Below, in pieces: positions 1-64,000 of a DNA stretch of 64,000 nt. The position numbers and the translations under genes were made by a program. The number at the start of each line of letters is the position of its first letter. The stretch's first letter is position 1. A model generated the notes under the pieces. The model did no database searches, was not told the DNA's origin, and saw nothing but the letters and a program-made list of their open reading frames with translations. This stretch comes from an uncultured Pseudomonadota bacterium. GTDB taxonomy: Bacteria > Pseudomonadota > Alphaproteobacteria > RF32 > CAG-239. The stretch lies in contig CADAJN010000008.1 in the NCBI GenBank assembly GCA_902788365.1, positions 2,331-66,330 of the forward strand. Direction: 5' to 3'.

Positions 1-97
1 CCAAAAGCTTGGAAATATCAATATCAGCACCATACCCCAGTTCTCTTAAATAGGCTTTTATGATATCATCACGCGAATGAACTCTTATTTTAACCAT
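1..97 (-). CDS. 5' part of the gene downstream of opgG (runs off the window); probably the next gene of the opg operon
   Basis: ATG at 97 overlaps the opgG 3' end; frame is open to the window edge (MVKIRVHSRDDIIKAYLRELGYG...). Confidence 0.45.
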   Translation of the reverse strand, partial: MVKIRVHSRDDIIKAYLRELGYGADIDISKLL

Positions 98-1596
98 TGA
101 TAGCTCCATACTTCAGAGATAGTTTTTCCGTTTTGCTCCAGCGATATTCTGATTTCATCATTGTCATTTTGCGGAGAATAATCTACATATACCGTAATAC
201 CTTTTGTTATAGGATTATAAATTGTACTTACATTGATTATTTTGCCACTGATTGCAGAAACATTAGGAGTAATACCTTTTTGGGAAAAATCAGAACCTAA
301 ATTTTTGCCTATAAAATCTATAACAAATTTTCTGGTTTCGGAGACATCCTCAGATCCTGAGATTCCTCCTTGTCCTGTTCTTGTTGCTGCAACGTATGCT
401 ATATCTTCTCCTTTTATAACATCATTGAGCCAAATCAAACGATAAGAAAATTTGTATTCTCTTCCGGCTTCAATAGGAACCTTCGGCACCCAATAGGCAA
501 CAATGTTGTCATGTATTTCTTGGCGAGATGGAATTTCTACAAGTTGCACAATACCTTCATTCCAATTTTCAAGAGGCTCAACCCAAGCACTCGGGCGACT
601 TTGATAATTTGCTTCAAAATCCTGATAATTTGATAAGTCTCTATCTCGTTGCAACAAGCCAAATCCTTTCACTCCATTATCAACAAAACTGCTGATACGT
701 AATTTTTTAGAATTATCAAGCGGACGCCATAACCACTCACCATGACCATTATGGACCAATAATCCGTCACTATCAAACAAAAACATCGATGTCAATGGAG
801 CAATTCCTATTTTTTGAATATTTTCACGCGGAAACAAATGAGCTTCAATATTCATAATTGTATTAGCACCAGGAATAATTTCAAAGCAATAAGCTCCACT
901 CACACTTTTACTATCTAATAGGGCATATAAGGTAATTACTTTGTCTTTAGTTTTTGGTTTTTGCAACCAAAATTCTTTAAAAATAGGAAATTCTTCTCCA
1001 ATCATTTCCGCAGTGTTAATTGCTAATCCACGAGCGGATAAACCATATTTTTGCCCCTTTGCTAAACCGCGAAAATAACTGGCTCCCAAAAAAGTTACCA
1101 ACTCGTCATAATATGCTGATGTATTGAGCGGACTATGAATTCTAAAACCTGCATAACCTAAAATTTCATCATCATTTTCATTAAATCTATTGTTTCCGTA
1201 GTCAAAATATTTGGCTGAAAAATTGATTGGTTTTGAGACGTTATTGACAACCTCATTTATTTTAACCGGAATTTTAAAAATACTCCCTAAATGAAAAAAT
1301 TGAACTTCATACGGTAGCTTTTGGTTATACCAAGGCCCATTCTTTCTTACAAAGCGAATATCACGATACTGATCATATGACAGATTTAACAATTCTGAAG
1401 AGCTAATTGTATCTGGTACAGCATAAGGCATTTTTGATAATTGTTTAGCCTTATCAATAACATTCTGAAATGAAAAATTTGTAACCACTAAATTCGGGTT
1501 TGTTTTATCTGTAATTTGTCTGTAATAAATCAAGCCGTAATAACAACAAAAACAAAGAATAATGCTTAGTAAACAAATCAAAAAATTTTTTAACAT
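85..1596 (-). CDS. opgG: Periplasmic glucan biosynthesis protein OpgG/MdoG, with an internal in-frame deletion
   Basis: Motifs [68 protein letters not shown]. Confidence 0.93.
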   Translation of the reverse strand: [503 protein letters not shown]

Positions 1597-1764
1597 CTTG
1601 TCCCCGTAATATTATCAACTATTTACATATTTCGCTTACAATATGCAGATTATTTTCGTTAGTCAATAGAAAATACATACTTTAATTTATATATGCGGGA
1701 AAAACTTAAAAAATGTCGTTTTTATTCAGATGTATATGTTTCTAAATAAATTATAGTAAAATTA

Positions 1765-2922
1765 CTACACCCCTGTCTTAACAATGCCTTTGCCGAATTT
1801 GGCTTCCAGTTCGTCCACAAGGTGTGAGAGTTTATCGTCGTGGGGCTTTACTTCCTCAAACAGCGATTGTTGCACTTCGCCATAGCTCAAATGTGTTAGC
1901 GTTACGCCGGTTGACCGGTAGATTAAATTCGGGCGGTAGAGTTGTTTTAAGAGATTTATGGCGGTCGCACGCACTTCTTGGTCGCCGTTGGTCGGGTTGG
2001 GCAGTTTTGCCTCAATGGCATAATATTTGAAGTCCTTTGTGCGGAGCATAACTTCCACCCCTTGGCAAAATCCGTTCCACCGCCGCAACTTCTGACATGC
2101 CTCGTGAACATACCGATTCAGTTCGTGTTCCAAATATTCCAAACTTTGCGTAAAGTCCTCAAAACTTCGCGTAACCTGTATGCTCTGCGGGGCGGTGGGC
2201 TCGTTGTTTACTAAAGATGTGGCAATTCCGGTCAACTCACTTTTCAAATTTAATCCGTTAATTCCGAAAGCTTTTCTGATCCAGCCGTTCTCTTTTTCCA
2301 CAAAGTCCTTAATCGTAAAAATGCCGCTGAACTTCATGTGCTCGCTGTTTTTGCGGCCGATGCCGCTAACGTCCTCAATCAGCATTTCGCCGACAATATC
2401 TAAAATTTTATCAGGCGGAATAACGAAAATGCCGTTGTTGCTCTTGGCTTTATCGGAAGCGAGTTTCGCCAGCGTTTTAGAAGTTCCCAAGCCAATGGAA
2501 ACGGGAATTCCGACCTTGTCCCACACCGTCTGCCGGATATTCTTGATGATGTCGGTATAGGTGGAGTGATAAACCTTGTTGAGGCTGGTTAAATCGATAA
2601 ATGCTTCATCAACCGAAGTTACTTCGACATCCGGACTGAACGTCTTGATGGTGTCCATCACAACTTTTGAAATCTCGGTATAGCGGTGGTGGCGCGCCGG
2701 AATACAAATCGCGGTTGGAAAGTTCGGCTTAACCTGAAAATACGGCTGTCCCATTTTAATCCCGAGCGCCTTAGCTTCCTTTGAGCGCGACACGATTATG
2801 CCCTTACTGCTCGCGCCTGTCATAACGCACACCGGCTTGCCTTGCAAATCGTGGTTATCCTTCCGTTCACAAGAAACGAAAAAGCAGTCGCAATCAACCA
2901 ATGCTATAACGTGCTGACGCAT
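1765..2922 (-). CDS. Y-family DNA polymerase (DinB/UmuC-like)
   Basis: ALVDCDCFFVSCE, SKEAKALGIKMG, SVDEAFID, SIGLGTSKTLAKLAS, little-finger domain, C-terminal QQSLF clamp-binding-like motif. Confidence 0.92.
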   Translation of the reverse strand: MRQHVIALVDCDCFFVSCERKDNHDLQGKPVCVMTGASSKGIIVSRSKEAKALGIKMGQPYFQVKPNFPTAICIPARHHRYTEISKVVMDTIKTFSPDVEVTSVDEAFIDLTSLNKVYHSTYTDIIKNIRQTVWDKVGIPVSIGLGTSKTLAKLASDKAKSNNGIFVIPPDKILDIVGEMLIEDVSGIGRKNSEHMKFSGIFTIKDFVEKENGWIRKAFGINGLNLKSELTGIATSLVNNEPTAPQSIQVTRSFEDFTQSLEYLEHELNRYVHEACQKLRRWNGFCQGVEVMLRTKDFKYYAIEAKLPNPTNGDQEVRATAINLLKQLYRPNLIYRSTGVTLTHLSYGEVQQSLFEEVKPHDDKLSHLVDELEAKFGKGIVKTGV

Positions 2923-2923
2923 T

Positions 2924-3982
2924 TTACCTCTTCAAAATATAGTATGTTCCTTTGGTAGAACCTTGTTTTTCAAGCAAGTCTTTCTTGACGAGATTTTGCA
3001 CCGTTTTTTTGACGGTCTCGCTGTTTTTGCCTAAAACTTCTGCCATTTCAGATACCGACCAATTTGTTTTATCTTCAAAAAGGTCTAATACGGCTTGCTC
3101 GGCTTTGCTTATTCTCGTTGTGTCCACTTTCAAAGCCTTTGCAATTTTATCTTCTAAATGGCGCTTTTGCTTGGCAAGCGAGGTAATAAAGAACGTCAGC
3201 CACGGCTCATAATTAACCTTATCGGTCCATATCGTCTTTTGGGTGCCGCGTAACGCTCTGTAATATGCGTCTTTGCTTGCTTCAATAATAGATTCCATTG
3301 AAGCGTAAGGCATATAATTATAGCCGTTTTGCAGCATAAGCATTGTCGTTAAAGCACGTGAAAGTCTGCCGTTGCCGTCTGTAAAAGGGTGTATTGATAA
3401 AAAATGCACGACAAACACGCCGATTGTGATAATCGGGTGAAAATAGCCGTCCTTAAAATTAATGTTCGTCCAGTCCACTAATTCCTGCATTAAACGCGGT
3501 GTGTCAAAAGGCGTTGCCGTTTCAAAAATTGTGCCGATTTCATTGCCGTCAGCATCAAAGGCTGCCACGCGATTTGAATCTTTTTTATATTCGCCGCGAT
3601 GAAGCTCGTCTTTGTCTGAATACGAAAGCATGATTTTATGCAACTGCCGAATATAATTCTCGGACAGGTTAATTTCTTTATAATTCTCAAAAATTGTTGA
3701 AAGCAAATCGGCATAGCCGGCGACTTCTTGCTCATCGCGCGTTTGAAAAGATTTTTTGCTGATACGGTTAAAGACTTCTTCAACTTCTGTATCGTTTAAC
3801 TTATTTCCCTCAATACGATTAGAAGAGCCGATTGATTCAATCGTAGCAATGCGTTTCATCGCTTTTAATTGATCCGGCTTAATTTTTATACCGCCGCTGT
3901 TAAACGCCCCGTTAAAAGTGTCTATTTCTGCTATTTTCTTTAGCATATCCGGCGTAATTGTAATATCTGTCATATTCGGCAT
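2924..3982 (-). CDS. Fic family protein with C-terminal winged HTH
   Basis: HPFTDGNGRLSR Fic motif, SNRIEGN, C-terminal wHTH (LVKKDLLEKQGSTKGTYY); start moved to ATG 3982 downstream of AAAGGA. Confidence 0.9.
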   Translation of the reverse strand: MPNMTDITITPDMLKKIAEIDTFNGAFNSGGIKIKPDQLKAMKRIATIESIGSSNRIEGNKLNDTEVEEVFNRISKKSFQTRDEQEVAGYADLLSTIFENYKEINLSENYIRQLHKIMLSYSDKDELHRGEYKKDSNRVAAFDADGNEIGTIFETATPFDTPRLMQELVDWTNINFKDGYFHPIITIGVFVVHFLSIHPFTDGNGRLSRALTTMLMLQNGYNYMPYASMESIIEASKDAYYRALRGTQKTIWTDKVNYEPWLTFFITSLAKQKRHLEDKIAKALKVDTTRISKAEQAVLDLFEDKTNWSVSEMAEVLGKNSETVKKTVQNLVKKDLLEKQGSTKGTYYILKR

Positions 3983-4190
3983 TTTAATATCCTTTGCTAT
4001 AATCTTTACCGAAATATTACCTAATAATTCCCGAAAAGTCAAGAAAAATTACCGAATATCTACATTTTTTAAGTCCGATCGCCGAATATTTTTTATATCC
4101 TATAACTTCATAGTCTTAAAATTTCAAAACTATGAAGTATGTACTTGGCAAGTGATATTTAAAGGTTTATAGTTTGCAAATATCGCAACT

Positions 4191-4658
4191 ATGAACTACG
4201 GGGCAAAAATGCAGGTAATAAAGTATTATCAATCGGAAAATCAGGCACATTGGCGAGAGGAAATCGGCAAAGGCGATTGGTCGGCGGCGGAATTATTGCA
4301 CGACTGGCTAGCGAGCGACAAATTAAAGCAGATGTGCGGAGATGCGACCGAAGTTTATATGATGACCGATGACGATAAACTGGTTTCGTTTGCTACTTTA
4401 GCGCCGCAAGATGAGATTGACGCACCGGAACTGTCGCCGTGGATAGGGTTTGTATATACCTTTCCGACCTATCGCGGCCACCGCAACGCCGGCAAGTTAA
4501 TCGCCCATATTTGCGAGGTTTTGAAATCTGCCGGCACCGAAAAAGTTTATATTTCCACCGACGAAATCGGCCTCTACGAAAAATACGGCTTTACCTTTTG
4601 GCAGACCATGACCACCCGCGAGGGTAAACCAACCCGGGTGTATATTAAACACCTATAG
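4191..4658 (+). CDS. GNAT family N-acetyltransferase
   Basis: PWIGFVYTFPTYRGHRNAGKL and LYEKYGF motifs; true start may be ATG 4209. Confidence 0.88.
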   Translation: MNYGAKMQVIKYYQSENQAHWREEIGKGDWSAAELLHDWLASDKLKQMCGDATEVYMMTDDDKLVSFATLAPQDEIDAPELSPWIGFVYTFPTYRGHRNAGKLIAHICEVLKSAGTEKVYISTDEIGLYEKYGFTFWQTMTTREGKPTRVYIKHL

Positions 4659-4851
4659 TTGTATTCCGTCAAAAAAAGCGGACTAGGAGTTCGCATTTTA
4701 TGACCAAGGGACCTCGGAACCGGGGCTTTCCTTTAAAACGTGCCATATGCACGATCAGATTCAACGAAACGGCAGAAATAATATCATATTTATGTTTACT
4801 TTGTCTGAAAGTATGCTAAATTAACCCATAGTTTAAATCAAAGGAAAGCCG

Positions 4852-5316
4852 ATGGATAAGTTTTTTAAACATTCAGTCAAAGCCATTATCATTAAAGACG
4901 GCAAATTGCTGGTTGAAAGTGTTGATTATGGACGAGGTCGTTACTGCAAATTGCCGGGAGGCGGTCAGGAATGGGGCGAAACCATGCAAGAAACGATTAT
5001 TCGCGAGTGCAAGGAAGAATTAAATCTTGAGGTTAAGCCTTTGCGTTTAGTTTTGGCACGTGACTATATTGCAAAGAATCATAATCAACCCTATGATTTA
5101 GACTGTTTTCACTTGGCAGAATTAATGTTTGAGTGCAATGTAACTGATTTTACCCCGCTTGGTAACGGTTCTGAACCGGACAGTGATGCACAAAAAATAA
5201 AATGGATAGAATTGGATCAATTAGCTGATTCAAATTTTTATCCTAAAGCGATTATTCCATATTTGAAAAATCTCAAAGACATTAGAGAGACAGTTGTTTT
5301 GGGCGATGTGAATTAG
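4852..5316 (+). CDS. NUDIX hydrolase
   Basis: Nudix box LPGGGQEWGETMQETIIRECKEELNL. Confidence 0.9.
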   Translation: MDKFFKHSVKAIIIKDGKLLVESVDYGRGRYCKLPGGGQEWGETMQETIIRECKEELNLEVKPLRLVLARDYIAKNHNQPYDLDCFHLAELMFECNVTDFTPLGNGSEPDSDAQKIKWIELDQLADSNFYPKAIIPYLKNLKDIRETVVLGDVN

Positions 5317-5326
5317 GAAAAGATAT

Positions 5327-6109
5327 ATGCGAAAATTCGGATTTAAATTTTTCAGCACAAACTTTCGGGTGTCCCCGATGACGCTTAAAAAAGCTGCGGA
5401 ATTTGCAGCATCGGCAAAAGATATGTTTATAGAATTGAGCGCATTTCCGGATACATCTGAAGCCGAATTTAAGCAAATCAAAAAAATCATAGATACAGTG
5501 GAAGTGCGCATTCACGCCTCTATTACCGGATTTGATACCGGAAATTGCGAAGCTGAACGCCAAAATAGAAAAATTCTGACAATTGCGCAAAAAGCTGCCG
5601 ACATATTTCAAGCCGAAACAATTGTGGTGCATCCGGGATATGGACGCGAGCAAAAATATCTGGAAGAAACCGGTCGGCAATTTAAGCTGTTTCACGATGA
5701 ACGAATTGTGGTGGAAAATTTACCCTATTACGATAATAACGGCAATCATTTGCATGGTAATACAGCCGATGAAATCGCTTATATTATGAACGAAAGCGGT
5801 TGCGGATTTTGTTTTGATTTTTCGCACGCCATTTGCTCTGCTGCCGCATTGAATACGGATATTGATACATTTTTGCAGGGTTTGTTTGCCTTAAAACCGA
5901 GTGTTTATCATTTATGCGACGGCGACATTGGTGTGATTGAAGATAAGCACTTACATTTTGGCGACGGTAATTATCCGCTCAAACATTTTCTAAATGATTA
6001 CACTGCAAAAAATGCATATATCACTATGGAAACCGGCGCCGGTTTTGAGGCTCTTAATGACTTGCGAATAAAAGATTATAAATACCTTAAATCTGTGCAA
6101 AATGTTTAA
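5327..6109 (+). CDS. Xylose isomerase-like / AP endonuclease 2 TIM-barrel protein
   Basis: IHA, VVHPG, VENLP, FDFSHA, YHLCDG, DKHLHFGDG, TMET metal-binding pattern. Confidence 0.8.
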   Translation: MRKFGFKFFSTNFRVSPMTLKKAAEFAASAKDMFIELSAFPDTSEAEFKQIKKIIDTVEVRIHASITGFDTGNCEAERQNRKILTIAQKAADIFQAETIVVHPGYGREQKYLEETGRQFKLFHDERIVVENLPYYDNNGNHLHGNTADEIAYIMNESGCGFCFDFSHAICSAAALNTDIDTFLQGLFALKPSVYHLCDGDIGVIEDKHLHFGDGNYPLKHFLNDYTAKNAYITMETGAGFEALNDLRIKDYKYLKSVQNV

Positions 6110-6254
6110 ACATAAGGCATTTTACCTTCCCTATAAAAGCATCAATTACTCTGGTTATCACCGAAAAATGCCGGATATCAAAAAGAATCTTGTAATTTTA
6201 AATTAATCATATACTCTGAAATTAGAATATATCTTTATAGGAGAAACAAAAAAA

Positions 6255-6836
6255 ATGGGCAAAAAAATATTAAGCATACCGCAAATCAGAGCCTTAATGA
6301 AAAAAGGAACACCGATGACATTCGGCACGGATTTGTTGCAATCTTTTTATGAATACGGTCAAGAAGCCCTCAAAATAATGATGGAAATGAATAATAAATA
6401 CCATACACCCGAAGAAGTCAGAGAGCTGTTTTCCAAGCTGATTGCACGCAAAGTCAATAAAGATTGCTTAATATTACCGCCTTTTTATACTGAATTTGGA
6501 AAAAATATCAAACTGGGAAAAAAGGTTTTTATCAATACCTGTTGCCATTTTCAGGATAACGGCGGAATAGAAATCGGTGATAACACAATGTTGGGAAGTA
6601 ATGTGACGATTGTAACGCTGAACCACGATTTTGCCCCTGAAAAAAGATGTAACGCTATGCCTAAACCCGTTAAAATCGGTAAAAATGTATGGATAGGCGC
6701 AAATGTGACCATTCTTCCCGGTATCAGCATCGGTGATAATTCAATCATCGGAGCCGCCAGCGTTGTCACAAAAGACGTTCCTGCCAATACATTAGCTTAT
6801 GGCGTTCCTTGCAGAAATATCCGTAAAATTTGTTAA
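6255..6836 (+). CDS. Maltose/galactoside O-acetyltransferase (hexapeptide repeat)
   Basis: PPFYTEFGKNI, TLNH, IGKNVWIGANVTILPG, GAASVVTKDVP. Confidence 0.9.
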   Translation: MGKKILSIPQIRALMKKGTPMTFGTDLLQSFYEYGQEALKIMMEMNNKYHTPEEVRELFSKLIARKVNKDCLILPPFYTEFGKNIKLGKKVFINTCCHFQDNGGIEIGDNTMLGSNVTIVTLNHDFAPEKRCNAMPKPVKIGKNVWIGANVTILPGISIGDNSIIGAASVVTKDVPANTLAYGVPCRNIRKIC

Positions 6837-6974
6837 GAAAAACGAGCTTTTGAAAAGAATTTGACTATATCAATTAAAAATCACAATACATTATAAATAA
6901 CTTTATCTTTGCAATATTTGGCCATGTAAACTTGCAACCGGGCATCTTTAAACATTACCTATCCGACCAAACCT

Positions 6975-7012
6975 AAAAAAGCCTCTAAAAAAATATTCTC
7001 CAGAGGCTTTTT
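6975..7012. terminator. Bidirectional intrinsic terminator between convergent genes
   Basis: AAAAAAGCCTCT...AGAGGCTTTTT stem with A/T tails. Confidence 0.7.
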
Positions 7013-7056
7013 AACACCGCAATTTATTTTCTGAGCCTATAACTTTCTATATATTT

Positions 7057-10000
7057 TTAGAATTGGTAATTTATTCCCATTGACGCAGTGTGATTGTGGT
7101 AATGCTTACGGAATGCTCCTGTATATTCTATTGCAACCGAAAGTTTATCTGTTACGTCATAAGCAATGCTCGGACTGACTTCAACGGCCAAACGCTTCAA
7201 TGTTGCTCCTTCATAGCGATAATTTGTACCATTTGTCAAAGTAACAACTCCACCATCTTTACCGGAGTTAAAGTCATAAGTTATACCGGCATATAAACTC
7301 GGATGTATTTTATAGCCTTTAATTTCGCTATTGTTTTGAATATGCAAGCCCGCAACCCCGCTTAATATACCAGTATTATGGCCACTTACTGTTTGTAACG
7401 CCGTATCGGTGTAACCGTGACGATTGATATGATGCCAGCGTAATCCGGCTTGTGGTGTGATAAACCATGTATTTTTACGATATTCGTATCCGCCTATGAT
7501 ATCGGCAGATAAAACATCAACACTGTAATTTGCTTTGATTGTGCGATTAACGGCATAACGTTTTTCATCCCAATCGGCAAAATCATATTTAACAACACCG
7601 TTAACAAACCATTCGCTCGGTTTATATTCACCATAACCAAACACTGTGGAAGTTGTCACATCATAATCACGGCGTTTACTACTGATATCAGTTTCTTCAT
7701 AGCGTCCGCCGATACCGAGTTTTATATGCTGAGTGATTTGCTTATCCATACCTGCAATAATACCATGACTCTTAGAATCATATCCGCTAACTTTACCAAT
7801 ATCTTTTTGTTTGGACTTTCCATAATATGGCATTGCCCAAATATTGACACCATATAACAGTTGACTTTCCGTGTCATCATTTTTGGCACGCAAATGATAA
7901 TCTACGGCAGAGAATATGCGATTATTTGTTTCGCTCATAAAGTTCATAACCGCAGATTCACTTGGCGCAATAGCCGTCAATTCTTCATTAAATCTTTGAC
8001 CACCTGTTTGTGCAAAACGCGCCAAATCATTGGCCAAACCTTGCGCCACCGGATTACTTTGCGACGGACCGTCAACCCATGCGCCGGCTGCATCTTGATT
8101 TGTTTGTGTGCCACCGTTTTCTTCAGACACTTCTCGCGCGGTTTTGCCTTGTTCCACTGTATAAATACCTGATTTATCGGAAAAACGCTTAACCTTATAC
8201 ATATTATTGTGAAAAACATCTTCAAAATTATTGTTATTGATATCCGAGCCGTCGGTCAAAGCCAAAAGCGGAATACTGACTTCGGTTTGACCTTTTAGCA
8301 CATCTTGTCCGAAGGTAATATCAATTTTGGCTCCTTGAGCAATATCAAACGCATTGGCTCTGATGCCGCCGAATGTATTTAAATCATCTACGTTCAGCGT
8401 CAGTTGCGAACCGGCATCAAACTGAACTGTTTTTAAGCTGACAAGATTATTGCCGACAATCAGATTGCCGCCATAAGTCGCGTGCAACTTAACATCATTT
8501 GCAAGATTGTTTTGACCTGCTGTCAGTTTGGCATTATTAACATTAACCGTATTGCCTGAAATTTTGCTTTCCATTTGCCAATCCGCATTAACATTTGTGG
8601 TGCCGTTTCCCGCAATATCATTGGTAATTTTATTAACACCGCTGAGGTTAATTGTGCCGTTGTTTTCAATACCTTCTTGGTTGCCTGAGATTTCAACATT
8701 ATTGAGATTAAGCACCGCATCATCGGCCGTCAGCTTGGCAACAGTTTTAGCGTTGGTTATCTTTACATCATTTAGCGAAACAACAGTTCCGGCTTCGGAT
8801 AAATCAAACAGTTTGGCGCCGTTACCGTCAAGAGTGGAAACATCTTTGCCCTGTCCGTTAATATTCAGCTCGCCGATGTGTGTCACTCCGATATTGTCAA
8901 CACCGTCGCTGACTTTATATGTTGCTTGGTCGGCATTAAAATTGCGCTTTGTCAAATCGGCAGTATTGACAAGCATTAGCGTGTCGCCCAGCGATTCGTC
9001 ATAGTCCCCGCTCTCGTTGCGCGTTGTTAACCCGATAGAATCATTAAGTGTATCGGTTGTCGCCAAACCAAGCGTTCCGTATACGGTGTCAACGGTCCCT
9101 TTTTCACGGAAGTTGCGCGACCAGTCGGTATTTTCGGTCACCGTATCTTTGACCGTATTCTTTTCTTGCGTTACCACAAATTCTCCGCCAAGCTCACTTG
9201 CCGCTTGGGTAGTCAGAGCCAACTGCAGATTTGCCGCATCAGCACTACCTTGTGTTTTAAGAATCTGCACTTTGAAATTTTTATTGGTAATTTCATTAAA
9301 CGCCTTATCGGTCAAATTAAAGTGGTCAATTTGCACTACCTTTCCGGCAGTTCCGGTTTGGGTAGTTGTTGCAAATGAATCCGCTTCTTCGCCCTCCACA
9401 CTGAAATCAATCGTCCATTTGGCGGTATTATCGGCAACAAGATTATAAATACCATATTCTTTGATATTTCCATCAGCAGTGCTGATGTTGGCAGAATCTG
9501 CCGTAACATACGCATTTTTGATGTCGTTATAAAGGTTGATATGACTGTTGGCATCACCGGTTAACCGAGTTTTATAGCCCAAAGAACCGTCAATGGTATC
9601 ATAAAACGTAACTGTACCGCCGTTGATTGCCGTAACCGTCAAGTCGGCATTGTCCATATAAACGGCATTGTCAACGTCGTTGATTTTGTTGCCTTTGAAC
9701 AAAGTGTTGCCGTTATCGGCGGCAATGGTCAAATTTTGCCTGGAATAAATTGCCGCCCCAAAACCCTCTCCGCTTGCGGTAAAAGTGTTGTCGGTAAAGA
9801 TTGCGTTCTTAATACCATTTGTGATTTCATCATTGTTATAGATTACGCCTCCATAGATATTTGTTGCCGAACCGGTGTTTTCATTGAATTTACCGCCAAT
9901 GGAAGCAATAGTGGCGTAGCCGTTGGGATTGCCTAACATATTGGCAATAACCCCACCATAAATATCTCCGTCTAGGCTGACAGCTCTGTTTTTGCTAAAA

Positions 10001-11175
10001 TTGCTGTTGATGTTACCAATAGAGGATTCACCAAAAACTACCCAGTTAAGAATTGTGCCGCCCATAACATCGCCGTATTTAGTATATGCTACATTTTCAT
10101 TAAAAACAGAATTGTTGATATTTCCGATTTCTGAAAAAGCAAATACCCATGCTCCTTGAGTTGAATTTCTCATTGTATATACGGAATTATATATGGCGGC
10201 GCCGCCAACATCGCCGTTGTTGCCGTTATTGGCAGTTGAAACAACATAGTTATTTTCAAATACGGCATTTTCAATTTTCCCGATATTACCATACTGATTG
10301 GCAATAGCTCCTCCGTATGCGCCATTCATATATCTTATTTGATAAGCAGATGAATCATCAAATATAAACGAATACGGGGCTACTGCATTTGGATTGGTCA
10401 TAATAATGCCGTTAGCAATAAACTTTCCGGATATTTCATTTATAACACCTACTCCAGATGGAGTGGGCGCAGCCAGTGCTCTATATACATTAATATATGA
10501 ATTGTATATTGCGCCGCCATACGCCGAACCGTAAAAATAATTATAATGACCAACTGTTGTTGCATTATTTGATTTTATATAATTACCGATAAAAACAGCA
10601 TCAATAGAGGTTAATGTATTTACATTAGAAATACCGCCCCCGATCGGATAGAATTCCGTTTGAAAATCAACATTATTCGTGCTATAACCGATGTAATATG
10701 TATTTTTTATATACTCAACAGCCTCATGATATTCAGATGGTTTACTGATAAAAATATTGGCTGAATTCACATGATAAGCGTCATACACATCACTGGCACC
10801 GCCAAAAACTGCACCGTCTATAGTATCAAGTGTATCAGGATATCCGGGAATACGATCATCCAAAGCATCAAAATTGAAAATTTTATGGTCCTGATTTGTT
10901 GCTATTATATCGGCACCTGTTGCGTCGGCTAATCTGTGCAGTTTATAAACGCCGGTGTCGGCATCTTGTGTCCATTGATAGTAAAATGAAGATGCTCTTG
11001 TATCCGTTCCCCGACCGGTATAAGTAACCCCTTTGTAGTCGTCAATAGATGCTTGCGCCGGAGTTGCCGCAACAGCCCCCAATGCAAATAAACCCATATT
11101 AATCATAAAACATTTTTTCAAAACGCTGCGATATTGCGCAGACAACAATCCCGTAGCAGTGCGCGTATATTTCAT
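7057..11175 (-). CDS. Autotransporter adhesin with Pmp-like GGAI/FxxN passenger repeats
   Basis: Extended signal peptide, repeated GG(A/V/T)I..FxxN, C-terminal beta-barrel ending GINYQF with PQAGL. Confidence 0.9.
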   Translation of the reverse strand: MKYTRTATGLLSAQYRSVLKKCFMINMGLFALGAVAATPAQASIDDYKGVTYTGRGTDTRASSFYYQWTQDADTGVYKLHRLADATGADIIATNQDHKIFNFDALDDRIPGYPDTLDTIDGAVFGGASDVYDAYHVNSANIFISKPSEYHEAVEYIKNTYYIGYSTNNVDFQTEFYPIGGGISNVNTLTSIDAVFIGNYIKSNNATTVGHYNYFYGSAYGGAIYNSYINVYRALAAPTPSGVGVINEISGKFIANGIIMTNPNAVAPYSFIFDDSSAYQIRYMNGAYGGAIANQYGNIGKIENAVFENNYVVSTANNGNNGDVGGAAIYNSVYTMRNSTQGAWVFAFSEIGNINNSVFNENVAYTKYGDVMGGTILNWVVFGESSIGNINSNFSKNRAVSLDGDIYGGVIANMLGNPNGYATIASIGGKFNENTGSATNIYGGVIYNNDEITNGIKNAIFTDNTFTASGEGFGAAIYSRQNLTIAADNGNTLFKGNKINDVDNAVYMDNADLTVTAINGGTVTFYDTIDGSLGYKTRLTGDANSHINLYNDIKNAYVTADSANISTADGNIKEYGIYNLVADNTAKWTIDFSVEGEEADSFATTTQTGTAGKVVQIDHFNLTDKAFNEITNKNFKVQILKTQGSADAANLQLALTTQAASELGGEFVVTQEKNTVKDTVTENTDWSRNFREKGTVDTVYGTLGLATTDTLNDSIGLTTRNESGDYDESLGDTLMLVNTADLTKRNFNADQATYKVSDGVDNIGVTHIGELNINGQGKDVSTLDGNGAKLFDLSEAGTVVSLNDVKITNAKTVAKLTADDAVLNLNNVEISGNQEGIENNGTINLSGVNKITNDIAGNGTTNVNADWQMESKISGNTVNVNNAKLTAGQNNLANDVKLHATYGGNLIVGNNLVSLKTVQFDAGSQLTLNVDDLNTFGGIRANAFDIAQGAKIDITFGQDVLKGQTEVSIPLLALTDGSDINNNNFEDVFHNNMYKVKRFSDKSGIYTVEQGKTAREVSEENGGTQTNQDAAGAWVDGPSQSNPVAQGLANDLARFAQTGGQRFNEELTAIAPSESAVMNFMSETNNRIFSAVDYHLRAKNDDTESQLLYGVNIWAMPYYGKSKQKDIGKVSGYDSKSHGIIAGMDKQITQHIKLGIGGRYEETDISSKRRDYDVTTSTVFGYGEYKPSEWFVNGVVKYDFADWDEKRYAVNRTIKANYSVDVLSADIIGGYEYRKNTWFITPQAGLRWHHINRHGYTDTALQTVSGHNTGILSGVAGLHIQNNSEIKGYKIHPSLYAGITYDFNSGKDGGVVTLTNGTNYRYEGATLKRLAVEVSPSIAYDVTDKLSVAIEYTGAFRKHYHNHTASMGINYQF

Positions 11176-11437
11176 AGTTTGTTGCCTTTAATAAAGATTT
11201 AGTCCGTTTTCTATATCAAAATAATAAAAATCAAAATGATAAAACAAAGCTCAAAGAGTTAACAAATCTAATTTTAGAACTTGCGCTCTTATTGTCAATG
11301 AAAATGGGGAAGGTTGTGCACAGCAGAACATACTCATACCAAATAAAACAAGTATTCGCTTTTGCTCTTGCCTGCATTTTAAAATATTGCATTTTCAAAC
11401 TTTTTTTGCCAAAATAATCAGCAAAGGAGATATTGAT

Positions 11438-12130
11438 ATGACCGGTATTGAATATATAAAACAATCTGTTTCTAAACTGCTGCACAATGATTCAAGCGGC
11501 CACGATGACAAACATGTCTTTCGCGTTTTTGAAAATGCCATGAATTTTTGTAACGAGCTTCCTCAAGCCAACCGTGATTTGGTTGCGGCCGCCGCTTTGT
11601 TACACGATTGTGATGATTATAAGTTGTTTGGTGAAGAAAGCGCACGTTTATTAACAAATACCAGTCGTATCTTAGCAAACTCCGGATTTGACGGCGATTT
11701 TACCGATAATTGTCTTAAAATCATTAAAACAATCGGCTACAGTAAACGTTTGAGCGGAATTATCCCCGATTGCGTAGAAGGAAAAATTGTTTCCGATGCC
11801 GATATGGCAGATGCCACCGGTATCATCGGCATTATTCGTTGTATTGAATATCGCGTTCATCGCTCGGGAGGCAAGGAACCTTTTTTTGACCCCGATTATC
11901 TGCCGACAGAAATGGATGCGCAAAAATATAAACAAATAACTTATTGCCCGATCGTAAACCACTTTTTTGATAAATTGTTTCGGTTGCGCGACTTGGCCTT
12001 AACCGACCCCGGACGTAAGTGTATAGAAAAAAGACACAAGGTAATTGTCAATTTTCTGGAAAACTATTTTGATGAAACTAATGCGCCTCAGGTTTGGAAA
12101 GATTTATTGGCACAATATGCCGCAAAATAG
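11438..12130 (+). CDS. HD-domain phosphohydrolase (YedJ-like)
   Basis: SGHDDKHVFRV, ALLHDCDDYK, VSDADMADA, HFFDKL; start at ATG 11438 after AGGAG. Confidence 0.88.
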   Translation: MTGIEYIKQSVSKLLHNDSSGHDDKHVFRVFENAMNFCNELPQANRDLVAAAALLHDCDDYKLFGEESARLLTNTSRILANSGFDGDFTDNCLKIIKTIGYSKRLSGIIPDCVEGKIVSDADMADATGIIGIIRCIEYRVHRSGGKEPFFDPDYLPTEMDAQKYKQITYCPIVNHFFDKLFRLRDLALTDPGRKCIEKRHKVIVNFLENYFDETNAPQVWKDLLAQYAAK

Positions 12131-12270
12131 ATTTTTGGCCGGCACCGTTTATTCGCAAAGCTAAACTGCCCAAAAATATATAAAAAACATATAACTGCTT
12201 GTTAACATAAGATAGCCCTGCTCTTGTTTTTTATTTTTTTCTGAAATAATATGCCGGTATATTTTATGAA

Positions 12271-12831
12271 GTGGGGGAAAATATGTCATCTTTTCTACAA
12301 TTTATTAAACTGTTTATATCGGGAAAAACATTACAAGGGATTAGGTTCAGAACCAATTTATCCATCATATTGACCTTTGCAGTTCTGATTATAGAAATTG
12401 CAATATATTACATACACTGGAATTCTATTCCGAACATGATTCAATATGACTATGATTTTTCCGGCACTCCCAATAACATTTGCGAAAAAAAATGTATATG
12501 GTATAATGTTCTTCTTCAAATATTTATTTGCGTTTTTGTTTTTATATTAAAATATCTTTCATACAAAACAAAACGAATTCACCATATCGTTTATGATCAA
12601 AACAACCGCTTAATCCCGATTATGGATAAACGATTTTCTATGTTTGCGTGGGAAACAGCCATGCTTTTCGTAACCACCGAACAAGGATACATTTTTGCTC
12701 TTATTGATATGATTGAAAGCCGCATGTGCGATGATGTGGTAACAATGATATTTCTGTTTTGGCTGACTGTTCTCATTATTGAATTTCGCTCCGATTTAAA
12801 AGCATTAAAAGCCGACAGTAAAAATGCGTAA
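12271..12831 (+). CDS. Multi-pass membrane protein, DUF1648/SdpI-like N-terminal motif
   Basis: About 4 TM segments; WNSIPNMIQYDYDFSGTPN resembles the DUF1648 motif. Confidence 0.55.
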   Translation: MGENMSSFLQFIKLFISGKTLQGIRFRTNLSIILTFAVLIIEIAIYYIHWNSIPNMIQYDYDFSGTPNNICEKKCIWYNVLLQIFICVFVFILKYLSYKTKRIHHIVYDQNNRLIPIMDKRFSMFAWETAMLFVTTEQGYIFALIDMIESRMCDDVVTMIFLFWLTVLIIEFRSDLKALKADSKNA

Positions 12832-12833
12832 AA

Positions 12834-12866
12834 AAAGAGCATAACAGCACATACCGTTATGCTCTT
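12834..12866. terminator. Intrinsic terminator between convergent genes
   Basis: AAGAGCATAAC...GTTATGCTCTT inverted repeat. Confidence 0.7.
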
Positions 12867-12883
12867 AAATAAAGATTTTATGC

Positions 12884-13183
12884 TTAATTACAATAAACCG
12901 AATAGCTTTCCGGTGCATAAATTCCCATGGTCAAGCCACCAAACAACGAATCATACAATGTCCAATGAGCATCTACGGCCTTAATACCTTTTGCCGGACA
13001 AACATTAGACAGGTCATAATCCGTTTTTTGCCACATTCCCCACAAGAAGAAATGACTTCTGCCCTCGTATGCAGGTTTGGTATTTATTTCTTGTTGCGGA
13101 TTAAGATTAAAACGCATAATATGGTCACTGCCGCAAGCAGAAAGCGTCAAAGCCAGGCCAATACAAATTAAAAATTTTTTCAT
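12884..13183 (-). CDS. Bor/Iss family lipoprotein
   Basis: Lipobox LSAC, HFFLWGMWQ, VC, LTMGIYAP...VYC. Confidence 0.85.
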   Translation of the reverse strand: MKKFLICIGLALTLSACGSDHIMRFNLNPQQEINTKPAYEGRSHFFLWGMWQKTDYDLSNVCPAKGIKAVDAHWTLYDSLFGGLTMGIYAPESYSVYCN

Positions 13184-13420
13184 AGATAGTCCTCCTTCTT
13201 GGGTTATAAACTATTGCCACGTTACAATAAATGCACCAGAATGTCAACAGCCGCAAAAAAGATAGTCTGAAAACCTATTGTTATATAAAAATTTTCCCTT
13301 TCAAAACCAAAATGTTACAAAAATATGAAAAAAAACCATTTTTTAAATTATTGCTGGTATTCTGCGCCATAGTATGTTACTGTAAACTAACATAAGTATG
13401 TTCTGAAAAGGCTGAAATAT

Positions 13421-14302
13421 ATGTATATTTGGATTTTACTGGCAACAATTATGGTGGCGTTGAGCTTTTTTAATTTATCACCGCGTCGCGATAAAGATAA
13501 CGCCTACAACGAAATTAAAACCGCAACGATCATCAATCGTTTTCGGCTTGAAAATAATGCTGTTGTGCGCCTGTTGCAATGCGAAACACTGATGAATATG
13601 CACACAAAAGGCTGGGATTCGGGAGATGCCCCATATAAAATTGAATTAACCTCCACCGATGATGACGGTAACACTGTTTCCAATGATGCTTTTGATTTTG
13701 AATATACTTCACCAACCGAAAATCTGCCGGTGGGCTATCAGGCCGATCCGAACTTTCAGATTTATCATTATGTTTATTGTCTGGATATACCGGCTGAAAA
13801 TCGTAACCCGGATACCGGAGCACTTCCGGCGGTAATGCGCCCTTGTCAATACGGCTCGGCGGTGCATCCGACCTATGTTGTATCATTTGCGGTTATTCCG
13901 ATGCGCTTTCTGTCAAAAAACGCGGCAGCAGGCGAGCTGGCTGAACCGTTACCGATGTTTGTAAAATATCTGGCAGATGAAACCAAAGGCCAAGGCATTG
14001 CCGGCTGGCTTGATTGCAATGCCTCCGGAACATGCGAATTAAAAGGCAACGCATCGTATCAGGTAACAAACATTATTAACGATGAAACAAACGAGGCTGT
14101 CGGCAACAAACGCGGTGTTCTGCCGCCAAATTCGGTGCTGTTCAATAATCCGGATTTTGCAGCTACTTGCCTGACCACACAGCCATGTATGTTTTTGTAT
14201 CGCAAAATGCCGACCACTGATGAGCGTGCTTACTGCCGCCATCGCATGAATGGCTGGCAAAACCATTTGAACAACCCTCCGGAAACACCGGAACAACCTT
14301 AA
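13421..14302 (+). CDS. Membrane-anchored Cys-rich exported protein; putative type IV pilus accessory/minor pilin
   Basis: Immediate N-terminal hydrophobic helix then an amphipathic helix; co-oriented with and 44 bp upstream of the PilV-like gene. Confidence 0.55.
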   Translation: MYIWILLATIMVALSFFNLSPRRDKDNAYNEIKTATIINRFRLENNAVVRLLQCETLMNMHTKGWDSGDAPYKIELTSTDDDGNTVSNDAFDFEYTSPTENLPVGYQADPNFQIYHYVYCLDIPAENRNPDTGALPAVMRPCQYGSAVHPTYVVSFAVIPMRFLSKNAAAGELAEPLPMFVKYLADETKGQGIAGWLDCNASGTCELKGNASYQVTNIINDETNEAVGNKRGVLPPNSVLFNNPDFAATCLTTQPCMFLYRKMPTTDERAYCRHRMNGWQNHLNNPPETPEQP

Positions 14303-14346
14303 TAATTATTGGCGTGGCAAAGATATGGAACTTGAGGAGAACGACC

Positions 14347-17300
14347 ATGACAAAGTTAAATAAAAATATGCTGGAACGAGGCGGTTTAATGATTGAAGCC
14401 TTGGCCATGCTTGGCCTAATTGCCGTTGTAACACCGACAATGTATAAAAAATCGGCCGAACGCACTTTGGAAGTGGAAGATATCAACACGGCCACCACGG
14501 TTCGCACTTATATGAACGCGGTAGAGGCCTTTATGAACAACGAATACGGCACCTTGATGGGACAACCGGAATTAAATGCAGATGGTGGTGTTGCCGACCC
14601 GAATGCGCGCCGCGGCTTTTTCTATGAAAGCGCCGATGATGTCACCATCGGCCGCCCGATCGGTTCACGCGATTTCCACGGTAACGCCGGCGATCCGGTT
14701 TTGGAACTGACTGTAGACGATTTAGAGCCGTATTTGCCATACCATTTTGAAGCCAATAACCCGTTATATGACTATGCCGCACCGCAAGCACGCATTGTCA
14801 AAAACGGCAACAATTTAACCGCCTTTGTGCAATTTCCGGCGCGCCAAGGCCAGGCTGACGGCATTGGCCAAGAGCGCACGGCACGCATTGCTTCCTTAGT
14901 CGGTGCGACAGGTGGTTATGTGCTTTCCGACGGCCAACAGGCACGCGGTGTCGGTGGCGTATGGAGCTTAGACAACAACAACATGAACGCCCTGTTCGGC
15001 GGCGCCGGTAATCCGTATTCGCTCGTCACAGCTTCGGCCAATGTTGCCATGGATACCAACGGCGGCCAACTTGATAACGATAAATATCTGCAACGCACCC
15101 GCGAAGATGATACCGATGCCGAGGGCGATGAACTGTGGCGCAACACCATGCGCACTGACTTGTATATGGGCGGCAATTTGAATGAGGATTCTAACGAAAC
15201 TCAAAACACCAACGGTCAGGATAATAATACCAAACACAGCATTCGCAGCATTCAGAGCATGATCGTCGGTGCCGAAAAAGCACCTGAAGTCGGCCGCCAA
15301 AATGCCGACGGCACGCCGGTAAATGACGCAGAAGGCCACCAAGTTATGGACGAAGTAACCAATTATGGTCTATATATTTACGGCACAGGCACCGACAACA
15401 AAGATTATGCCGACGCATATATTAACGGTGCTTTACAAGCAGTTGCCAACGAACTGTATGCTTCCAAAGGTCGTATGATTGGCGAAGGCGATGCACCGGC
15501 AGAAGGCGCGCCTGACGAACGTTATGGCGGTGCTCAATTCTTATTCGGTCGTGAATCAGACAGCGAATACAACACCGAAATTCGCGGCAATGGCGATATT
15601 ATGAACATGGGCTCACAAGGCTGGATTTATGCCAATTTAATGAATGAAAATGAACAAAACAGCGTTACCATCGGCGGCGAATATGGCATCGCCATGGATT
15701 ATACTCCGGCCGGAGAAACAAGCACTGAAAACGTGCTTGATATCGCCATTGGTAACACCGTGCAAATCGGCGAACATGGTAAGAAAACCGATGGTTCCAA
15801 TCCGAGCAACATTGAAGCATCTTATGTAAATATCTTTTATGATGGCGATGCGGCAGATGAAAAAGATGCTCCGTGGGGCTATAGAACAACAACAAATGCC
15901 TCCGGAGCAGATGTTCAGGTTACTAACAAATCGTTGGTGCACGACATGTATGTGAAAACGACAACGTCAGAAGGTGTCACAACCACTACGGGGGTAGAGC
16001 CTAATTTCCCGGTAGCGATTGGCGCGAATACCAAGGTTGAAGGAACATTGGCTGCCGCGCAAATGGACACCAACAAACTCCGCGCCGCCAATTTAGAGGC
16101 CGGTTCGGAAAGAGTCGGCGATGCCAGAAAGTGGTTGAAAGCCACACAAAACGGCGTATTTATCAGATCGCCTAAGGCTTATTTAGATGACGGCACATAT
16201 GGTGCCGGACCGGGAATGAACATCATTCAAAACGGTATTCTTATGACTTCAAACCGCTCCAGATACTCTACAATGTACGAGGAAGGTTCAGAAGTTGAAG
16301 GTAACGGCGGCGGTGCATATTTAATTATGAAAGGTCCTGAAGGAAACTCCCGAGCTGAGATTGGAGCTCAATACAATCAAGGAGGTGTTAGTCGCGGCAC
16401 GCGTGTTCAAGTTGCAGGCGGCACCAACTCTGACAGCATTAACTTCGTCTTTGACGGTGGCAAAAATACCTCTATGCCGGTAAATTATAAAAACTCCAAA
16501 CTCAGTTTGACTTCAACAAACATGACCAACAATCAGATAATCATGACGGCAAATAAAAACAATGAAAAGGCCGGTGATTTAATCATTCAGGCCGATAAAG
16601 GTGATATGAGTGAAAATACCGAAGAACCAAGTCAGTTAAAAATTCGTAACTCGGAAGTCAGTATTGATATGCTCGGCAATGACTTGGTCATTCAACAAGC
16701 CGCAAGTTCACGGCGGGCAGCTCACGTTAATGATGCTGACCATAGTAATACCGCATGGAATAATAACGAATTCCGCACCATTTTCCAAGGCGGCCATGTT
16801 GTTCTCAACGAGGCTAACTTAAAAGTGTATAACAAAACAAACAAAGGCGGATTATTCGTGCGCGGCAATAGCGACACCGATTCCGGCGGTGACAGCTCGG
16901 TCGGCGCTATAACCAACTCCTATATTGACGGCGAAGACGCTAAATACATGGCGGCAATGCACGGAAACATGATTTTCACCGGTGCCGGCATGGAAAAATT
17001 TGGTACGGGTGAAGGTGCAACCGGGAAAGATCGTAGCGGCGTAAAATATGCTTCCGTCGGCGCTTATGATCGCGATGCTGCCGTTAATATTATCGCTGAT
17101 GACAGCGCCACCGGCACCAACACCAAATACGGCAGCGTCTTGGTGATTGATAAAAATATGTATTCGTCTAATGGCGGTGATTTCAGCATCAAAAGCGGTG
17201 CTAAATTAGATACCAATAACAACTATGTCGGATTTAATGATACGGCTTATGAAGCAGATTATCAGTTCCGTGATGGCGATACCCAAAAAGGCCTGATGGG

Positions 17301-18741
17301 TGGTGCCATTTATATGCGCCGCGGTATGATGGAAATTCTACCGGATTCCTACAATGCGGAAGGCGATGCCGACACCGGTGCCGGTATTGTTAAAGCTGCG
17401 CGCTTTGTGGCCAACAATAACGATTATGATACCAGCGGAAATCCGGCTTATCGCGTCCCTGTTTTGGTCAATGATGTGGCCGGCACCTACGAAGCCAGTG
17501 ACTATAAACGCTATGATACCTACATGGTCAATCCGGCTTACACCTCCGTCATGCACGATATTAAATTGACCACCCGCGGCGGTGCCCGCCTCAGCGATAT
17601 CTTGCCTGACTTTATTAACAAAGGCATTTATGTGGCCAATAACACCATTAAAGAAAATGCCAATAATCGCAAAATGGAATTTGAGCTTTCCAGCGGTCTA
17701 ACCGTAGCCGGATTTACTTCCGAAGCCAGCGTTGATGAAGCGGTTTCTCCTTATATGGGCGCTGTTCCGGCGCCGCAATGTCCGCCGGGATATGGTCGTG
17801 TGATTACAGTATCGCCGGTCAGCTTTGAAATGGCTCAGGCCGGCACACCGAAACTGACCAGCATGAACGGCACCAGCACTTTCTATGCGGCCACCGATGA
17901 CCCGTTACCGGAAAAAATGAAAACCGGAGAGGCAGGTGATTATTCATCTTCCGGCAAAGACAGCGGTTTGGTTGATGAAAAAGATAACTCAGCCGGCGAT
18001 GACGGCGGTGTTATGTCGCCAAGCCACGAGCTGAAATTCCGTGAACTGGAGTGGGATCCGTCAAATGTTGTGATAACCGCAAACGTTTCCGGCGGCGCCG
18101 ACGCCTCAGAAGCCAATAAAACCATTAAAGATATCAGCTATTCCAGCACCGGTGTTGTTGATATTTCAACCTTGGCATCCGGAAGAGATGCGGAGGGACA
18201 CGCCAGACGCGTCAAAGCCTACGTTTTGGCCACCGCAACCAACAATACGGATAACACCTTTAAACCGCTTACTTTCCAGCAAAGCACGTTCTTAAAAACC
18301 GCGGCTGTGCCTTTGGTGCAAGGGTGCACCACTCAGTTTGGTGACGGACAAGATCAAATTACTTCTAAATGCGGTGAAGGTTCTTATGTGCGTGCTTGGG
18401 GGGTTTTGATGGGCTTTATTTATCCGGAAAAATATTATAAAACCATCATCAACACATTACAGCCTGGTATCTTTGCCAATCATGGCGGCACCGAAACGTT
18501 TTATTGGAACATCTTTCCGGTATTACGCGACCACTTAGAGGCTTATGCCACGGTTTATTGCTATTATGACCGCACCGACTTATACGAGCATAATGCCAGC
18601 ACCGGTATTGCGCACGTTGATCCGTATGATCACTTGCACAATCCGCCAGCAAGCTATATGAAACAACAGACCTCAAGCCAGCAACAACAATATATTAAGC
18701 GTCTGAATGATCCGACGTTGAAATATAACGAAACATGGTAA
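14347..18741 (+). CDS. Giant type IV pilin-like adhesin (PilV/shufflon-N-like N-terminus)
   Basis: Prepilin cleavage motif ERG|GLMIE plus hydrophobic helix, IASLVGATGGYV, C-terminal VPAPQCPPGY; start at ATG 14347 after GAGGAG. Confidence 0.75.
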   Translation: MTKLNKNMLERGGLMIEALAMLGLIAVVTPTMYKKSAERTLEVEDINTATTVRTYMNAVEAFMNNEYGTLMGQPELNADGGVADPNARRGFFYESADDVTIGRPIGSRDFHGNAGDPVLELTVDDLEPYLPYHFEANNPLYDYAAPQARIVKNGNNLTAFVQFPARQGQADGIGQERTARIASLVGATGGYVLSDGQQARGVGGVWSLDNNNMNALFGGAGNPYSLVTASANVAMDTNGGQLDNDKYLQRTREDDTDAEGDELWRNTMRTDLYMGGNLNEDSNETQNTNGQDNNTKHSIRSIQSMIVGAEKAPEVGRQNADGTPVNDAEGHQVMDEVTNYGLYIYGTGTDNKDYADAYINGALQAVANELYASKGRMIGEGDAPAEGAPDERYGGAQFLFGRESDSEYNTEIRGNGDIMNMGSQGWIYANLMNENEQNSVTIGGEYGIAMDYTPAGETSTENVLDIAIGNTVQIGEHGKKTDGSNPSNIEASYVNIFYDGDAADEKDAPWGYRTTTNASGADVQVTNKSLVHDMYVKTTTSEGVTTTTGVEPNFPVAIGANTKVEGTLAAAQMDTNKLRAANLEAGSERVGDARKWLKATQNGVFIRSPKAYLDDGTYGAGPGMNIIQNGILMTSNRSRYSTMYEEGSEVEGNGGGAYLIMKGPEGNSRAEIGAQYNQGGVSRGTRVQVAGGTNSDSINFVFDGGKNTSMPVNYKNSKLSLTSTNMTNNQIIMTANKNNEKAGDLIIQADKGDMSENTEEPSQLKIRNSEVSIDMLGNDLVIQQAASSRRAAHVNDADHSNTAWNNNEFRTIFQGGHVVLNEANLKVYNKTNKGGLFVRGNSDTDSGGDSSVGAITNSYIDGEDAKYMAAMHGNMIFTGAGMEKFGTGEGATGKDRSGVKYASVGAYDRDAAVNIIADDSATGTNTKYGSVLVIDKNMYSSNGGDFSIKSGAKLDTNNNYVGFNDTAYEADYQFRDGDTQKGLMGGAIYMRRGMMEILPDSYNAEGDADTGAGIVKAARFVANNNDYDTSGNPAYRVPVLVNDVAGTYEASDYKRYDTYMVNPAYTSVMHDIKLTTRGGARLSDILPDFINKGIYVANNTIKENANNRKMEFELSSGLTVAGFTSEASVDEAVSPYMGAVPAPQCPPGYGRVITVSPVSFEMAQAGTPKLTSMNGTSTFYAATDDPLPEKMKTGEAGDYSSSGKDSGLVDEKDNSAGDDGGVMSPSHELKFRELEWDPSNVVITANVSGGADASEANKTIKDISYSSTGVVDISTLASGRDAEGHARRVKAYVLATATNNTDNTFKPLTFQQSTFLKTAAVPLVQGCTTQFGDGQDQITSKCGEGSYVRAWGVLMGFIYPEKYYKTIINTLQPGIFANHGGTETFYWNIFPVLRDHLEAYATVYCYYDRTDLYEHNASTGIAHVDPYDHLHNPPASYMKQQTSSQQQQYIKRLNDPTLKYNETW

Positions 18742-18762
18742 AATAAAACATTTTTGCCTGAC

Positions 18763-18790
18763 AAATGAGCGCTTTGAAAGCGCTCATTTT
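18763..18790 (+). terminator. Intrinsic terminator of the pilin-like operon
   Basis: AAATGAGCGCTTT GAAAGCGCTCATTTT hairpin. Confidence 0.75.
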
Positions 18791-18930
18791 CGTCATCGCT
18801 CACTTTGCGACAACACTTCAGCGCGCCAGCGCCAAATAATGTCATCGCTCATTCTTTCCCCTGTCATGCAGAGGAAGCCTTTTAAGGCTGACGAAGGCAT
18901 CCCCACGCAAAGCGCACAGGCATGACTTTA
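18791..18930. repeat. REP-like (GTCAT-footed) palindrome cluster
   Basis: GTCATCGCTCA and TGTCATGCAGAGGAAGCCTTTTAAGGCTGACGAAGGCATCCCC units, near-identical to 36354-36480 and 41300-41380. Confidence 0.85.
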
Positions 18931-19050
18931 TTATTTTATCATATACTAATCATAATTGAGCCTTATTTTTTAATGTCATTTTCCTAACCTTTCGGCTACA
19001 TTCAATTTTGCCATACCAAGCATATATTCCCCTTATCGGAGAATCAAAAA

Positions 19051-19572
19051 ATGTTCAAAGGATTGTTATTGCTCATGATTACACTTGCCAGCGGCTGCGC
19101 CCCATCAAAACCGCAAACACTAAAAGCTGACGTTTATTCCACCTCAGAATCTGCCCAATCTCTTGGCACCATATCATTTACCGATACTAAAAACGGCCTG
19201 CTTGTTGAAGTAGATTTAGAAGATTTACCTGCCGGCGAACACGGCTTTCACATTCATGAAAATCCCGACTGCGGCACCAAAGCCGACGCAACCGGCCAAA
19301 TGCAACCGGCCTTAGCCGCCGGCGGGCATTATGATCCGGCGCATACCGGTAAGCATCTCGGCCCGCACGGTGCCGGCCACAAGGGCGATTTGCCGGCACT
19401 CATGGTCAACAGCAACGGCATCGTCAAAACCGCCTTTTATCTTGATAATTTAACCACGGATGAAATCAAAAACCGCTCCGTCATCATTCATGCCGGCGGT
19501 GATAACTATCAAGACACACCCTTGCCGCTTGGCGGCGGTGGTGCGCGTATAGCTTGCGGCATTATTGAATAA
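19051..19572 (+). CDS. sodC: Cu/Zn superoxide dismutase (lipoprotein)
   Basis: HGFHIH, AGGHYDP, HLGP, GHKGDLPAL, IHAGGDNY, GGGGARIACG; lipobox ASGC. Confidence 0.96.
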   Translation: MFKGLLLLMITLASGCAPSKPQTLKADVYSTSESAQSLGTISFTDTKNGLLVEVDLEDLPAGEHGFHIHENPDCGTKADATGQMQPALAAGGHYDPAHTGKHLGPHGAGHKGDLPALMVNSNGIVKTAFYLDNLTTDEIKNRSVIIHAGGDNYQDTPLPLGGGGARIACGIIE

Positions 19573-19654
19573 AAACGCCGTCTTTAATTCTATCTTAAGG
19601 GTTTTCCATTAGAAAAAATTACTGAATCATAGTATATATACTAATTGGAAAACC

Positions 19655-20488
19655 ATGATGAAAGAAGATTTAATCACCTTAAAAAAGTTTTATTTGCAGG
19701 CAGTCGCGCAAATTCCTGCCGATTCGTTTTTTCACGAATCAATCAATCACAAATTTTGCCATTCTGTTGCGGTTTGGCAAACCGGTCGCAAAATTATGAC
19801 ACAAACACCGGAATTAGCCGACATTGATGCCGAATTTAAAACTTTAGCCGAACGTGCTTTGCTGTTCCACGATGTCGGACGCTTTCATGAGGCCGTTTGC
19901 CGCTATCGGGCTATGCAACAAAAAATATCCGTCAGCGCCGCCTCTAATAAATATGACCACGGCTTTATCGGCTATGATTTATTAAAAGATTTGCCACCAT
20001 ATAACGATTTGCGGATTTTGCTGGCCATCAAATATCATGGTAAAATGATGGAAGAAGTCCGCGCCTCTGAGCTATGGCAACAAGCCGAACAATCGCCGCT
20101 CGGTAATGACGCTGGAAAAATCCTCTATTTGGTGCGCGATGCCGACAAACTTGCCAACTTAGAGGTAATAAAAACCCAAAATCATCTGCAGCACGACATC
20201 TTTTTTAAATTACTGTCTGACGAAGCACGCCACGCACCAATCTCTGCCGTGGTTTGGCAACAATTTTTGGCCCGTCAAACTATTATATTTACCGATTTGC
20301 ACTCGTTTGCTGACCGCATTTTAATGGTTTTATCTTGGATTTTTGACCTTAACTATCAATATACTAAAAAAGCTTTTATTTCCGATGGTTACGCCAGATT
20401 TTTGCTTAATGAACTAGCTAAATATCACCCCAACAATAACGATTTAGACCGAATTACGCTTCTTATCAGCTCTATTTTCATAAAATAA
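19655..20488 (+). CDS. HD-domain protein
   Basis: HS, LLFHDVGRF, DHG, AIKYH, VRDADKL. Confidence 0.85.
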   Translation: MMKEDLITLKKFYLQAVAQIPADSFFHESINHKFCHSVAVWQTGRKIMTQTPELADIDAEFKTLAERALLFHDVGRFHEAVCRYRAMQQKISVSAASNKYDHGFIGYDLLKDLPPYNDLRILLAIKYHGKMMEEVRASELWQQAEQSPLGNDAGKILYLVRDADKLANLEVIKTQNHLQHDIFFKLLSDEARHAPISAVVWQQFLARQTIIFTDLHSFADRILMVLSWIFDLNYQYTKKAFISDGYARFLLNELAKYHPNNNDLDRITLLISSIFIK

Positions 20489-20664
20489 TCTAAAAAATCG
20501 TATTTGGCGCACTACTTATCCTTATTTTCGTCATCAAAATCACCAATTAGGATATGCCTAAACCATTTTTTCTGAAAAGCGATTGTTTCTTCAATAATAA
20601 CATCACATCCGTGCCAGCCGAAATGATTTTTGCCGCCAAATCCCATAAATTGCCGGCAATCTAT

Positions 20665-20768
20665 AAAATCCGGATAATGCGTCTAGAACGCTGTAACTTT
20701 TTGACGACGTGTACACAAATAGTACACGAGGAGAAAAGTTGCAAGTTATAGACCATTAGACGGATTTT
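20665..20768. repeat. About 104-bp palindromic element resembling Rickettsia palindromic elements (RPE)
   Basis: Long hairpin AAAATCCG...GTGTAC-ACAAATA-GTACAC GAGGAG...CGGATTTT; second copy at 49247-49369. Confidence 0.75.
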
Positions 20769-21199
20769 CTCCGCCGCAGGGCATTGACAACCGAACGCAA
20801 ATACCTTTCCATGGCAAATGTCACATCTTGTGCCGTGTGCAGTGCTTCCTTGGCGCCGCATGTCGGCTTACAAAAAATACTCCGCTCATTGGCTTCGGCA
20901 TAGCGTTGACGTAGCATATCACGCAAGGCATGCATATCACGAAGAGTTGCTTCCGGTGTTTTACGATAATATTTTTCAAAAATTTTGACAGCCAAATTTG
21001 TATAACATTCCTGCACCCGTTCGGCATAATTGATGCGCGTAAAATAGTCATCAGCCGGCAAACTTTCATCAGGGTCAATAAACTCGGCGCATTCGCTGAT
21101 ATCGCCGTCATATCGCTTGAGCTCTGCCTCGCTGACATCCAAAGCCGTCGCCGTTTGTGTCCATAATAACAGCCCCAAAATCAGTAATACTTTTTGCAT
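20756..21199 (-). CDS. Secreted helical hypothetical protein (4 Cys)
   Basis: Signal peptide MQKVLLILGLLLWTQTATA; start at 21199 after AGGAGG. Confidence 0.75.
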   Translation of the reverse strand: MQKVLLILGLLLWTQTATALDVSEAELKRYDGDISECAEFIDPDESLPADDYFTRINYAERVQECYTNLAVKIFEKYYRKTPEATLRDMHALRDMLRQRYAEANERSIFCKPTCGAKEALHTAQDVTFAMERYLRSVVNALRRRKSV

Positions 21200-21335
21200 T
21201 TTTTCCTCCTGTTTATTTGCAATTACGGTAAAATCATTTATGCCAAAAGTCAAGTCACAAATAAAAGCTGCAACAAAGCGCTTGATTTATTTATAAAATG
21301 TATTATTGTGTGGCTGAATAAGAAAGGATAAATCA

Positions 21336-21899
21336 ATGTTGCTATTTACAATTTTATTGTTAGGTTCAATGCTTTACACATGGCCGGCTTTGGCCAATCC
21401 GGCGTGTGCGGTTTGCACGGTCGGCGTAGCGGTCGGTCTGGAATTGGCGCGCAACTTAGGTGTTGATGACGGCGTCATTGCGGTTTGGGCCGGAGCATTG
21501 CTTGCACTTATCGGCTATTGGACAATTTTGTGGTTTGATAAAAAAGGCTGGCACTTTTGGGGGCGTAACATGCTTCTGATGATTTTATCCGTTTCAATGA
21601 TTGCCGGTGTTTATATTAAAGATTTGACCTACACCCCGCAACCGATTTTGATTTTCTATATGGATCCGTTTTTATTCTGTGCCATTATGGGGGCACTGAT
21701 TTTGATTTATTCGTCGGTTTTTTATCAATGGATGAAGACCAAAAACGGCGGTCACGCTCATTTTCCGTTTGAAAAAGTGGTTTTACCGATACTCGCTTTA
21801 ACCATCGCCGGATATGTTGTCAATTATCTGCAATTATGCCAACCGAATGCAACTGATGTTACGCTGAGCTTACCGGCCGACGGTTCCGATATTTTTTAA
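21336..21899 (+). CDS. Membrane protein with N-terminal CxxC
   Basis: ANPACAVCT, LGVDD, about 5 TM segments, FPFEKVVLP. Confidence 0.75.
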   Translation: MLLFTILLLGSMLYTWPALANPACAVCTVGVAVGLELARNLGVDDGVIAVWAGALLALIGYWTILWFDKKGWHFWGRNMLLMILSVSMIAGVYIKDLTYTPQPILIFYMDPFLFCAIMGALILIYSSVFYQWMKTKNGGHAHFPFEKVVLPILALTIAGYVVNYLQLCQPNATDVTLSLPADGSDIF

Positions 21900-21905
21900 G
21901 AACGG

Positions 21906-22286
21906 TTATTGCACACAAACAATTAAAATAATCAAATAGCAGGAAAAAGTCAGCCCTAATGTGTATCCGATTAAAGTCAGCAACATGCTGATTTGCGGGT
22001 GATTTTCAATATTAACAGCCGGAAATTTCCATGTTTTGGCCTTATGTGCCAATTCTTTGATATTACCGCGATGACGCACAATCAAAAACGCCGCATACAA
22101 AACCAAAACCGCTAAAATACCATAACCTAGCGGCTCGGCCAAAATCGGTGCCGCACGCAAACAATAAACCGCCGCGACGGCCAAAACCGCCATCACCAAA
22201 TACGGCAATCCGCGCCGAAAAATTACCGGATAATACGCCAAAATCAAAAAACCGAGCAGTATGCCCAAAATAACCCGTGCCACCAT
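21906..22286 (-). CDS. Hypothetical membrane protein
   Basis: 4 hydrophobic segments, RBS AGAGG. Confidence 0.7.
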   Translation of the reverse strand: MVARVILGILLGFLILAYYPVIFRRGLPYLVMAVLAVAAVYCLRAAPILAEPLGYGILAVLVLYAAFLIVRHRGNIKELAHKAKTWKFPAVNIENHPQISMLLTLIGYTLGLTFSCYLIILIVCVQ

Positions 22287-22430
22287 AATTACCTCTTTTT
22301 TAAGCCATTATGCGCCGTTTTACCGCAAAAAACAACACTTTTATTGTTGCAATTTTATCATTATCGTTTTATTAAGATATAAATGTTACTTTATAAAAAA
22401 GATTATTTAGGCAAATTTGCGGTTAATAAA

Positions 22431-22751
22431 ATGAACGCTTTTCAAGTATTAGACGATAATTATAATATACAAAACAACAGTTTTTTGTATTATCTGCGTG
22501 AAAAAAGCATTTTTAATAAAGAAGCTTTTAAGCAGCTTTATGACAGTATTTATGCTCTTGCCGAACAAAATGTTGAAATTTCCGCCGTTGCCCTAAAAAT
22601 CCATATCGTCCATTACCGAATCATTGAAGCATTGATGTATCATTTTGATGCTGACGATGCTTACAAAATCACAAATTTGCCGGAAAATTATAATAAAATA
22701 TTAGCTCAGTTAGAAAAAGCGGTCGTTTTTTACTTTCAAACCCGCATTTAA
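22431..22751 (+). CDS. Putative polymorphic-toxin immunity protein (Imm41-like)
   Basis: NSFLYYLRE..IF....F..L and HFDADDAYKI.N resemble Imm41 as recalled; start uncertain (22383 or 22431). Confidence 0.55.
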   Translation: MNAFQVLDDNYNIQNNSFLYYLREKSIFNKEAFKQLYDSIYALAEQNVEISAVALKIHIVHYRIIEALMYHFDADDAYKITNLPENYNKILAQLEKAVVFYFQTRI

Positions 22752-22760
22752 CAATCGCGC

Positions 22761-22919
22761 TTAGTGTAAAAACATCGGCAACACATAAAAATAAGCCACA
22801 TAGGCCAATCCGCCCAAAATTGCCAACATCATCAAATAATACGGGATTTTGATGATAAACTTAATCAGCATCAATGCTATAATCGCCGCAACGCCATAAA
22901 ATAAAAGTGTTGTATTCAT
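22761..22919 (-). CDS. 52-aa two-TM small membrane protein (not in the ORF track)
   Basis: MNTTLLFYGVAAIIALMLIKFIIKIPYYLMMLAILGGLAYVAYFYVLPMFLH*, GAAAGG RBS, starts 14 nt after the lptG stop. Confidence 0.7.
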   Translation of the reverse strand: MNTTLLFYGVAAIIALMLIKFIIKIPYYLMMLAILGGLAYVAYFYVLPMFLH

Positions 22920-22933
22920 TTTTTTGCCTTTCG

Positions 22934-24043
22934 TTAAACTTCATCAGTGCGTATCAAAAGCGATGACGCAATTAAAATGATAATAATCGTCGGTGCCGAA
23001 ACCGCCAACCACACGGGAATATAGCCATTCACCCCAAAGGCATAAACCACTTGTGATAAAAAGTATATGGAAAACCCAACGCCGATACTGATAACAACGC
23101 GCCACATAATTGCCGAACCGCGTAAAGTATTTTGCAGCATAAACACCGCCGCCATCATCAACATACCGATCAGTAAAAACGGTGATATTAACAAATTCAA
23201 ATAGCGCATCCAATGTTGCCGCGCCGAAAAACCGGCATTTTCATAAAAAGCGATTGTATCCGGTAACTGCCAAAAAGAAATAGCATCAGGATCAATAAAG
23301 TTTTCTTTAATCCGTTGCATATCAATATTTGTTTTATATTCAAAATCAGCCATGGTTTTCACCGGTTGTCCGCCAATCAGCATCTTAACATCTTTCAAAT
23401 GAAACGTTTGCCCTTCCAAAGTGGCAAAATAAGCTTCATACGATTTACTGATTTGTGTCTGACTGTTTAATTCGGTAATACTGACATCACGCATCCACAA
23501 AGAATCATCGCTTTCCTGACGCAATTTTTTAGCCTGCAACAGCAAAACCTTACCTTCGCCGATAGCCTCGCGTATCCACAGCCCTTTACTTGAAAACAGC
23601 ACCGCATTTGGATTGCGGCTAGTTAGGCGATAGCTGAGCACTTCGTGCCATTCAAACATTTTAGCCGCCACCGGATTAAACAACATTATATTAACCAACC
23701 CGAGTATAAACGCCGTAATAATCAACGGCCGCAAAAAGCCGAAAATTGACACACCGGCAACCCGAATAATCACAAATTCATTATTTTTGCTGAGACGCCA
23801 AAACGTAATCATCGCCGCAACCATCAACACAAACGGAATCACTATCTCCACGGTTTTGGCGATTCGCGTTACGGCATATTGCGCGGCAAACCACATTGTA
23901 ACATCTTCGCGACCGGAAATTCGCCGCAAAGACTCTATGCTGTCAAACAGCAAAATAACGCCCAAAATAGCAAAAAACACCAAAAAGAAATTTGCTAAAA
24001 ATTGTCGTGTCACATATTTGCCTAAAATTGAAAAAAAGTTCAT
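22934..24043 (-). CDS. lptG: LPS export ABC transporter permease LptF/LptG
   Basis: ILGKYV, LSKNNEFVIIRVAGVS, GLWIRE, 3+3 TM layout. Confidence 0.88.
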   Translation of the reverse strand: MNFFSILGKYVTRQFLANFFLVFFAILGVILLFDSIESLRRISGREDVTMWFAAQYAVTRIAKTVEIVIPFVLMVAAMITFWRLSKNNEFVIIRVAGVSIFGFLRPLIITAFILGLVNIMLFNPVAAKMFEWHEVLSYRLTSRNPNAVLFSSKGLWIREAIGEGKVLLLQAKKLRQESDDSLWMRDVSITELNSQTQISKSYEAYFATLEGQTFHLKDVKMLIGGQPVKTMADFEYKTNIDMQRIKENFIDPDAISFWQLPDTIAFYENAGFSARQHWMRYLNLLISPFLLIGMLMMAAVFMLQNTLRGSAIMWRVVISIGVGFSIYFLSQVVYAFGVNGYIPVWLAVSAPTIIIILIASSLLIRTDEV

Positions 24044-24987
24044 GACGTTTCCCGCTGAGTTGATTGAAAAAATTCATCTGACAAATAACGCTCAATGCTG
24101 TCGGGCAAAACCACCACAATGTTTTTACCGCTCATTTCCTCACGTTTGGCTAAATCAACCGCCGCCACCAATGCCGCCGCGGCCGAAACTCCGACCGGCA
24201 AACCCTCGGTCTGCGCCGCAGTTTGCGTCATTTGCATAGCTTGCTTGGTTGAAACCTTAAACACCTCATTAACCAAATTGTCCCGATATAAAGGCGGCAC
24301 AAATCCGGCGCCGATACCGCCGATTCGGTGAACACCTTTTGCTTCACCGCTTAAAACCGCGCTTTCACTTGGCTCCACCGCCATCACAAATAAATCCGGC
24401 ACACACGATTTTATCGTCGTAGCCAAACCCGATATTGTGCCGGCGGTTCCCACGCCGCAAACAATGGCGTCAACATTTCCGCCGGTGTCTTCTATAATTT
24501 CCGCGGCGGTTGTCAACTGGTGAGCTTCCACATTGGCCAAATTTTCAAATTGTTTAAACTCTATCAAATTATTGTGCCGAGCTTTCAGCATCTCTACTTT
24601 TTTCAGAGCTCCCGCCATACCTTCTTCGGCCGGAGTCAACAAAACTTCGCTGCCAAACTGGCGAATAAGCGCAATCTTCTCCGGCGCCATATTTTCCGGC
24701 ATCACAATAACCAACTTATAGCCGTAATAAGCACAAAACGCCGCTAAACCGATTCCCGTATTTCCCGAAGTGGCTTCAATAAAAACCGTTTCTGTGTTAA
24801 TTTTGGAAAACGGTGCTTTTTTAATCATATTGAGCGCCACACGATCCTTAATTGAAAACAACGGATTATAAAATTCGCATTTAGCGAGCAATCTTCCGCC
24901 AAGTGTCAGCTTTTGCTCCAATTTATGGAGCCGCAACAACGGCGTTTGCCCAACTAATTCTTCAATGGAATCATATATTTTGCGCAT
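24040..24987 (-). CDS. cysK: Cysteine synthase (PLP-dependent)
   Basis: GQTPL, KCEFYNPLFSIKDRVA, EATSGNTGIGLA, GVGTAGT, PDS.ERYLS. Confidence 0.93.
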   Translation of the reverse strand: MRKIYDSIEELVGQTPLLRLHKLEQKLTLGGRLLAKCEFYNPLFSIKDRVALNMIKKAPFSKINTETVFIEATSGNTGIGLAAFCAYYGYKLVIVMPENMAPEKIALIRQFGSEVLLTPAEEGMAGALKKVEMLKARHNNLIEFKQFENLANVEAHQLTTAAEIIEDTGGNVDAIVCGVGTAGTISGLATTIKSCVPDLFVMAVEPSESAVLSGEAKGVHRIGGIGAGFVPPLYRDNLVNEVFKVSTKQAMQMTQTAAQTEGLPVGVSAAAALVAAVDLAKREEMSGKNIVVVLPDSIERYLSDEFFQSTQRETS

Positions 24988-24990
24988 TTT

Positions 24991-25380
24991 TTATTTCACC
25001 CTGACCAAAAAATTCTTAAATCCCGTTTTTTGTGTGGCATTAAAATTAACAGCTTCAACTAAAATATCGTCTATTTTGCACCATTGCAACGGGGTGTTTT
25101 CAATTTCCGCACCATTTACATCAAACACCAAATATCGCTGTTTTTCGCAAATAAACTGTCCGTTTTCATAAATGTTTGCACTAATTTCAAACTGCACCGT
25201 CGGCTCATGATTTAAGCCGACCGTTTCTGTATCCGGAAAAGAATACAAACCGCTTTCTTCATCATAACAACACACCACTTCATCGGCTTTTTTGACAACA
25301 ACAAACGTCCGTTCGCGCGTTATCACCTGCTGATGATCACCGCGGTGTAACAATCCGTAGTTATCAACAAAACTAACCAT
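24991..25380 (-). CDS. Hypothetical protein
   Basis: Fills the gap between gmk and cysK with coupled ends; start at ATG 25380. Confidence 0.65.
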   Translation of the reverse strand: MVSFVDNYGLLHRGDHQQVITRERTFVVVKKADEVVCCYDEESGLYSFPDTETVGLNHEPTVQFEISANIYENGQFICEKQRYLVFDVNGAEIENTPLQWCKIDDILVEAVNFNATQKTGFKNFLVRVK

Positions 25381-26035
25381 TTTTAACCTCATCAATCAAA
25401 CTTTGCGTAAAAGCTTTCAGGCCGGTTTGTCTGGTGCGTTTCATCCGCTCGGCAAAAAAGATTTTCTGAATCGTTTCAACCGCCTGTTCCGGATTAAGGC
25501 AAATCATCACATAATCATATTCGGGCCAGTGTTGCATTTTTTCCAATACCATTCCCATGCGCTTATTGATAATTTCTTGACTATCGGTATGCCGGCCTTC
25601 CAAACGGCGGCGCAGTTCTTTAATTGACGGCGGCAGCATATAAATTGAAACAACATCATGCGGTGCCTTAGATTTTACCTGCTTTAAGCCGACCCAATCC
25701 ATGTCAAAAATCACATCTTGCCCCACATTTAAAAAGCCGTCCACTTCGGAACGCAATGTGCCGTATCTTCCGCCGTATTGCGAATTAACCGTTTCATAAA
25801 AGGCATCTTCCGCCAGCAATTTATCATATTCGGCATCGCTCACATAGTGATAATCCACCCCGTCAACTTCTCCCTCGCGACGTGCCCGCGTGGTTACCGA
25901 AACCGAAAACTTCAAATTTTTATCTTGTTCCAACAGTTTTTTAATAACTGTTGTTTTACCGGTGCCGGACGGCGCTTCAATCACAAACATAACGCCCCGA
26001 CGCACTTTATCCAGTTTTTCCAAAATATCTGTCAT
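25373..26035 (-). CDS. gmk: Guanylate kinase
   Basis: APSGTGKTT, SVSVTTR..REGEVDGVDYHYV, YGT, LPPSIKELRRRL; start at ATG 26035. Confidence 0.96.
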   Translation of the reverse strand: MTDILEKLDKVRRGVMFVIEAPSGTGKTTVIKKLLEQDKNLKFSVSVTTRARREGEVDGVDYHYVSDAEYDKLLAEDAFYETVNSQYGGRYGTLRSEVDGFLNVGQDVIFDMDWVGLKQVKSKAPHDVVSIYMLPPSIKELRRRLEGRHTDSQEIINKRMGMVLEKMQHWPEYDYVMICLNPEQAVETIQKIFFAERMKRTRQTGLKAFTQSLIDEVKNG

Positions 26036-26117
26036 TTCTTCCTCTTGCAAAATAAATCTGGCTGTATTATAAAACAATAAAATAAAGTATTGCAACAAAT
26101 AATAATAAGGAAATCAC

Positions 26118-26876
26118 ATGAAAAAACATGCAAATATCTTAATCACCGGTGCATCTTCGGGCATCGGTGAAGCTTTGGCGCAATATTATGCCGCCCACGG
26201 CGCCGAAAAGCTGTTTTTAAGCGGCCGCAATACCGAACGTTTGGCACAAGTGGCAGAGCGTTGCCAAAGAGCCGGCGCCAAAGTTTATACTCGGCAAATA
26301 GATGTCACCGATCGCGAAGCCATGCAAAATTGGCTGAACGAATGCCAAAAAATTGCCGATTTAAACCTTGTATTTGCCAACGCCGGCGTTTCTACCGGCG
26401 AGGAAACACCCGAAAATATATATAATACTTTTTCAACTAACATCATGGGAGTTTTAAACACCATAACGCCGGTGATTGAGCGCTATAAACAACGTGCGGA
26501 TAATGATAAAATCATTGCCATAACCGCCTCTATTGCCGGTTATCACGGCCTTTGTGCCTGCCCGTCATACAGCGCCACAAAGGCTTGCGTTAAGGCCTAC
26601 GGCGAGGCTTTGCGCGGTGCTCTGCAGTCATACGGCATTCAGGTAAACGTGATATGCCCCGGCTTTGTAAAATCGCGCATTACCGATAAAAACACTTGTC
26701 CGATGCCTTTTTTCATGAGTGCCGAAAAAGCGGCGGAAATTATTGCCGCACGCATAGATAAAAACATCGGACTGATTGCATTTCCATGGCCGATGCGTTT
26801 TGCCACTTGGTTGCTTTCAATTTTACCAAACCGCCTCAGTGACTTTATTTACGCCAAATTACCGCATAAGGTTTAG
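26118..26876 (+). CDS. Short-chain dehydrogenase/reductase
   Basis: TGASSGIG, ANAG, YSATK, PGFVKS. Confidence 0.93.
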   Translation: MKKHANILITGASSGIGEALAQYYAAHGAEKLFLSGRNTERLAQVAERCQRAGAKVYTRQIDVTDREAMQNWLNECQKIADLNLVFANAGVSTGEETPENIYNTFSTNIMGVLNTITPVIERYKQRADNDKIIAITASIAGYHGLCACPSYSATKACVKAYGEALRGALQSYGIQVNVICPGFVKSRITDKNTCPMPFFMSAEKAAEIIAARIDKNIGLIAFPWPMRFATWLLSILPNRLSDFIYAKLPHKV

Positions 26877-26899
26877 CTTTGTGCCAAAAGGACTTTGCC

Positions 26900-28615
26900 A
26901 TGCCAAAATTTTCCCGTTTTCTTGATTTTATTTTATTTCATAACCTGATTATGGCCACTTTATTTGTGCTTATCGGTATCACAATCAGCCTTTGTCTGCG
27001 CTATGAAATCATCATTGATTTATACAATTATCACTATTTTGTGCCGTGGGCTTTCTTGCATAACCGCACTTTCACCGATATTGCATTGGCTGCCGAAAAC
27101 AGTTATCACAATCCGCTGATTGATATCCCTATATATTTATTGGTTAAATACTTTAACCATCAACCTTGGGTTTACTACACTTATTTCGGTGTTTTCTGGG
27201 GCTTATTGATTTTTGTTTTCTATAAAATCTGCCGCAATATTTTACAACCGAGCCAAAAGGCCGAGCTTTTCTTAGCTCTGATTATCGCCATGACCGGCTT
27301 TGCTACCTTAAGCCAAATCGGCACCTCGTCCCAAGAGGTAATTTTGGCCTTAGGCACAATGACCACACTTTATTGGTTACACAAAGAAATTTTCATAACT
27401 GCCAAAGAACGCCCTTTAGTTATTTCGGCGGCAGGGTTTTTGCTTGGCGCCATGTTCGGTTTTAAATATACGGCGGTCACATATTGCTTGGGTGCCGGTT
27501 TTACCCTGATTTTATTTTTCAAATATTTGCGCCACCCGATTAAAACCGTTTTTTACTTTGCGCTGGGCGGTATTCTTGGCTTTTTATGTATTGACGGTTT
27601 TTGGATGTGGCGCTTATATCAAGAATTTGGCAATCCGCTGTTTCCGTATTTGAATAACATTTTCAAATCCGATTACATTGACGCCAAAATGTTCAGCTAC
27701 AACAGCGTTCTTTATAAAAAGAGTTCTTTAGATTACCTGATTTTTCCGTATTTGGTTTCTTTTAATCAAGAAAACCGCATTGCCGCCGAAGCCTTTTATC
27801 GTGACCCGCGCTTTGCCATCGGCTACAGCTTATTGCTCATTGCCGCCATATCTTATTTGTGGTCTTTGATAACCCCCAAAAAACGCCAATTAAATGTCGG
27901 CACTTTGTTTTTAGTCGTGTTTGCATTTGTCAGTTATGTGGTGTGGCTGTTTATTCTGCCGATTATGCGCTATGCCATTCCGATAGAACTGCTGATTGCT
28001 ATATTAGGCGTTATGTATTTCTTCACCCTCAAGCCAAAATCAGCAATAGGTTTTGCTTTATGGTGCAGCGCCGGATTGATTATGCTGTTTACGCTTTTTG
28101 CCGGCTTACCTTACCCGAATTGGGGACAGAGGTTAGGAGAAACACAGATATTATATAAAAATAATGTGCACCTGCCGCAAAATTCGTTAATATTAACCGT
28201 CAATTACGGCACCGGTGCGACTGCGGCACGCATTGCCGAAAACAATCCGGATGTAAAATTTGCCAACATTACCACGCCTTTCACAATGGAAGGCACCAAG
28301 TTGGCGCAAAAAATAGAACAATATAAAAAAAACAGCGACTACATTGCCTATATGGCGGTTGTAAAAACACCGTTAACCGCGTTTGATTATCACACACCGA
28401 CCAAATATGTGTTTGTAGATAAACGTATGAAAAACTCGTATGAAAACATTCGTTATATTCTTCAAAACGCCATCGGAATTGATAAGTTTTATTGCCAAGA
28501 CATATCAAATGCGCCACACATGCTTAAAGTATTTTTATGCATAGATAAAAAAGACAAGCACACCGTTTTTCCGTCGTCACAGCGGTCTGTAATATTAAAG
28601 CCGCGAAATAAATAG
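26900..28615 (+). CDS. Multi-TM GT-C-fold glycosyltransferase-like membrane protein
   Basis: DLYNYH, YHNPLID, GFKYT, FGNPLFPYLNNIFKS, RDPR, RYAIP; many TM segments. Confidence 0.7.
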   Translation: MPKFSRFLDFILFHNLIMATLFVLIGITISLCLRYEIIIDLYNYHYFVPWAFLHNRTFTDIALAAENSYHNPLIDIPIYLLVKYFNHQPWVYYTYFGVFWGLLIFVFYKICRNILQPSQKAELFLALIIAMTGFATLSQIGTSSQEVILALGTMTTLYWLHKEIFITAKERPLVISAAGFLLGAMFGFKYTAVTYCLGAGFTLILFFKYLRHPIKTVFYFALGGILGFLCIDGFWMWRLYQEFGNPLFPYLNNIFKSDYIDAKMFSYNSVLYKKSSLDYLIFPYLVSFNQENRIAAEAFYRDPRFAIGYSLLLIAAISYLWSLITPKKRQLNVGTLFLVVFAFVSYVVWLFILPIMRYAIPIELLIAILGVMYFFTLKPKSAIGFALWCSAGLIMLFTLFAGLPYPNWGQRLGETQILYKNNVHLPQNSLILTVNYGTGATAARIAENNPDVKFANITTPFTMEGTKLAQKIEQYKKNSDYIAYMAVVKTPLTAFDYHTPTKYVFVDKRMKNSYENIRYILQNAIGIDKFYCQDISNAPHMLKVFLCIDKKDKHTVFPSSQRSVILKPRNK

Positions 28616-28646
28616 TCACATCGTTGCGCTTTATATGCGTTTTTAC

Positions 28647-29525
28647 TTACCTGTTAATAAAGTTTCTGATACGAAAATATTGCAACATAATCAGAAACAG
28701 ACACAGTCTTTTTCTAAAAGATTGTTTATCCGGATTATTCAAACGTCTTTTTATCAACGTCAAATAAACGATTTGTATGCCATAAAGCCACTCTTTTGAT
28801 GATAACAAAGCGTATTTGTTAATACTTGAAAACAATCTCTTAAAGCGAGACATATTTCCCCAAATACCGAGAAAACCGGAAAGCTCCAACAACAGTGACG
28901 CCATATCTTCACTGATGTGACCGTATCGTAACATTTCTCCGTCTATTATATGAAAACTTCCATCTGCCGCCAGCAATATATTATTGGCCATCAAGTCGCC
29001 ATGAATCAAATTATGCGTTTCCGGAAAATAAACCAATTCTCTTTTTAATAACGCCATAATCTTGGCATATAAAATAGAAAATACGTTTTTTTTTGTTTCT
29101 TTTAAGGCCGTTTCTGCCTCAGTAAACAGCACATTTATATCAATCATCGAATAGATAACCGTGCTATCCGGTTTGCAATTCAATATTTTTTGGTAGTTAT
29201 GCCATAAACACTCAATAACCGCTTCCGTGCAATCTCTGTAATGTATTTTATGACCGTCTATAAATTGCGTAAGCAAAAATTTATATTCCCTAAAATCTTC
29301 GCTTTTGCTTTCATATAACACACCGTATAATCTGCAAAATTCTTTGATTTTATAGAAAGCGCCTTTATCTTCCAGTAACTTTAAAAAATATTTTCCTTTT
29401 GTCGTTATAACACAAAAATTATACGATGAACCACCTGTATATATTTCATACATATCTTTATATTCTGAAGGAAAAAGATTTTTTTCAACAAACCTTTGCA
29501 GTTCGGTATAATGTGAAAATTTCAT
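28647..29525 (-). CDS. Aminoglycoside phosphotransferase / choline-kinase-like phosphotransferase
   Basis: GGSSYNF, YFLK, LIHGDLMANNIL, IIDGE; AT-rich. Confidence 0.8.
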   Translation of the reverse strand: MKFSHYTELQRFVEKNLFPSEYKDMYEIYTGGSSYNFCVITTKGKYFLKLLEDKGAFYKIKEFCRLYGVLYESKSEDFREYKFLLTQFIDGHKIHYRDCTEAVIECLWHNYQKILNCKPDSTVIYSMIDINVLFTEAETALKETKKNVFSILYAKIMALLKRELVYFPETHNLIHGDLMANNILLAADGSFHIIDGEMLRYGHISEDMASLLLELSGFLGIWGNMSRFKRLFSSINKYALLSSKEWLYGIQIVYLTLIKRRLNNPDKQSFRKRLCLFLIMLQYFRIRNFINR

Positions 29526-29621
29526 GGTTAAACTTTCAATACAGTATAATAACACTGGCAGTAATATACAAAAAAGTGTTTAATATAGAGTAAACCCGCT
29601 TTTTGCCTATATGATTTTGCA

Positions 29622-29659
29622 AAATAAAAAACGCCCAAAGGGCGTTTCTTTATTGGCGG
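29622..29659. repeat. Displaced tRNA-Ser downstream terminator plus TTGGCGG core (left island junction, att-like)
   Basis: AAATAAAAAACGCCCAAAGGGCGTTTCTTTATTGGCGG nearly identical to 35301-35341. Confidence 0.85.
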
Positions 29660-29738
29660 GCAGCATCGTGCAATCTACGGACCAATAGGTAAAATAAAAA
29701 ATGCTTATATTTTGATATTTTCAAATTCGTCCAGATGT

Positions 29739-29927
29739 TCAACGACGATTGTCGGCCATTGCGTATGCTGTTTCAATGGTTACCTCCTTTTCGGCCTCAT
29801 AAATTGCCTTAGCTCCGATTGTATAAAAATCCACCAGTCTGTTTGTTATTTCATCAAGTTCAGCATCCGTAACGTCGGGATAATAAACTTTAAGCTCATT
29901 TTTGAGCAAACTATATGTATCTGTCAT
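29739..29927 (-). CDS. Small hypothetical protein at the island end
   Basis: 62-aa ORF with protein-like composition. Confidence 0.5.
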   Translation of the reverse strand: MTDTYSLLKNELKVYYPDVTDAELDEITNRLVDFYTIGAKAIYEAEKEVTIETAYAMADNRR

Positions 29928-29989
29928 GCATTATAGAATTCAGAGCAATGCGCTTTTCTAATAAAATAAAGCTCCAAATAGTTTATTTT

Positions 29990-30604
29990 TCAAATGCAAG
30001 CAGACTGCCTATCTATCCTGTCTAAATAACGTCTTAAAGTGCCGCGACCGACACCTAAAATGCGCGCAATTTCAGATTTTGATATACCTTTTTCGAGCAA
30101 TTTACGGATGCGCCGGCTGTTTTTGCTTAATTTCAGTTTTTTTGACTCTGCCGTAAATGGACGGCCGAGCTTTTTGCCTTGCGCCTTAATATTTGCCAAG
30201 CTTGTTTTGGTGCGGTCAGAGATGAGTTTTCGTTCAATTTCGGCAGCTAAACCGAAGGCAAAGGCCAAAACTTTGCTTTGTATATCGTTTCCAAGCCGAT
30301 AATTTTCTTTTATCGTCCAGACCTGGCAATTTTTATTAAGACACGTTTCCAAAATACGCATTACTTCCAACAGGGAGCGACCTAAACGCGATATTTCACA
30401 AGAGATTAACACATCATTTTCTTGCAAATTGTCCAGCAATTCTCCAAGCTTGCGATTTTTCAGGGTTTTCCGGCTTGATATTTTTTCTTCTACCCATGTG
30501 TCGATTTTTATGCCTTCTTTAAGCGCGAAATTTTCTATTTCAAAACGCTGATGTTCGAGCGTCTGTTTATTTGAGCTAACCCTTATATATCCGATGTTTG
30601 CCAT
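29990..30604 (-). CDS. Serine recombinase, Mpi-like DNA invertase family
   Basis: GYIRVSS..Q...QR, EISRLGRS, VWTIKENYRLGNDIQSKVLAFAFGLAAEIERKLISDRTK, GRP, C-terminal HTH. Confidence 0.9.
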   Translation of the reverse strand: MANIGYIRVSSNKQTLEHQRFEIENFALKEGIKIDTWVEEKISSRKTLKNRKLGELLDNLQENDVLISCEISRLGRSLLEVMRILETCLNKNCQVWTIKENYRLGNDIQSKVLAFAFGLAAEIERKLISDRTKTSLANIKAQGKKLGRPFTAESKKLKLSKNSRRIRKLLEKGISKSEIARILGVGRGTLRRYLDRIDRQSACI

Positions 30605-30629
30605 ATTCAAAAGTCTCCAAAAATAAGTT

Positions 30630-30812
30630 AAAAAACTGGTCCATTTAATAGAACGTTTAAATCAACCAGTTTTTTGCACTTACACACCTTTTATTCAAAA
30701 ATAGTGAAATACAGCATTTATAAGATTTATGAAAGATTTACACTTCTTAACTTCTGGCAAGAAAATCCCTTTTTGCCCTTTGGCTTTAAACGTTGGTTTA
30801 TGGCAAAGGCAT
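30630..30812. promoter_or_regulatory. Pair of inverted dyad-symmetric recombinase sites; candidate invertible promoter segment
   Basis: Site L AAAAAACTGGTCCATTTAATAG-AA-CGTTTAAATCAACCAGTTTTTT; site R TGCCCTTTGGCTTTAAACG-TT-GGTTTATGGCAAAGGCA; shared inverted 10-mer AACGTTTAAA. Confidence 0.6.
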
Positions 30813-30838
30813 AAGTATGGAAATGTCGGAGATAAGAA

Positions 30839-31753
30839 ATGGTTAAGGTTGCTGTTATTATACCGGTTTATAATGTTGAAACATATTTACCTCAATGCTT
30901 GGATAGTGTGATAAATCAAACACTTTCGGATATTGAAATTATCTGCGTAAATGATGGTTCAACCGATAATAGTGGCGAAATTTTAGCTCAATATGCGGTA
31001 AAGGAGAAAAGAATAAAGGTAATAAACCAACAAAATCAAGGGTTATCTGCCGCACGAAATGCAGGATTGAAAATAGCAACGGCAAACTACATTTCGTTTA
31101 TTGACAGTGATGATTTTGTGCATCCTCAATTTTTAGAAATTTTATATAATGCCATTCAAACTAGTAATTCTGATATTGCCGGTTGCAATTTTGCAAAAAT
31201 TTCTGATGATAAAGAAATTTTGAAGATAGAAAATACATCACCAAAGATTTATACACCAGCATTAAACGTGCTACTGGATACGAAAAATTTTATCCATTTT
31301 AATGTGTGGAATAAGCTTTATAATCGTAAGGCAATGCAAAATATTTCTTTTGTTGAGGGGATTTACTATGAAGATTGGATTTTTAATATTTGCGTTTTCG
31401 CACAGATTAAATCATTTGCTTGGATAAACTCTCCGCTTTATGGATATCGTATTTCCAATGAATCTATCATGCGCAGTTCATATAATTTGAAGAAATTAAA
31501 CGATTATGTAACTGGAATCAATGAAGTCTATGATTTTATAAATAAAAATTATCCGGAACAATGGCAGAAAATAAAACAAACGCGAATTGCCCGCACTGTA
31601 AAAATGATGATGAACAGCGCTTTACGATCAAAAGATGCTGAAATTGTTGCAAACACCAAAAAAGTACTAAAAAAACTATATGATTGCTCTGTTATTGGAT
31701 ATAGCGGGCTTTCTTTGCACAATAAAATTAAACTACTCAATTTTTTACATTAA
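30839..31753 (+). CDS. Glycosyltransferase family 2
   Basis: IIPVYNVE, VNDGSTD, GLSAARNAGL, FIDSDD, YYED. Confidence 0.93.
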   Translation: MVKVAVIIPVYNVETYLPQCLDSVINQTLSDIEIICVNDGSTDNSGEILAQYAVKEKRIKVINQQNQGLSAARNAGLKIATANYISFIDSDDFVHPQFLEILYNAIQTSNSDIAGCNFAKISDDKEILKIENTSPKIYTPALNVLLDTKNFIHFNVWNKLYNRKAMQNISFVEGIYYEDWIFNICVFAQIKSFAWINSPLYGYRISNESIMRSSYNLKKLNDYVTGINEVYDFINKNYPEQWQKIKQTRIARTVKMMMNSALRSKDAEIVANTKKVLKKLYDCSVIGYSGLSLHNKIKLLNFLH

Positions 31754-31764
31754 AAGGAGCCAAT

Positions 31765-32757
31765 ATGATACCAAAAAGAATTTTTTATGTATGGGGCGCA
31801 TATGATGATAAAAAGCGTGATGTTTTAGCTTGTATGCAATCTTGGCGACAAAATTGCCAAGATTATGAAATAGTTGAAATTAACGAAAATAGTGTGGAAT
31901 ATTTTGACTTCCAAAAAGAATTACAGCAAAACAAATGGTTTAGAACGGTCTTTGAAAAGAAGATGTGGGCTTATGTTGCTGACTACATACGCGTTAAAGT
32001 CTTATATGATAATGGCGGAATTTATTTGGATACAGATGTTACTGTTATTAAAAATTTTGATAAATTTCTTAATGATCCTGCTTTTGTAGGAATTCAATGT
32101 AGCGGAAGATGGAATTATGTAGAACCTGCAATTTTAGGTGCACAAAGAGGAAACAAATTTCTACATGAGATTACTGAATTTTATAATGACGAGATATGGA
32201 CACAACCAATATATACGATGCCACAAATTTTTGAACATTATTTGCAGCGTATGTATAATATATATAAATTTCCTTCTAAGCAAAAGCAAACCTTAATTAA
32301 GACAAATGATATTTATATCTATCCAGAGCGTATTTTTATTCCTTTTGAATTTGGTCAAAAATTTTCTCCTGAATGTGTAGAAAAAGATACTCATACAATT
32401 CATTGGTTTGGCGGTAGTTGGTTGAAACCTGACATTGAATATTTTTTGAAGAATAAACATAAAAATACCTCATTTATATCTTCAAAAATTAAACGCTATT
32501 ACGTTATTAAATTATTTAAGTATATTCCTATTATATGTATATATACCAAAGAAAAAGAAAATAATGGTATGTGGAATAAAATAACATATATCAGATTGTT
32601 GTATGTTATTCCGCTTATAAAATATATAAAGAATATTAAAGGTTTCAAAATAAAGTTATTCGACGTTATTTCTTTTTTAAGATACAAAAACATAGAAAAC
32701 AAATACAATTTTTATTTATTTAATTTTATTCCTCTTTTAAAAATTCGGAGAAAATAG
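31765..32757 (+). CDS. GT32-like (DXD) glycosyltransferase
   Basis: MIPKRIFYVW, WAYVADYIR, GGIYLDTDV, IHWFGGSW. Confidence 0.9.
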   Translation: MIPKRIFYVWGAYDDKKRDVLACMQSWRQNCQDYEIVEINENSVEYFDFQKELQQNKWFRTVFEKKMWAYVADYIRVKVLYDNGGIYLDTDVTVIKNFDKFLNDPAFVGIQCSGRWNYVEPAILGAQRGNKFLHEITEFYNDEIWTQPIYTMPQIFEHYLQRMYNIYKFPSKQKQTLIKTNDIYIYPERIFIPFEFGQKFSPECVEKDTHTIHWFGGSWLKPDIEYFLKNKHKNTSFISSKIKRYYVIKLFKYIPIICIYTKEKENNGMWNKITYIRLLYVIPLIKYIKNIKGFKIKLFDVISFLRYKNIENKYNFYLFNFIPLLKIRRK

Positions 32758-33768
32758 ATGCCTAAAGTTACAATTATCATTCCTGTTTATAACGTCGAAA
32801 AATATATACACCAGTCTGTAAATAGTGCTCTTGCTCAAACATTGAAAGACATTGAAATTATTCTTATTGATGATCAGAGCCCGGATAATTGTCCGCAAAT
32901 TTGCGATGAATATGCTAAAATGGATTCAAGAGTTATTGTTGTCCACCAAAGAAACAGAGGTTTGGGTGGAGCTAGAAATGCAGGTTTAGATATAGCAAAA
33001 GGAGATTATATTTTATTTTTAGACTCGGATGATTGGATCGCTCTAGAGTGTTGCGAACAAATGTATAATATTGCTCTGAAGTATCAAACAGATATTGTCT
33101 TATCAGGAGAAGTTTTATATCTAGAAGACCAGGATAGGTTTTCTCCTGGGTACAGGCATTATCGCGCACAAATTATGCAGAATATAACGCATGAAACATA
33201 TATTAAATGTTTTACACCGGCATGGGGCAGATTATATAAAAAATCCTTTATAGATAAATATCATTTAAGATTCGTCGAAAAATGTCTTTATGAAGATAAT
33301 TCTTGGGGATGTTTGATCGCAGGTTTAACTGAAAAAGTATCATATGCGGGTAATTTTTTCTATTACCGGCAACGGTCTGGAAGCATTACGAGTAATGTAG
33401 ACGAACGGGTTTTAGATTGGGTCCGTGATTTTAAGTATTTTCAAAAAATACTTAAAAAAGTTCCTTTACCTAAGCAAAAGTTAATTTGGGCTTATGAGTG
33501 GTATTTGCTGAACTTTTACAATTACTTTAAAAAATGTTCTCCAAATCTGCAATGGCGTTTTTTTCATTTTATATCGGATAATTTTCAACCTGTAAATCTC
33601 TCTGAAAAGGATTTATTAAAAAATGCAATCTTTAACGATAAAAATGGTGAAATTTTAGAATTTTACAGAAAAATAAAGAAAAAAGAGCTGCATTCATATT
33701 GTTTAGACTTCAAACTATTTGGTTGTATTCCCCTTATTTCTTTTATTGCTAAAGAAAAGGAAATATAA
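32758..33768 (+). CDS. Glycosyltransferase family 2
   Basis: IIPVYNVEKY, DDQSPD, GLGGARNAGL, FLDSDD, YED. Confidence 0.93.
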   Translation: MPKVTIIIPVYNVEKYIHQSVNSALAQTLKDIEIILIDDQSPDNCPQICDEYAKMDSRVIVVHQRNRGLGGARNAGLDIAKGDYILFLDSDDWIALECCEQMYNIALKYQTDIVLSGEVLYLEDQDRFSPGYRHYRAQIMQNITHETYIKCFTPAWGRLYKKSFIDKYHLRFVEKCLYEDNSWGCLIAGLTEKVSYAGNFFYYRQRSGSITSNVDERVLDWVRDFKYFQKILKKVPLPKQKLIWAYEWYLLNFYNYFKKCSPNLQWRFFHFISDNFQPVNLSEKDLLKNAIFNDKNGEILEFYRKIKKKELHSYCLDFKLFGCIPLISFIAKEKEI

Positions 33769-33770
33769 CT

Positions 33771-34541
33771 ATGCTGCACTATATTCATAGACATGATATT
33801 CAAAATACCGGTGATTATAAATGTTGTCCTTTAGAATATTTTTTCTATATGTTTCCTTTAGATTACCTAGTACATGATATTTATAATATTAACTATGCAA
33901 TGATCGAAAAAAATGATATTGTTATATTAGGCGGTGGTGGATTATTAGATTGTATAAATAAATGGAATGTCAGCATAAATAAATTACTAGATATTTGTGA
34001 CAATGTTATATCATGGGGATGCGGGTTTAATTTTTATAACACAATAATAAATGATAAAATAGCATTTGAAAAGTTCAAATTATTATCAATTAGAGATTAT
34101 CGCCATCCTTCAAAATATAAATTTGTGCCTTGTGTTTCTTGCATGATGCCTGAATTATCGAGATTTTTTGAGATTAAACGGAATATCGGAATTTTAGAAT
34201 ACAAGGATAATCCTATAATAACTTTCAGTTATCCCAAAATATCTAATAAAGCATCATTAGATGAAATTATTGAATTTATAGGATCATCCAACGTTATTAT
34301 TACAAATTCCTACCACGCCTGTTATTGGGCAACCTTAATGAAAAAGAAAGTTATTCTTTACAATGAGCACAGTTCAAAATTTGATTATATACAATATGCG
34401 CCTGTAAAATATAGCGGTAATCTTCGTAAAGACATTCGGCGGGCAAAGATTTATGAAGATGCTCTAGATAATTGTAGAAAAACAAATATTGAATTTGCAA
34501 ATAATGTTCGTAACTTTATAAAAAAATCAGAGGACATTTAA
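33771..34541 (+). CDS. Polysaccharide pyruvyl transferase-like protein
   Basis: NTGD, ILGGGGL, WGCG, SIRD, ITNSYHA. Confidence 0.8.
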   Translation: MLHYIHRHDIQNTGDYKCCPLEYFFYMFPLDYLVHDIYNINYAMIEKNDIVILGGGGLLDCINKWNVSINKLLDICDNVISWGCGFNFYNTIINDKIAFEKFKLLSIRDYRHPSKYKFVPCVSCMMPELSRFFEIKRNIGILEYKDNPIITFSYPKISNKASLDEIIEFIGSSNVIITNSYHACYWATLMKKKVILYNEHSSKFDYIQYAPVKYSGNLRKDIRRAKIYEDALDNCRKTNIEFANNVRNFIKKSEDI

Positions 34542-34542
34542 C

Positions 34543-34974
34543 ATGACAACATATTACATAGTATCCGGTGGATTTGCCCCCATTCATGAAGGACATATCG
34601 AGATGATAAAGGCTTCGGCTGCAGCATCTGACGGTGTGATTGTATTGGCTAATTCTGATGCTTGGTTGTGCCGCAAAAAAGGTAAAAATTTCCAGACCAT
34701 GAAAACTCGTAAAGCGATTTTGGAAAACTTAAAAGGCGTTATAGATGTTTTGGAATTTGATGATTCAGATAATTCGGCTTCTGACGGCATAAGAAAAGCT
34801 CGTGCCAAATATCCGGCTGAACGTTTGGTGTTTGCAAACGGCGGAGACAGAGGCAAAGATAATATTCCGGAAGGTCCGGCTTGCCAAGAGTGTAATATGG
34901 ATTTAGCTTTTGGGGTTGGCGGTAACAATAAAGCCAACTCATCTTCTTGGATTTTGGAAAACTGGAATAAGTAA
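34543..34974 (+). CDS. Cytidylyl/adenylyltransferase (TagD/RfaE-II-like)
   Basis: SGGFAPIHEGH (HxGH), NSD.WL.RKKG, FANGGDR, KANSSSWIL. Confidence 0.88.
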   Translation: MTTYYIVSGGFAPIHEGHIEMIKASAAASDGVIVLANSDAWLCRKKGKNFQTMKTRKAILENLKGVIDVLEFDDSDNSASDGIRKARAKYPAERLVFANGGDRGKDNIPEGPACQECNMDLAFGVGGNNKANSSSWILENWNK

Positions 34975-35050
34975 TTTTTTAGCATTAGTCGATTTTCAAA
35001 ATATATAAGCATCGCACATCAACTTACGCACGGGGTTGGTGTTTATTTTT

Positions 35051-35433
35051 TGGCGGTGAGATAGGGAAAACTTCGCTGCGCTACATGCTCGGCGCTCATC
35101 GCTTTCAGCGACCGGCATACTCCGTCTGCCTTGCGCTTGAGTGCGAACAAAGGGCGTTTATTTATTGGCGGTGAGATAGGGAAAAACTTCGCTGTGCTAC
35201 GTGCTCGGCGCTCATCGCTTTCAGCGACCGGCATACTCCGTCTGCCTTGCGCTTGAGTGCGAACCCCTTCTTCTGGGGTTCAAATCCTAACTCTCCGCAT
35301 AAATAAAAAAAACGCCCCAAAGGGCGTTTCTTTATTGGCGGTGAGATAGGGAAAACTTCGCTGCGCTACATGCTCGGCGCTCATCGCTTTCAGCGACCGG
35401 CATACTCCGTCTGCCTTGCGCTTGAGTGCGAAC
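35051..35433 (-). repeat. Three tandem tRNA-linked repeats (about 98 nt; 35051-35148, 35166-35264, 35336-35433)
   Basis: Each unit is the last 17 nt of tRNA-Ser, a 76-nt conserved insert and GTTCG; the copies are near-identical. Confidence 0.92.
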
Positions 35434-35446
35434 GGCGTTTCTTTAT

Positions 35447-35538
35447 TGGCGGTGAGATAGGGATTCGAACCCCAGGTACGCAACAAAACGTACAATTGAT
35501 TTCGAGTCAACCGCATTCGACCACTCTGCCATCTCACC
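35447..35538 (-). tRNA. tRNA-Ser (anticodon CGA)
   Basis: GGTGAGATGGCAGAGTGGTCGAATGCGG-TTGA-CTCGAAA-TCAA, long variable arm, GGGTTCGAATCCC, encoded CCA. Confidence 0.96.
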
Positions 35539-35660
35539 ATGCGGTTTTTATCTTTTATTCCATTTCCTTTTAAAATGCAACATTTTTTTTATAATTGCTT
35601 CTGGACTTTTTGCGTCCAATGCGTTATACTGCCGCAAAATCAAACATAGCGGAGATTTTA

Positions 35661-36326
35661 ATGCTGGCCAAAGAATATCGTGTTGTATGTTCCAAACCCA
35701 AATTCGGCAGCAATATCATTGTAGATATTGCGCCGTCGCAGGGCGTTACCCACGACCAAATTTTTTTCAGTCGCAATTGGTTTTATAGACAGCAAACCGG
35801 ACAAGATCTGGTTAAATACAACTACTCCATCATGCTTAAAGAAACCGATACCGGCGAACCTATAGTGCAATTTCCGACGGAGCTTAATTTGCCTGCCAAA
35901 AGCGAAATGCATCGCACCATGCAATGCGACTTTGATAAGCTGGAGCCGGAAATTATCAAAGCCTATCGGCAAATGCGCGCCGACGGTTTGGAATCAACTT
36001 TATATGTTTATAGTGTGACCGAAATGTCGGCACTTGAAGAAACCATGCGCTCGCCGGAAGAAGAGGCTTTTGACCGCAAGCAACGCGAAAAACGCGCCCG
36101 TTTTGCGGCACAAACTGCTCCGCAATCTTATCGCGAAAAACACTTACCGCCGCATTCGTCTGCAAACGAGCCGACCTACCCGCAAAATTTGCAACAAGAA
36201 GAAAATATGCGCGTTATTGCCGAATTTAAACAGGCACAACAACATCATATTGCCGCCGAGCAACATTTGGCACAGCAAACCATGCCGGCGTGGTTGCGCT
36301 TTCAAAAAGAATACAGCGGCGACTAA
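35661..36326 (+). CDS. Hypothetical protein with Q-rich low-complexity tail
   Basis: ATG 35661 after GGAG; no recognisable family. Confidence 0.75.
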   Translation: MLAKEYRVVCSKPKFGSNIIVDIAPSQGVTHDQIFFSRNWFYRQQTGQDLVKYNYSIMLKETDTGEPIVQFPTELNLPAKSEMHRTMQCDFDKLEPEIIKAYRQMRADGLESTLYVYSVTEMSALEETMRSPEEEAFDRKQREKRARFAAQTAPQSYREKHLPPHSSANEPTYPQNLQQEENMRVIAEFKQAQQHHIAAEQHLAQQTMPAWLRFQKEYSGD

Positions 36327-36353
36327 ACTATTTTCACCGGATAAAATTTAAAT

Positions 36354-36920
36354 TGTCATCGCTTGCTTTGCAACAACACTTCAGCGCGCCAGCGCCATAT
36401 AATGTCATCGCTCATTCTTTCTTTCCCCTGTCATGCAGAGGAAGCCTTTTAAGGCTGACGAAGGCATCCCCGCACAAAGTGCGGCAAAAACAATGTCATC
36501 GCTCATTCGGCGTAAGTCCGAATGATAAGCGATCTTCCACTTTGTTCACTCATCCACTAAATTCGCTTTAACTACTGTTCAGGCTCATAAAGTGAACTTC
36601 GCCTGTCGTCTAAAAACAACATTTTAAGGTTGTTTTTGTTCCTCAAGCCCCGCAAGCGGGGAGCCGGAGGGGCTAATCTATCCTTATAAAAAAATAATTT
36701 GCACTGCGTAAGCAGCAGCGAAGCTTCTGATGCCTTGACCTCGCTACGCAAGCTCCGCTCAGGGCATGACAGTTTATATATTATCCACGCAAAGCGCGGA
36801 GGCATGACTTTTATATATTATAATGTCATTCTCGGGGCTTGCAACAGCAAGAACCCGAGAATCTTGGCAAATTATAATGATTCGGCCGAGATACCACGGT
36901 CGAAGCCGTGGTATGACAGT
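36354..36920. repeat. Composite REP/RPE-like repeat cluster
   Basis: Several GTCAT-footed hairpins, their inverted partners ending ATGAC, and a CCCCGCAAGCGGGG hairpin. Confidence 0.85.
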
Positions 36921-37022
36921 TAAAAAAATACTTTTAAAAATAAAAACAGCGCCTGAATCTCTTCCGGTAAAGGAAAAAACTCAAACGCTGTTGATTGTGC
37001 AGATCAGAACGCTACTTGTAGA

Positions 37023-37502
37023 TTAGAGCCAAATCTGGTACTCTTTCTCTACACTACGCACGCGCTTCATCGGGACATACTGTGCGTGCTTGGCTGCACG
37101 ATAAGTTATACCCTTTCCGTTCAGAATTCTCTTGGCAGGATAGAAGCGGCCCTCGTAATACATTACCGAATTTGCTCCCTCAATCCAGTCCCCGTTTTCC
37201 TTATTCAGGTAGATGGACAACGTGGACACGAGCTTGCCGGTTGAGAAATCTCTGACACGAATCATGCGCTCTCCATACTCTACAACGAAAAGCTCGCGCT
37301 CCTCGTTGAGGTAGAAACCGCGGGACATGATGTTGCCGTCAATCATCTCTAGCACAGCTTCAGCGACGTTTTCAGTCTCAGGGGCCTCAGCAATCTCGGT
37401 GGTCTCAGGTGCTTCGGCGGCGTTCTCTACATTCTCATTGTTCTCGGCTGCGCAAGTCATAGCGGTTGCTACGAACATTGCAAAAAAGAAAAACTTCTTC
37501 AT
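37023..37502 (-). CDS. Secreted hypothetical protein with atypical codon usage
   Basis: Signal peptide MKKFFFFAMFVATAMTCAA, AEAPET repeat; frequent GAG/ATC/TAC codons unlike neighbours. Confidence 0.8.
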   Translation of the reverse strand: MKKFFFFAMFVATAMTCAAENNENVENAAEAPETTEIAEAPETENVAEAVLEMIDGNIMSRGFYLNEERELFVVEYGERMIRVRDFSTGKLVSTLSIYLNKENGDWIEGANSVMYYEGRFYPAKRILNGKGITYRAAKHAQYVPMKRVRSVEKEYQIWL

Positions 37503-37694
37503 AAAAAAAACTTATATTAAAAAATTAGTAAATCCGTGAAAAAGTGTGTGCTACAACCTTGAAAACAAGAATGCAGGTAGAAAAATCTACACGTAAATAA
37601 TATTATAAACGTCACACAATAATTTTTTGAAATCCCTTATAGTATAGCGCAAAAATCAGAATTTGTCAACATCTATGCACCATTTAATTTGAAC

Positions 37695-38060
37695 CGTCAT
37701 CGCACGTCCGGCAACAGTATTTTTAATGTCATCGCTCATTCGGCGACACCATAAAGCGCGCCAGCGCCTAATTTGTCATCGCTCGTTCAGCGACACCATA
37801 AAGCGCGCCAGCACCTAATTTGTCATCGCTCGTTCAGCGCCAGTCTGAACGATAAGCGATCTTCCGCTTCTTATCTTCCCCTTGCAAGCAAGGGGATTAG
37901 AGGGGTTAACATATATCCTTATAAAATAATTTGTAGATGCCTTGACCGCGCAAAGCGCGGAGGCTTGACTTTATTATTTTTACCTCGCTACGCAAGCTCC
38001 GCTCAGGGCATGACAGTTTATATATTATCCACGCAGAGCGTGGATGTATGACTTCATTAT
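37695..38060. repeat. Composite REP-like repeat cluster (direct repeat of part of 36490-36815)
   Basis: Tandem TGTCATCGCTC(A/G)TTC units; ACCTCGCTACGCAAGCTCCGCTCAGGGCATGACAGTTTATATATTATCCACGC identical to the copy near 36738. Confidence 0.85.
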
Positions 38061-38112
38061 TTTTACCTTGCCACGCAAACTACGCTTTGGACTTAACTAA
38101 AGCAAACTCAAC

Positions 38113-41076
38113 CTACACATATTGTTCGCCGTTGCCTTGGCTCTTATTACCGCCACGACGCACTGTTTTTTGCATATTAACCGAGGCCTGATCTTGGTTG
38201 CCTTTACTCGTCATATCTAACGTTTTCTGAATACGTCTGCGCGTTTGACGCAATTCTTTCATATTACCGGCGCGCTGCTCCAAAACCGCCAACTGATCAA
38301 GCTTAGCCACTTTGGCCGCATCTACCCGCACCGTTTCACATTCGCGCAAATTTTGTGCCGTTGCCCAAAAGATTAACGGCGATGCCACTTTATTTTGCGC
38401 CAATTCAACTGCTTGCAAAGCAGAATTAACCTGCGACAAACGTGCTTCCATTGTCGGTGCTTCACGTAAGAAACGATCAACCTTTGCCACCAAATCTTTT
38501 TCGCCTTTATCATGACGATTTCCCAAATAGCGCGATTTTAATGAGCGCCACTGCCGAGCACGCACATCATAGCTGGCGGCAGCAACCGTAGCCCAATTCG
38601 GCTGATGTTCGCTCACATAATGTTTCAAACGCACTTTACCTAATTTACGCTCTTCTTTTGTATGATTGCGTCCATACAAAAGATCCTTGATAACAGCAAC
38701 CTCATTTCTATTTGCTGCTGTTTGGGCTTCCGCTTCTATTGCTGCCACAATGGCTTTTTCCGTCATACCGGTAGAACGCGCCGGATTTTGGTTAACCAAC
38801 GACATTGTTGAAGCCGTATAAGCCCAATATTCCGGTGAATTATAGTTTTCTTTGGTAATCACCGGAGCATTGTAACGCTCGTGTAAATTATCAAACACAT
38901 TTTGATAAAACTTATCAAACATAAAGTCAAATTGCCGACGTTCAAAATGTGTTTTATTTGAACCGGTAGAATATTTCACCCATGCACGTTCATAATCGGC
39001 ATTACGGCAACCGCCTTTATGAGCATCTTTGGCCGCTTTCAAATCCGGAAACTCGTCTGCCAACGCATTTGCCAACAGCTTCATGGTGTTGCTCATATTA
39101 AATTGATACAATCCCATTGCATTGGTATTATAAATTGATTTTGCGTCTTTAATAGTCGGATTTAACAATGATTCATACACATGACCGGCATTCTCCGGAT
39201 ACAATTCACTAAAATCAAGTTTCATATCTTTGTAAACACCGGTACCGATGGTTGCAAGTTCGCCTTCCAATCTGGCTTTTTCTTCTTCCAACTGAACGCG
39301 CCCAGTTTCAAGCGAAATTGTATCATTAAAATCAATGTCATACGATTGCAACAGTTCTTTAGCTTTTGCCCAATCACTTGCCGACATTAAATTTTCATCA
39401 AAATCAATCACCGGTTGGTGTTGGCTTTCTGCCGAATCTGCCTGAGCTTCCGCAAACTTTTCTGCCAAACTGCGCTGCGTCACACTGTCTTCGCTATTAA
39501 CAATGAGCGAATCTGCATTTATTTCATGCATATATAATGTATCTGCTTTAGGCAATGCTGTTGACTCGCGCACACCACCCTGATTGTTGCTTAAATCCGT
39601 GCTTTCATGTATAATATTGGAAAAATCCATGTTTTTAATTTCAAACACCAATTCTCTTGCTGAAACATCCTGTTGCGATGAAGCATCTGTTTCTGTCTGA
39701 CGCGTTTCTTGGGCACGTTCTTGCTGTTGCGTCGCTCTGACGGCTTGACGCACATCTTGATTCATCGCCTTTTCGCCCTTCGATTCGCCTTTGCCGAAAT
39801 ATCTGGTTTTCAGCCCCCATTTGGCGTGCTTAATTTCATAAGAAGCATCAACAATCTTATCCAAATCGGCTTTGGCGCCGGCCTCTTGCCGAGCCTGCAA
39901 CATAATATCCACCGTGGTTTTGCCCGAAGTTTGTCCCAATGTTGAAATCACTGCAGCGCTATAGCCGAAATTTTTCGGATTCGCATAATTATCCACCGTA
40001 ATTTTCGGGAAACCGGCTTCGGCTAATTTATCAAACGTCGGCTGATATTTTTTTGCCCATACATGCTTTACGATATTATGCATCAACTCCGGCGAATATT
40101 CCTTCAACCATGCTTTTTCAAACGCTGTAGAATTAATACCGTTCTTAGCTATCACCTTTTGAATTTCCGGATATTTATCACTGTTGGCGGCAAAGAAATC
40201 TTGCAATTCCGACATCTTATTAAGCATCGGGCCAAATTCTTTGGCTGTGGTAATAGATTGTCCGCCAACCGTTGCGTTTGCTTTATTAGATGACATAAAC
40301 ACCATACTCACATTTTCCGGCATCAGTTTATGTAAACTGTCAACATACAACCCGTTATAAATACCGCTGAAATTCTGCGTTTGGCGCATTTGTGCGGTGC
40401 GCGGCGCAGCCGCTTTGCGCGGAGTCGCGGTTTGCACAATTCGTTGTTTGCTGTTAGCAATTGGTGAAGCATCATTACCGGCCATCACTTTCACACTGAA
40501 AATGCTTGAAACAAACATAGCTGCAGCCAACCCGTAACGCTTAACCGCCCGCACCGGTTTTGCAATATACGGCTTTTTAGCCAAAGCAGATAAGCCCACT
40601 CTCACGCGGCTGTTTGTGGCACGCATCATATCGCGGAAAGTGCGGCGCGGCTGTTTATTTTTCTGAGTTGTCGCCTCATCAAACATGCTTTTCAAATCAA
40701 GTTTTTGCGACAAAAAAGAATCGGACTTCTGGTGTTTTCTTTTATTTTCAAACGAATTATGCACAATATTGAACAGCGAATGCTGTGCACCATATTGCTC
40801 TTTAATTTCGCGGCGCGCTTTCACCATCATATTGATAACCTTGCGCTTACTCATTTTGCGCAAAGACGAAATCACCGTATATGAATACGCGTAATAATCT
40901 TCTGATTTATAATTGTCATAAGTAACAAGCGGAAAACCTTCTTCCGCCAACTGACGAAACAAATTCTTATACTTTTCGTCCCATTCTTTTTCCGTAATTG
41001 CTTTAATATTCAGCTCTGATGGCAAAATTTTCTGCACCACCTGTTGCCAAAGATTCTTTTGTTTATCCTGTGCCAT
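38113..41076 (-). CDS. Large protein with three internal repeats of a VgrG3-C-like lysozyme-fold domain
   Basis: Repeat core (Y...F..L...gfP.vT..NY......Y.....SL) occurs three times; third copy has YES...GLYQF...AW...Q.DF...FY...YD.R...RY...EK. Confidence 0.6.
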   Translation of the reverse strand: MAQDKQKNLWQQVVQKILPSELNIKAITEKEWDEKYKNLFRQLAEEGFPLVTYDNYKSEDYYAYSYTVISSLRKMSKRKVINMMVKARREIKEQYGAQHSLFNIVHNSFENKRKHQKSDSFLSQKLDLKSMFDEATTQKNKQPRRTFRDMMRATNSRVRVGLSALAKKPYIAKPVRAVKRYGLAAAMFVSSIFSVKVMAGNDASPIANSKQRIVQTATPRKAAAPRTAQMRQTQNFSGIYNGLYVDSLHKLMPENVSMVFMSSNKANATVGGQSITTAKEFGPMLNKMSELQDFFAANSDKYPEIQKVIAKNGINSTAFEKAWLKEYSPELMHNIVKHVWAKKYQPTFDKLAEAGFPKITVDNYANPKNFGYSAAVISTLGQTSGKTTVDIMLQARQEAGAKADLDKIVDASYEIKHAKWGLKTRYFGKGESKGEKAMNQDVRQAVRATQQQERAQETRQTETDASSQQDVSARELVFEIKNMDFSNIIHESTDLSNNQGGVRESTALPKADTLYMHEINADSLIVNSEDSVTQRSLAEKFAEAQADSAESQHQPVIDFDENLMSASDWAKAKELLQSYDIDFNDTISLETGRVQLEEEKARLEGELATIGTGVYKDMKLDFSELYPENAGHVYESLLNPTIKDAKSIYNTNAMGLYQFNMSNTMKLLANALADEFPDLKAAKDAHKGGCRNADYERAWVKYSTGSNKTHFERRQFDFMFDKFYQNVFDNLHERYNAPVITKENYNSPEYWAYTASTMSLVNQNPARSTGMTEKAIVAAIEAEAQTAANRNEVAVIKDLLYGRNHTKEERKLGKVRLKHYVSEHQPNWATVAAASYDVRARQWRSLKSRYLGNRHDKGEKDLVAKVDRFLREAPTMEARLSQVNSALQAVELAQNKVASPLIFWATAQNLRECETVRVDAAKVAKLDQLAVLEQRAGNMKELRQTRRRIQKTLDMTSKGNQDQASVNMQKTVRRGGNKSQGNGEQYV

Positions 41077-41241
41077 GTTAAACTCCTTTTGTCAATTTTC
41101 TCTAAATATAACTCATTTTAGACAAAATGTCCAGAAAAAAATGACAATATTTTTACTTCTTTTATTATAGTAAAAAACTATTAAACAAACAATAAAACAA
41201 TTTAATAAATCAAAAAAATTTTTTAGAACAATCCATCCTTA

Positions 41242-41797
41242 GTCATACAGAGGAGCCGCAGGCGACGAAGGCATCTTCGCACAAAGTGCGGTAAAAATAA
41301 CGTCATCGCTCATTCTTTCTTTCCCCTGTCATGCAGAGGAAGCCTTTTAAGGCTGACGAAGGCATCTCCGCACAAAGTGCGGCAAAAATAACGTCATCGC
41401 TCATTTTTTCTTTTCCCTGTCATGCAGAGGAGCTTTATGCCCCGTAGGCATCCCCGCACTTTAGCGCGGTAAGTGCGCTGATTATCGGACTTGCGTCCGA
41501 AGATTGTTACGTCGTGCTTCGCACTCCTCACAATGACAAAGAGTATGTCATGCAGAGGAGCCGCAGGCGACGAAGGCATCTCCGCACAAAGTGCGGTAAA
41601 TGCGCTGATTATCGGACTTACGTCCGAAGATTGTTACGTCGTGCTTCGCACTCCTCACAATGACAAAGAGTATGTCATACAGAGGAGTGTTTGTAAAACT
41701 CGACGAAAGCATCTCCGCACAAAGTGCGGTAAAACAATACTGTCATGCCACTGCGATCCTTTTTAAAATGTCATTGCCCGACGAAATTGGCAATCTC
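41242..41797. repeat. BIME-like REP cluster
   Basis: Five GTCAT(G/A)CAGAGGA...GCATC..CGCAC units, two inverted AGATTGTTACGTCGTGCTTCGCACTCCTCACAATGAC partners. Confidence 0.9.
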
Positions 41798-41905
41798 GGT
41801 TGCTTCTTATAATTCGCCGTCACCACGACTCACCTCTACCCAAAAAAAGCGCCTGTCTGAATGACAAGCGCCTTCTAGGAGTTTTACCGTTAAATGAGAA
41901 ATCAA

Positions 41906-44440
41906 TTACATCTCAATTACTTGTGATTTCACGTGATTGCCTGATCTAAGCATATTCGGATGTTGGTTTTTACCATCAATAGTCGTTCCGCGCTCAACTT
42001 CCCATTTACCTTCACGTTTCACATCTTGATTTTCAACTTCATCATTCAAGTTAACCTGACGCGGAGTGTCTTCATTTTTCAGCTCATCATTCAACTTAAC
42101 TTGCTTCGGTGCAGGAGGTTCATCATGATGAATCGTCTTCGGCGCACGTGGACGACCTTCTTCCCAAGCATTTTGATAATTTCCTTGACCGTCCGGACAT
42201 CTGTAAGTTCCACCAATATAACGGTTATTTGTTACACCTCTGTCAACGCCTTCACCGATATACGCACCCTTCTTTTCATCAACTAAGTTCAGAACACCAT
42301 TCAACTTCGCGGCAGAAACATCAACTGTTTCACCGCAAATAATGATTCTGGTCAAGGCGCGCATTTCCTCTTGGTTGTTGTAATACATCGGCAACCCATT
42401 GCTATCAAGTGTTGTAACCCAGAACTTACCTTCTTTGTGAGCCATTTCGGTTTGTTCAATGCTCTTCATGAATTTATAAACAACCTGTTCATTTGATTCA
42501 CCTTGGAAGTAGCCGCTGTTGCGAGCATTTTCAATGTTTTGATACATCTTTTGCATTGCTTCTTCCGGAGAAGAATTTTCTTTACCGAACCAATCAGCAT
42601 GCTCTTTATAAATACCGGTAATTTTTCTCAGTATTTCATTGTAGTGTTCTTGCGAAATGGTACCGGCATATTCAGTAGATACAGAAGTAACTTCTTCAGT
42701 CGTTTGACCTTCGGTAGTTTGACCTTCGGTAGTTTGACCTTCTGTCGTCTGACCTTCAGTCGTTTGACCTTCTGTCGTTTGACCTTCAGTCGTTTGGCCT
42801 TCGGTTGTCTCGCCTTGTTGCTGATTAAGCGCTCCTTGCGCTTTTCCGCCCGAAGTTGTCGGTGTTTCATCACCTGACAAATAAGAATGAGCCAAACTGA
42901 TTATTTCACTAACACCGGCAGTTGCAGCTGTAAGCCAAAAGCTGATTTTGCTCATTTTAGCTTTCTGACGGCTTTCTTCGGTCTGGTCCTTTTGAGCTTG
43001 TTTATCATCTTCTCTCATAAACTTATATTGAACGCCCAAGTTACCAAAAATACGCATGGTTGAAGCGCCCAATTTAGCATTTACGAGTGTTGCCATATTA
43101 GCTTCTTGACCGACAAACCCTGCCGCACCGATTAACAAACCACCGACCACACCTGCTGCGGTATTAACGGCGGCACGTTGCAAATAGCGTTTCTTTTCAT
43201 CGCCTTCCATAGACTTAAAGATGTTCCACAAGCTCTTAACTTTGCCTTGATTATTTAATTCGGCAATCAGTTCATCATTTTTGTCTTTTTTAGCCTGACG
43301 CAACATCGCTTCACGTTTTTCAATAAGCGGCCAAACCACAGAACCGGCACCGATAAATGCAGCATAACCAGCAGCAATTACAGCAGCCTTTCCGGCTGAA
43401 ACATGCGGCGTAGAAACAGCAACAGTCACACCGGCCAAGCCCATGGCAATATATTTATACTTGTTGTTCTTCATGTTGTCGGCAATGGCATGACGTTGTT
43501 CATAAGCCTTGCCGAACCAGCCCTTCATTTTGCTCACAAAGCCGGTTTTTTGCTTTTCAATCGCATTGGCAGCATTCACCATACCCAATTGACGATACAG
43601 TTTGGCACGTTCTTCCATTCTGAGTTGCGTGTCAACCATGCTGTTAATCAGCTGACCTTTGTGCACATCAGCTTTTTTGCCGCTGTTCGTTATTTCTGCC
43701 AAACGTCTGATAACACCTTTGGCATAGTTTTGAAAAGAGAATGATTTTTTCTTTGTTGCCTCTGTCAAGTGCATATCATTGCTGGCACCGATAGCCACCA
43801 ACATTTTATTTTGGAATGTGCTTTTAATGCTGTCTCTGATTTCTTGTCTTCTTTTGTCTGCCGACAGCTTAAACAACTCATCTTCTGCCGCACGATCGGA
43901 AATCACCTGATTTTTTGCCGATTCTAATAAACCGTTAAAAAGCTTTTCTCTTTCCGCATCAGAAACCGGTGCAAAATCATTTTCTTCATCAACAATATTT
44001 ATGCTGTCGCGCAATTGTTTGGTTGCACTATCTTGTTTTAATTCTTCAATCAAACCTTTAGCGTCATGATCCATTCTACGAATATTCATCGTAACTTGGT
44101 CATCTTTATTGATCTCAATATGGTTTGCTTCGGCATAGCGTTGGAAAGCATCATCGGCTTCAATCATAATTGCTTGACTGTCTAAAGCTTCGCCGATTTT
44201 ATACAGACCTTCATAATCTTCGCTGATACGCGCCGTCGGCAAATAAGCTGCCGCACGATTTTGTCTGTCTGTTTTAACTTCGGCATCACCGGTCAAACCC
44301 AAGCTGGCTAAAAAGTCATTTTCGCCGGCTGCTTTAACAATTGCCAAAGCTTCGTCAAATTTCATAAACTCTGTTTTATCTTGCAAATATACCTTAGCTT
44401 CATCTAAAGTCATTTTTGCATCTGTATTTGTTGTTGTCAT
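41906..44440 (-). CDS. Large lineage-specific protein: coiled-coil N-terminus, central hydrophobic hairpins, TTEGQ repeats
   Basis: Start probably MTTTNT after AGGAG; several Gly/Ala-rich hydrophobic segments; no signal peptide. Confidence 0.8.
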   Translation of the reverse strand: MTTTNTDAKMTLDEAKVYLQDKTEFMKFDEALAIVKAAGENDFLASLGLTGDAEVKTDRQNRAAAYLPTARISEDYEGLYKIGEALDSQAIMIEADDAFQRYAEANHIEINKDDQVTMNIRRMDHDAKGLIEELKQDSATKQLRDSINIVDEENDFAPVSDAEREKLFNGLLESAKNQVISDRAAEDELFKLSADKRRQEIRDSIKSTFQNKMLVAIGASNDMHLTEATKKKSFSFQNYAKGVIRRLAEITNSGKKADVHKGQLINSMVDTQLRMEERAKLYRQLGMVNAANAIEKQKTGFVSKMKGWFGKAYEQRHAIADNMKNNKYKYIAMGLAGVTVAVSTPHVSAGKAAVIAAGYAAFIGAGSVVWPLIEKREAMLRQAKKDKNDELIAELNNQGKVKSLWNIFKSMEGDEKKRYLQRAAVNTAAGVVGGLLIGAAGFVGQEANMATLVNAKLGASTMRIFGNLGVQYKFMREDDKQAQKDQTEESRQKAKMSKISFWLTAATAGVSEIISLAHSYLSGDETPTTSGGKAQGALNQQQGETTEGQTTEGQTTEGQTTEGQTTEGQTTEGQTTEGQTTEEVTSVSTEYAGTISQEHYNEILRKITGIYKEHADWFGKENSSPEEAMQKMYQNIENARNSGYFQGESNEQVVYKFMKSIEQTEMAHKEGKFWVTTLDSNGLPMYYNNQEEMRALTRIIICGETVDVSAAKLNGVLNLVDEKKGAYIGEGVDRGVTNNRYIGGTYRCPDGQGNYQNAWEEGRPRAPKTIHHDEPPAPKQVKLNDELKNEDTPRQVNLNDEVENQDVKREGKWEVERGTTIDGKNQHPNMLRSGNHVKSQVIEM
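42695..42808 (-). repeat. Coding 15-bp tandem repeat, (TTEGQ)x7 plus TTE
   Basis: TTGACCTTC(A/G/T)GT(C/A)GT periodicity. Confidence 0.95.
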
Positions 44441-44791
44441 TTGTAAAACTCCTATTTTCTCATTCATTTCTGAACAGACTATACACCATTTAAAAACAGA
44501 TTGCAACAACTTTTTGTCAAAAAAATGAAAAAATTTACTTTTTTTAAATAAAACCCCACTTCTATTATATATAAAGTAATTGACAAATTAAAAAAAATGT
44601 CCAAAATATTTTTTCATAAATTTTTTTGTTGCCATCTTACATGATAAATTTCCACCGATTGAAGCCGGAAACTTGCGTTTCCTGCGCATGTCATTACCCG
44701 ATTCAATCGGGTAATCTCGGCAAATTAAAAAACATCTTGCTTTCATCGGCCGAACATATTATAAAAGCGCCATAACAGCGGAGATATAACA

Positions 44792-45874
44792 ATGAAAGTG
44801 GATATTTTTGATTTTGAATTAGATAAAGAACTGATTGCCAAACAACCGGCCAATCCGCGCGATTCTTCACGGCTTCTAGATTTATCGGACGAAACTGTCA
44901 TTAATGACCGCCATTTTTACGATTTGCCGCAACTGCTGCACGCCGGTGATGTGATGGTATTTAACGATACAAAAGTCATTCCGGCACGCCTATACGGCCA
45001 ACGCGGCGAAGCTTTGGTAGAAGTTACGTTATATCATCCGGATGATGGAATCCGCTGGTGGTCGTTCATCAAAAATTCCAAACGCCTGCATATCGGTGAT
45101 GAAATTCGCTTTTATACCGCCGAAATCAGTGCCGCCGATTCGCAATTTACGGCTGAAGTGGTGCAAAAAGACCAAGAAGACGGTGTGCTGATAAAATTTA
45201 ATTGTGCCACCGATGATTTAGGCAAGCTTTTAGAACAATACGGTTCCATGCCTTTACCGCCGTATATCAAGCGCGACCGGCCACTTACCGGCTTGTGGAA
45301 CCGTTATAACGACAAAGAAGACTATCAAACCGTATATGCCAAACACGAAGGCGCCGTTGCCGCCCCAACTGCCGGTCTGCACTTTACCGACAGACTGCTT
45401 AAACAAATTGACGATATGGGTGTTCAACGTGTGTTTTTAACTTTGCATGTCGGCGCCGGCACTTTTCTGCCGGTCAAAACCGATGATACCGAAAATCACA
45501 AAATGCACGCCGAATATGGTGTTATATCGCCTGAAACCTGCGAAATTATTAACCGTGCCAAACGCGAAGGTCGCCGCATTATTGCCGTAGGCACCACCTC
45601 GGTGCGTTTATTGGAAAGTGCAGCTGATGAAAGCGGTGTTTTGCACCCGTTCTGCGGCGAAACCGATATTTTCATCACACCGGGCTATAAATTCCGCATT
45701 TTAGACACCATTATTACCAATTTTCACTTGCCGAAATCTACACTGTTTATGCTCATTTGCGCCATCGGCGGCATAAAGCACATGCAACAGGCTTATGCTC
45801 ATGCCATTAAAGAAAAATATCGTTTTTATTCTTATGGTGACAGTTGCATTATCAAATGCGTAAATAAAATTTAA
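44792..45874 (+). CDS. queA: SAM:tRNA ribosyltransferase-isomerase
   Basis: FNDTKVIPARL, PLPPYI, YQTVYA, AAPTAGLHFT, LHVGAGTF, AVGTTSVR, TNFHLPKSTL, YRFYSYGD. Confidence 0.98.
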   Translation: MKVDIFDFELDKELIAKQPANPRDSSRLLDLSDETVINDRHFYDLPQLLHAGDVMVFNDTKVIPARLYGQRGEALVEVTLYHPDDGIRWWSFIKNSKRLHIGDEIRFYTAEISAADSQFTAEVVQKDQEDGVLIKFNCATDDLGKLLEQYGSMPLPPYIKRDRPLTGLWNRYNDKEDYQTVYAKHEGAVAAPTAGLHFTDRLLKQIDDMGVQRVFLTLHVGAGTFLPVKTDDTENHKMHAEYGVISPETCEIINRAKREGRRIIAVGTTSVRLLESAADESGVLHPFCGETDIFITPGYKFRILDTIITNFHLPKSTLFMLICAIGGIKHMQQAYAHAIKEKYRFYSYGDSCIIKCVNKI

Positions 45875-45914
45875 ACCCTTTTGCCTTATCTTGTCCGCAT
45901 ACAGGAGAAAAAAT

Positions 45915-47093
45915 ATGCGGTTGGCATGGAGTCAAAATTTTAAGCAAACCATCATTACCATCAAACGGTCATTTTTACCGGCAACTCTGCTTGCCGCGGC
46001 ATTGGTGCTGTTTTTTGCGCAAAACCCGTTTGAGTTTGACTTCAGCAACATTTTGCACTATTGTTTTTTGGCCATAAATCTTGCCGGTTTGCTGTTTTTG
46101 GCACTCACCAATCAAAACAAACCGTTTTTCAGTCTTGGCATGGGGCTGATTTGCTATTTGCTGCTAAATTGGCTGAAAAGCAAAGCCGGCGATAATTTTA
46201 TCACCGACAGCCGCTTTTTATGGCTGTGTTTTTTAATGCCGCTAAACTTCGGGTTGTTTTATTTTTTACCAACCGGAAAACTTCGCACCATGCAGAGCGT
46301 ATACATTTTGGCGGCAATATTGGTAGAGCTTGCTTTTATTGATCGCGCCGGCAATTTAATCGCCGAATTTCCGTATATTGAAATTTGTTGGCAAAGTATG
46401 CCGCTTTGGCTTGCTTTGCTATGGTTTATTGTGTTGGCTTGCCAGTTGCTGGCGGTATGTTTTCGCGCCACGCATCTCAATTTGGGCCTGTTTTATGGTT
46501 ATTGCAGCTTATTTTTGGGCTTTATTTATGCCGATACGCCGTCTGGTTTAAGTGTTTTCTTTTTAGGCTTTGCGCTGATTCTGACCACAGCGTCTTTGCT
46601 TGATTTTCATCACCGTTATTACTATGACGACTTGGAAAATGTTGAAAGTTACGCCACTTTTTTGGCACACTGTGCCAATAGATTTGCCTTTAAATATTCC
46701 ATCGGCATTTTCAGCATAGATAATCGCGACAAATGGCGTGCCGAAATCGGCGCCGGAAAACTCCAAACCCTAGAGCAAATGATTGTCCAAAAAATCCGAG
46801 AATTTCCCGAAGAATATGATGTTTATCGCTATAATCACGAAGAATATATTATTGTCTTTAATAATCAAAACAATAAGCAGGCACGCGATAATGCCGAAAA
46901 CATTCGCCGCACCATAGCGGCAGCCGAATTTGTTTTCACCTCCGGCAAAAGCATCAAAATCACTGTCTCGGTAGCCATTGCCGAGAAAACGCGCAAATAT
47001 ATGGAGGGTGCGATTGTTGCCGAACGTGCGCATGAAGGGCTGCAAAAAAGCCACAAATTTAACAGCAATATTGTTACCATTGTGCCAAACTAG
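45915..47093 (+). CDS. Membrane protein with degenerate GGDEF domain
   Basis: About 8 TM segments then a GGDEF fold; RYNHEEY in place of RYGGEEF; AENIRRTI, ITVSVAIA. Confidence 0.75.
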   Translation: MRLAWSQNFKQTIITIKRSFLPATLLAAALVLFFAQNPFEFDFSNILHYCFLAINLAGLLFLALTNQNKPFFSLGMGLICYLLLNWLKSKAGDNFITDSRFLWLCFLMPLNFGLFYFLPTGKLRTMQSVYILAAILVELAFIDRAGNLIAEFPYIEICWQSMPLWLALLWFIVLACQLLAVCFRATHLNLGLFYGYCSLFLGFIYADTPSGLSVFFLGFALILTTASLLDFHHRYYYDDLENVESYATFLAHCANRFAFKYSIGIFSIDNRDKWRAEIGAGKLQTLEQMIVQKIREFPEEYDVYRYNHEEYIIVFNNQNNKQARDNAENIRRTIAAAEFVFTSGKSIKITVSVAIAEKTRKYMEGAIVAERAHEGLQKSHKFNSNIVTIVPN

Positions 47094-47890
47094 GCTTTTT
47101 TCAGCGGTCGACAAGCCCGATACAATAACCACACGCCAAGTGCAATAATCGGCAGAGATAGACACTGCCCCATGGTCAGACCGCCCCACAAAAAGCCGAT
47201 TTGCGCATCCGGTTCACGGAATTGTTCCACAAAAGCACGGCAACCGGCATAGCCAAGCAAAAACACGCCCGATAAAAAGCCTTTGCGTTCGCGACACCAT
47301 TTTACCTGCCACAGCACATTCAGCACAACAAACAACAGGATTCCTTCCAGACACGCCTCATACAGTTGCGAGGGGTGCCGCGGCACATAACCGCCGCGCG
47401 GAAAGCGCACTGCCCATGCCACATCAGTGGTGCGTCCCCATAGTTCGTCATTGGCAAAATTGGCTAAGCGCCCCAAAAAAATCCCCAGCGGCACCACCGG
47501 TGCCACCAAATCCGTTAAACCCAAAAACGAAAATTTCAAATGTTTTGACAGCAGATAAATAGCGATAATCACTCCCAAAATGCCGCCATGAAAAGACATT
47601 CCTCCGTGCCACAACGCAAAAATCTGCCACGGCTGATGCCAATATTGACCGGCACCATAAAACAAAACATAGCCGAGCCTTCCGCCTAAAATAATGCCCA
47701 GTGTTATATAAAATGCGGCATCTTCCAAATTTTTTGATGTTAGAGCAATATCATATTTTTTTACCCGCTTGGCCACTAACCACCAACCGAACAAAATACC
47801 GACTAAATAGGCCATAGAATACCAACGTAACGCCAACGGCCCCACAGAAAAAATAATCGGCGAAATCGCCGGATATGCCAAACCTGTCAT
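47090..47890 (-). CDS. lgt: Prolipoprotein diacylglyceryl transferase
   Basis: LRWYS, GGRLGYVLFY, GGMSFHGG, GRLANFANDELWGR, RHPSQLYEA, FREPD; start at ATG 47890. Confidence 0.97.
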   Translation of the reverse strand: MTGLAYPAISPIIFSVGPLALRWYSMAYLVGILFGWWLVAKRVKKYDIALTSKNLEDAAFYITLGIILGGRLGYVLFYGAGQYWHQPWQIFALWHGGMSFHGGILGVIIAIYLLSKHLKFSFLGLTDLVAPVVPLGIFLGRLANFANDELWGRTTDVAWAVRFPRGGYVPRHPSQLYEACLEGILLFVVLNVLWQVKWCRERKGFLSGVFLLGYAGCRAFVEQFREPDAQIGFLWGGLTMGQCLSLPIIALGVWLLYRACRPLKKA

Positions 47891-48128
47891 TTTCAGCCTC
47901 TCATATATATAATTACTTAAAAGTATATTAAGAAAAAACAGATAATCCACATTTAAAAAAAAATTATAAACACCATTATTTGCATCACATTGATTTTGCA
48001 CAATTTATAAAAATAAAAAAGGCAAAAAAAATTTTTTTACGCAAAAAAAGTGGAAAACTTAAGTATAAAAATTGTCAGCCGACTCGATATTATGTCATCA
48101 TAATTTCGGAAACCAACAAGGATTTGAA

Positions 48129-48605
48129 ATGCTCGCCGAAAGTTTATGTAAATACAACCCGATTGATGATATTGAATGCCTGTTTGCCAAGCAACAGCAT
48201 TCCACCGAACGTCGTTCCGACAGTGAAATCGTGGTTGAAATCTCCGGTAAATGGGATAATATGCTCCTTTTCTTTGCATGGGAAGAACAGTTAAATTGTC
48301 TGCACATTTCCTGCCTGATTAACCTGACACCGGAAGCGGTAAACCTGCCAAGCATTTTTGAATTGTTGGCTCTTTTAAATGAAGATTTGTGGGTAGGTTA
48401 TTTTTCATATTGGGAAGAAGCGCAAATGCCTATTTTCAAACATTCTATTTTTATTGATGAAAAAGATACAAATTTGGTCTCAAAATTAAGCCAGATTCTC
48501 AACATTGCCATCACCGAATGTGAACGAGCCTACCCGATTTTCCACGCTGTTTTGAAGCAAAACATTGCCCCTCGCCGTGCATTATTGCCACTTACGTTGA
48601 TGTAA
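48129..48605 (+). CDS. YbjN domain protein (alphaproteobacterial type)
   Basis: NPIDDIE, G.W, ELLALLNEDLWVGYF, AITECERAYP.F. Confidence 0.85.
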   Translation: MLAESLCKYNPIDDIECLFAKQQHSTERRSDSEIVVEISGKWDNMLLFFAWEEQLNCLHISCLINLTPEAVNLPSIFELLALLNEDLWVGYFSYWEEAQMPIFKHSIFIDEKDTNLVSKLSQILNIAITECERAYPIFHAVLKQNIAPRRALLPLTLM

Positions 48606-48804
48606 AATAAAGCTCTCCTGCAAAGCACTCTGCAGGCATCTTCGCACGTCAGTGCACCCTCCGCCAATACGCCATGACGCGCGCCAGCGCTTTAAATGTC
48701 ACCCCTCCGTGCTCTGCACGGATAAGGGGTCTACCGATTCTTATAATAAATTTTGCTTGCATTTTGGTATTGTTGGTTTAATATAAATTTGCCGACAAGA
48801 GATT

Positions 48805-48945
48805 GCCGGCGGAGTATCCTAACTCCGAATAAGAAATAAACTCCTCTTTTGGGGAGCCGGCAAAATATATTGAATATGCCGGACTGTTCTCTTATTACAG
48901 TTAGGAACTCCCCGCCTTGAAGGAATTTGAGGCGGTTTTTTTGTT
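48805..48945 (+). ncRNA. C4-like antisense RNA cassette with upstream target site and terminator
   Basis: GGGGAG[CCGGCA..TGCCGG][ACTG-TTCTCTTATTA-CAGT]TAGGAA-CTCCCC; loops complementary to upstream TCCTAAC and AATAAGA; CCGCC..GGCGG-T7 terminator. Confidence 0.6.
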
Positions 48946-48974
48946 GAAATTAACAAAAAAGAGGAGTTCTGAAA

Positions 48975-49199
48975 ATGTCTATTCCCAATTTAATCTCTCG
49001 CGATATTTTGGCTGAAATCTGCCCACAATTTAAGCAATTACGACTTAATCGCAGCATCAGCATTGAAGAATTACACACCGCCGTAAACATCAGTGTCCAT
49101 TCGCTCAAACGCATGGAACAATGCAAACGTTTACCTTATAGCTATTTTAAGCGGTTGGCAAAATTTTACGGCGTTAATATACACATCGTGCTGGGATGA
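48975..49199 (+). CDS. Small XRE/Cro-type HTH protein
   Basis: FKQLRLNRSISIEEL...ISVHSLKRME...RLAKFYGV; GAGGAG RBS. Confidence 0.8.
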   Translation: MSIPNLISRDILAEICPQFKQLRLNRSISIEELHTAVNISVHSLKRMEQCKRLPYSYFKRLAKFYGVNIHIVLG

Positions 49200-49369
49200 A
49201 ACCTCGGCTAGCGTGTGTAGATACCAGCTCAAGGCAGTAAACCTCGGATAGCGTGTGTGATTGCGCCGCAACTTTAGAGCCTTCGGCGCTGCTTTAAGCA
49301 GTGAACGACGTGTAGAAATGCTACACGAGGAGAAAAGTTGCAAGCAGATGACAATTAGACGAGGTTTAC
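49199..49369. repeat. Second RPE-like palindromic element with a duplicated left end and an internal insertion
   Basis: AAACCTCGG(C/A)TAGCGTGTGT twice; CGACGTGTAG-AAATG-CTACACGAGGAGAAAAGTTGCAAG shared with 20705-20745. Confidence 0.75.
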
Positions 49370-50095
49370 CCATTTGATGCGGCATTGCGCCAACTCATCT
49401 CCCGATTTCGTATCGCATATAGAGTGCATACTTTCATCTTCAGTTTGTTCGGTAAAAACATCTACCGTTTCGCCGTATAGCGCTTCTTTTTTGAAGCAAA
49501 GCTCAATTTCAGATGGTAAATGTGTCATCCGATAGTCTTTATCCACACTTTCGCTGGCCCACAACGGATAAATGGTATTATTGACATGACCGTTCACATC
49601 AATATCGTCAAACCGCACCTTGAAAGATGTTTTGCTTGCCGATTCGCTAACCGTCGGTAATTTCGGAAAATCGGTTTTCAAAGCACGTTCACCAAATGCT
49701 TCATAATCCGGAAAATATTTACTCAGCGTCACCGGCCGCCGCCGTTTGGCATCAATCAACACCCATTGGCTACTGGCCAAAATAATTGGTTTGCCGGATT
49801 CGTCAGTCATTGTAAAATCGCGGATGGCACCCCAAAGTTTTTTTTCGGCCGGCCATGTTTCAATCACAAAACTCTCATGCTGGCGAGGCATTCTGAAAAT
49901 TTTCACCAAATAGTTAGAGCCAACCCATGCCAAATCATGCCGGGCACAAACCTCTAACCCTAAACCGAGCTTATCAGCGTTTTCCACTGCAATATCTTGC
50001 AGAATGCTCATTAAGCTCAATAAACGCAAAAAACCATGACAATCTACTTCATGGCTTTTGACATTATATTCTTTTTTGTATTTCGTCGCACGCAT
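49355..50095 (-). CDS. Acyl-ACP thioesterase
   Basis: HEVD, LQDIA, IETWP, RDF, SQWVLID, VRFDDIDVNGHVNNTIY..W..E. Confidence 0.92.
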   Translation of the reverse strand: MRATKYKKEYNVKSHEVDCHGFLRLLSLMSILQDIAVENADKLGLGLEVCARHDLAWVGSNYLVKIFRMPRQHESFVIETWPAEKKLWGAIRDFTMTDESGKPIILASSQWVLIDAKRRRPVTLSKYFPDYEAFGERALKTDFPKLPTVSESASKTSFKVRFDDIDVNGHVNNTIYPLWASESVDKDYRMTHLPSEIELCFKKEALYGETVDVFTEQTEDESMHSICDTKSGDELAQCRIKWVNLV

Positions 50096-50100
50096 ACTAT

Positions 50101-50742
50101 TTAAAACAGTTCCATGCTGCGTGTTAAACCGGCCACGCGATATGCCTCAAAGCGATTTTCCAATCTGGTGGTATAAATCTGGCCCTCTTTCGGATTACCC
50201 GAATGATAGCGTCTGGCCGCTGCTTTCCAATCACGACCGCTTGAGTTATAAAGCGAGCGTAAAAATTTAGCGCTGTATTGCACATTTTTAAGCGGATCTA
50301 AAGCATCTTCCACCGAAGAAAAAGCTTTGCCGTGAAACTTCATATTAATCTGCATACATCCCACATCAATGCTGGTAATACCTTGAGCTTGCGCTTCTTT
50401 AACGGCTTTAACGGCTTCTTCCTTAGAGGCAAAATAATGCCCTTTGCCTTTAATATTAACCGTCCACGGCCAAGCTACAAATCTGTTCTGCAGATTATCC
50501 CATTTGCCGCTTTCTACCACGGCAATTGTTTGCAATAAATCAAAATTAACGCCGTATTCGGTGCCGGCTTGTTGAGCCGCCGCCGAACAAACAGAGCTGT
50601 CATGAAGCTGTTGTTTTACCGGCAAAATATCAGAGTCTTCGTTTGCGTAAATTGCATTGCTGAACAAAATCAAAACACTGATAAGCAATATAAAAAATTT
50701 ATTAAACACGAGATGTGTCACCTTTTTTCTGCCATTTACCAA
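50101..50742 (-). CDS. Lytic transglycosylase (SLT domain)
   Basis: IAVVESG, WPWTVN, SIDVGCMQIN, NVQYSAKFL, RYHS; exact start uncertain. Confidence 0.9.
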   Translation of the reverse strand: MVNGRKKVTHLVFNKFFILLISVLILFSNAIYANEDSDILPVKQQLHDSSVCSAAAQQAGTEYGVNFDLLQTIAVVESGKWDNLQNRFVAWPWTVNIKGKGHYFASKEEAVKAVKEAQAQGITSIDVGCMQINMKFHGKAFSSVEDALDPLKNVQYSAKFLRSLYNSSGRDWKAAARRYHSGNPKEGQIYTTRLENRFEAYRVAGLTRSMELF

Positions 50743-51145
50743 ACATCAGATTTCCCATCTTTTAAGAATTTCTATCTAAACTTTCAGCTTTATTCTCAAA
50801 GCCGGTTTGGTAAACGGAGCTCGCCAAATTAACTCTTTTTTAAAATTAATTTAACGAATTGTTAACATTCAAGGAGTCATATAACACCTCTTTTTATTTA
50901 AATCCAGCAAAATAATTCTTTTGTTTCTATTTTTTGATTTTTTCGCAAATAAATATATGAAAAAACGGCACAATTTTATTTGTCTATTTGTGTCAAATAC
51001 TACTTTTAAGTGTGCAATTTATAACATTCTACCCGAAAACACCGTTTTTTTATCTGATTTTTTCTTAATTTATCTTGAGAGTCGCACCTTCTTGAGATTT
51101 GAATTATACACCTTGATTTTTACAAAAAAAACGTTATATAATATC

Positions 51146-51446
51146 GCTGTCAAGTAATTGACTGCAACACCAGAGGCTGTATGAAATAGGCGCATTGGAC
51201 CCGAGGGCAGTGCTCGGCACCTCCACCAATTTTTATGGGGGTGAAACAGGTTCGACAGTGTTCAGTAAAGATATATGCTGTGTTCGGCAAGATACCACCG
51301 TTATCGGTTCAAAATAAATGAATGCAAATGATAATTTTGCACCAGTTGCAGTAGCTGCATAATTTAGGCAAATGCAACAAAATTCAATTCTTTGAGCATT
51401 GGTTTGCCCAAAGTGGGGAAGGAGCCGCCCAGCAACAGAACGGCTC
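51146..51446 (+). ncRNA. ssrA: Two-piece (circularly permuted) tmRNA; tag ANDNFAPVAVAA*
   Basis: CCA-bearing end GGACCCGAGGGCAGTGCTCGGCACCTCCACCA at 51228; tag-coding piece starts GGGGGTGAAACAGGTTCGAC at 51237; tag ORF 51324-51362; TATAAT upstream; outer ends approximate. Confidence 0.95.
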
Positions 51447-51474
51447 ATTTAATTTTAAGTAGCGGGACAAAAAA

Positions 51475-51966
51475 ATGGTTAAATATGTAGAAGAAATAAA
51501 TTATGACGAGCTTGTAGAAAAATCGCTGCGCAACGTCGTTTATTACGCCCTAAAAATTGCCGAAGAACAGGGATTGCCGGGCGAAAACCATTTTTATATA
51601 ACTTTCCGCACTGATTTTCCGGGCACTAAAATTTCCAAAAACTTAAAAATTCAATATCCGGAAACCATGACGATTGTGTTGCAAAATCAGTTTAAAAACT
51701 TAGAGGTTCGTCATAACAGTTTTTCCGTAGATTTGAGCTTCGGCGGCATTTCGCAAACCATTACCGTGCCTTATGACGGCATAACTTATTTTGCCGACCC
51801 GTATGCCAAATTCGGCCTTAGTTTTACGCCGGAACAAGACAATGATGATGACGTTGCCGACGATTCATCGGTTAATATTGCCTCTCCTCACACTTCATCA
51901 AATGCGGCTCAAAAACCAACTGCGGCACAAGTCATTTCCATAGACAGTTATCGCCGCAAACAATGA
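51475..51966 (+). CDS. sspB: ClpXP adaptor SspB (alphaproteobacterial type)
   Basis: GLPGENHFYITF.T, YPETMTIVLQNQF, LSFGG, F.DP, C-terminal VISIDSYRRK; adjacent to ssrA. Confidence 0.94.
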   Translation: MVKYVEEINYDELVEKSLRNVVYYALKIAEEQGLPGENHFYITFRTDFPGTKISKNLKIQYPETMTIVLQNQFKNLEVRHNSFSVDLSFGGISQTITVPYDGITYFADPYAKFGLSFTPEQDNDDDVADDSSVNIASPHTSSNAAQKPTAAQVISIDSYRRKQ

Positions 51967-52184
51967 AAAAATTTTCTGTTTTAATCGCCGGACGTCACGC
52001 CACCAGCATCAGTCTGGAAGATGAATTTTATGCTGATTTAAATCTGATTGCCGAACAACAAAATATAAGTCGCAATCAACTCGTCACACTCATTGATCAA
52101 GAACGCACGGTTGAAAATCTTTCAAGTGCGATTCGCCTTTACATTCTGCAATACTGGAAACAGCGCTCAGCGCCGCCAAAATGA
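51963..52184 (+). CDS. Ribbon-helix-helix (RHH_4) protein
   Basis: SVLIAGRHATSISLEDEF, NLSSAIRLYIL. Confidence 0.88.
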   Translation: MKKFSVLIAGRHATSISLEDEFYADLNLIAEQQNISRNQLVTLIDQERTVENLSSAIRLYILQYWKQRSAPPK

Positions 52185-53603
52185 AGCTGAGAACAGCACC
52201 AAAACGGTAATAACTTCCAAACGCCCCAAAAACATGGTAAACATCAAAATCCATTTAACTTGCGGGGCAAAAAAAGCGTAATTACCGTGCGGACCAATCA
52301 CATCAATCGCCCCTACTCCCACGTTGGTAATGCAAGCCAATACCGCCGATATTGAGGTCTGAAAATCAATCCCCGTGGCACTAACCAACAACGTTAGCAA
52401 CAACAAACTAATCATAAATGACAACAAATACACAAAAACCGACATAGAAACTTTTTCTGAAACATTAACCGCACCGATTTTCATTGACACAACCCGATTA
52501 GTTTCCACCACCGAAAGCAAATATTTGCGCAAAAACGCATACACCACCTGCCAACGCAAAATTTTAATGGAACCACAGGTTGAACCGGTGCAACCGCCAC
52601 TGAGCGACAACAACAAAACAACTGCTGTCATCCAAACGCCCCACTGAGTATAGTCAACCGTTGCCAAACCGGTAGTCGTGACCAGCGCAATTGTTGTAAA
52701 CATGCCGTTCCACATTGCATAAAATAAAGAATAATCCGAACGCACATATAAAAATGCCCCCAAAACTAATCCAACATATAAAGCAAATTTCAAAAATGTG
52801 CGCACTTGCCGATTCCGATCGGCCGGCAACCCGCGCGAAAGCAAAATATAAAACGTCATCGGCAACGCACCGGTCAACATAAAAATCATGGTCACGAAAT
52901 CTATCAATCGGCTGTCAAATGCCCCGATAGATGCATTTTTGGTTGAAAATCCGCCGGTGCCGATAACCGAAACGGCATGATTGAAAGCATCAAAAAAACC
53001 CATGCCGCATAAAACATAAGCCCCGCCGCAAACGGCAATCAAAAGCAAATAAACCATAACGATACGCTTGGCGATATAGCTGAATCTCGGCATAAATTTA
53101 TCATTTGAATCCGAATTTTCGCGCTGAAAAATCTGCATGCCGCCAATACCTAAAAACGGCAACAGCGCCACCGCAAAAATAACAATCCCGAGGCCGCCCA
53201 AACCGTTTAATAGCGAGCGCCACAATAAAATAGCCGAAGGCAAGGCTTCCACGTCCGAAATAATGGTGGCGCCGGTGCCGGTCAATCCCGAAAATGCCTC
53301 AAAAAATGCGTCGGTCTTATTTTGCACCACACCCGACAAATAAAAAGGCATTGCCGAAAGCACACCCACCAATAACCAACTGACCACCGTTACCAAATAG
53401 GCCTGTTTCAAATTGATACGTTCAAATTTTGTATAATTTGAAAGAAACAACGAAAACCCCAAAAACATTGAACAAATTGCCGACGTTAAAAACGGTGACC
53501 ATTCAACACCGGTCTGCGATATATCTAAACCGGCCGGAATCAGCATCACCAACCCCAAAATGCCCAGAATATATCCGCTGATAGTTAAAACCGGTTGCCA
53601 CAT
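52167..53603 (-). CDS. trkH: Trk potassium uptake membrane protein
   Basis: DAFFEAFSGLTGTGAT, LLWRS, GTGGFS, TTTG, GGCTGSTCGSIK, NVGVG, MFLGRLE. Confidence 0.95.
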   Translation of the reverse strand: MWQPVLTISGYILGILGLVMLIPAGLDISQTGVEWSPFLTSAICSMFLGFSLFLSNYTKFERINLKQAYLVTVVSWLLVGVLSAMPFYLSGVVQNKTDAFFEAFSGLTGTGATIISDVEALPSAILLWRSLLNGLGGLGIVIFAVALLPFLGIGGMQIFQRENSDSNDKFMPRFSYIAKRIVMVYLLLIAVCGGAYVLCGMGFFDAFNHAVSVIGTGGFSTKNASIGAFDSRLIDFVTMIFMLTGALPMTFYILLSRGLPADRNRQVRTFLKFALYVGLVLGAFLYVRSDYSLFYAMWNGMFTTIALVTTTGLATVDYTQWGVWMTAVVLLLSLSGGCTGSTCGSIKILRWQVVYAFLRKYLLSVVETNRVVSMKIGAVNVSEKVSMSVFVYLLSFMISLLLLTLLVSATGIDFQTSISAVLACITNVGVGAIDVIGPHGNYAFFAPQVKWILMFTMFLGRLEVITVLVLFSASFWRR

Positions 53604-53615
53604 TTCAATCTCAAA

Positions 53616-54530
53616 CTATTTCAATGCCACATCTAAAGCCAGCGCTTTATTAACCATGGCACCGTTAATAAATATGCCGTCAACAAAGCACAATGCCGTA
53701 GCTGCCTGCGTCTGCGTGGTATAAGCTACTACGTCGCAGTGCACGGTTTTACCTTCTACCAATTCTTCCAAATAGAGCTGCGCTTCGGTCGCGTCATAAA
53801 TATCCGGATTAGTGTAAATGCCATACAAATAAACGTATGTATTGCCGATATACAAACTGTTTGGGCCAAGCACATCGGCTTTTCCGTGATATTTTTCCGA
53901 CTCGCTTAAATACGTCAACCCTAAATCATTACGCACACGATAATAATCGGCCAAATTTCCCTTATAATAAGGTCCGCCGATTTTTTTCTCTTCCTGCTTT
54001 TTTTTAATTTCCTGCTCGCGCTTTACCTGAGCTTCTTTGGTTTCGCGTCTTAAAACGGCAAAAGTCGGCGCTTTAAGCTTAACCTCATCTTTTTTCTGCA
54101 CCGGCCGCTCATACTTTACCTTATTAAACTTAGCCACATTCCAAGTTGTAAATTTAATCGGCTCGCCTTTGGCCTTAGCTTCCTCTGCCGCCTTAATCTC
54201 CGGCGAAATCTGTTCCACTTTTTGCTTCACATCATCAATCTTCGCCGCAATTTGTTGCGTTGCCTTGTTTTTAATCGCTAATGCTTTATCACTGACAGAT
54301 TGTGTCACATTTTGCACAAACGGTGCCTTAATCAGCTGATAATACCAGCTTGGGATATCTCTAAACGCCACCCCGTAACACATCGGCACAATAATCATCA
54401 CTATCAAAACGCCGATAATAATGCTTAATAGTAACTTAAACCGGCGAAACGGCCATGTCAAAAACATCACAACTTTATGCACCCAGCCTAAAAAACCGTT
54501 CATCTGCATTTCTGCCCACTCACTTTTCAT
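53616..54530 (-). CDS. Membrane-anchored protein with C-terminal thermonuclease (SNase)-like OB domain, probably non-catalytic
   Basis: One TM, coiled region, VLGPNSLYIG...VYLYGI...L.ELVEGKTVHC...C...IN.AMV..ALA; start at 54530. Confidence 0.6.
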   Translation of the reverse strand: MKSEWAEMQMNGFLGWVHKVVMFLTWPFRRFKLLLSIIIGVLIVMIIVPMCYGVAFRDIPSWYYQLIKAPFVQNVTQSVSDKALAIKNKATQQIAAKIDDVKQKVEQISPEIKAAEEAKAKGEPIKFTTWNVAKFNKVKYERPVQKKDEVKLKAPTFAVLRRETKEAQVKREQEIKKKQEEKKIGGPYYKGNLADYYRVRNDLGLTYLSESEKYHGKADVLGPNSLYIGNTYVYLYGIYTNPDIYDATEAQLYLEELVEGKTVHCDVVAYTTQTQAATALCFVDGIFINGAMVNKALALDVALK

Positions 54531-56223
54531 GACTTCCTCCGTATGTTTGTTGCAATTCGGCCGCCTTTTCCGGTGTAATTCTTTCAAACAGCGCCTCACC
54601 TGCCTCAAACGCGTGTCCGGCCGGCAGAGCCGCAATTTCTTTTGCCACATCAAAATCCTTGAGCGATGGCATATCTTTTTCGCTCAACCCGAATTTGGCC
54701 ATAATTTTTGCTGCCGTATCCGGCATCAACGGTGCCGACAAAACAGCATAAATGCGCACCAAATTCAAACATAGCCGTAAAATTGTCGCCGCACGCTTTT
54801 CATCGGTCTTAATCACTGTCCACGGTTCGGTAACCGTAATGTAGTTATTGCCCTCGGTCCAAATTGCGCGCAATTCTGCCACTGCTTTTCTAAACTCCAT
54901 CGCATCCATATATTTAAAATAATCATTCACACGCTGTTGTAAAGTTGCAATCAGCTCTTTATCCGTGTCTTGCAAATCGCCGCCTTCCGGCACAAAACTA
55001 CCCAATTTAGAGGCCGTCATTTTCATCACACGCTGTGCAAAATTACCCAAAACGCCGTTCAAATCTTTGTTAATCGTTGCCACAAAACCCTCAATCGTAA
55101 ATGACGCATCCGAGGCTTCCGGCGCATTTGCCATCAACCAATAGCGCCAATAATCGGCCGGAAATTCCTTAATGGCATCTTCGGCAAAAATGCCGCGGTG
55201 TTCCGATTTTGAAAATTTACCGCCTTCAAAAGTTAAGTAACTGAAGCCCTTCAAATAGTCCACCTTGGTCCAGTTTTCGCCGGTGCCGAGCATGGTTGCC
55301 GGAAATGTAATGGAGTGATACGGCACGTTATCTTTGCCCATAAATTCCACATAGCGCACATCTTTGGCATCCAACCACCAATCTTTCCAGTTGCGCTCAT
55401 TCGGTTTTTCGTCCGACCACTGTTTGGTAATGCCGATATAGCCGATAGGGGCATCAAACCACACATAAAAAACTTTGTCTTCAAAACCGGCCTTATTAAC
55501 CGGAAAACCCCACTTCAAATCACGGGTAATACAACGCGGTTGTAAGCCCTCTTTCAGCCATTTTTTGGCAATGGAATAAGCCACGTCCGGCCAAAAAGCC
55601 TCTTTGGTTTTCAGCCATTCGGTAAGCACCGGCTCAATCTTCGGCAAATTCAAAAACAAATGCTTGGTTTCACGCACTTCTAAATTAGTGCTGCCGGAAA
55701 TCGTGCTGCGCGGGTTAATCAGCTCGGTCGGCTCCAAAACTTTGGTGCAATTTTCGCATTGGTCGCCGCGCGCCTTATCATATCCGCAATGCGGACAGGT
55801 GCCGGTAATATAGCGGTCGGCCAAAAACATCTTATCGTCCACCGAATAAACTTGGCGCATGGTTTTTTCAACAATAAAACCGTTCTTATCCAGTTGCTCA
55901 AAAATATGATAGGTCATTTCCTTATTTTGTTCGCTTGATGTGCGCCCGAAATAATCAAATGACAGATTAAAATCCTTATAAGTTTTGGCATGACGCGCAT
56001 GATATTTATCGCAATATTCTTCCACCGGCAAACCTTCTTTTAAGGCGCCCACTTCCGATGCCGTGCCATGTTCATCATTACCGCAAATGTATAAAACCTC
56101 ATTACCCATCATCCGCATATAGCGCGCATAAACGTCCGACGGCAACAAACAGCCGACCATGTGTCCCAAGTGCGGCACACCGTTAATATACGGCAAAGCG
56201 GAAGTAATTAAGATTTTAGACAT
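54520..56223 (-). CDS. metG: Methionine--tRNA ligase
   Basis: TSALPYING.PHLGH, DEHG, Zn knuckle CPHC/CENC, YVWFDAPIGY, GKDN, KFSKS. Confidence 0.98.
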   Translation of the reverse strand: MSKILITSALPYINGVPHLGHMVGCLLPSDVYARYMRMMGNEVLYICGNDEHGTASEVGALKEGLPVEEYCDKYHARHAKTYKDFNLSFDYFGRTSSEQNKEMTYHIFEQLDKNGFIVEKTMRQVYSVDDKMFLADRYITGTCPHCGYDKARGDQCENCTKVLEPTELINPRSTISGSTNLEVRETKHLFLNLPKIEPVLTEWLKTKEAFWPDVAYSIAKKWLKEGLQPRCITRDLKWGFPVNKAGFEDKVFYVWFDAPIGYIGITKQWSDEKPNERNWKDWWLDAKDVRYVEFMGKDNVPYHSITFPATMLGTGENWTKVDYLKGFSYLTFEGGKFSKSEHRGIFAEDAIKEFPADYWRYWLMANAPEASDASFTIEGFVATINKDLNGVLGNFAQRVMKMTASKLGSFVPEGGDLQDTDKELIATLQQRVNDYFKYMDAMEFRKAVAELRAIWTEGNNYITVTEPWTVIKTDEKRAATILRLCLNLVRIYAVLSAPLMPDTAAKIMAKFGLSEKDMPSLKDFDVAKEIAALPAGHAFEAGEALFERITPEKAAELQQTYGGSHEK

Positions 56224-56340
56224 ATTGCATTTTCTCCTTTTTCTTTTTATCTCAAAACTGAAAGGATTTTACTTTGATTTTGCATAAATCGCAAGCAAAA
56301 AAACAACTCTTGCAATTCAAAAATCGCAAGTATATTAAAC

Positions 56341-56543
56341 TGTCATCCCTCGCACGATGCGACGCATTCGTGCGTTCAGGGATCTCATCTTTCAGTGCGA
56401 CAGCACTGCTTCCTTATTAAAAAAAATTCGTAGATGCCTTAACGCATCCGACTTGCGTCGGAGCGTGGCATGACAATTTTATTTACTCCTGTCATGCTGA
56501 GCGTTCCGCCGGAACGCGTGAGCATCTCCGCACAAAGTGCGGC
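56341..56543. repeat. REP-like doublet plus single unit
   Basis: TGTCATCC...GGGATCTC, AGATGCC...GGCATGACA, TGTCATGC...GCATCTCCGCACAAAGTGCGG. Confidence 0.75.
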
Positions 56544-56588
56544 CACCTCTTGTTACCAACAAAGTAGAAATATATTTTTTTGCAAAAA

Positions 56589-57467
56589 CTAGCGCCGTTT
56601 AATATTTTCCGCCAAATTGATAATCGCCTCGCTGATATCATTCGCCACATTATCAAAAAGTTCTTTTTTGCTTAACGCCACCTCATCGGCATATAACGCG
56701 CGGTTTATTTCCAGTTGCAAAGTCCACATATTGCGCCGCGGCTGACAATAATTAAACGTGATAAACGCCCCCGAATACGGGCAATTAAATTCCACATTAT
56801 AGTTTTTATTCCAAAACTGACCGGCAAAAAAGTCGCTGATGTCTTGCGGACAGCTTTGCGAAAATAAGTTTCCCAGACAAATATCAATCCCCGAGCGGTC
56901 ATCAATAATTGAACAAATTTTTGATGGCATGGAATGGCAATCCAACACCAAACAAAAACCAAACTTTTTCAATATGGTATCAATATTTTGCTGTAACCTT
57001 TTATGATAAACGTCATAAACATTTTTAAGCCGCTCTTGCACTTCGTTATAATCCAAAAGCCCGCCATACAAATTTTCGCGCTGAAAGTTAATGCGGTGCA
57101 CCACGCCAAGCCCCACCCGACAATGCTTGTCAAACAAAACATCAGTATCATTCGGATAGTTGTAAAACATACTCGGGTCCAGCTCTAATTTATCGCGGTT
57201 CAAGTCCACAAACGAGCGCGCCACTTCCATTTTCATGGTTGGCAAACCGTGGCCCGTCGCTTCTTTAACCAATTCATCAACCAGCAAATCTTCATTACGC
57301 CGCAAAGTTTTCACATCACTGAGCACATTTTTCAAAAATTCCGGCGGAAAATAAGTGCCGCTGTGCGGTATAGATAGCAAAAGCGGATATTCCGGATTTT
57401 CCGTATTTTTTTCGCTGAACACGGCCATATTTTTATAGTTAATTTTAAATTTCAGCTTATTATCCAT
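56589..57467 (-). CDS. N-formylglutamate amidohydrolase
   Basis: SIPHSG, ED..VD, RSFVDLNR, GLGV, YH, LDCHSMPS, N.PYSG.FIT, QLEINRALY. Confidence 0.92.
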   Translation of the reverse strand: MDNKLKFKINYKNMAVFSEKNTENPEYPLLLSIPHSGTYFPPEFLKNVLSDVKTLRRNEDLLVDELVKEATGHGLPTMKMEVARSFVDLNRDKLELDPSMFYNYPNDTDVLFDKHCRVGLGVVHRINFQRENLYGGLLDYNEVQERLKNVYDVYHKRLQQNIDTILKKFGFCLVLDCHSMPSKICSIIDDRSGIDICLGNLFSQSCPQDISDFFAGQFWNKNYNVEFNCPYSGAFITFNYCQPRRNMWTLQLEINRALYADEVALSKKELFDNVANDISEAIINLAENIKRR

Positions 57468-57477
57468 ATTCCCTCTG

Positions 57478-58071
57478 CTATTTTCTTTTAGCCGCACGCT
57501 TACGTTTGGTTGATTTTTTCTCTACCGACCATCCGAATTTGCCGATTTTTTTACCCAAACCGTAATAAAAACCATGTGCATAAGCCAACAAACCGGCTTT
57601 TTGCAAATCAAGCGCGCCGCTTTTGTTAATCAGCGCTTCGTCCGCATTAACCGCCACCACTTCAGCCAAAAACATATCATGTGTGCCAAATGATGTTATT
57701 TCCTTAACCTTACATTCCAGTGAAACAGGTGCTTCGCCGATTTGCGGTGCCTTAACCTTCGCACACGCCTGCGGTGTTAATTCTGCCAACGCAAATTTAT
57801 TGACCTCGCGACCGCTTTTCACACCGCACAAATCAACCGCCTTTGCCAACGCCACTGTCGGCACATTTATCACAAACTCGCCGCTTTGGCGAATCAGCTC
57901 GTTGCTATAACGCGTCGGCCGAATAGAAACATAAACCAATGTCGGTTCCGTGCAAATAATCCCCGTCCAAGCTGCCGTCATCACATTCGGCTTTGCCATG
58001 GTGCCGCAAGAAATCAGCGCCGGCGGCACCGGTGCCAACATTGTTCCTGCTTTCCATGTAACTTTAGACAT
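57478..58071 (-). CDS. Flavin reductase family protein
   Basis: PVPPALISCG, AWTG, SIRPTRYS, GEFVIN, CGVKSGR, ECKV, GTHDMF. Confidence 0.92.
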   Translation of the reverse strand: MSKVTWKAGTMLAPVPPALISCGTMAKPNVMTAAWTGIICTEPTLVYVSIRPTRYSNELIRQSGEFVINVPTVALAKAVDLCGVKSGREVNKFALAELTPQACAKVKAPQIGEAPVSLECKVKEITSFGTHDMFLAEVVAVNADEALINKSGALDLQKAGLLAYAHGFYYGLGKKIGKFGWSVEKKSTKRKRAAKRK

Positions 58072-58324
58072 TTGATTTTTCCACATTTTCAACTCTTGAT
58101 AGTATACACCGCTTTTAAAATAAGTCAAGACCTGCGGCTTTTACCCCGCAGGTCACAAGTATTTAGGAATAAAACTATGAAAAAATCTATATCATAGACA
58201 TTAAATAATATAACACTTTTTGCGCCGCCTAAACAGTATGCCAAAGCATAATTTTTGCCAATAAATAGTTTAATAAGTTGCAAAATATCGTTGTCAAAAT
58301 CACTTAAAGGTTTAATCTGTTGTT

Positions 58325-58585
58325 ATGGAGAAAAAAATGAAAGAATTTGATTTAAGTAAAATATCGTTTGAAGATGCGCTGGCTCAGCTTGAAAATATTG
58401 TGCGCGAATTAGAGGGCGGCAAAATCAAACTTGATGACGCCGTTGCGGTTTACGAAAAAGCTGTTGCTCTTAAAAAGTTCTGCGAAAACAAGCTCAAAGC
58501 AGCACAGCTGAAAATAGAAAAAATCAATGTTGCCGCCGACGGCAGCATTTCAACCGAACCGCTTGATAAAATTGAAGAGGACTGA
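58325..58585 (+). CDS. xseB: Exodeoxyribonuclease VII small subunit
   Basis: SFEDALAQLENIVRELEGGKIKLDDAV..YE....L...C...L..A; upstream of ispA. Confidence 0.95.
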   Translation: MEKKMKEFDLSKISFEDALAQLENIVRELEGGKIKLDDAVAVYEKAVALKKFCENKLKAAQLKIEKINVAADGSISTEPLDKIEED

Positions 58586-58586
58586 A

Positions 58587-59483
58587 ATGTCGGAAATCAC
58601 CACTGTCTTGACTGAGTTTTCAAAAACTTTCAATACCTATTTGGAACAGTGTTTTCCGTTGCCGCAAGGCGCTGAAAAACGCGTTATAGAAGCCATGAAA
58701 TATTCGGTTATGAACGGCGGTAAACGCCTGCGTCCTTTTTTGATGTGTGAATGTGCAGCCCTGTTCGGCGTAAAACATGACGTTTCTTTTCCGGCAGCGG
58801 CGGCTTTGGAAATGCTCCACTCTTATTCGCTGATTCATGACGACTTACCCGCCATGGATAACGACGACCTGCGCCGTGGCAAACCGACTTGCCACAAACA
58901 ATTTGACGAAGCAACAGCCATTTTAGCCGGCGACGGTTTACTTACTTATGCTTTTCAATTTCTATCCAATGCCTTGGAAATTCGTCCGGAAATCCGCCTG
59001 ACATTGGTGCAATTATTGTCTGATGCAGCCGGCGCTTTCGGCGGCATGGTGGCCGGACAAACGCTTGATTTATATGCCACGCCGACCGGCAATAAAGCCG
59101 CTGATGAAGATATTATCGCCCGCTTGGAAGCGATGAAAACCGGTCGTCTGCTGCGCTATGCCGTTGAAGCCGGCGCCGTTTTAGGACAAGCTCCGCTTGA
59201 CGTGCGACAAACGCTGGTTAAATATTCGCGCTTAATCGGACAGGCCTTTCAAATTGCCGATGACATTCTGGACCGCGAAGGCGAACAGCACATTGTCGGC
59301 AAAACCCTGCATAAAGACGATTCTCAAAACAAATTTACCTATGTGGCATATTACGGCATTGAGCCGGCACGGCAAAAGGCGCAAGATTTAATTAAATCAG
59401 CGATTGCCGAACTGCAAACCTTTGGTCCTGAAGCTGATAATTTGCGCGCTCTGGCTCAATACATCATTGACCGCAAATATTAA
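58587..59483 (+). CDS. ispA: Farnesyl diphosphate synthase
   Basis: GGKRLRP, YSLIHDDLPAMDNDDLRRGKPT, GQTLD, KTG, FQIADDILD; start at ATG 58587. Confidence 0.96.
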   Translation: MSEITTVLTEFSKTFNTYLEQCFPLPQGAEKRVIEAMKYSVMNGGKRLRPFLMCECAALFGVKHDVSFPAAAALEMLHSYSLIHDDLPAMDNDDLRRGKPTCHKQFDEATAILAGDGLLTYAFQFLSNALEIRPEIRLTLVQLLSDAAGAFGGMVAGQTLDLYATPTGNKAADEDIIARLEAMKTGRLLRYAVEAGAVLGQAPLDVRQTLVKYSRLIGQAFQIADDILDREGEQHIVGKTLHKDDSQNKFTYVAYYGIEPARQKAQDLIKSAIAELQTFGPEADNLRALAQYIIDRKY

Positions 59484-59618
59484 TTTTTCATACAGCTCTT
59501 TTATTAAAACCGCCCGCCATAACAGCGGGCGGCGCCGTTCGCGGTCTTTGACCAAAGGCAGCTAACTCTGCCTTCCGGTCGCCTTGTTGCAGCGATTATT
59601 TTCAGTTTTTCGCCACAA

Positions 59619-59802
59619 CAAAAAAGCCGTCTTTTCAAAAGACAGCTGGAGATTGAAAGCTATTCACACGAGATAGTGCGGTATATTCACCGCAACGGTT
59701 TATTCTACCGCTCTCCAGCCAACGCTGAAAAGCTAGTAAAGTTCGTCTTTACTGACGCGTGTGAGAAGGCTTTCAAACCTCCGAGCGCATCTCTGCGCCT
59801 CG
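59619..59802 (-). ncRNA. P4 CI / C4-like antisense RNA cassette with upstream target site and terminator
   Basis: Minus strand: GCTGGAGA[GCGGT..ACCGT][TGCGGT..ACCGCA][CTAT-CTCGTGTGA-ATAG]CTTTCAA-TCTCCAGC; upstream TTGAAAGC and TCACACG are complementary; GCTGTCTTTT GAAAAGACGGC-T6. Confidence 0.6.
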
Positions 59803-59939
59803 TTATTTTATAAAACATTTTTATGCCCTTGTCCAGCAAAAAACACCGCTCTGACTTAAATTAAGCAGTTGCAAAAGTCAATAAAGCGTGATATACTGAA
59901 TACATAAAAGCAACATTATAATTATGCCGGAGGTGTGCC

Positions 59940-60422
59940 ATGACTGAAATGAAAAAAACAGCAGTGCAACAGTTTGATGAAAAATTGGCCGCATGCAACG
60001 ACAAAGATGCGCTTTTAGTATTAGCGCGCGATTCCATTCGGATTTCAGATTCGCAATGTGGTTTAGATGAAAGACGCCTGCCCCGACAAAAAGCCATCTT
60101 AGATTTAGCTCTGCGCATTGTGGAACTCGGCCGTCTAAAAGGCAAAATCAATACCAACGGTAAACTGGCTCTGATTATGAAAAAATACGGCGACCTCAAA
60201 CTTGGTTCGCCCGAGCATTTTCACAGCGATTTTAAAAAGACTTTTCCGGAAGAATATCAACAAATCGGTGCCGAAAAACGCAAAGAGCGTATGCGCGCCA
60301 AACTAAAAACCGAAAGTCAGGCCGCTCTGCAAAAACCGACCGTCAATGCACCGCAAACGGCAACGCCGCGCAAGCCGAATTTGCAAATGATGGCGCGCAG
60401 CCGCAGCGCATTGTATCAATAA
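59940..60422 (+). CDS. Basic hypothetical protein
   Basis: GGAGG RBS, 160-aa ORF, R-rich tail. Confidence 0.75.
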   Translation: MTEMKKTAVQQFDEKLAACNDKDALLVLARDSIRISDSQCGLDERRLPRQKAILDLALRIVELGRLKGKINTNGKLALIMKKYGDLKLGSPEHFHSDFKKTFPEEYQQIGAEKRKERMRAKLKTESQAALQKPTVNAPQTATPRKPNLQMMARSRSALYQ

Positions 60423-60442
60423 AATATTTTACCTGATTGTCC

Positions 60443-61438
60443 TTAAATGCCCTCAGCTTTATATGGCCGTGACAGCAATCCGTGCATGGCATCTTCCAAT
60501 GACACGCCGTTAAACAACAACTGATAGACCATAGCACAAATCGGCATTTCAACTCCCAACGCGCGTGCCCGTTTTTCCACCGCACGCGCCGTATAAATAC
60601 CTTCTACCGTGCGCGTATTTTCCGCCACCAATTTTTGCGCCGAACCACTGACACCAACCTCATAACCAAAGCTGAAATTACGCGATTGCGAGCAATTTGC
60701 CGTCAGCACCAAATCACCCATGCCGCACATTCCCATCATGGTTTGCAAATCGCCGCCCAACGCCTTGGAAAAACGCGCCATTTCGTGAAATCCGCGTGTA
60801 ATCAACGCCGCTCGCGCCCCATCGCCAAGCGCCGCTCCTTCCACAATGCCGGAAGCAATCGCAATCACATTTTTTATACTTCCGCCCACTTGCGGTGAAA
60901 TCATATCGGTGGTCAAATATGGTCTGAAATATGTTGTGCCGAGCATCTGTGTTAATCTTTCGGCAATGCTTTTATCTTGGCAGGCAATCGTCACCGAAGC
61001 GATTTTGCGGCGCGCCACATCAATTGCAAACCCCGGCCCCGACAGCACGGCGATTGTTGTATCCGGAATCTCCTCAGCGGCAATTTCCGATAACATTTTG
61101 CCGGTTGTCTGCTCAATGCCTTTGGCGCATAAAACCAAAATTGTTTCTTTTTTCACATACGGCTTAATTTGTTTCATTGTATCACGCGTCCACTGCGCCG
61201 AAACTGTCAGCAATACTACATCTGAAAACTCAAAAACCTCAGCCACATTTGCGGTTGCCTTAATTTTATCGCAAAGCGGAATATCCGGCAAAAAGCGCTT
61301 ATTAACATGGGCATAGTTAATTGATTCCACCACATCTTCTTCACGCGCCCAGCACAAAACTTCATTTTCGGCGCGACTGGCCGTAAGTGCCAACGCCGTT
61401 CCCCAAATACCTGTGCCGACAATTCCGATTCTTTTCAT
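60443..61438 (-). CDS. gpsA: NAD(P)H-dependent glycerol-3-phosphate dehydrogenase
   Basis: GTGIWGTALA, KGIE, LSGP.FA, KNVIAIASG, GMGDLVLT, SRN, EG. Confidence 0.96.
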   Translation of the reverse strand: MKRIGIVGTGIWGTALALTASRAENEVLCWAREEDVVESINYAHVNKRFLPDIPLCDKIKATANVAEVFEFSDVVLLTVSAQWTRDTMKQIKPYVKKETILVLCAKGIEQTTGKMLSEIAAEEIPDTTIAVLSGPGFAIDVARRKIASVTIACQDKSIAERLTQMLGTTYFRPYLTTDMISPQVGGSIKNVIAIASGIVEGAALGDGARAALITRGFHEMARFSKALGGDLQTMMGMCGMGDLVLTANCSQSRNFSFGYEVGVSGSAQKLVAENTRTVEGIYTARAVEKRARALGVEMPICAMVYQLLFNGVSLEDAMHGLLSRPYKAEGI

Positions 61439-61526
61439 TTCAAAACTCCATAAACGTTTATTTTACAGATTTTAATCGGCTCACCTGATAATTGCAAGAT
61501 ATTATATAAAAACTGTTCACATCTGA

Positions 61527-63038
61527 TTATTCATATACTGTGGCAGCGCGCTGTCGGCCTTGCTTTTTGGCCGGCTCTGCCGATTTTTCGGTTTTCGCCC
61601 CTTCGGCAATATGCTGCGCCACTTTAGACTTTGCAATGGCTGTCAATATTTCCGTATACGATACGCTATCATCGGATAAATTATATTTTTCAACCATTTT
61701 TTCATCAACACAAACCTCATCTCCGACTGTTTCCGGACCATTTTCAAGTGACTCCAGTTCATTATTATAGCACCATAACACGCCGTTAATTTTCTTAGAT
61801 ATCCCGTTCCAATTTTTAATTCGGTTATTATAACAATAATATCCTCCGCCGACTTCTTTAGGCGATCCCTCCAATGACCGAATATTATTATAGCCGATAC
61901 TAAAATCGCCTTTAACGATAATATGTTTCATGTTAGGAATTTTTTTCAAACCTAAAGCTTCCATATATAAATCACCTTCAATAACGGAAATATTTTTGAA
62001 GTCCGGCCATTCAAATTGTCCGGAATCGGCAAAATTAATATTCAAATCCCCGTTGATAACAAAATCTGCATGTGGTAAATTAAAAATGTCATAATATTCG
62101 CCGTCTTGCTGCAACAAACCCACATACATTTGATCTTTTTTGATTTTAAACTGTTTTGCCTTGATAAATTCCTGCACATATGCACGATCTTCTTTACACA
62201 ACAATTTATTGTGCGCACCTTTACACTGTATTACGGCTTTATTTTTAATTTCCAAAGTAGCATGCGGTTCGCCTTGCGCATCACGCAACGAATAAATTTT
62301 TATTTTTCCGTTTTGAACACCCTGATCATACTCTCCTTGACCAACACAATGCCCCATACGTTCACTTTCAAAATCAAGTGCATCCGAAGTTTTTAATTGC
62401 ATAATTTTCCAACCGTCGCCAAAATCCATTACCTCTTTGCAGCCCCGCAGAGACTTTTGCAAACTCCGGCTATTTGCCTTTTGATGTTGCGTTTTTTGCG
62501 CCATAATATTATGCCATGTCTCGGCCGCGGTAACCGCCTTATCAAAAGAATCATACGCTTCTTGCGTTTTCAAAAAATCCATACGAATACGAGGCGCAAT
62601 TTTTTGATTATTGTTGATTTGTGAGTCATTTCCGCGTGCCAAAACATCGTTAATATAATGCTCTGCTTTGGCATATAAAAAATCGCGCACCATGGTAATT
62701 TTTTCGGTCAATTTCGCCGGAACTTTTACGGCCTTAAAACGATGCACGGCTTTACCCTCAACCAAACATTGTTGTGCCCACTTTGGCAAATCCGGCTCAT
62801 CCGATTTAACCTCTGTCAAAAAACGCCGATGTTCAGGTTTATCTTGCAACAAATGCGAACGCAACCGATGTTTTACATATTGCATCAACATCGCCCGCAC
62901 AATGGCATCTTTATTATTTTCTACAAAATCAATATCCTTAAACTGCCCACTGCTGAAATTTTCAGGTTTCTCACCATGATAAACAATATCCGCTAAATAT
63001 TGATTCAAATCTTTTTCATTGATTAAATTGACCGACAT
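61527..63038 (-). CDS. PcfJ-like domain protein with LRR-like repeats
   Basis: WH...L...L..E...MGHCVG..Y......IYSLRD..G.PHATLE....Q.KG..N; SLEGSPKEVGG.Y.C.NN repeats. Confidence 0.75.
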   Translation of the reverse strand: MSVNLINEKDLNQYLADIVYHGEKPENFSSGQFKDIDFVENNKDAIVRAMLMQYVKHRLRSHLLQDKPEHRRFLTEVKSDEPDLPKWAQQCLVEGKAVHRFKAVKVPAKLTEKITMVRDFLYAKAEHYINDVLARGNDSQINNNQKIAPRIRMDFLKTQEAYDSFDKAVTAAETWHNIMAQKTQHQKANSRSLQKSLRGCKEVMDFGDGWKIMQLKTSDALDFESERMGHCVGQGEYDQGVQNGKIKIYSLRDAQGEPHATLEIKNKAVIQCKGAHNKLLCKEDRAYVQEFIKAKQFKIKKDQMYVGLLQQDGEYYDIFNLPHADFVINGDLNINFADSGQFEWPDFKNISVIEGDLYMEALGLKKIPNMKHIIVKGDFSIGYNNIRSLEGSPKEVGGGYYCYNNRIKNWNGISKKINGVLWCYNNELESLENGPETVGDEVCVDEKMVEKYNLSDDSVSYTEILTAIAKSKVAQHIAEGAKTEKSAEPAKKQGRQRAATVYE

Positions 63039-63187
63039 TTGATTTCTCCCGAATTTTGCAACAAGAATAGCAAATTTTTACTCTTTTGTCAAATTCAAAT
63101 AGCACGGCAAAATACGTAATATATTTTCCGCTTGCAATCAACCGCAATTTATTTTATTTCTGAAACAAAGAAACGAAAGATTTGGCT

Positions 63188-63919
63188 ATGATTACTCAAT
63201 TTGCACGCACCGAACTTCTTTTGGGCACCGCGGCTTTAAAAAAGCTCGGCCATGCCCGCGTTGCGGTTTTCGGCCTTGGCGGTGTCGGTGGCTATGTGGT
63301 TGAAGCCTTATCGCGCTGTGGCGTCGGTGCGCTTGATTTAATTGACAGTGACCGAATCAGCCTGACCAATCTCAATCGCCAAATTTTGGCCACCCACCAA
63401 ACCATCGGTCAACCTAAAGTTGACGTGGCAGCTGAGCGCGTTTTAGCGATTAACCCGAATTGCCGCATTACCAAATACCAAACTTTTTACCTGCCGCAAA
63501 ACGATAGCGAATTTGATTTTTCGCAATACGATTATGTGGTTGATGCCATAGATACCGTCACCGGCAAAATCGGTTTAATTATGGCGGCAAAAGCCGCCGG
63601 CGTGCCGATTATTTCCGCCATGGGCACCGGCAATAAACTCAATCCGGCCGCTTTTGAAGTTGCCGATATTTACCAAACCTCCGTATGCCCCTTGGCGCAT
63701 GTTATGCGCAAAGAACTGCGTCGCCGCGGTATTGAACATCTTAAAGTTGTTTATTCCAAAGAAAAACCACTGAAGCAAAATGTAACCGAGCCCGAGCCGC
63801 AAGCAACCGATTCGCAGTCCCCGCGTAAAAGTATTCCGGCATCAGCACCTTTTGTGCCGCCGGTTGCCGGATTCATTATTGCCGGCGAAGTTGTTAAAGA
63901 TTTAATTAACACTGATTAA
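63188..63919 (+). CDS. tcdA: tRNA threonylcarbamoyladenosine dehydratase
   Basis: RTELLLG, GLGGVG, TNLNRQ, VDAID, SAMGTGNK, CPLA..MRKELR, VVYSKE, FVP. Confidence 0.93.
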   Translation: MITQFARTELLLGTAALKKLGHARVAVFGLGGVGGYVVEALSRCGVGALDLIDSDRISLTNLNRQILATHQTIGQPKVDVAAERVLAINPNCRITKYQTFYLPQNDSEFDFSQYDYVVDAIDTVTGKIGLIMAAKAAGVPIISAMGTGNKLNPAAFEVADIYQTSVCPLAHVMRKELRRRGIEHLKVVYSKEKPLKQNVTEPEPQATDSQSPRKSIPASAPFVPPVAGFIIAGEVVKDLINTD

Positions 63920-63939
63920 ATTAGACTTTTTAAAACCGC

Positions 63940-63972
63940 AAAGAGCTTGAGATGTTTTTCTCAAGCTCTTTT
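63940..63972 (+). terminator. Intrinsic terminator
   Basis: AAAGAGCTTGAGA...TCTCAAGCTCTTTT. Confidence 0.8.
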
Positions 63973-64000
63973 ACTTAATCCACCGGCACAAACGGATTTT

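Follow-up and report, generated by a model that had tools for sequence, protein, structure and literature searches.

A probable Mpi-family DNA inversion switch upstream of a glycosyltransferase operon in an uncultured alphaproteobacterium

Introduction

DNA inversion as a means of phase variation has been studied thoroughly in Bacteroides, in the enterobacteria and in some pathogens; the uncultured, small-genome Alphaproteobacteria of the rumen and gut are, to our knowledge, almost unstudied. The invertible segments of the Hin and Gin systems measure 1-3 kb, with the recombinase gene of Hin lying inside the segment, and the fimS switch is operated by tyrosine recombinases. Insertion sequences can form hybrid or junction promoters, in which a -35 in the element end is joined to a resident -10. 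Work by Coyne et al. in 2003 reportedly dealt with the Bacteroides fragilis invertase Mpi and the capsular-polysaccharide promoters that it inverts. PMC4747536 describes Mpi as inverting 13 regions, many of them distant and seven of them polysaccharide (PS) promoters.

The locus described here lies in a stretch of 64,000 nucleotides (the window) from an uncultured rumen bacterium assigned to the Alphaproteobacteria (assembly GCA_902788365.1, contig CADAJN010000008.1). It is most probably an inverton, in which an Mpi-family serine invertase is encoded beside two inverted sites, P and D, in front of a glycan operon, and as a system it belongs to a known general kind, the on/off-type DNA inversion switch. 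Shared with Mpi are a small serine invertase of the same NCBIfam family (the local score standing at the cut-off), a short segment with short inverted repeats placed before surface-glycan genes, and a gut host, the promoter being putative here. In contrast to Mpi, the gene for the enzyme lies at its own single switch in an alphaproteobacterial rather than a B. fragilis host, and no more than 10 bp are common to the two sites, each dyad having its own arm type. The matching catalytic domain and helix-turn-helix (HTH), the inverted dyad sites around a non-palindromic central AA and the recombinase gene next to the segment recall Hin/hix of Salmonella and Gin/gix of phage Mu, from which the locus differs in its segment of about 140 bp, in low sequence identity and, as regards Hin, in the position of the recombinase gene outside the segment. 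The likeness to E. coli fimS and to the invertons of PhaseFinder and DeepInverton, as portrayed in PMC11602134 and PMC11892184, lies in a short invertible region found in both orientations in sequence data and in the control of a surface structure, with the promoter role putative at this locus; unlike fimS, the recombinase is of the serine type. If the split promoter discussed below is real, the locus would also resemble insertion-sequence junction promoters in that a mobile end brings a -35 to a distance of 16-17 nt from a fixed -10, the -35 being moved by reversible inversion rather than by transposition or circle formation.

Results

The gene at positions 29990-30610 of the minus strand encodes a small serine recombinase (DNA invertase), as identified by Pfam, the NCBIfam Mpi model and alignment to Gin. 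An N-terminal catalytic domain with the nucleophilic serine (Resolvase, PF00239, residues 6-147, E 1.3e-32) is joined to a C-terminal HTH (HTH_7, PF02796, residues 158-196, E 1e-08), and the Gin invertase structures 4m6f and 3uj3 align to the protein (E 1e-11), with IGYIRVSS of the recombinase aligned to IGYVRVST of Gin and RVSS therefore opposite RVST. The preliminary description of this DNA had called the protein Mpi-like, and the comparison of predicted proteins supports that apparent affinity: the 206-aa ORF scores 272.0 bits against NF009949 (master DNA invertase Mpi family; cut-off 272 bits, passed in 1 of 14 named control genomes), and the nearest protein-atlas clusters are auto-named Mpi-family. 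In a six-frame search with the same model the recombinase scores 271.1 bits, below the cut-off, and is the lowest of four paralogues, the three others in the genome (51-58% identity) all lying above it at 297.9-314.6 bits. The likelier true start is the ATG at 30604, preceded by GGAGA; the protein-atlas entry begins at residue 3 of the ORF. Behind the gene, the minus strand carries a 62-aa ORF and a kinase-like gene. The alphaproteobacterial host proposed earlier agrees with the labels of the best relatives, 61 of 80 being assigned to the Alphaproteobacteria.

Divergent from the recombinase, a five-gene glycan module (gene calls and Pfam) extends over 30839-34974 of the plus strand and comprises a GT2 (30839-31753), a DXD sugar-binding/Caps_synth transferase (31765-32757), a second GT2 (32758-33768), a polysaccharide pyruvyl transferase (33771-34541) and a cytidylyltransferase-like protein (34543-34974). 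With intergenic gaps of 11, 0, 2 and 1 nt, the gene order is that of the tightly packed glycosyltransferase operon reported before, and the first GT2 starts 46 nt beyond the centre of D. The G+C content of the module is 0.29-0.34, compared with 0.40-0.44 for contigs of the genome, and Pfam found no initiating transferase, flippase or polymerase among its genes. No recombinase was found in the upstream DNA searched for the seven GT2 homologues that are closest in other species (60-66% identity), which covered 1.5 kb for six of them and only about 320 nt to the contig end for L127. By eye, each of the seven upstream regions has a -35 box of the TTGACA type, and in L125, L127 and L128 TATATA follows it after 17 nt.

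The proximal site P (30630-30675) is a dyad of two 16-nt arms centred on AA at 30652-30653 and flanked by an A-tract and a T-tract; in the repeat search it appears with 19-nt arms (30630-30648 and 30657-30675) that are 89% complementary, and when the 228-bp spacer was shuffled by dinucleotides, 1 of 1000 shuffled sequences attained its 17/19 dyad. The distal site D (30775-30812) is a looser dyad centred on TT at 30793-30794, with an outer arm, GGTTTATG, that is conserved among relatives. The two share an inverted 10-mer, present as AACGTTTAAA on the plus strand at 30652-30661 and as its reverse complement at 30785-30794 (minus strand), which encloses a unique part of 123 bp (30662-30784). As in Hin/Gin-type systems, an identical asymmetric 2-bp core is inverted between the sites, reading AA at P and TT at D on the plus strand. 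The two dyads (L and R of the preliminary description), the shared 10-mer and the 141 bp between the centres were found where that description had placed them, as were the recombinase and the operon. By our own count the outer site halves match the putative Mpi core consensus of the preliminary description at 8/10 and 9/10 positions, a string that was not found in the literature text searched; in the relatives L071, L079 and L080, AAACGTACGTTT stands at both sites.

The genome check for further copies of the 10-mer, as proposed earlier, gave five on both strands of the 1.59-Mb genome compared with about seven expected, two of the five being the P-D pair. The pair lies outside the 25 longest pairs of the repeat search, which contains another exact 10-mer pair nearby, and the longest separated repeat in the shuffle test is the 11-nt outer part of the P dyad rather than the shared 10-mer. 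As statistical evidence the pair was rejected, there being no genome-wide enrichment and 10-nt inverted matches not being rare in the spacer; it exceeds chance because it is conserved in relatives and because inversion is observed. The proximal-arm motif TTTAWTAGAAC occurs once in the genome, so that the switch is a private and local one, and a master role for the recombinase was rejected on the same count. The strict D-arm motif occurs twice; its second match, without a partner in GC-rich, coding-like DNA of contig C2, was taken as chance.

Inverted forms were sought in Logan contigs of public metagenome runs, whose assembly words of 31 letters exceed the 10-bp repeat in length. Run X1 is the possible source sample, X3 belongs to the same study as X1, and X2 to another study. 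X1 has the reference form across 30393-32000 at depth 63. Opposite-strand junctions of 30651 with 30794 occur in X2 (side 58) and X3 (side 143), and one of 30662 with 30785 occurs in X2 (side 50), in each case with both = 10 and 0 other letters. Record 17 of X3 runs along the plus strand over 30283-30651 and then along the minus strand over 30652-30794, and records 10 and 11 of X2 hold both recombinant junctions, again with 0 other letters. The evidence from these runs consists of assembled contigs at low depth (2.3-4.7) rather than raw reads, and depth gaps in the contig tables were excluded as evidence. As two samples carry opposite-strand junctions and X1 the reference form, the segment bounded by the 10-bp inverted repeats undergoes inversion in nature. 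These junctions support P and D as the crossover sites, with the joint inside the shared 10-mer, and both the proposal of L and R as inversion sites and the suggested search for the two orientations are thereby borne out in contigs from two samples other than X1.

The same cassette recurs in gut and rumen Alphaproteobacteria in the order invertase, P, a segment of 115-145 bp, D and a gene reading away. A naive search for the longest inverted repeat in 81 related upstream regions returned mostly AT-rich noise and was replaced by anchoring on the conserved arms. The outer arm of P (GGTCAnTTTAWTAG|AA) is present in 78 of the 81 regions, one of them dubious, and D is also present in 53, the window's locus included, under a regex that demands GTT and then GGTT[TG], the invariance of those columns being by construction. 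A further 25 regions have no D under this regex, several being shortened or having a different D arm. The spacing of P and D from centre to centre is 115-145 bp, mostly 127-128 or 139-145. Among the 53 loci, 45 are oriented like the window's, four are flipped and four are variants, one of which (L049) may be read as flipped. The segments of L034 and L036 differ at one position and those of L060 and L066 at three, each pair being oppositely oriented; both orientations, bounded by inverted repeats, are thus found in these relatives as well as in the two runs. Against an 82%-identical orthologue, the window's segment scores 23 inverted vs 4 uninverted. One 93%-identical relative has AACATT at P and its reverse complement, AATGTT, at D, in place of the AACGTT found at both sites of the window's locus, so that both site copies bear the same G-to-A change.

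The gene reading away begins 14-115 nt after D in 52 of the 53 loci and often encodes a surface protein, the 51 genes scanned including five autotransporters, one YadA anchor, four OMP beta-barrel/Opacity proteins and one C5 DNA methylase. In both of its states, the cassette is widely distributed among related Alphaproteobacteria of the gut and rumen. The literature searched contained no description of such a family in gut Alphaproteobacteria, and none of the matches listed for PhaseFinder with Alphaproteobacteria concerned this lineage by title or abstract; supplementary tables of inverton catalogues, which lie outside that search, may list such loci.

The best promoter-like match in the window's segment, TTTACA-N18-GAAAAT at 30737-30766 of the plus strand, is weak (9/12). 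Three matches were found compared with 3.6 expected in shuffles. A further scan gave three matches of at least 8/12 inside the segment, all of which face the operon in the reference orientation; promoter scans found no match in the 46 nt between D and the GT2 start. Across the family, matches of at least 9/12 inside the segments (29 rightward, 15 leftward) are scattered, and extended -10 motifs (12 rightward, 9 leftward) have no common position, the exception being TGCTATAAT in four close relatives (L025-L029). A conserved internal promoter was rejected on this scatter in both directions. By eye, a TAAAAT-like block recurs about 32 nt before D in the long-spacing class.

A -10-like hexamer stands just outside D in 40 of the 53 loci, the window's locus having CAAAGG instead. 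It is only after flipping that this hexamer would be completed by a TTGAYW box, situated at the far end of the segment, and a hybrid -35/-10 of at least 9/12 at the D junction is obtained in 31 of 53 loci flipped vs 9 of 53 unflipped. A split promoter of this kind would have a fixed -10 8-10 nt outside D, a -35 (TTGATT, TTGACT or TTGACA) within the recombinase-binding arm, behind the A-tract at the far segment end, and the crossover core in the 16-17-nt spacer; being complete only after flipping, it would make the orientation usually assembled, and with it the window's reference form, OFF. We regard it as a tentative and rather doubtful reading, and the window's own copy fits it poorly. Among the literature matches listed, no split invertible promoter was described by title or abstract. 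When the flipped D junction was searched for as a pattern across the genus, 10 matches were obtained in 8 of 50 genomes and 0 in the reversed control; the pattern also matched P sites of other paralogue groups and was unusable for counting states or finding locked fossils. A shuttled -35 for the recombinase promoter, with the -10 in the outer arm of P and the -35 in the segment end, was rejected for showing no state difference (mean 6.1 vs 5.9 of 12; at least 9/12 in 1 vs 0 of 45 scored).

Discussion

By analogy with Hin and Gin, recombinase dimers would bind each dyad and the two sites would pair, whereupon all four strands would be cut at the central AA/TT with a stagger of 2 nt, one half would rotate by 180 degrees and the ends would rejoin, leaving the segment between the centres flipped. 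The cleavage point at AA/TT is assigned on the same analogy, the joint being mapped to within the 10-mer. The adjacent recombinase is the presumed catalyst by virtue of its adjacency, and the three paralogous invertases could act instead or additionally. Most likely, the flip would toggle transcription of the glycosyltransferase operon between high and low, and clone-mates would then differ in surface glycan decoration. The reference orientation is the somewhat favoured candidate for the ON state of the operon; the flipped orientation could be ON with lower probability, and an orientation without effect on the operon seems rather unlikely.

Site P lies only about 20 nt before the ribosome-binding region of the recombinase, so the recombinase promoter has to be located within the segment or past it, and a real inversion might mainly regulate the recombinase gene or the minus-strand genes behind it, with the operon promoter untouched by the flip. 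Such self-regulation would be consistent with the three weak promoter-like matches, all of which face the recombinase when flipped, and with the lack of a -10-like hexamer outside D at the window's locus. It is nevertheless unlikely, given the short distance from D to the GT2 start with no promoter-like match in it, the start of a gene just past D in nearly all related loci, and the near-equal scores of a leftward promoter with its -10 in the P arm in the two states. A decaying relic, in which inversion is past or driven by a paralogue and the local gene is inactive, would agree with the local copy having the lowest score on the Mpi model, with the loss of the -10-like hexamer from the D flank of this locus and with the related regions in which D is missing under the regex, although several of these are shortened or have another D arm. 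We consider this very improbable: the ORF is intact with its RVSS catalytic motif aligned to Gin, both sites retain full dyads, and the lack of any difference in flanks and segment between the two orientations in different samples speaks for recent flipping. It is scarcely credible that the dyads are res subsites or autoregulatory operators without programmed inversion and the inverted contigs assembly artefacts, for although the protein belongs to the resolvase fold family and P overlaps the region just upstream of the recombinase's own gene and resembles a bidirectional A-tract/T-tract hairpin, both recombinant junctions occur with 0 mismatches in runs of two studies, in contigs whose words outspan the repeat, near-identical segments are oppositely oriented in independent genome assemblies, and the sites are inverted, not direct, with no third subsite, so that with inversion seen neither a resolvase/res function nor an operator-only function can be the full explanation.

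Taken as an inverton, the locus is direct sequence evidence for inversion in this alphaproteobacterial lineage, putatively varying the cell surface, and the invertase that the lineage uses, of Bacteroides type (Mpi-family), comes together with a private 140-bp switch. The cassette is compact, with a gene of about 0.62 kb, about 0.2 kb of sites and two clear states, and is an easy test object for the use of non-identical dyad sites by a serine invertase. Should the split promoter prove true, the cassette would be a plug-in phase-variation module before adhesins, porins, a DNA methylase and glycan genes, and would show promoter assembly by recombination. The presence of cassettes before autotransporters, porin-like proteins, a DNA methylase and a glycan module points to a general and transferable phase-variation route for surface genes in this lineage.

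Inversion of the segment between two dyad sites

The segment between the centres of P, the recombinase-proximal site (30630-30675), and D, the distal site (30775-30812), occurs in both orientations. Both dyads lie where the preliminary description placed them as sites L and R, with centres 141 bp apart. About their centres, P reads CTGGTCCATTTAATAG-AA-CGTTTAAATCAACCAG and D reads ...CCTTTGGCTTTAAACG-TT-GGTTTATGGCAAAGGC, and the two have in common the inverted 10-mer AACGTTTAAA (30652-30661 and 30785-30794). P is a dyad with 19-nt arms that are 89% complementary; when the spacer was shuffled 1000 times with dinucleotides preserved, just one shuffle attained its 17/19 match. At P the central AA is read on the plus strand and at D on the minus strand, the arrangement that inversion requires. 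Taken alone, an inverted match of 10 nt is weak evidence for a switch (the shared 10-mer has five occurrences in the genome on both strands, two of them the P/D pair, against about seven expected), and the case therefore rests on the observed inversion and on the relatives of the locus.

At least part of the stretch is present in twenty public sequencing runs, mostly labelled as bovine gut metagenomes, and the Logan contigs of four runs, which are built from 31-letter words, were aligned to 29400-32000. The reference form, i.e., the orientation in the window, is covered from 30393 to 32000 by record 5 of run X1, a possible source sample, at a depth of 63. In run X3, from the same study as X1, record 17 (525 nt) covers plus-strand 30283-30651 and continues on the minus strand from 30794 to 30652, with 0 mismatches. 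Run X2, from a different study, yields one contig in which 30556-30651 is followed by the reverse of 30737-30794 and one in which the reverse of 30785-30919 continues into 30662-30711, each with 0 mismatches. These two contigs are the two recombinant junctions, so that the inversion predicted in the preliminary description is observed at both junctions in one run and at one of them in a second. As 10 letters at each joint fit both sides, the exchange falls inside the shared 10-mer, and given the 31-letter words a 10-bp repeat by itself cannot produce the recombinant joins. The evidence for the inverted form consists of contigs at depths of 2.3-4.7 rather than raw reads and speaks to the existence of both forms, not to their ratio within a population.

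The mechanism can be drawn from the recombinase family that includes Hin, Gin and gamma-delta resolvase. Recombinase dimers would bind each dyad and bring P and D into synapsis, serine-mediated cuts of both strands, staggered by 2 nt, would be made at the central AA/TT, and a 180-degree rotation of one half would precede religation of the ends. Unusually, the arm types of the two sites differ, with GGTYRWTTTWATYG at P and GGYCACAAWCS at D; state A, the orientation found in the window, gives two like-armed dyads, and the flipped state B two hybrids. The differing arm types might bias the direction of switching.

A probable local invertase related to the Mpi family

The recombinase is encoded on the minus strand at 29990-30610 as a 206-aa ORF that combines a Resolvase catalytic domain with a resolvase-type HTH. 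The ATG at 30604, preceded by GGAGA, is the likelier start, and the protein atlas entry begins at residue 3. Divergent from it are five close-packed genes, the first starting 228 bp away, with intergenic gaps of 11, 0, 2 and 1 nt; in order, they encode a GT2, a DXD sugar-binding/capsule-synthesis-type transferase, a second GT2, a polysaccharide pyruvyl transferase and a cytidylyltransferase-like protein. The domain and family matches of these six genes, together with their positions and packing, bear out the earlier calls of a recombinase and a divergent glycosyltransferase operon. The designation of the enzyme as Mpi-like also holds, as NF009949 ('master DNA invertase Mpi family') is by far the best NCBI family model for it at 272.0 bits, exactly on the curated cut-off of 272 bits; in the six-frame genome search the score is 271.1 bits, slightly below that cut-off. 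The closest solved structures are of the Gin invertase (E 1.5e-11), with IGYIRVSS aligned to IGYVRVST of Gin, and the closest protein-atlas clusters are auto-named Mpi-family recombinases, mainly from Bacteroidota.

The P-arm motif occurs once in the window's genome and the strict D-arm motif twice, its second occurrence being partnerless and situated in GC-rich coding-like DNA. The recombinase thus seems to serve a single switch as its private invertase, in contrast to Mpi, which PMC4747536 describes as inverting 13 regions. By enzyme family the closest system is Mpi of Bacteroides, whose 'master' feature the window's system does not have; in layout the closest are local invertase systems such as Gin/gix. 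In kind, the switch is an inverton with a small serine invertase as its probable driver, and because of the missing 'master' feature and the score on the NF009949 threshold the enzyme is filed as an Mpi-family relative working as a local switch.

The genome contains four recombinase paralogues, window copy included, the other three sharing 51-58% identity with the window copy. Of 24 other genomes sampled in the genus, 20 carry homologues, with up to nine in one genome. The paralogous Mpi-family invertase on contig C6 near 19.9 kb (about 19600-19860; L004/L107) scores 297.9 bits against the Mpi model. It has a look-alike site pair of its own, which shares a 17-nt inverted repeat of the AAAAACGACCGTTTTTT type at a spacing of about 143 bp; a gene begins directly past the distal site, and the locus is probably a second private switch. 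The top Mpi-model scores belong to the paralogues at C6:105944-106528 (307.4 bits), which is followed by a weaker recombinase-like ORF, and C10:50222-50791 (314.6 bits); each has a hairpin just upstream, and no neighbouring inverted-repeat pair was seen at either.

The switch cassette in related genomes

A scan of species-representative genomes returned 241 recombinase relatives, the best 80 of which share 70-93% identity and come mainly from gut and rumen MAGs. Among the titles of these 80, 61 read 'Alphaproteobacteria' and six bear the names of other phyla; most of the others are 'proteobacterium' or named alphaproteobacterial candidates. The literature searched yielded no description of such a cassette family in gut Alphaproteobacteria, and the supplementary tables of inverton catalogues may list such loci.

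Across 81 upstream regions, comprising those of the best 80 relatives and the window, the P outer arm (GGTCAnTTTAWTAG-AA) is matched in 78, with one match dubious, and a pattern search finds D (..CG-TT-GGTTTRTG) as well in 53, at 115-145 bp from P and mostly at 127-128 or 139-145 bp. Several of the 25 regions with a P arm and no D match are truncated or have another D arm, and these regions are therefore no evidence of loss. State A, with ..WAAATCAACC adjoining P, is found in 45 of the 53 loci and state B, with GGTTGATTTWAWCG adjoining D, in four; the other four are variants, including L049, which is read as flipped.

Once flipped, the state-B segments are colinear with those in state A: one position separates L034 (A) from L036 (B), and three positions separate L060 (A) from L066 (B). 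The window segment likewise scores 23 inverted vs 4 direct against that of an 82%-identical orthologue. A 93%-identical relative carries AACATT at P and AATGTT at D, and the window AACGTT at both; as AATGTT is the reverse complement of AACATT, both site copies show the same G-to-A change. Colinearity after flipping and this paired site change indicate that inversion at P/D-type sites is, as judged from sequence comparison, a property of the cassette family. A subgroup of five loci (L071, L079, L080, L081, L093) has a palindromic TA centre and the core AAACGTACGTTT; since a symmetric centre would not fix the relative orientation of the sites, such loci might permit deletion as well as inversion.

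Promoter-like elements and the candidate ON orientation

Within the window segment, a promoter scan gives a single promoter-like match, TTTACA-N18-GAAAAT (30737-30766, 9/12), with promoter-like matches in the region not above shuffles (3 vs 3.6). At a looser threshold, in the reference form, all three matches in the segment point to the operon, with none in the opposite direction, which weakly favours the reference orientation as ON.

The boldest possibility is a promoter that is split by the crossover site and complete in state B only. In 40 of 53 loci, a -10-like hexamer (nAnnnT, at least 4/6 to TATAAT) starts 8-10 nt past the D centre, compared with 1-14 of 53 in other downstream three-offset windows, and it takes 28 distinct forms outside D (e.g., TATAGT, TACAAT, CATAAT). 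TTGATT, TTGACT or TTGACA is present in the arm on the segment's far end, and flipping places this box 16-17 nt upstream of the hexamer. A D-junction -35/-10 score of at least 9/12 is reached in 31 of 53 loci when flipped vs 9 of 53 unflipped (means 8.6 vs 7.8), which suggests a split promoter. However, the difference is moderate, the arm with the -35-like box doubles as the recombinase's binding site, an internal TGCTATAAT in four close relatives points to D in state A, and the window's own hexamer is CAAAGG, scoring 6/12 in both states. A search for a state-dependent promoter of the recombinase gene found none.

The closest homologues of the first GT2 in other species number seven (60-66% identity), and no recombinase lies upstream of them in the 1.5 kb searched in six or in the approximately 320 nt before the contig end in the seventh, L127. 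By eye, a TTGACA-type -35 box is present upstream of all seven, with TATATA 17 nt past it in L125, L127 and L128. Inversion and the enzyme family are supported, and promoter control of glycan synthesis by the switch is plausible.

Genomic surroundings of the operon

The window corresponds to C8:2331-66330 of a 1.59-Mb genome in 13 contigs, and G+C across its 28-34 kb is 0.29-0.35 vs 0.40-0.44 in the genome's contigs. On the other side of the recombinase are a kinase-like gene (28647-29555, minus strand; APH/choline-kinase family, weak matches) and a gene for a 578-aa protein (26879-28615, plus strand), which is without a family match above the cut-off and by eye is hydrophobic and membrane-protein-like. 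As the kinase-like gene lies within the low-GC stretch, the pair is possibly part of the glycan island and may consist of glycan- or lipid-decoration genes. A tRNA-Ser(cga) is located at 35447-35538 on the minus strand, and three extra 33-nt copies of its 3' end (at 35035, 35150 and 35320) are interspersed with three copies of a 111-nt unit. In the stretch 35035-35538 the copies form an att-like array, with the low-GC glycan island on one side and the tRNA on the other, and this array suggests serial integration at tRNA-Ser.

Cargo genes of the cassette

A gene reading away from the recombinase begins 14-115 nt past D in 52 of 53 loci, and conservation past the D centre is at background by about +18, where the differing cargo genes begin. 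The 51 downstream genes from relatives include five autotransporters, one gene with a YadA anchor, four OMP beta-barrel/Opacity-type proteins, one C5 DNA methylase, and one each of ankyrin, SPFH, SHOCT, bPH_2 and HTH_7; the other 35 have no family above threshold. At locus L064 of one related genome, the cassette is directly before the C5 cytosine DNA methylase (PF00145, 1.5e-94), an arrangement that would make the methyltransferase phase-variable. The cassette is read as a portable invertase-plus-switch module that sits before varied, often surface-related genes, and in the window's genome as such a module placed before a glycan module.
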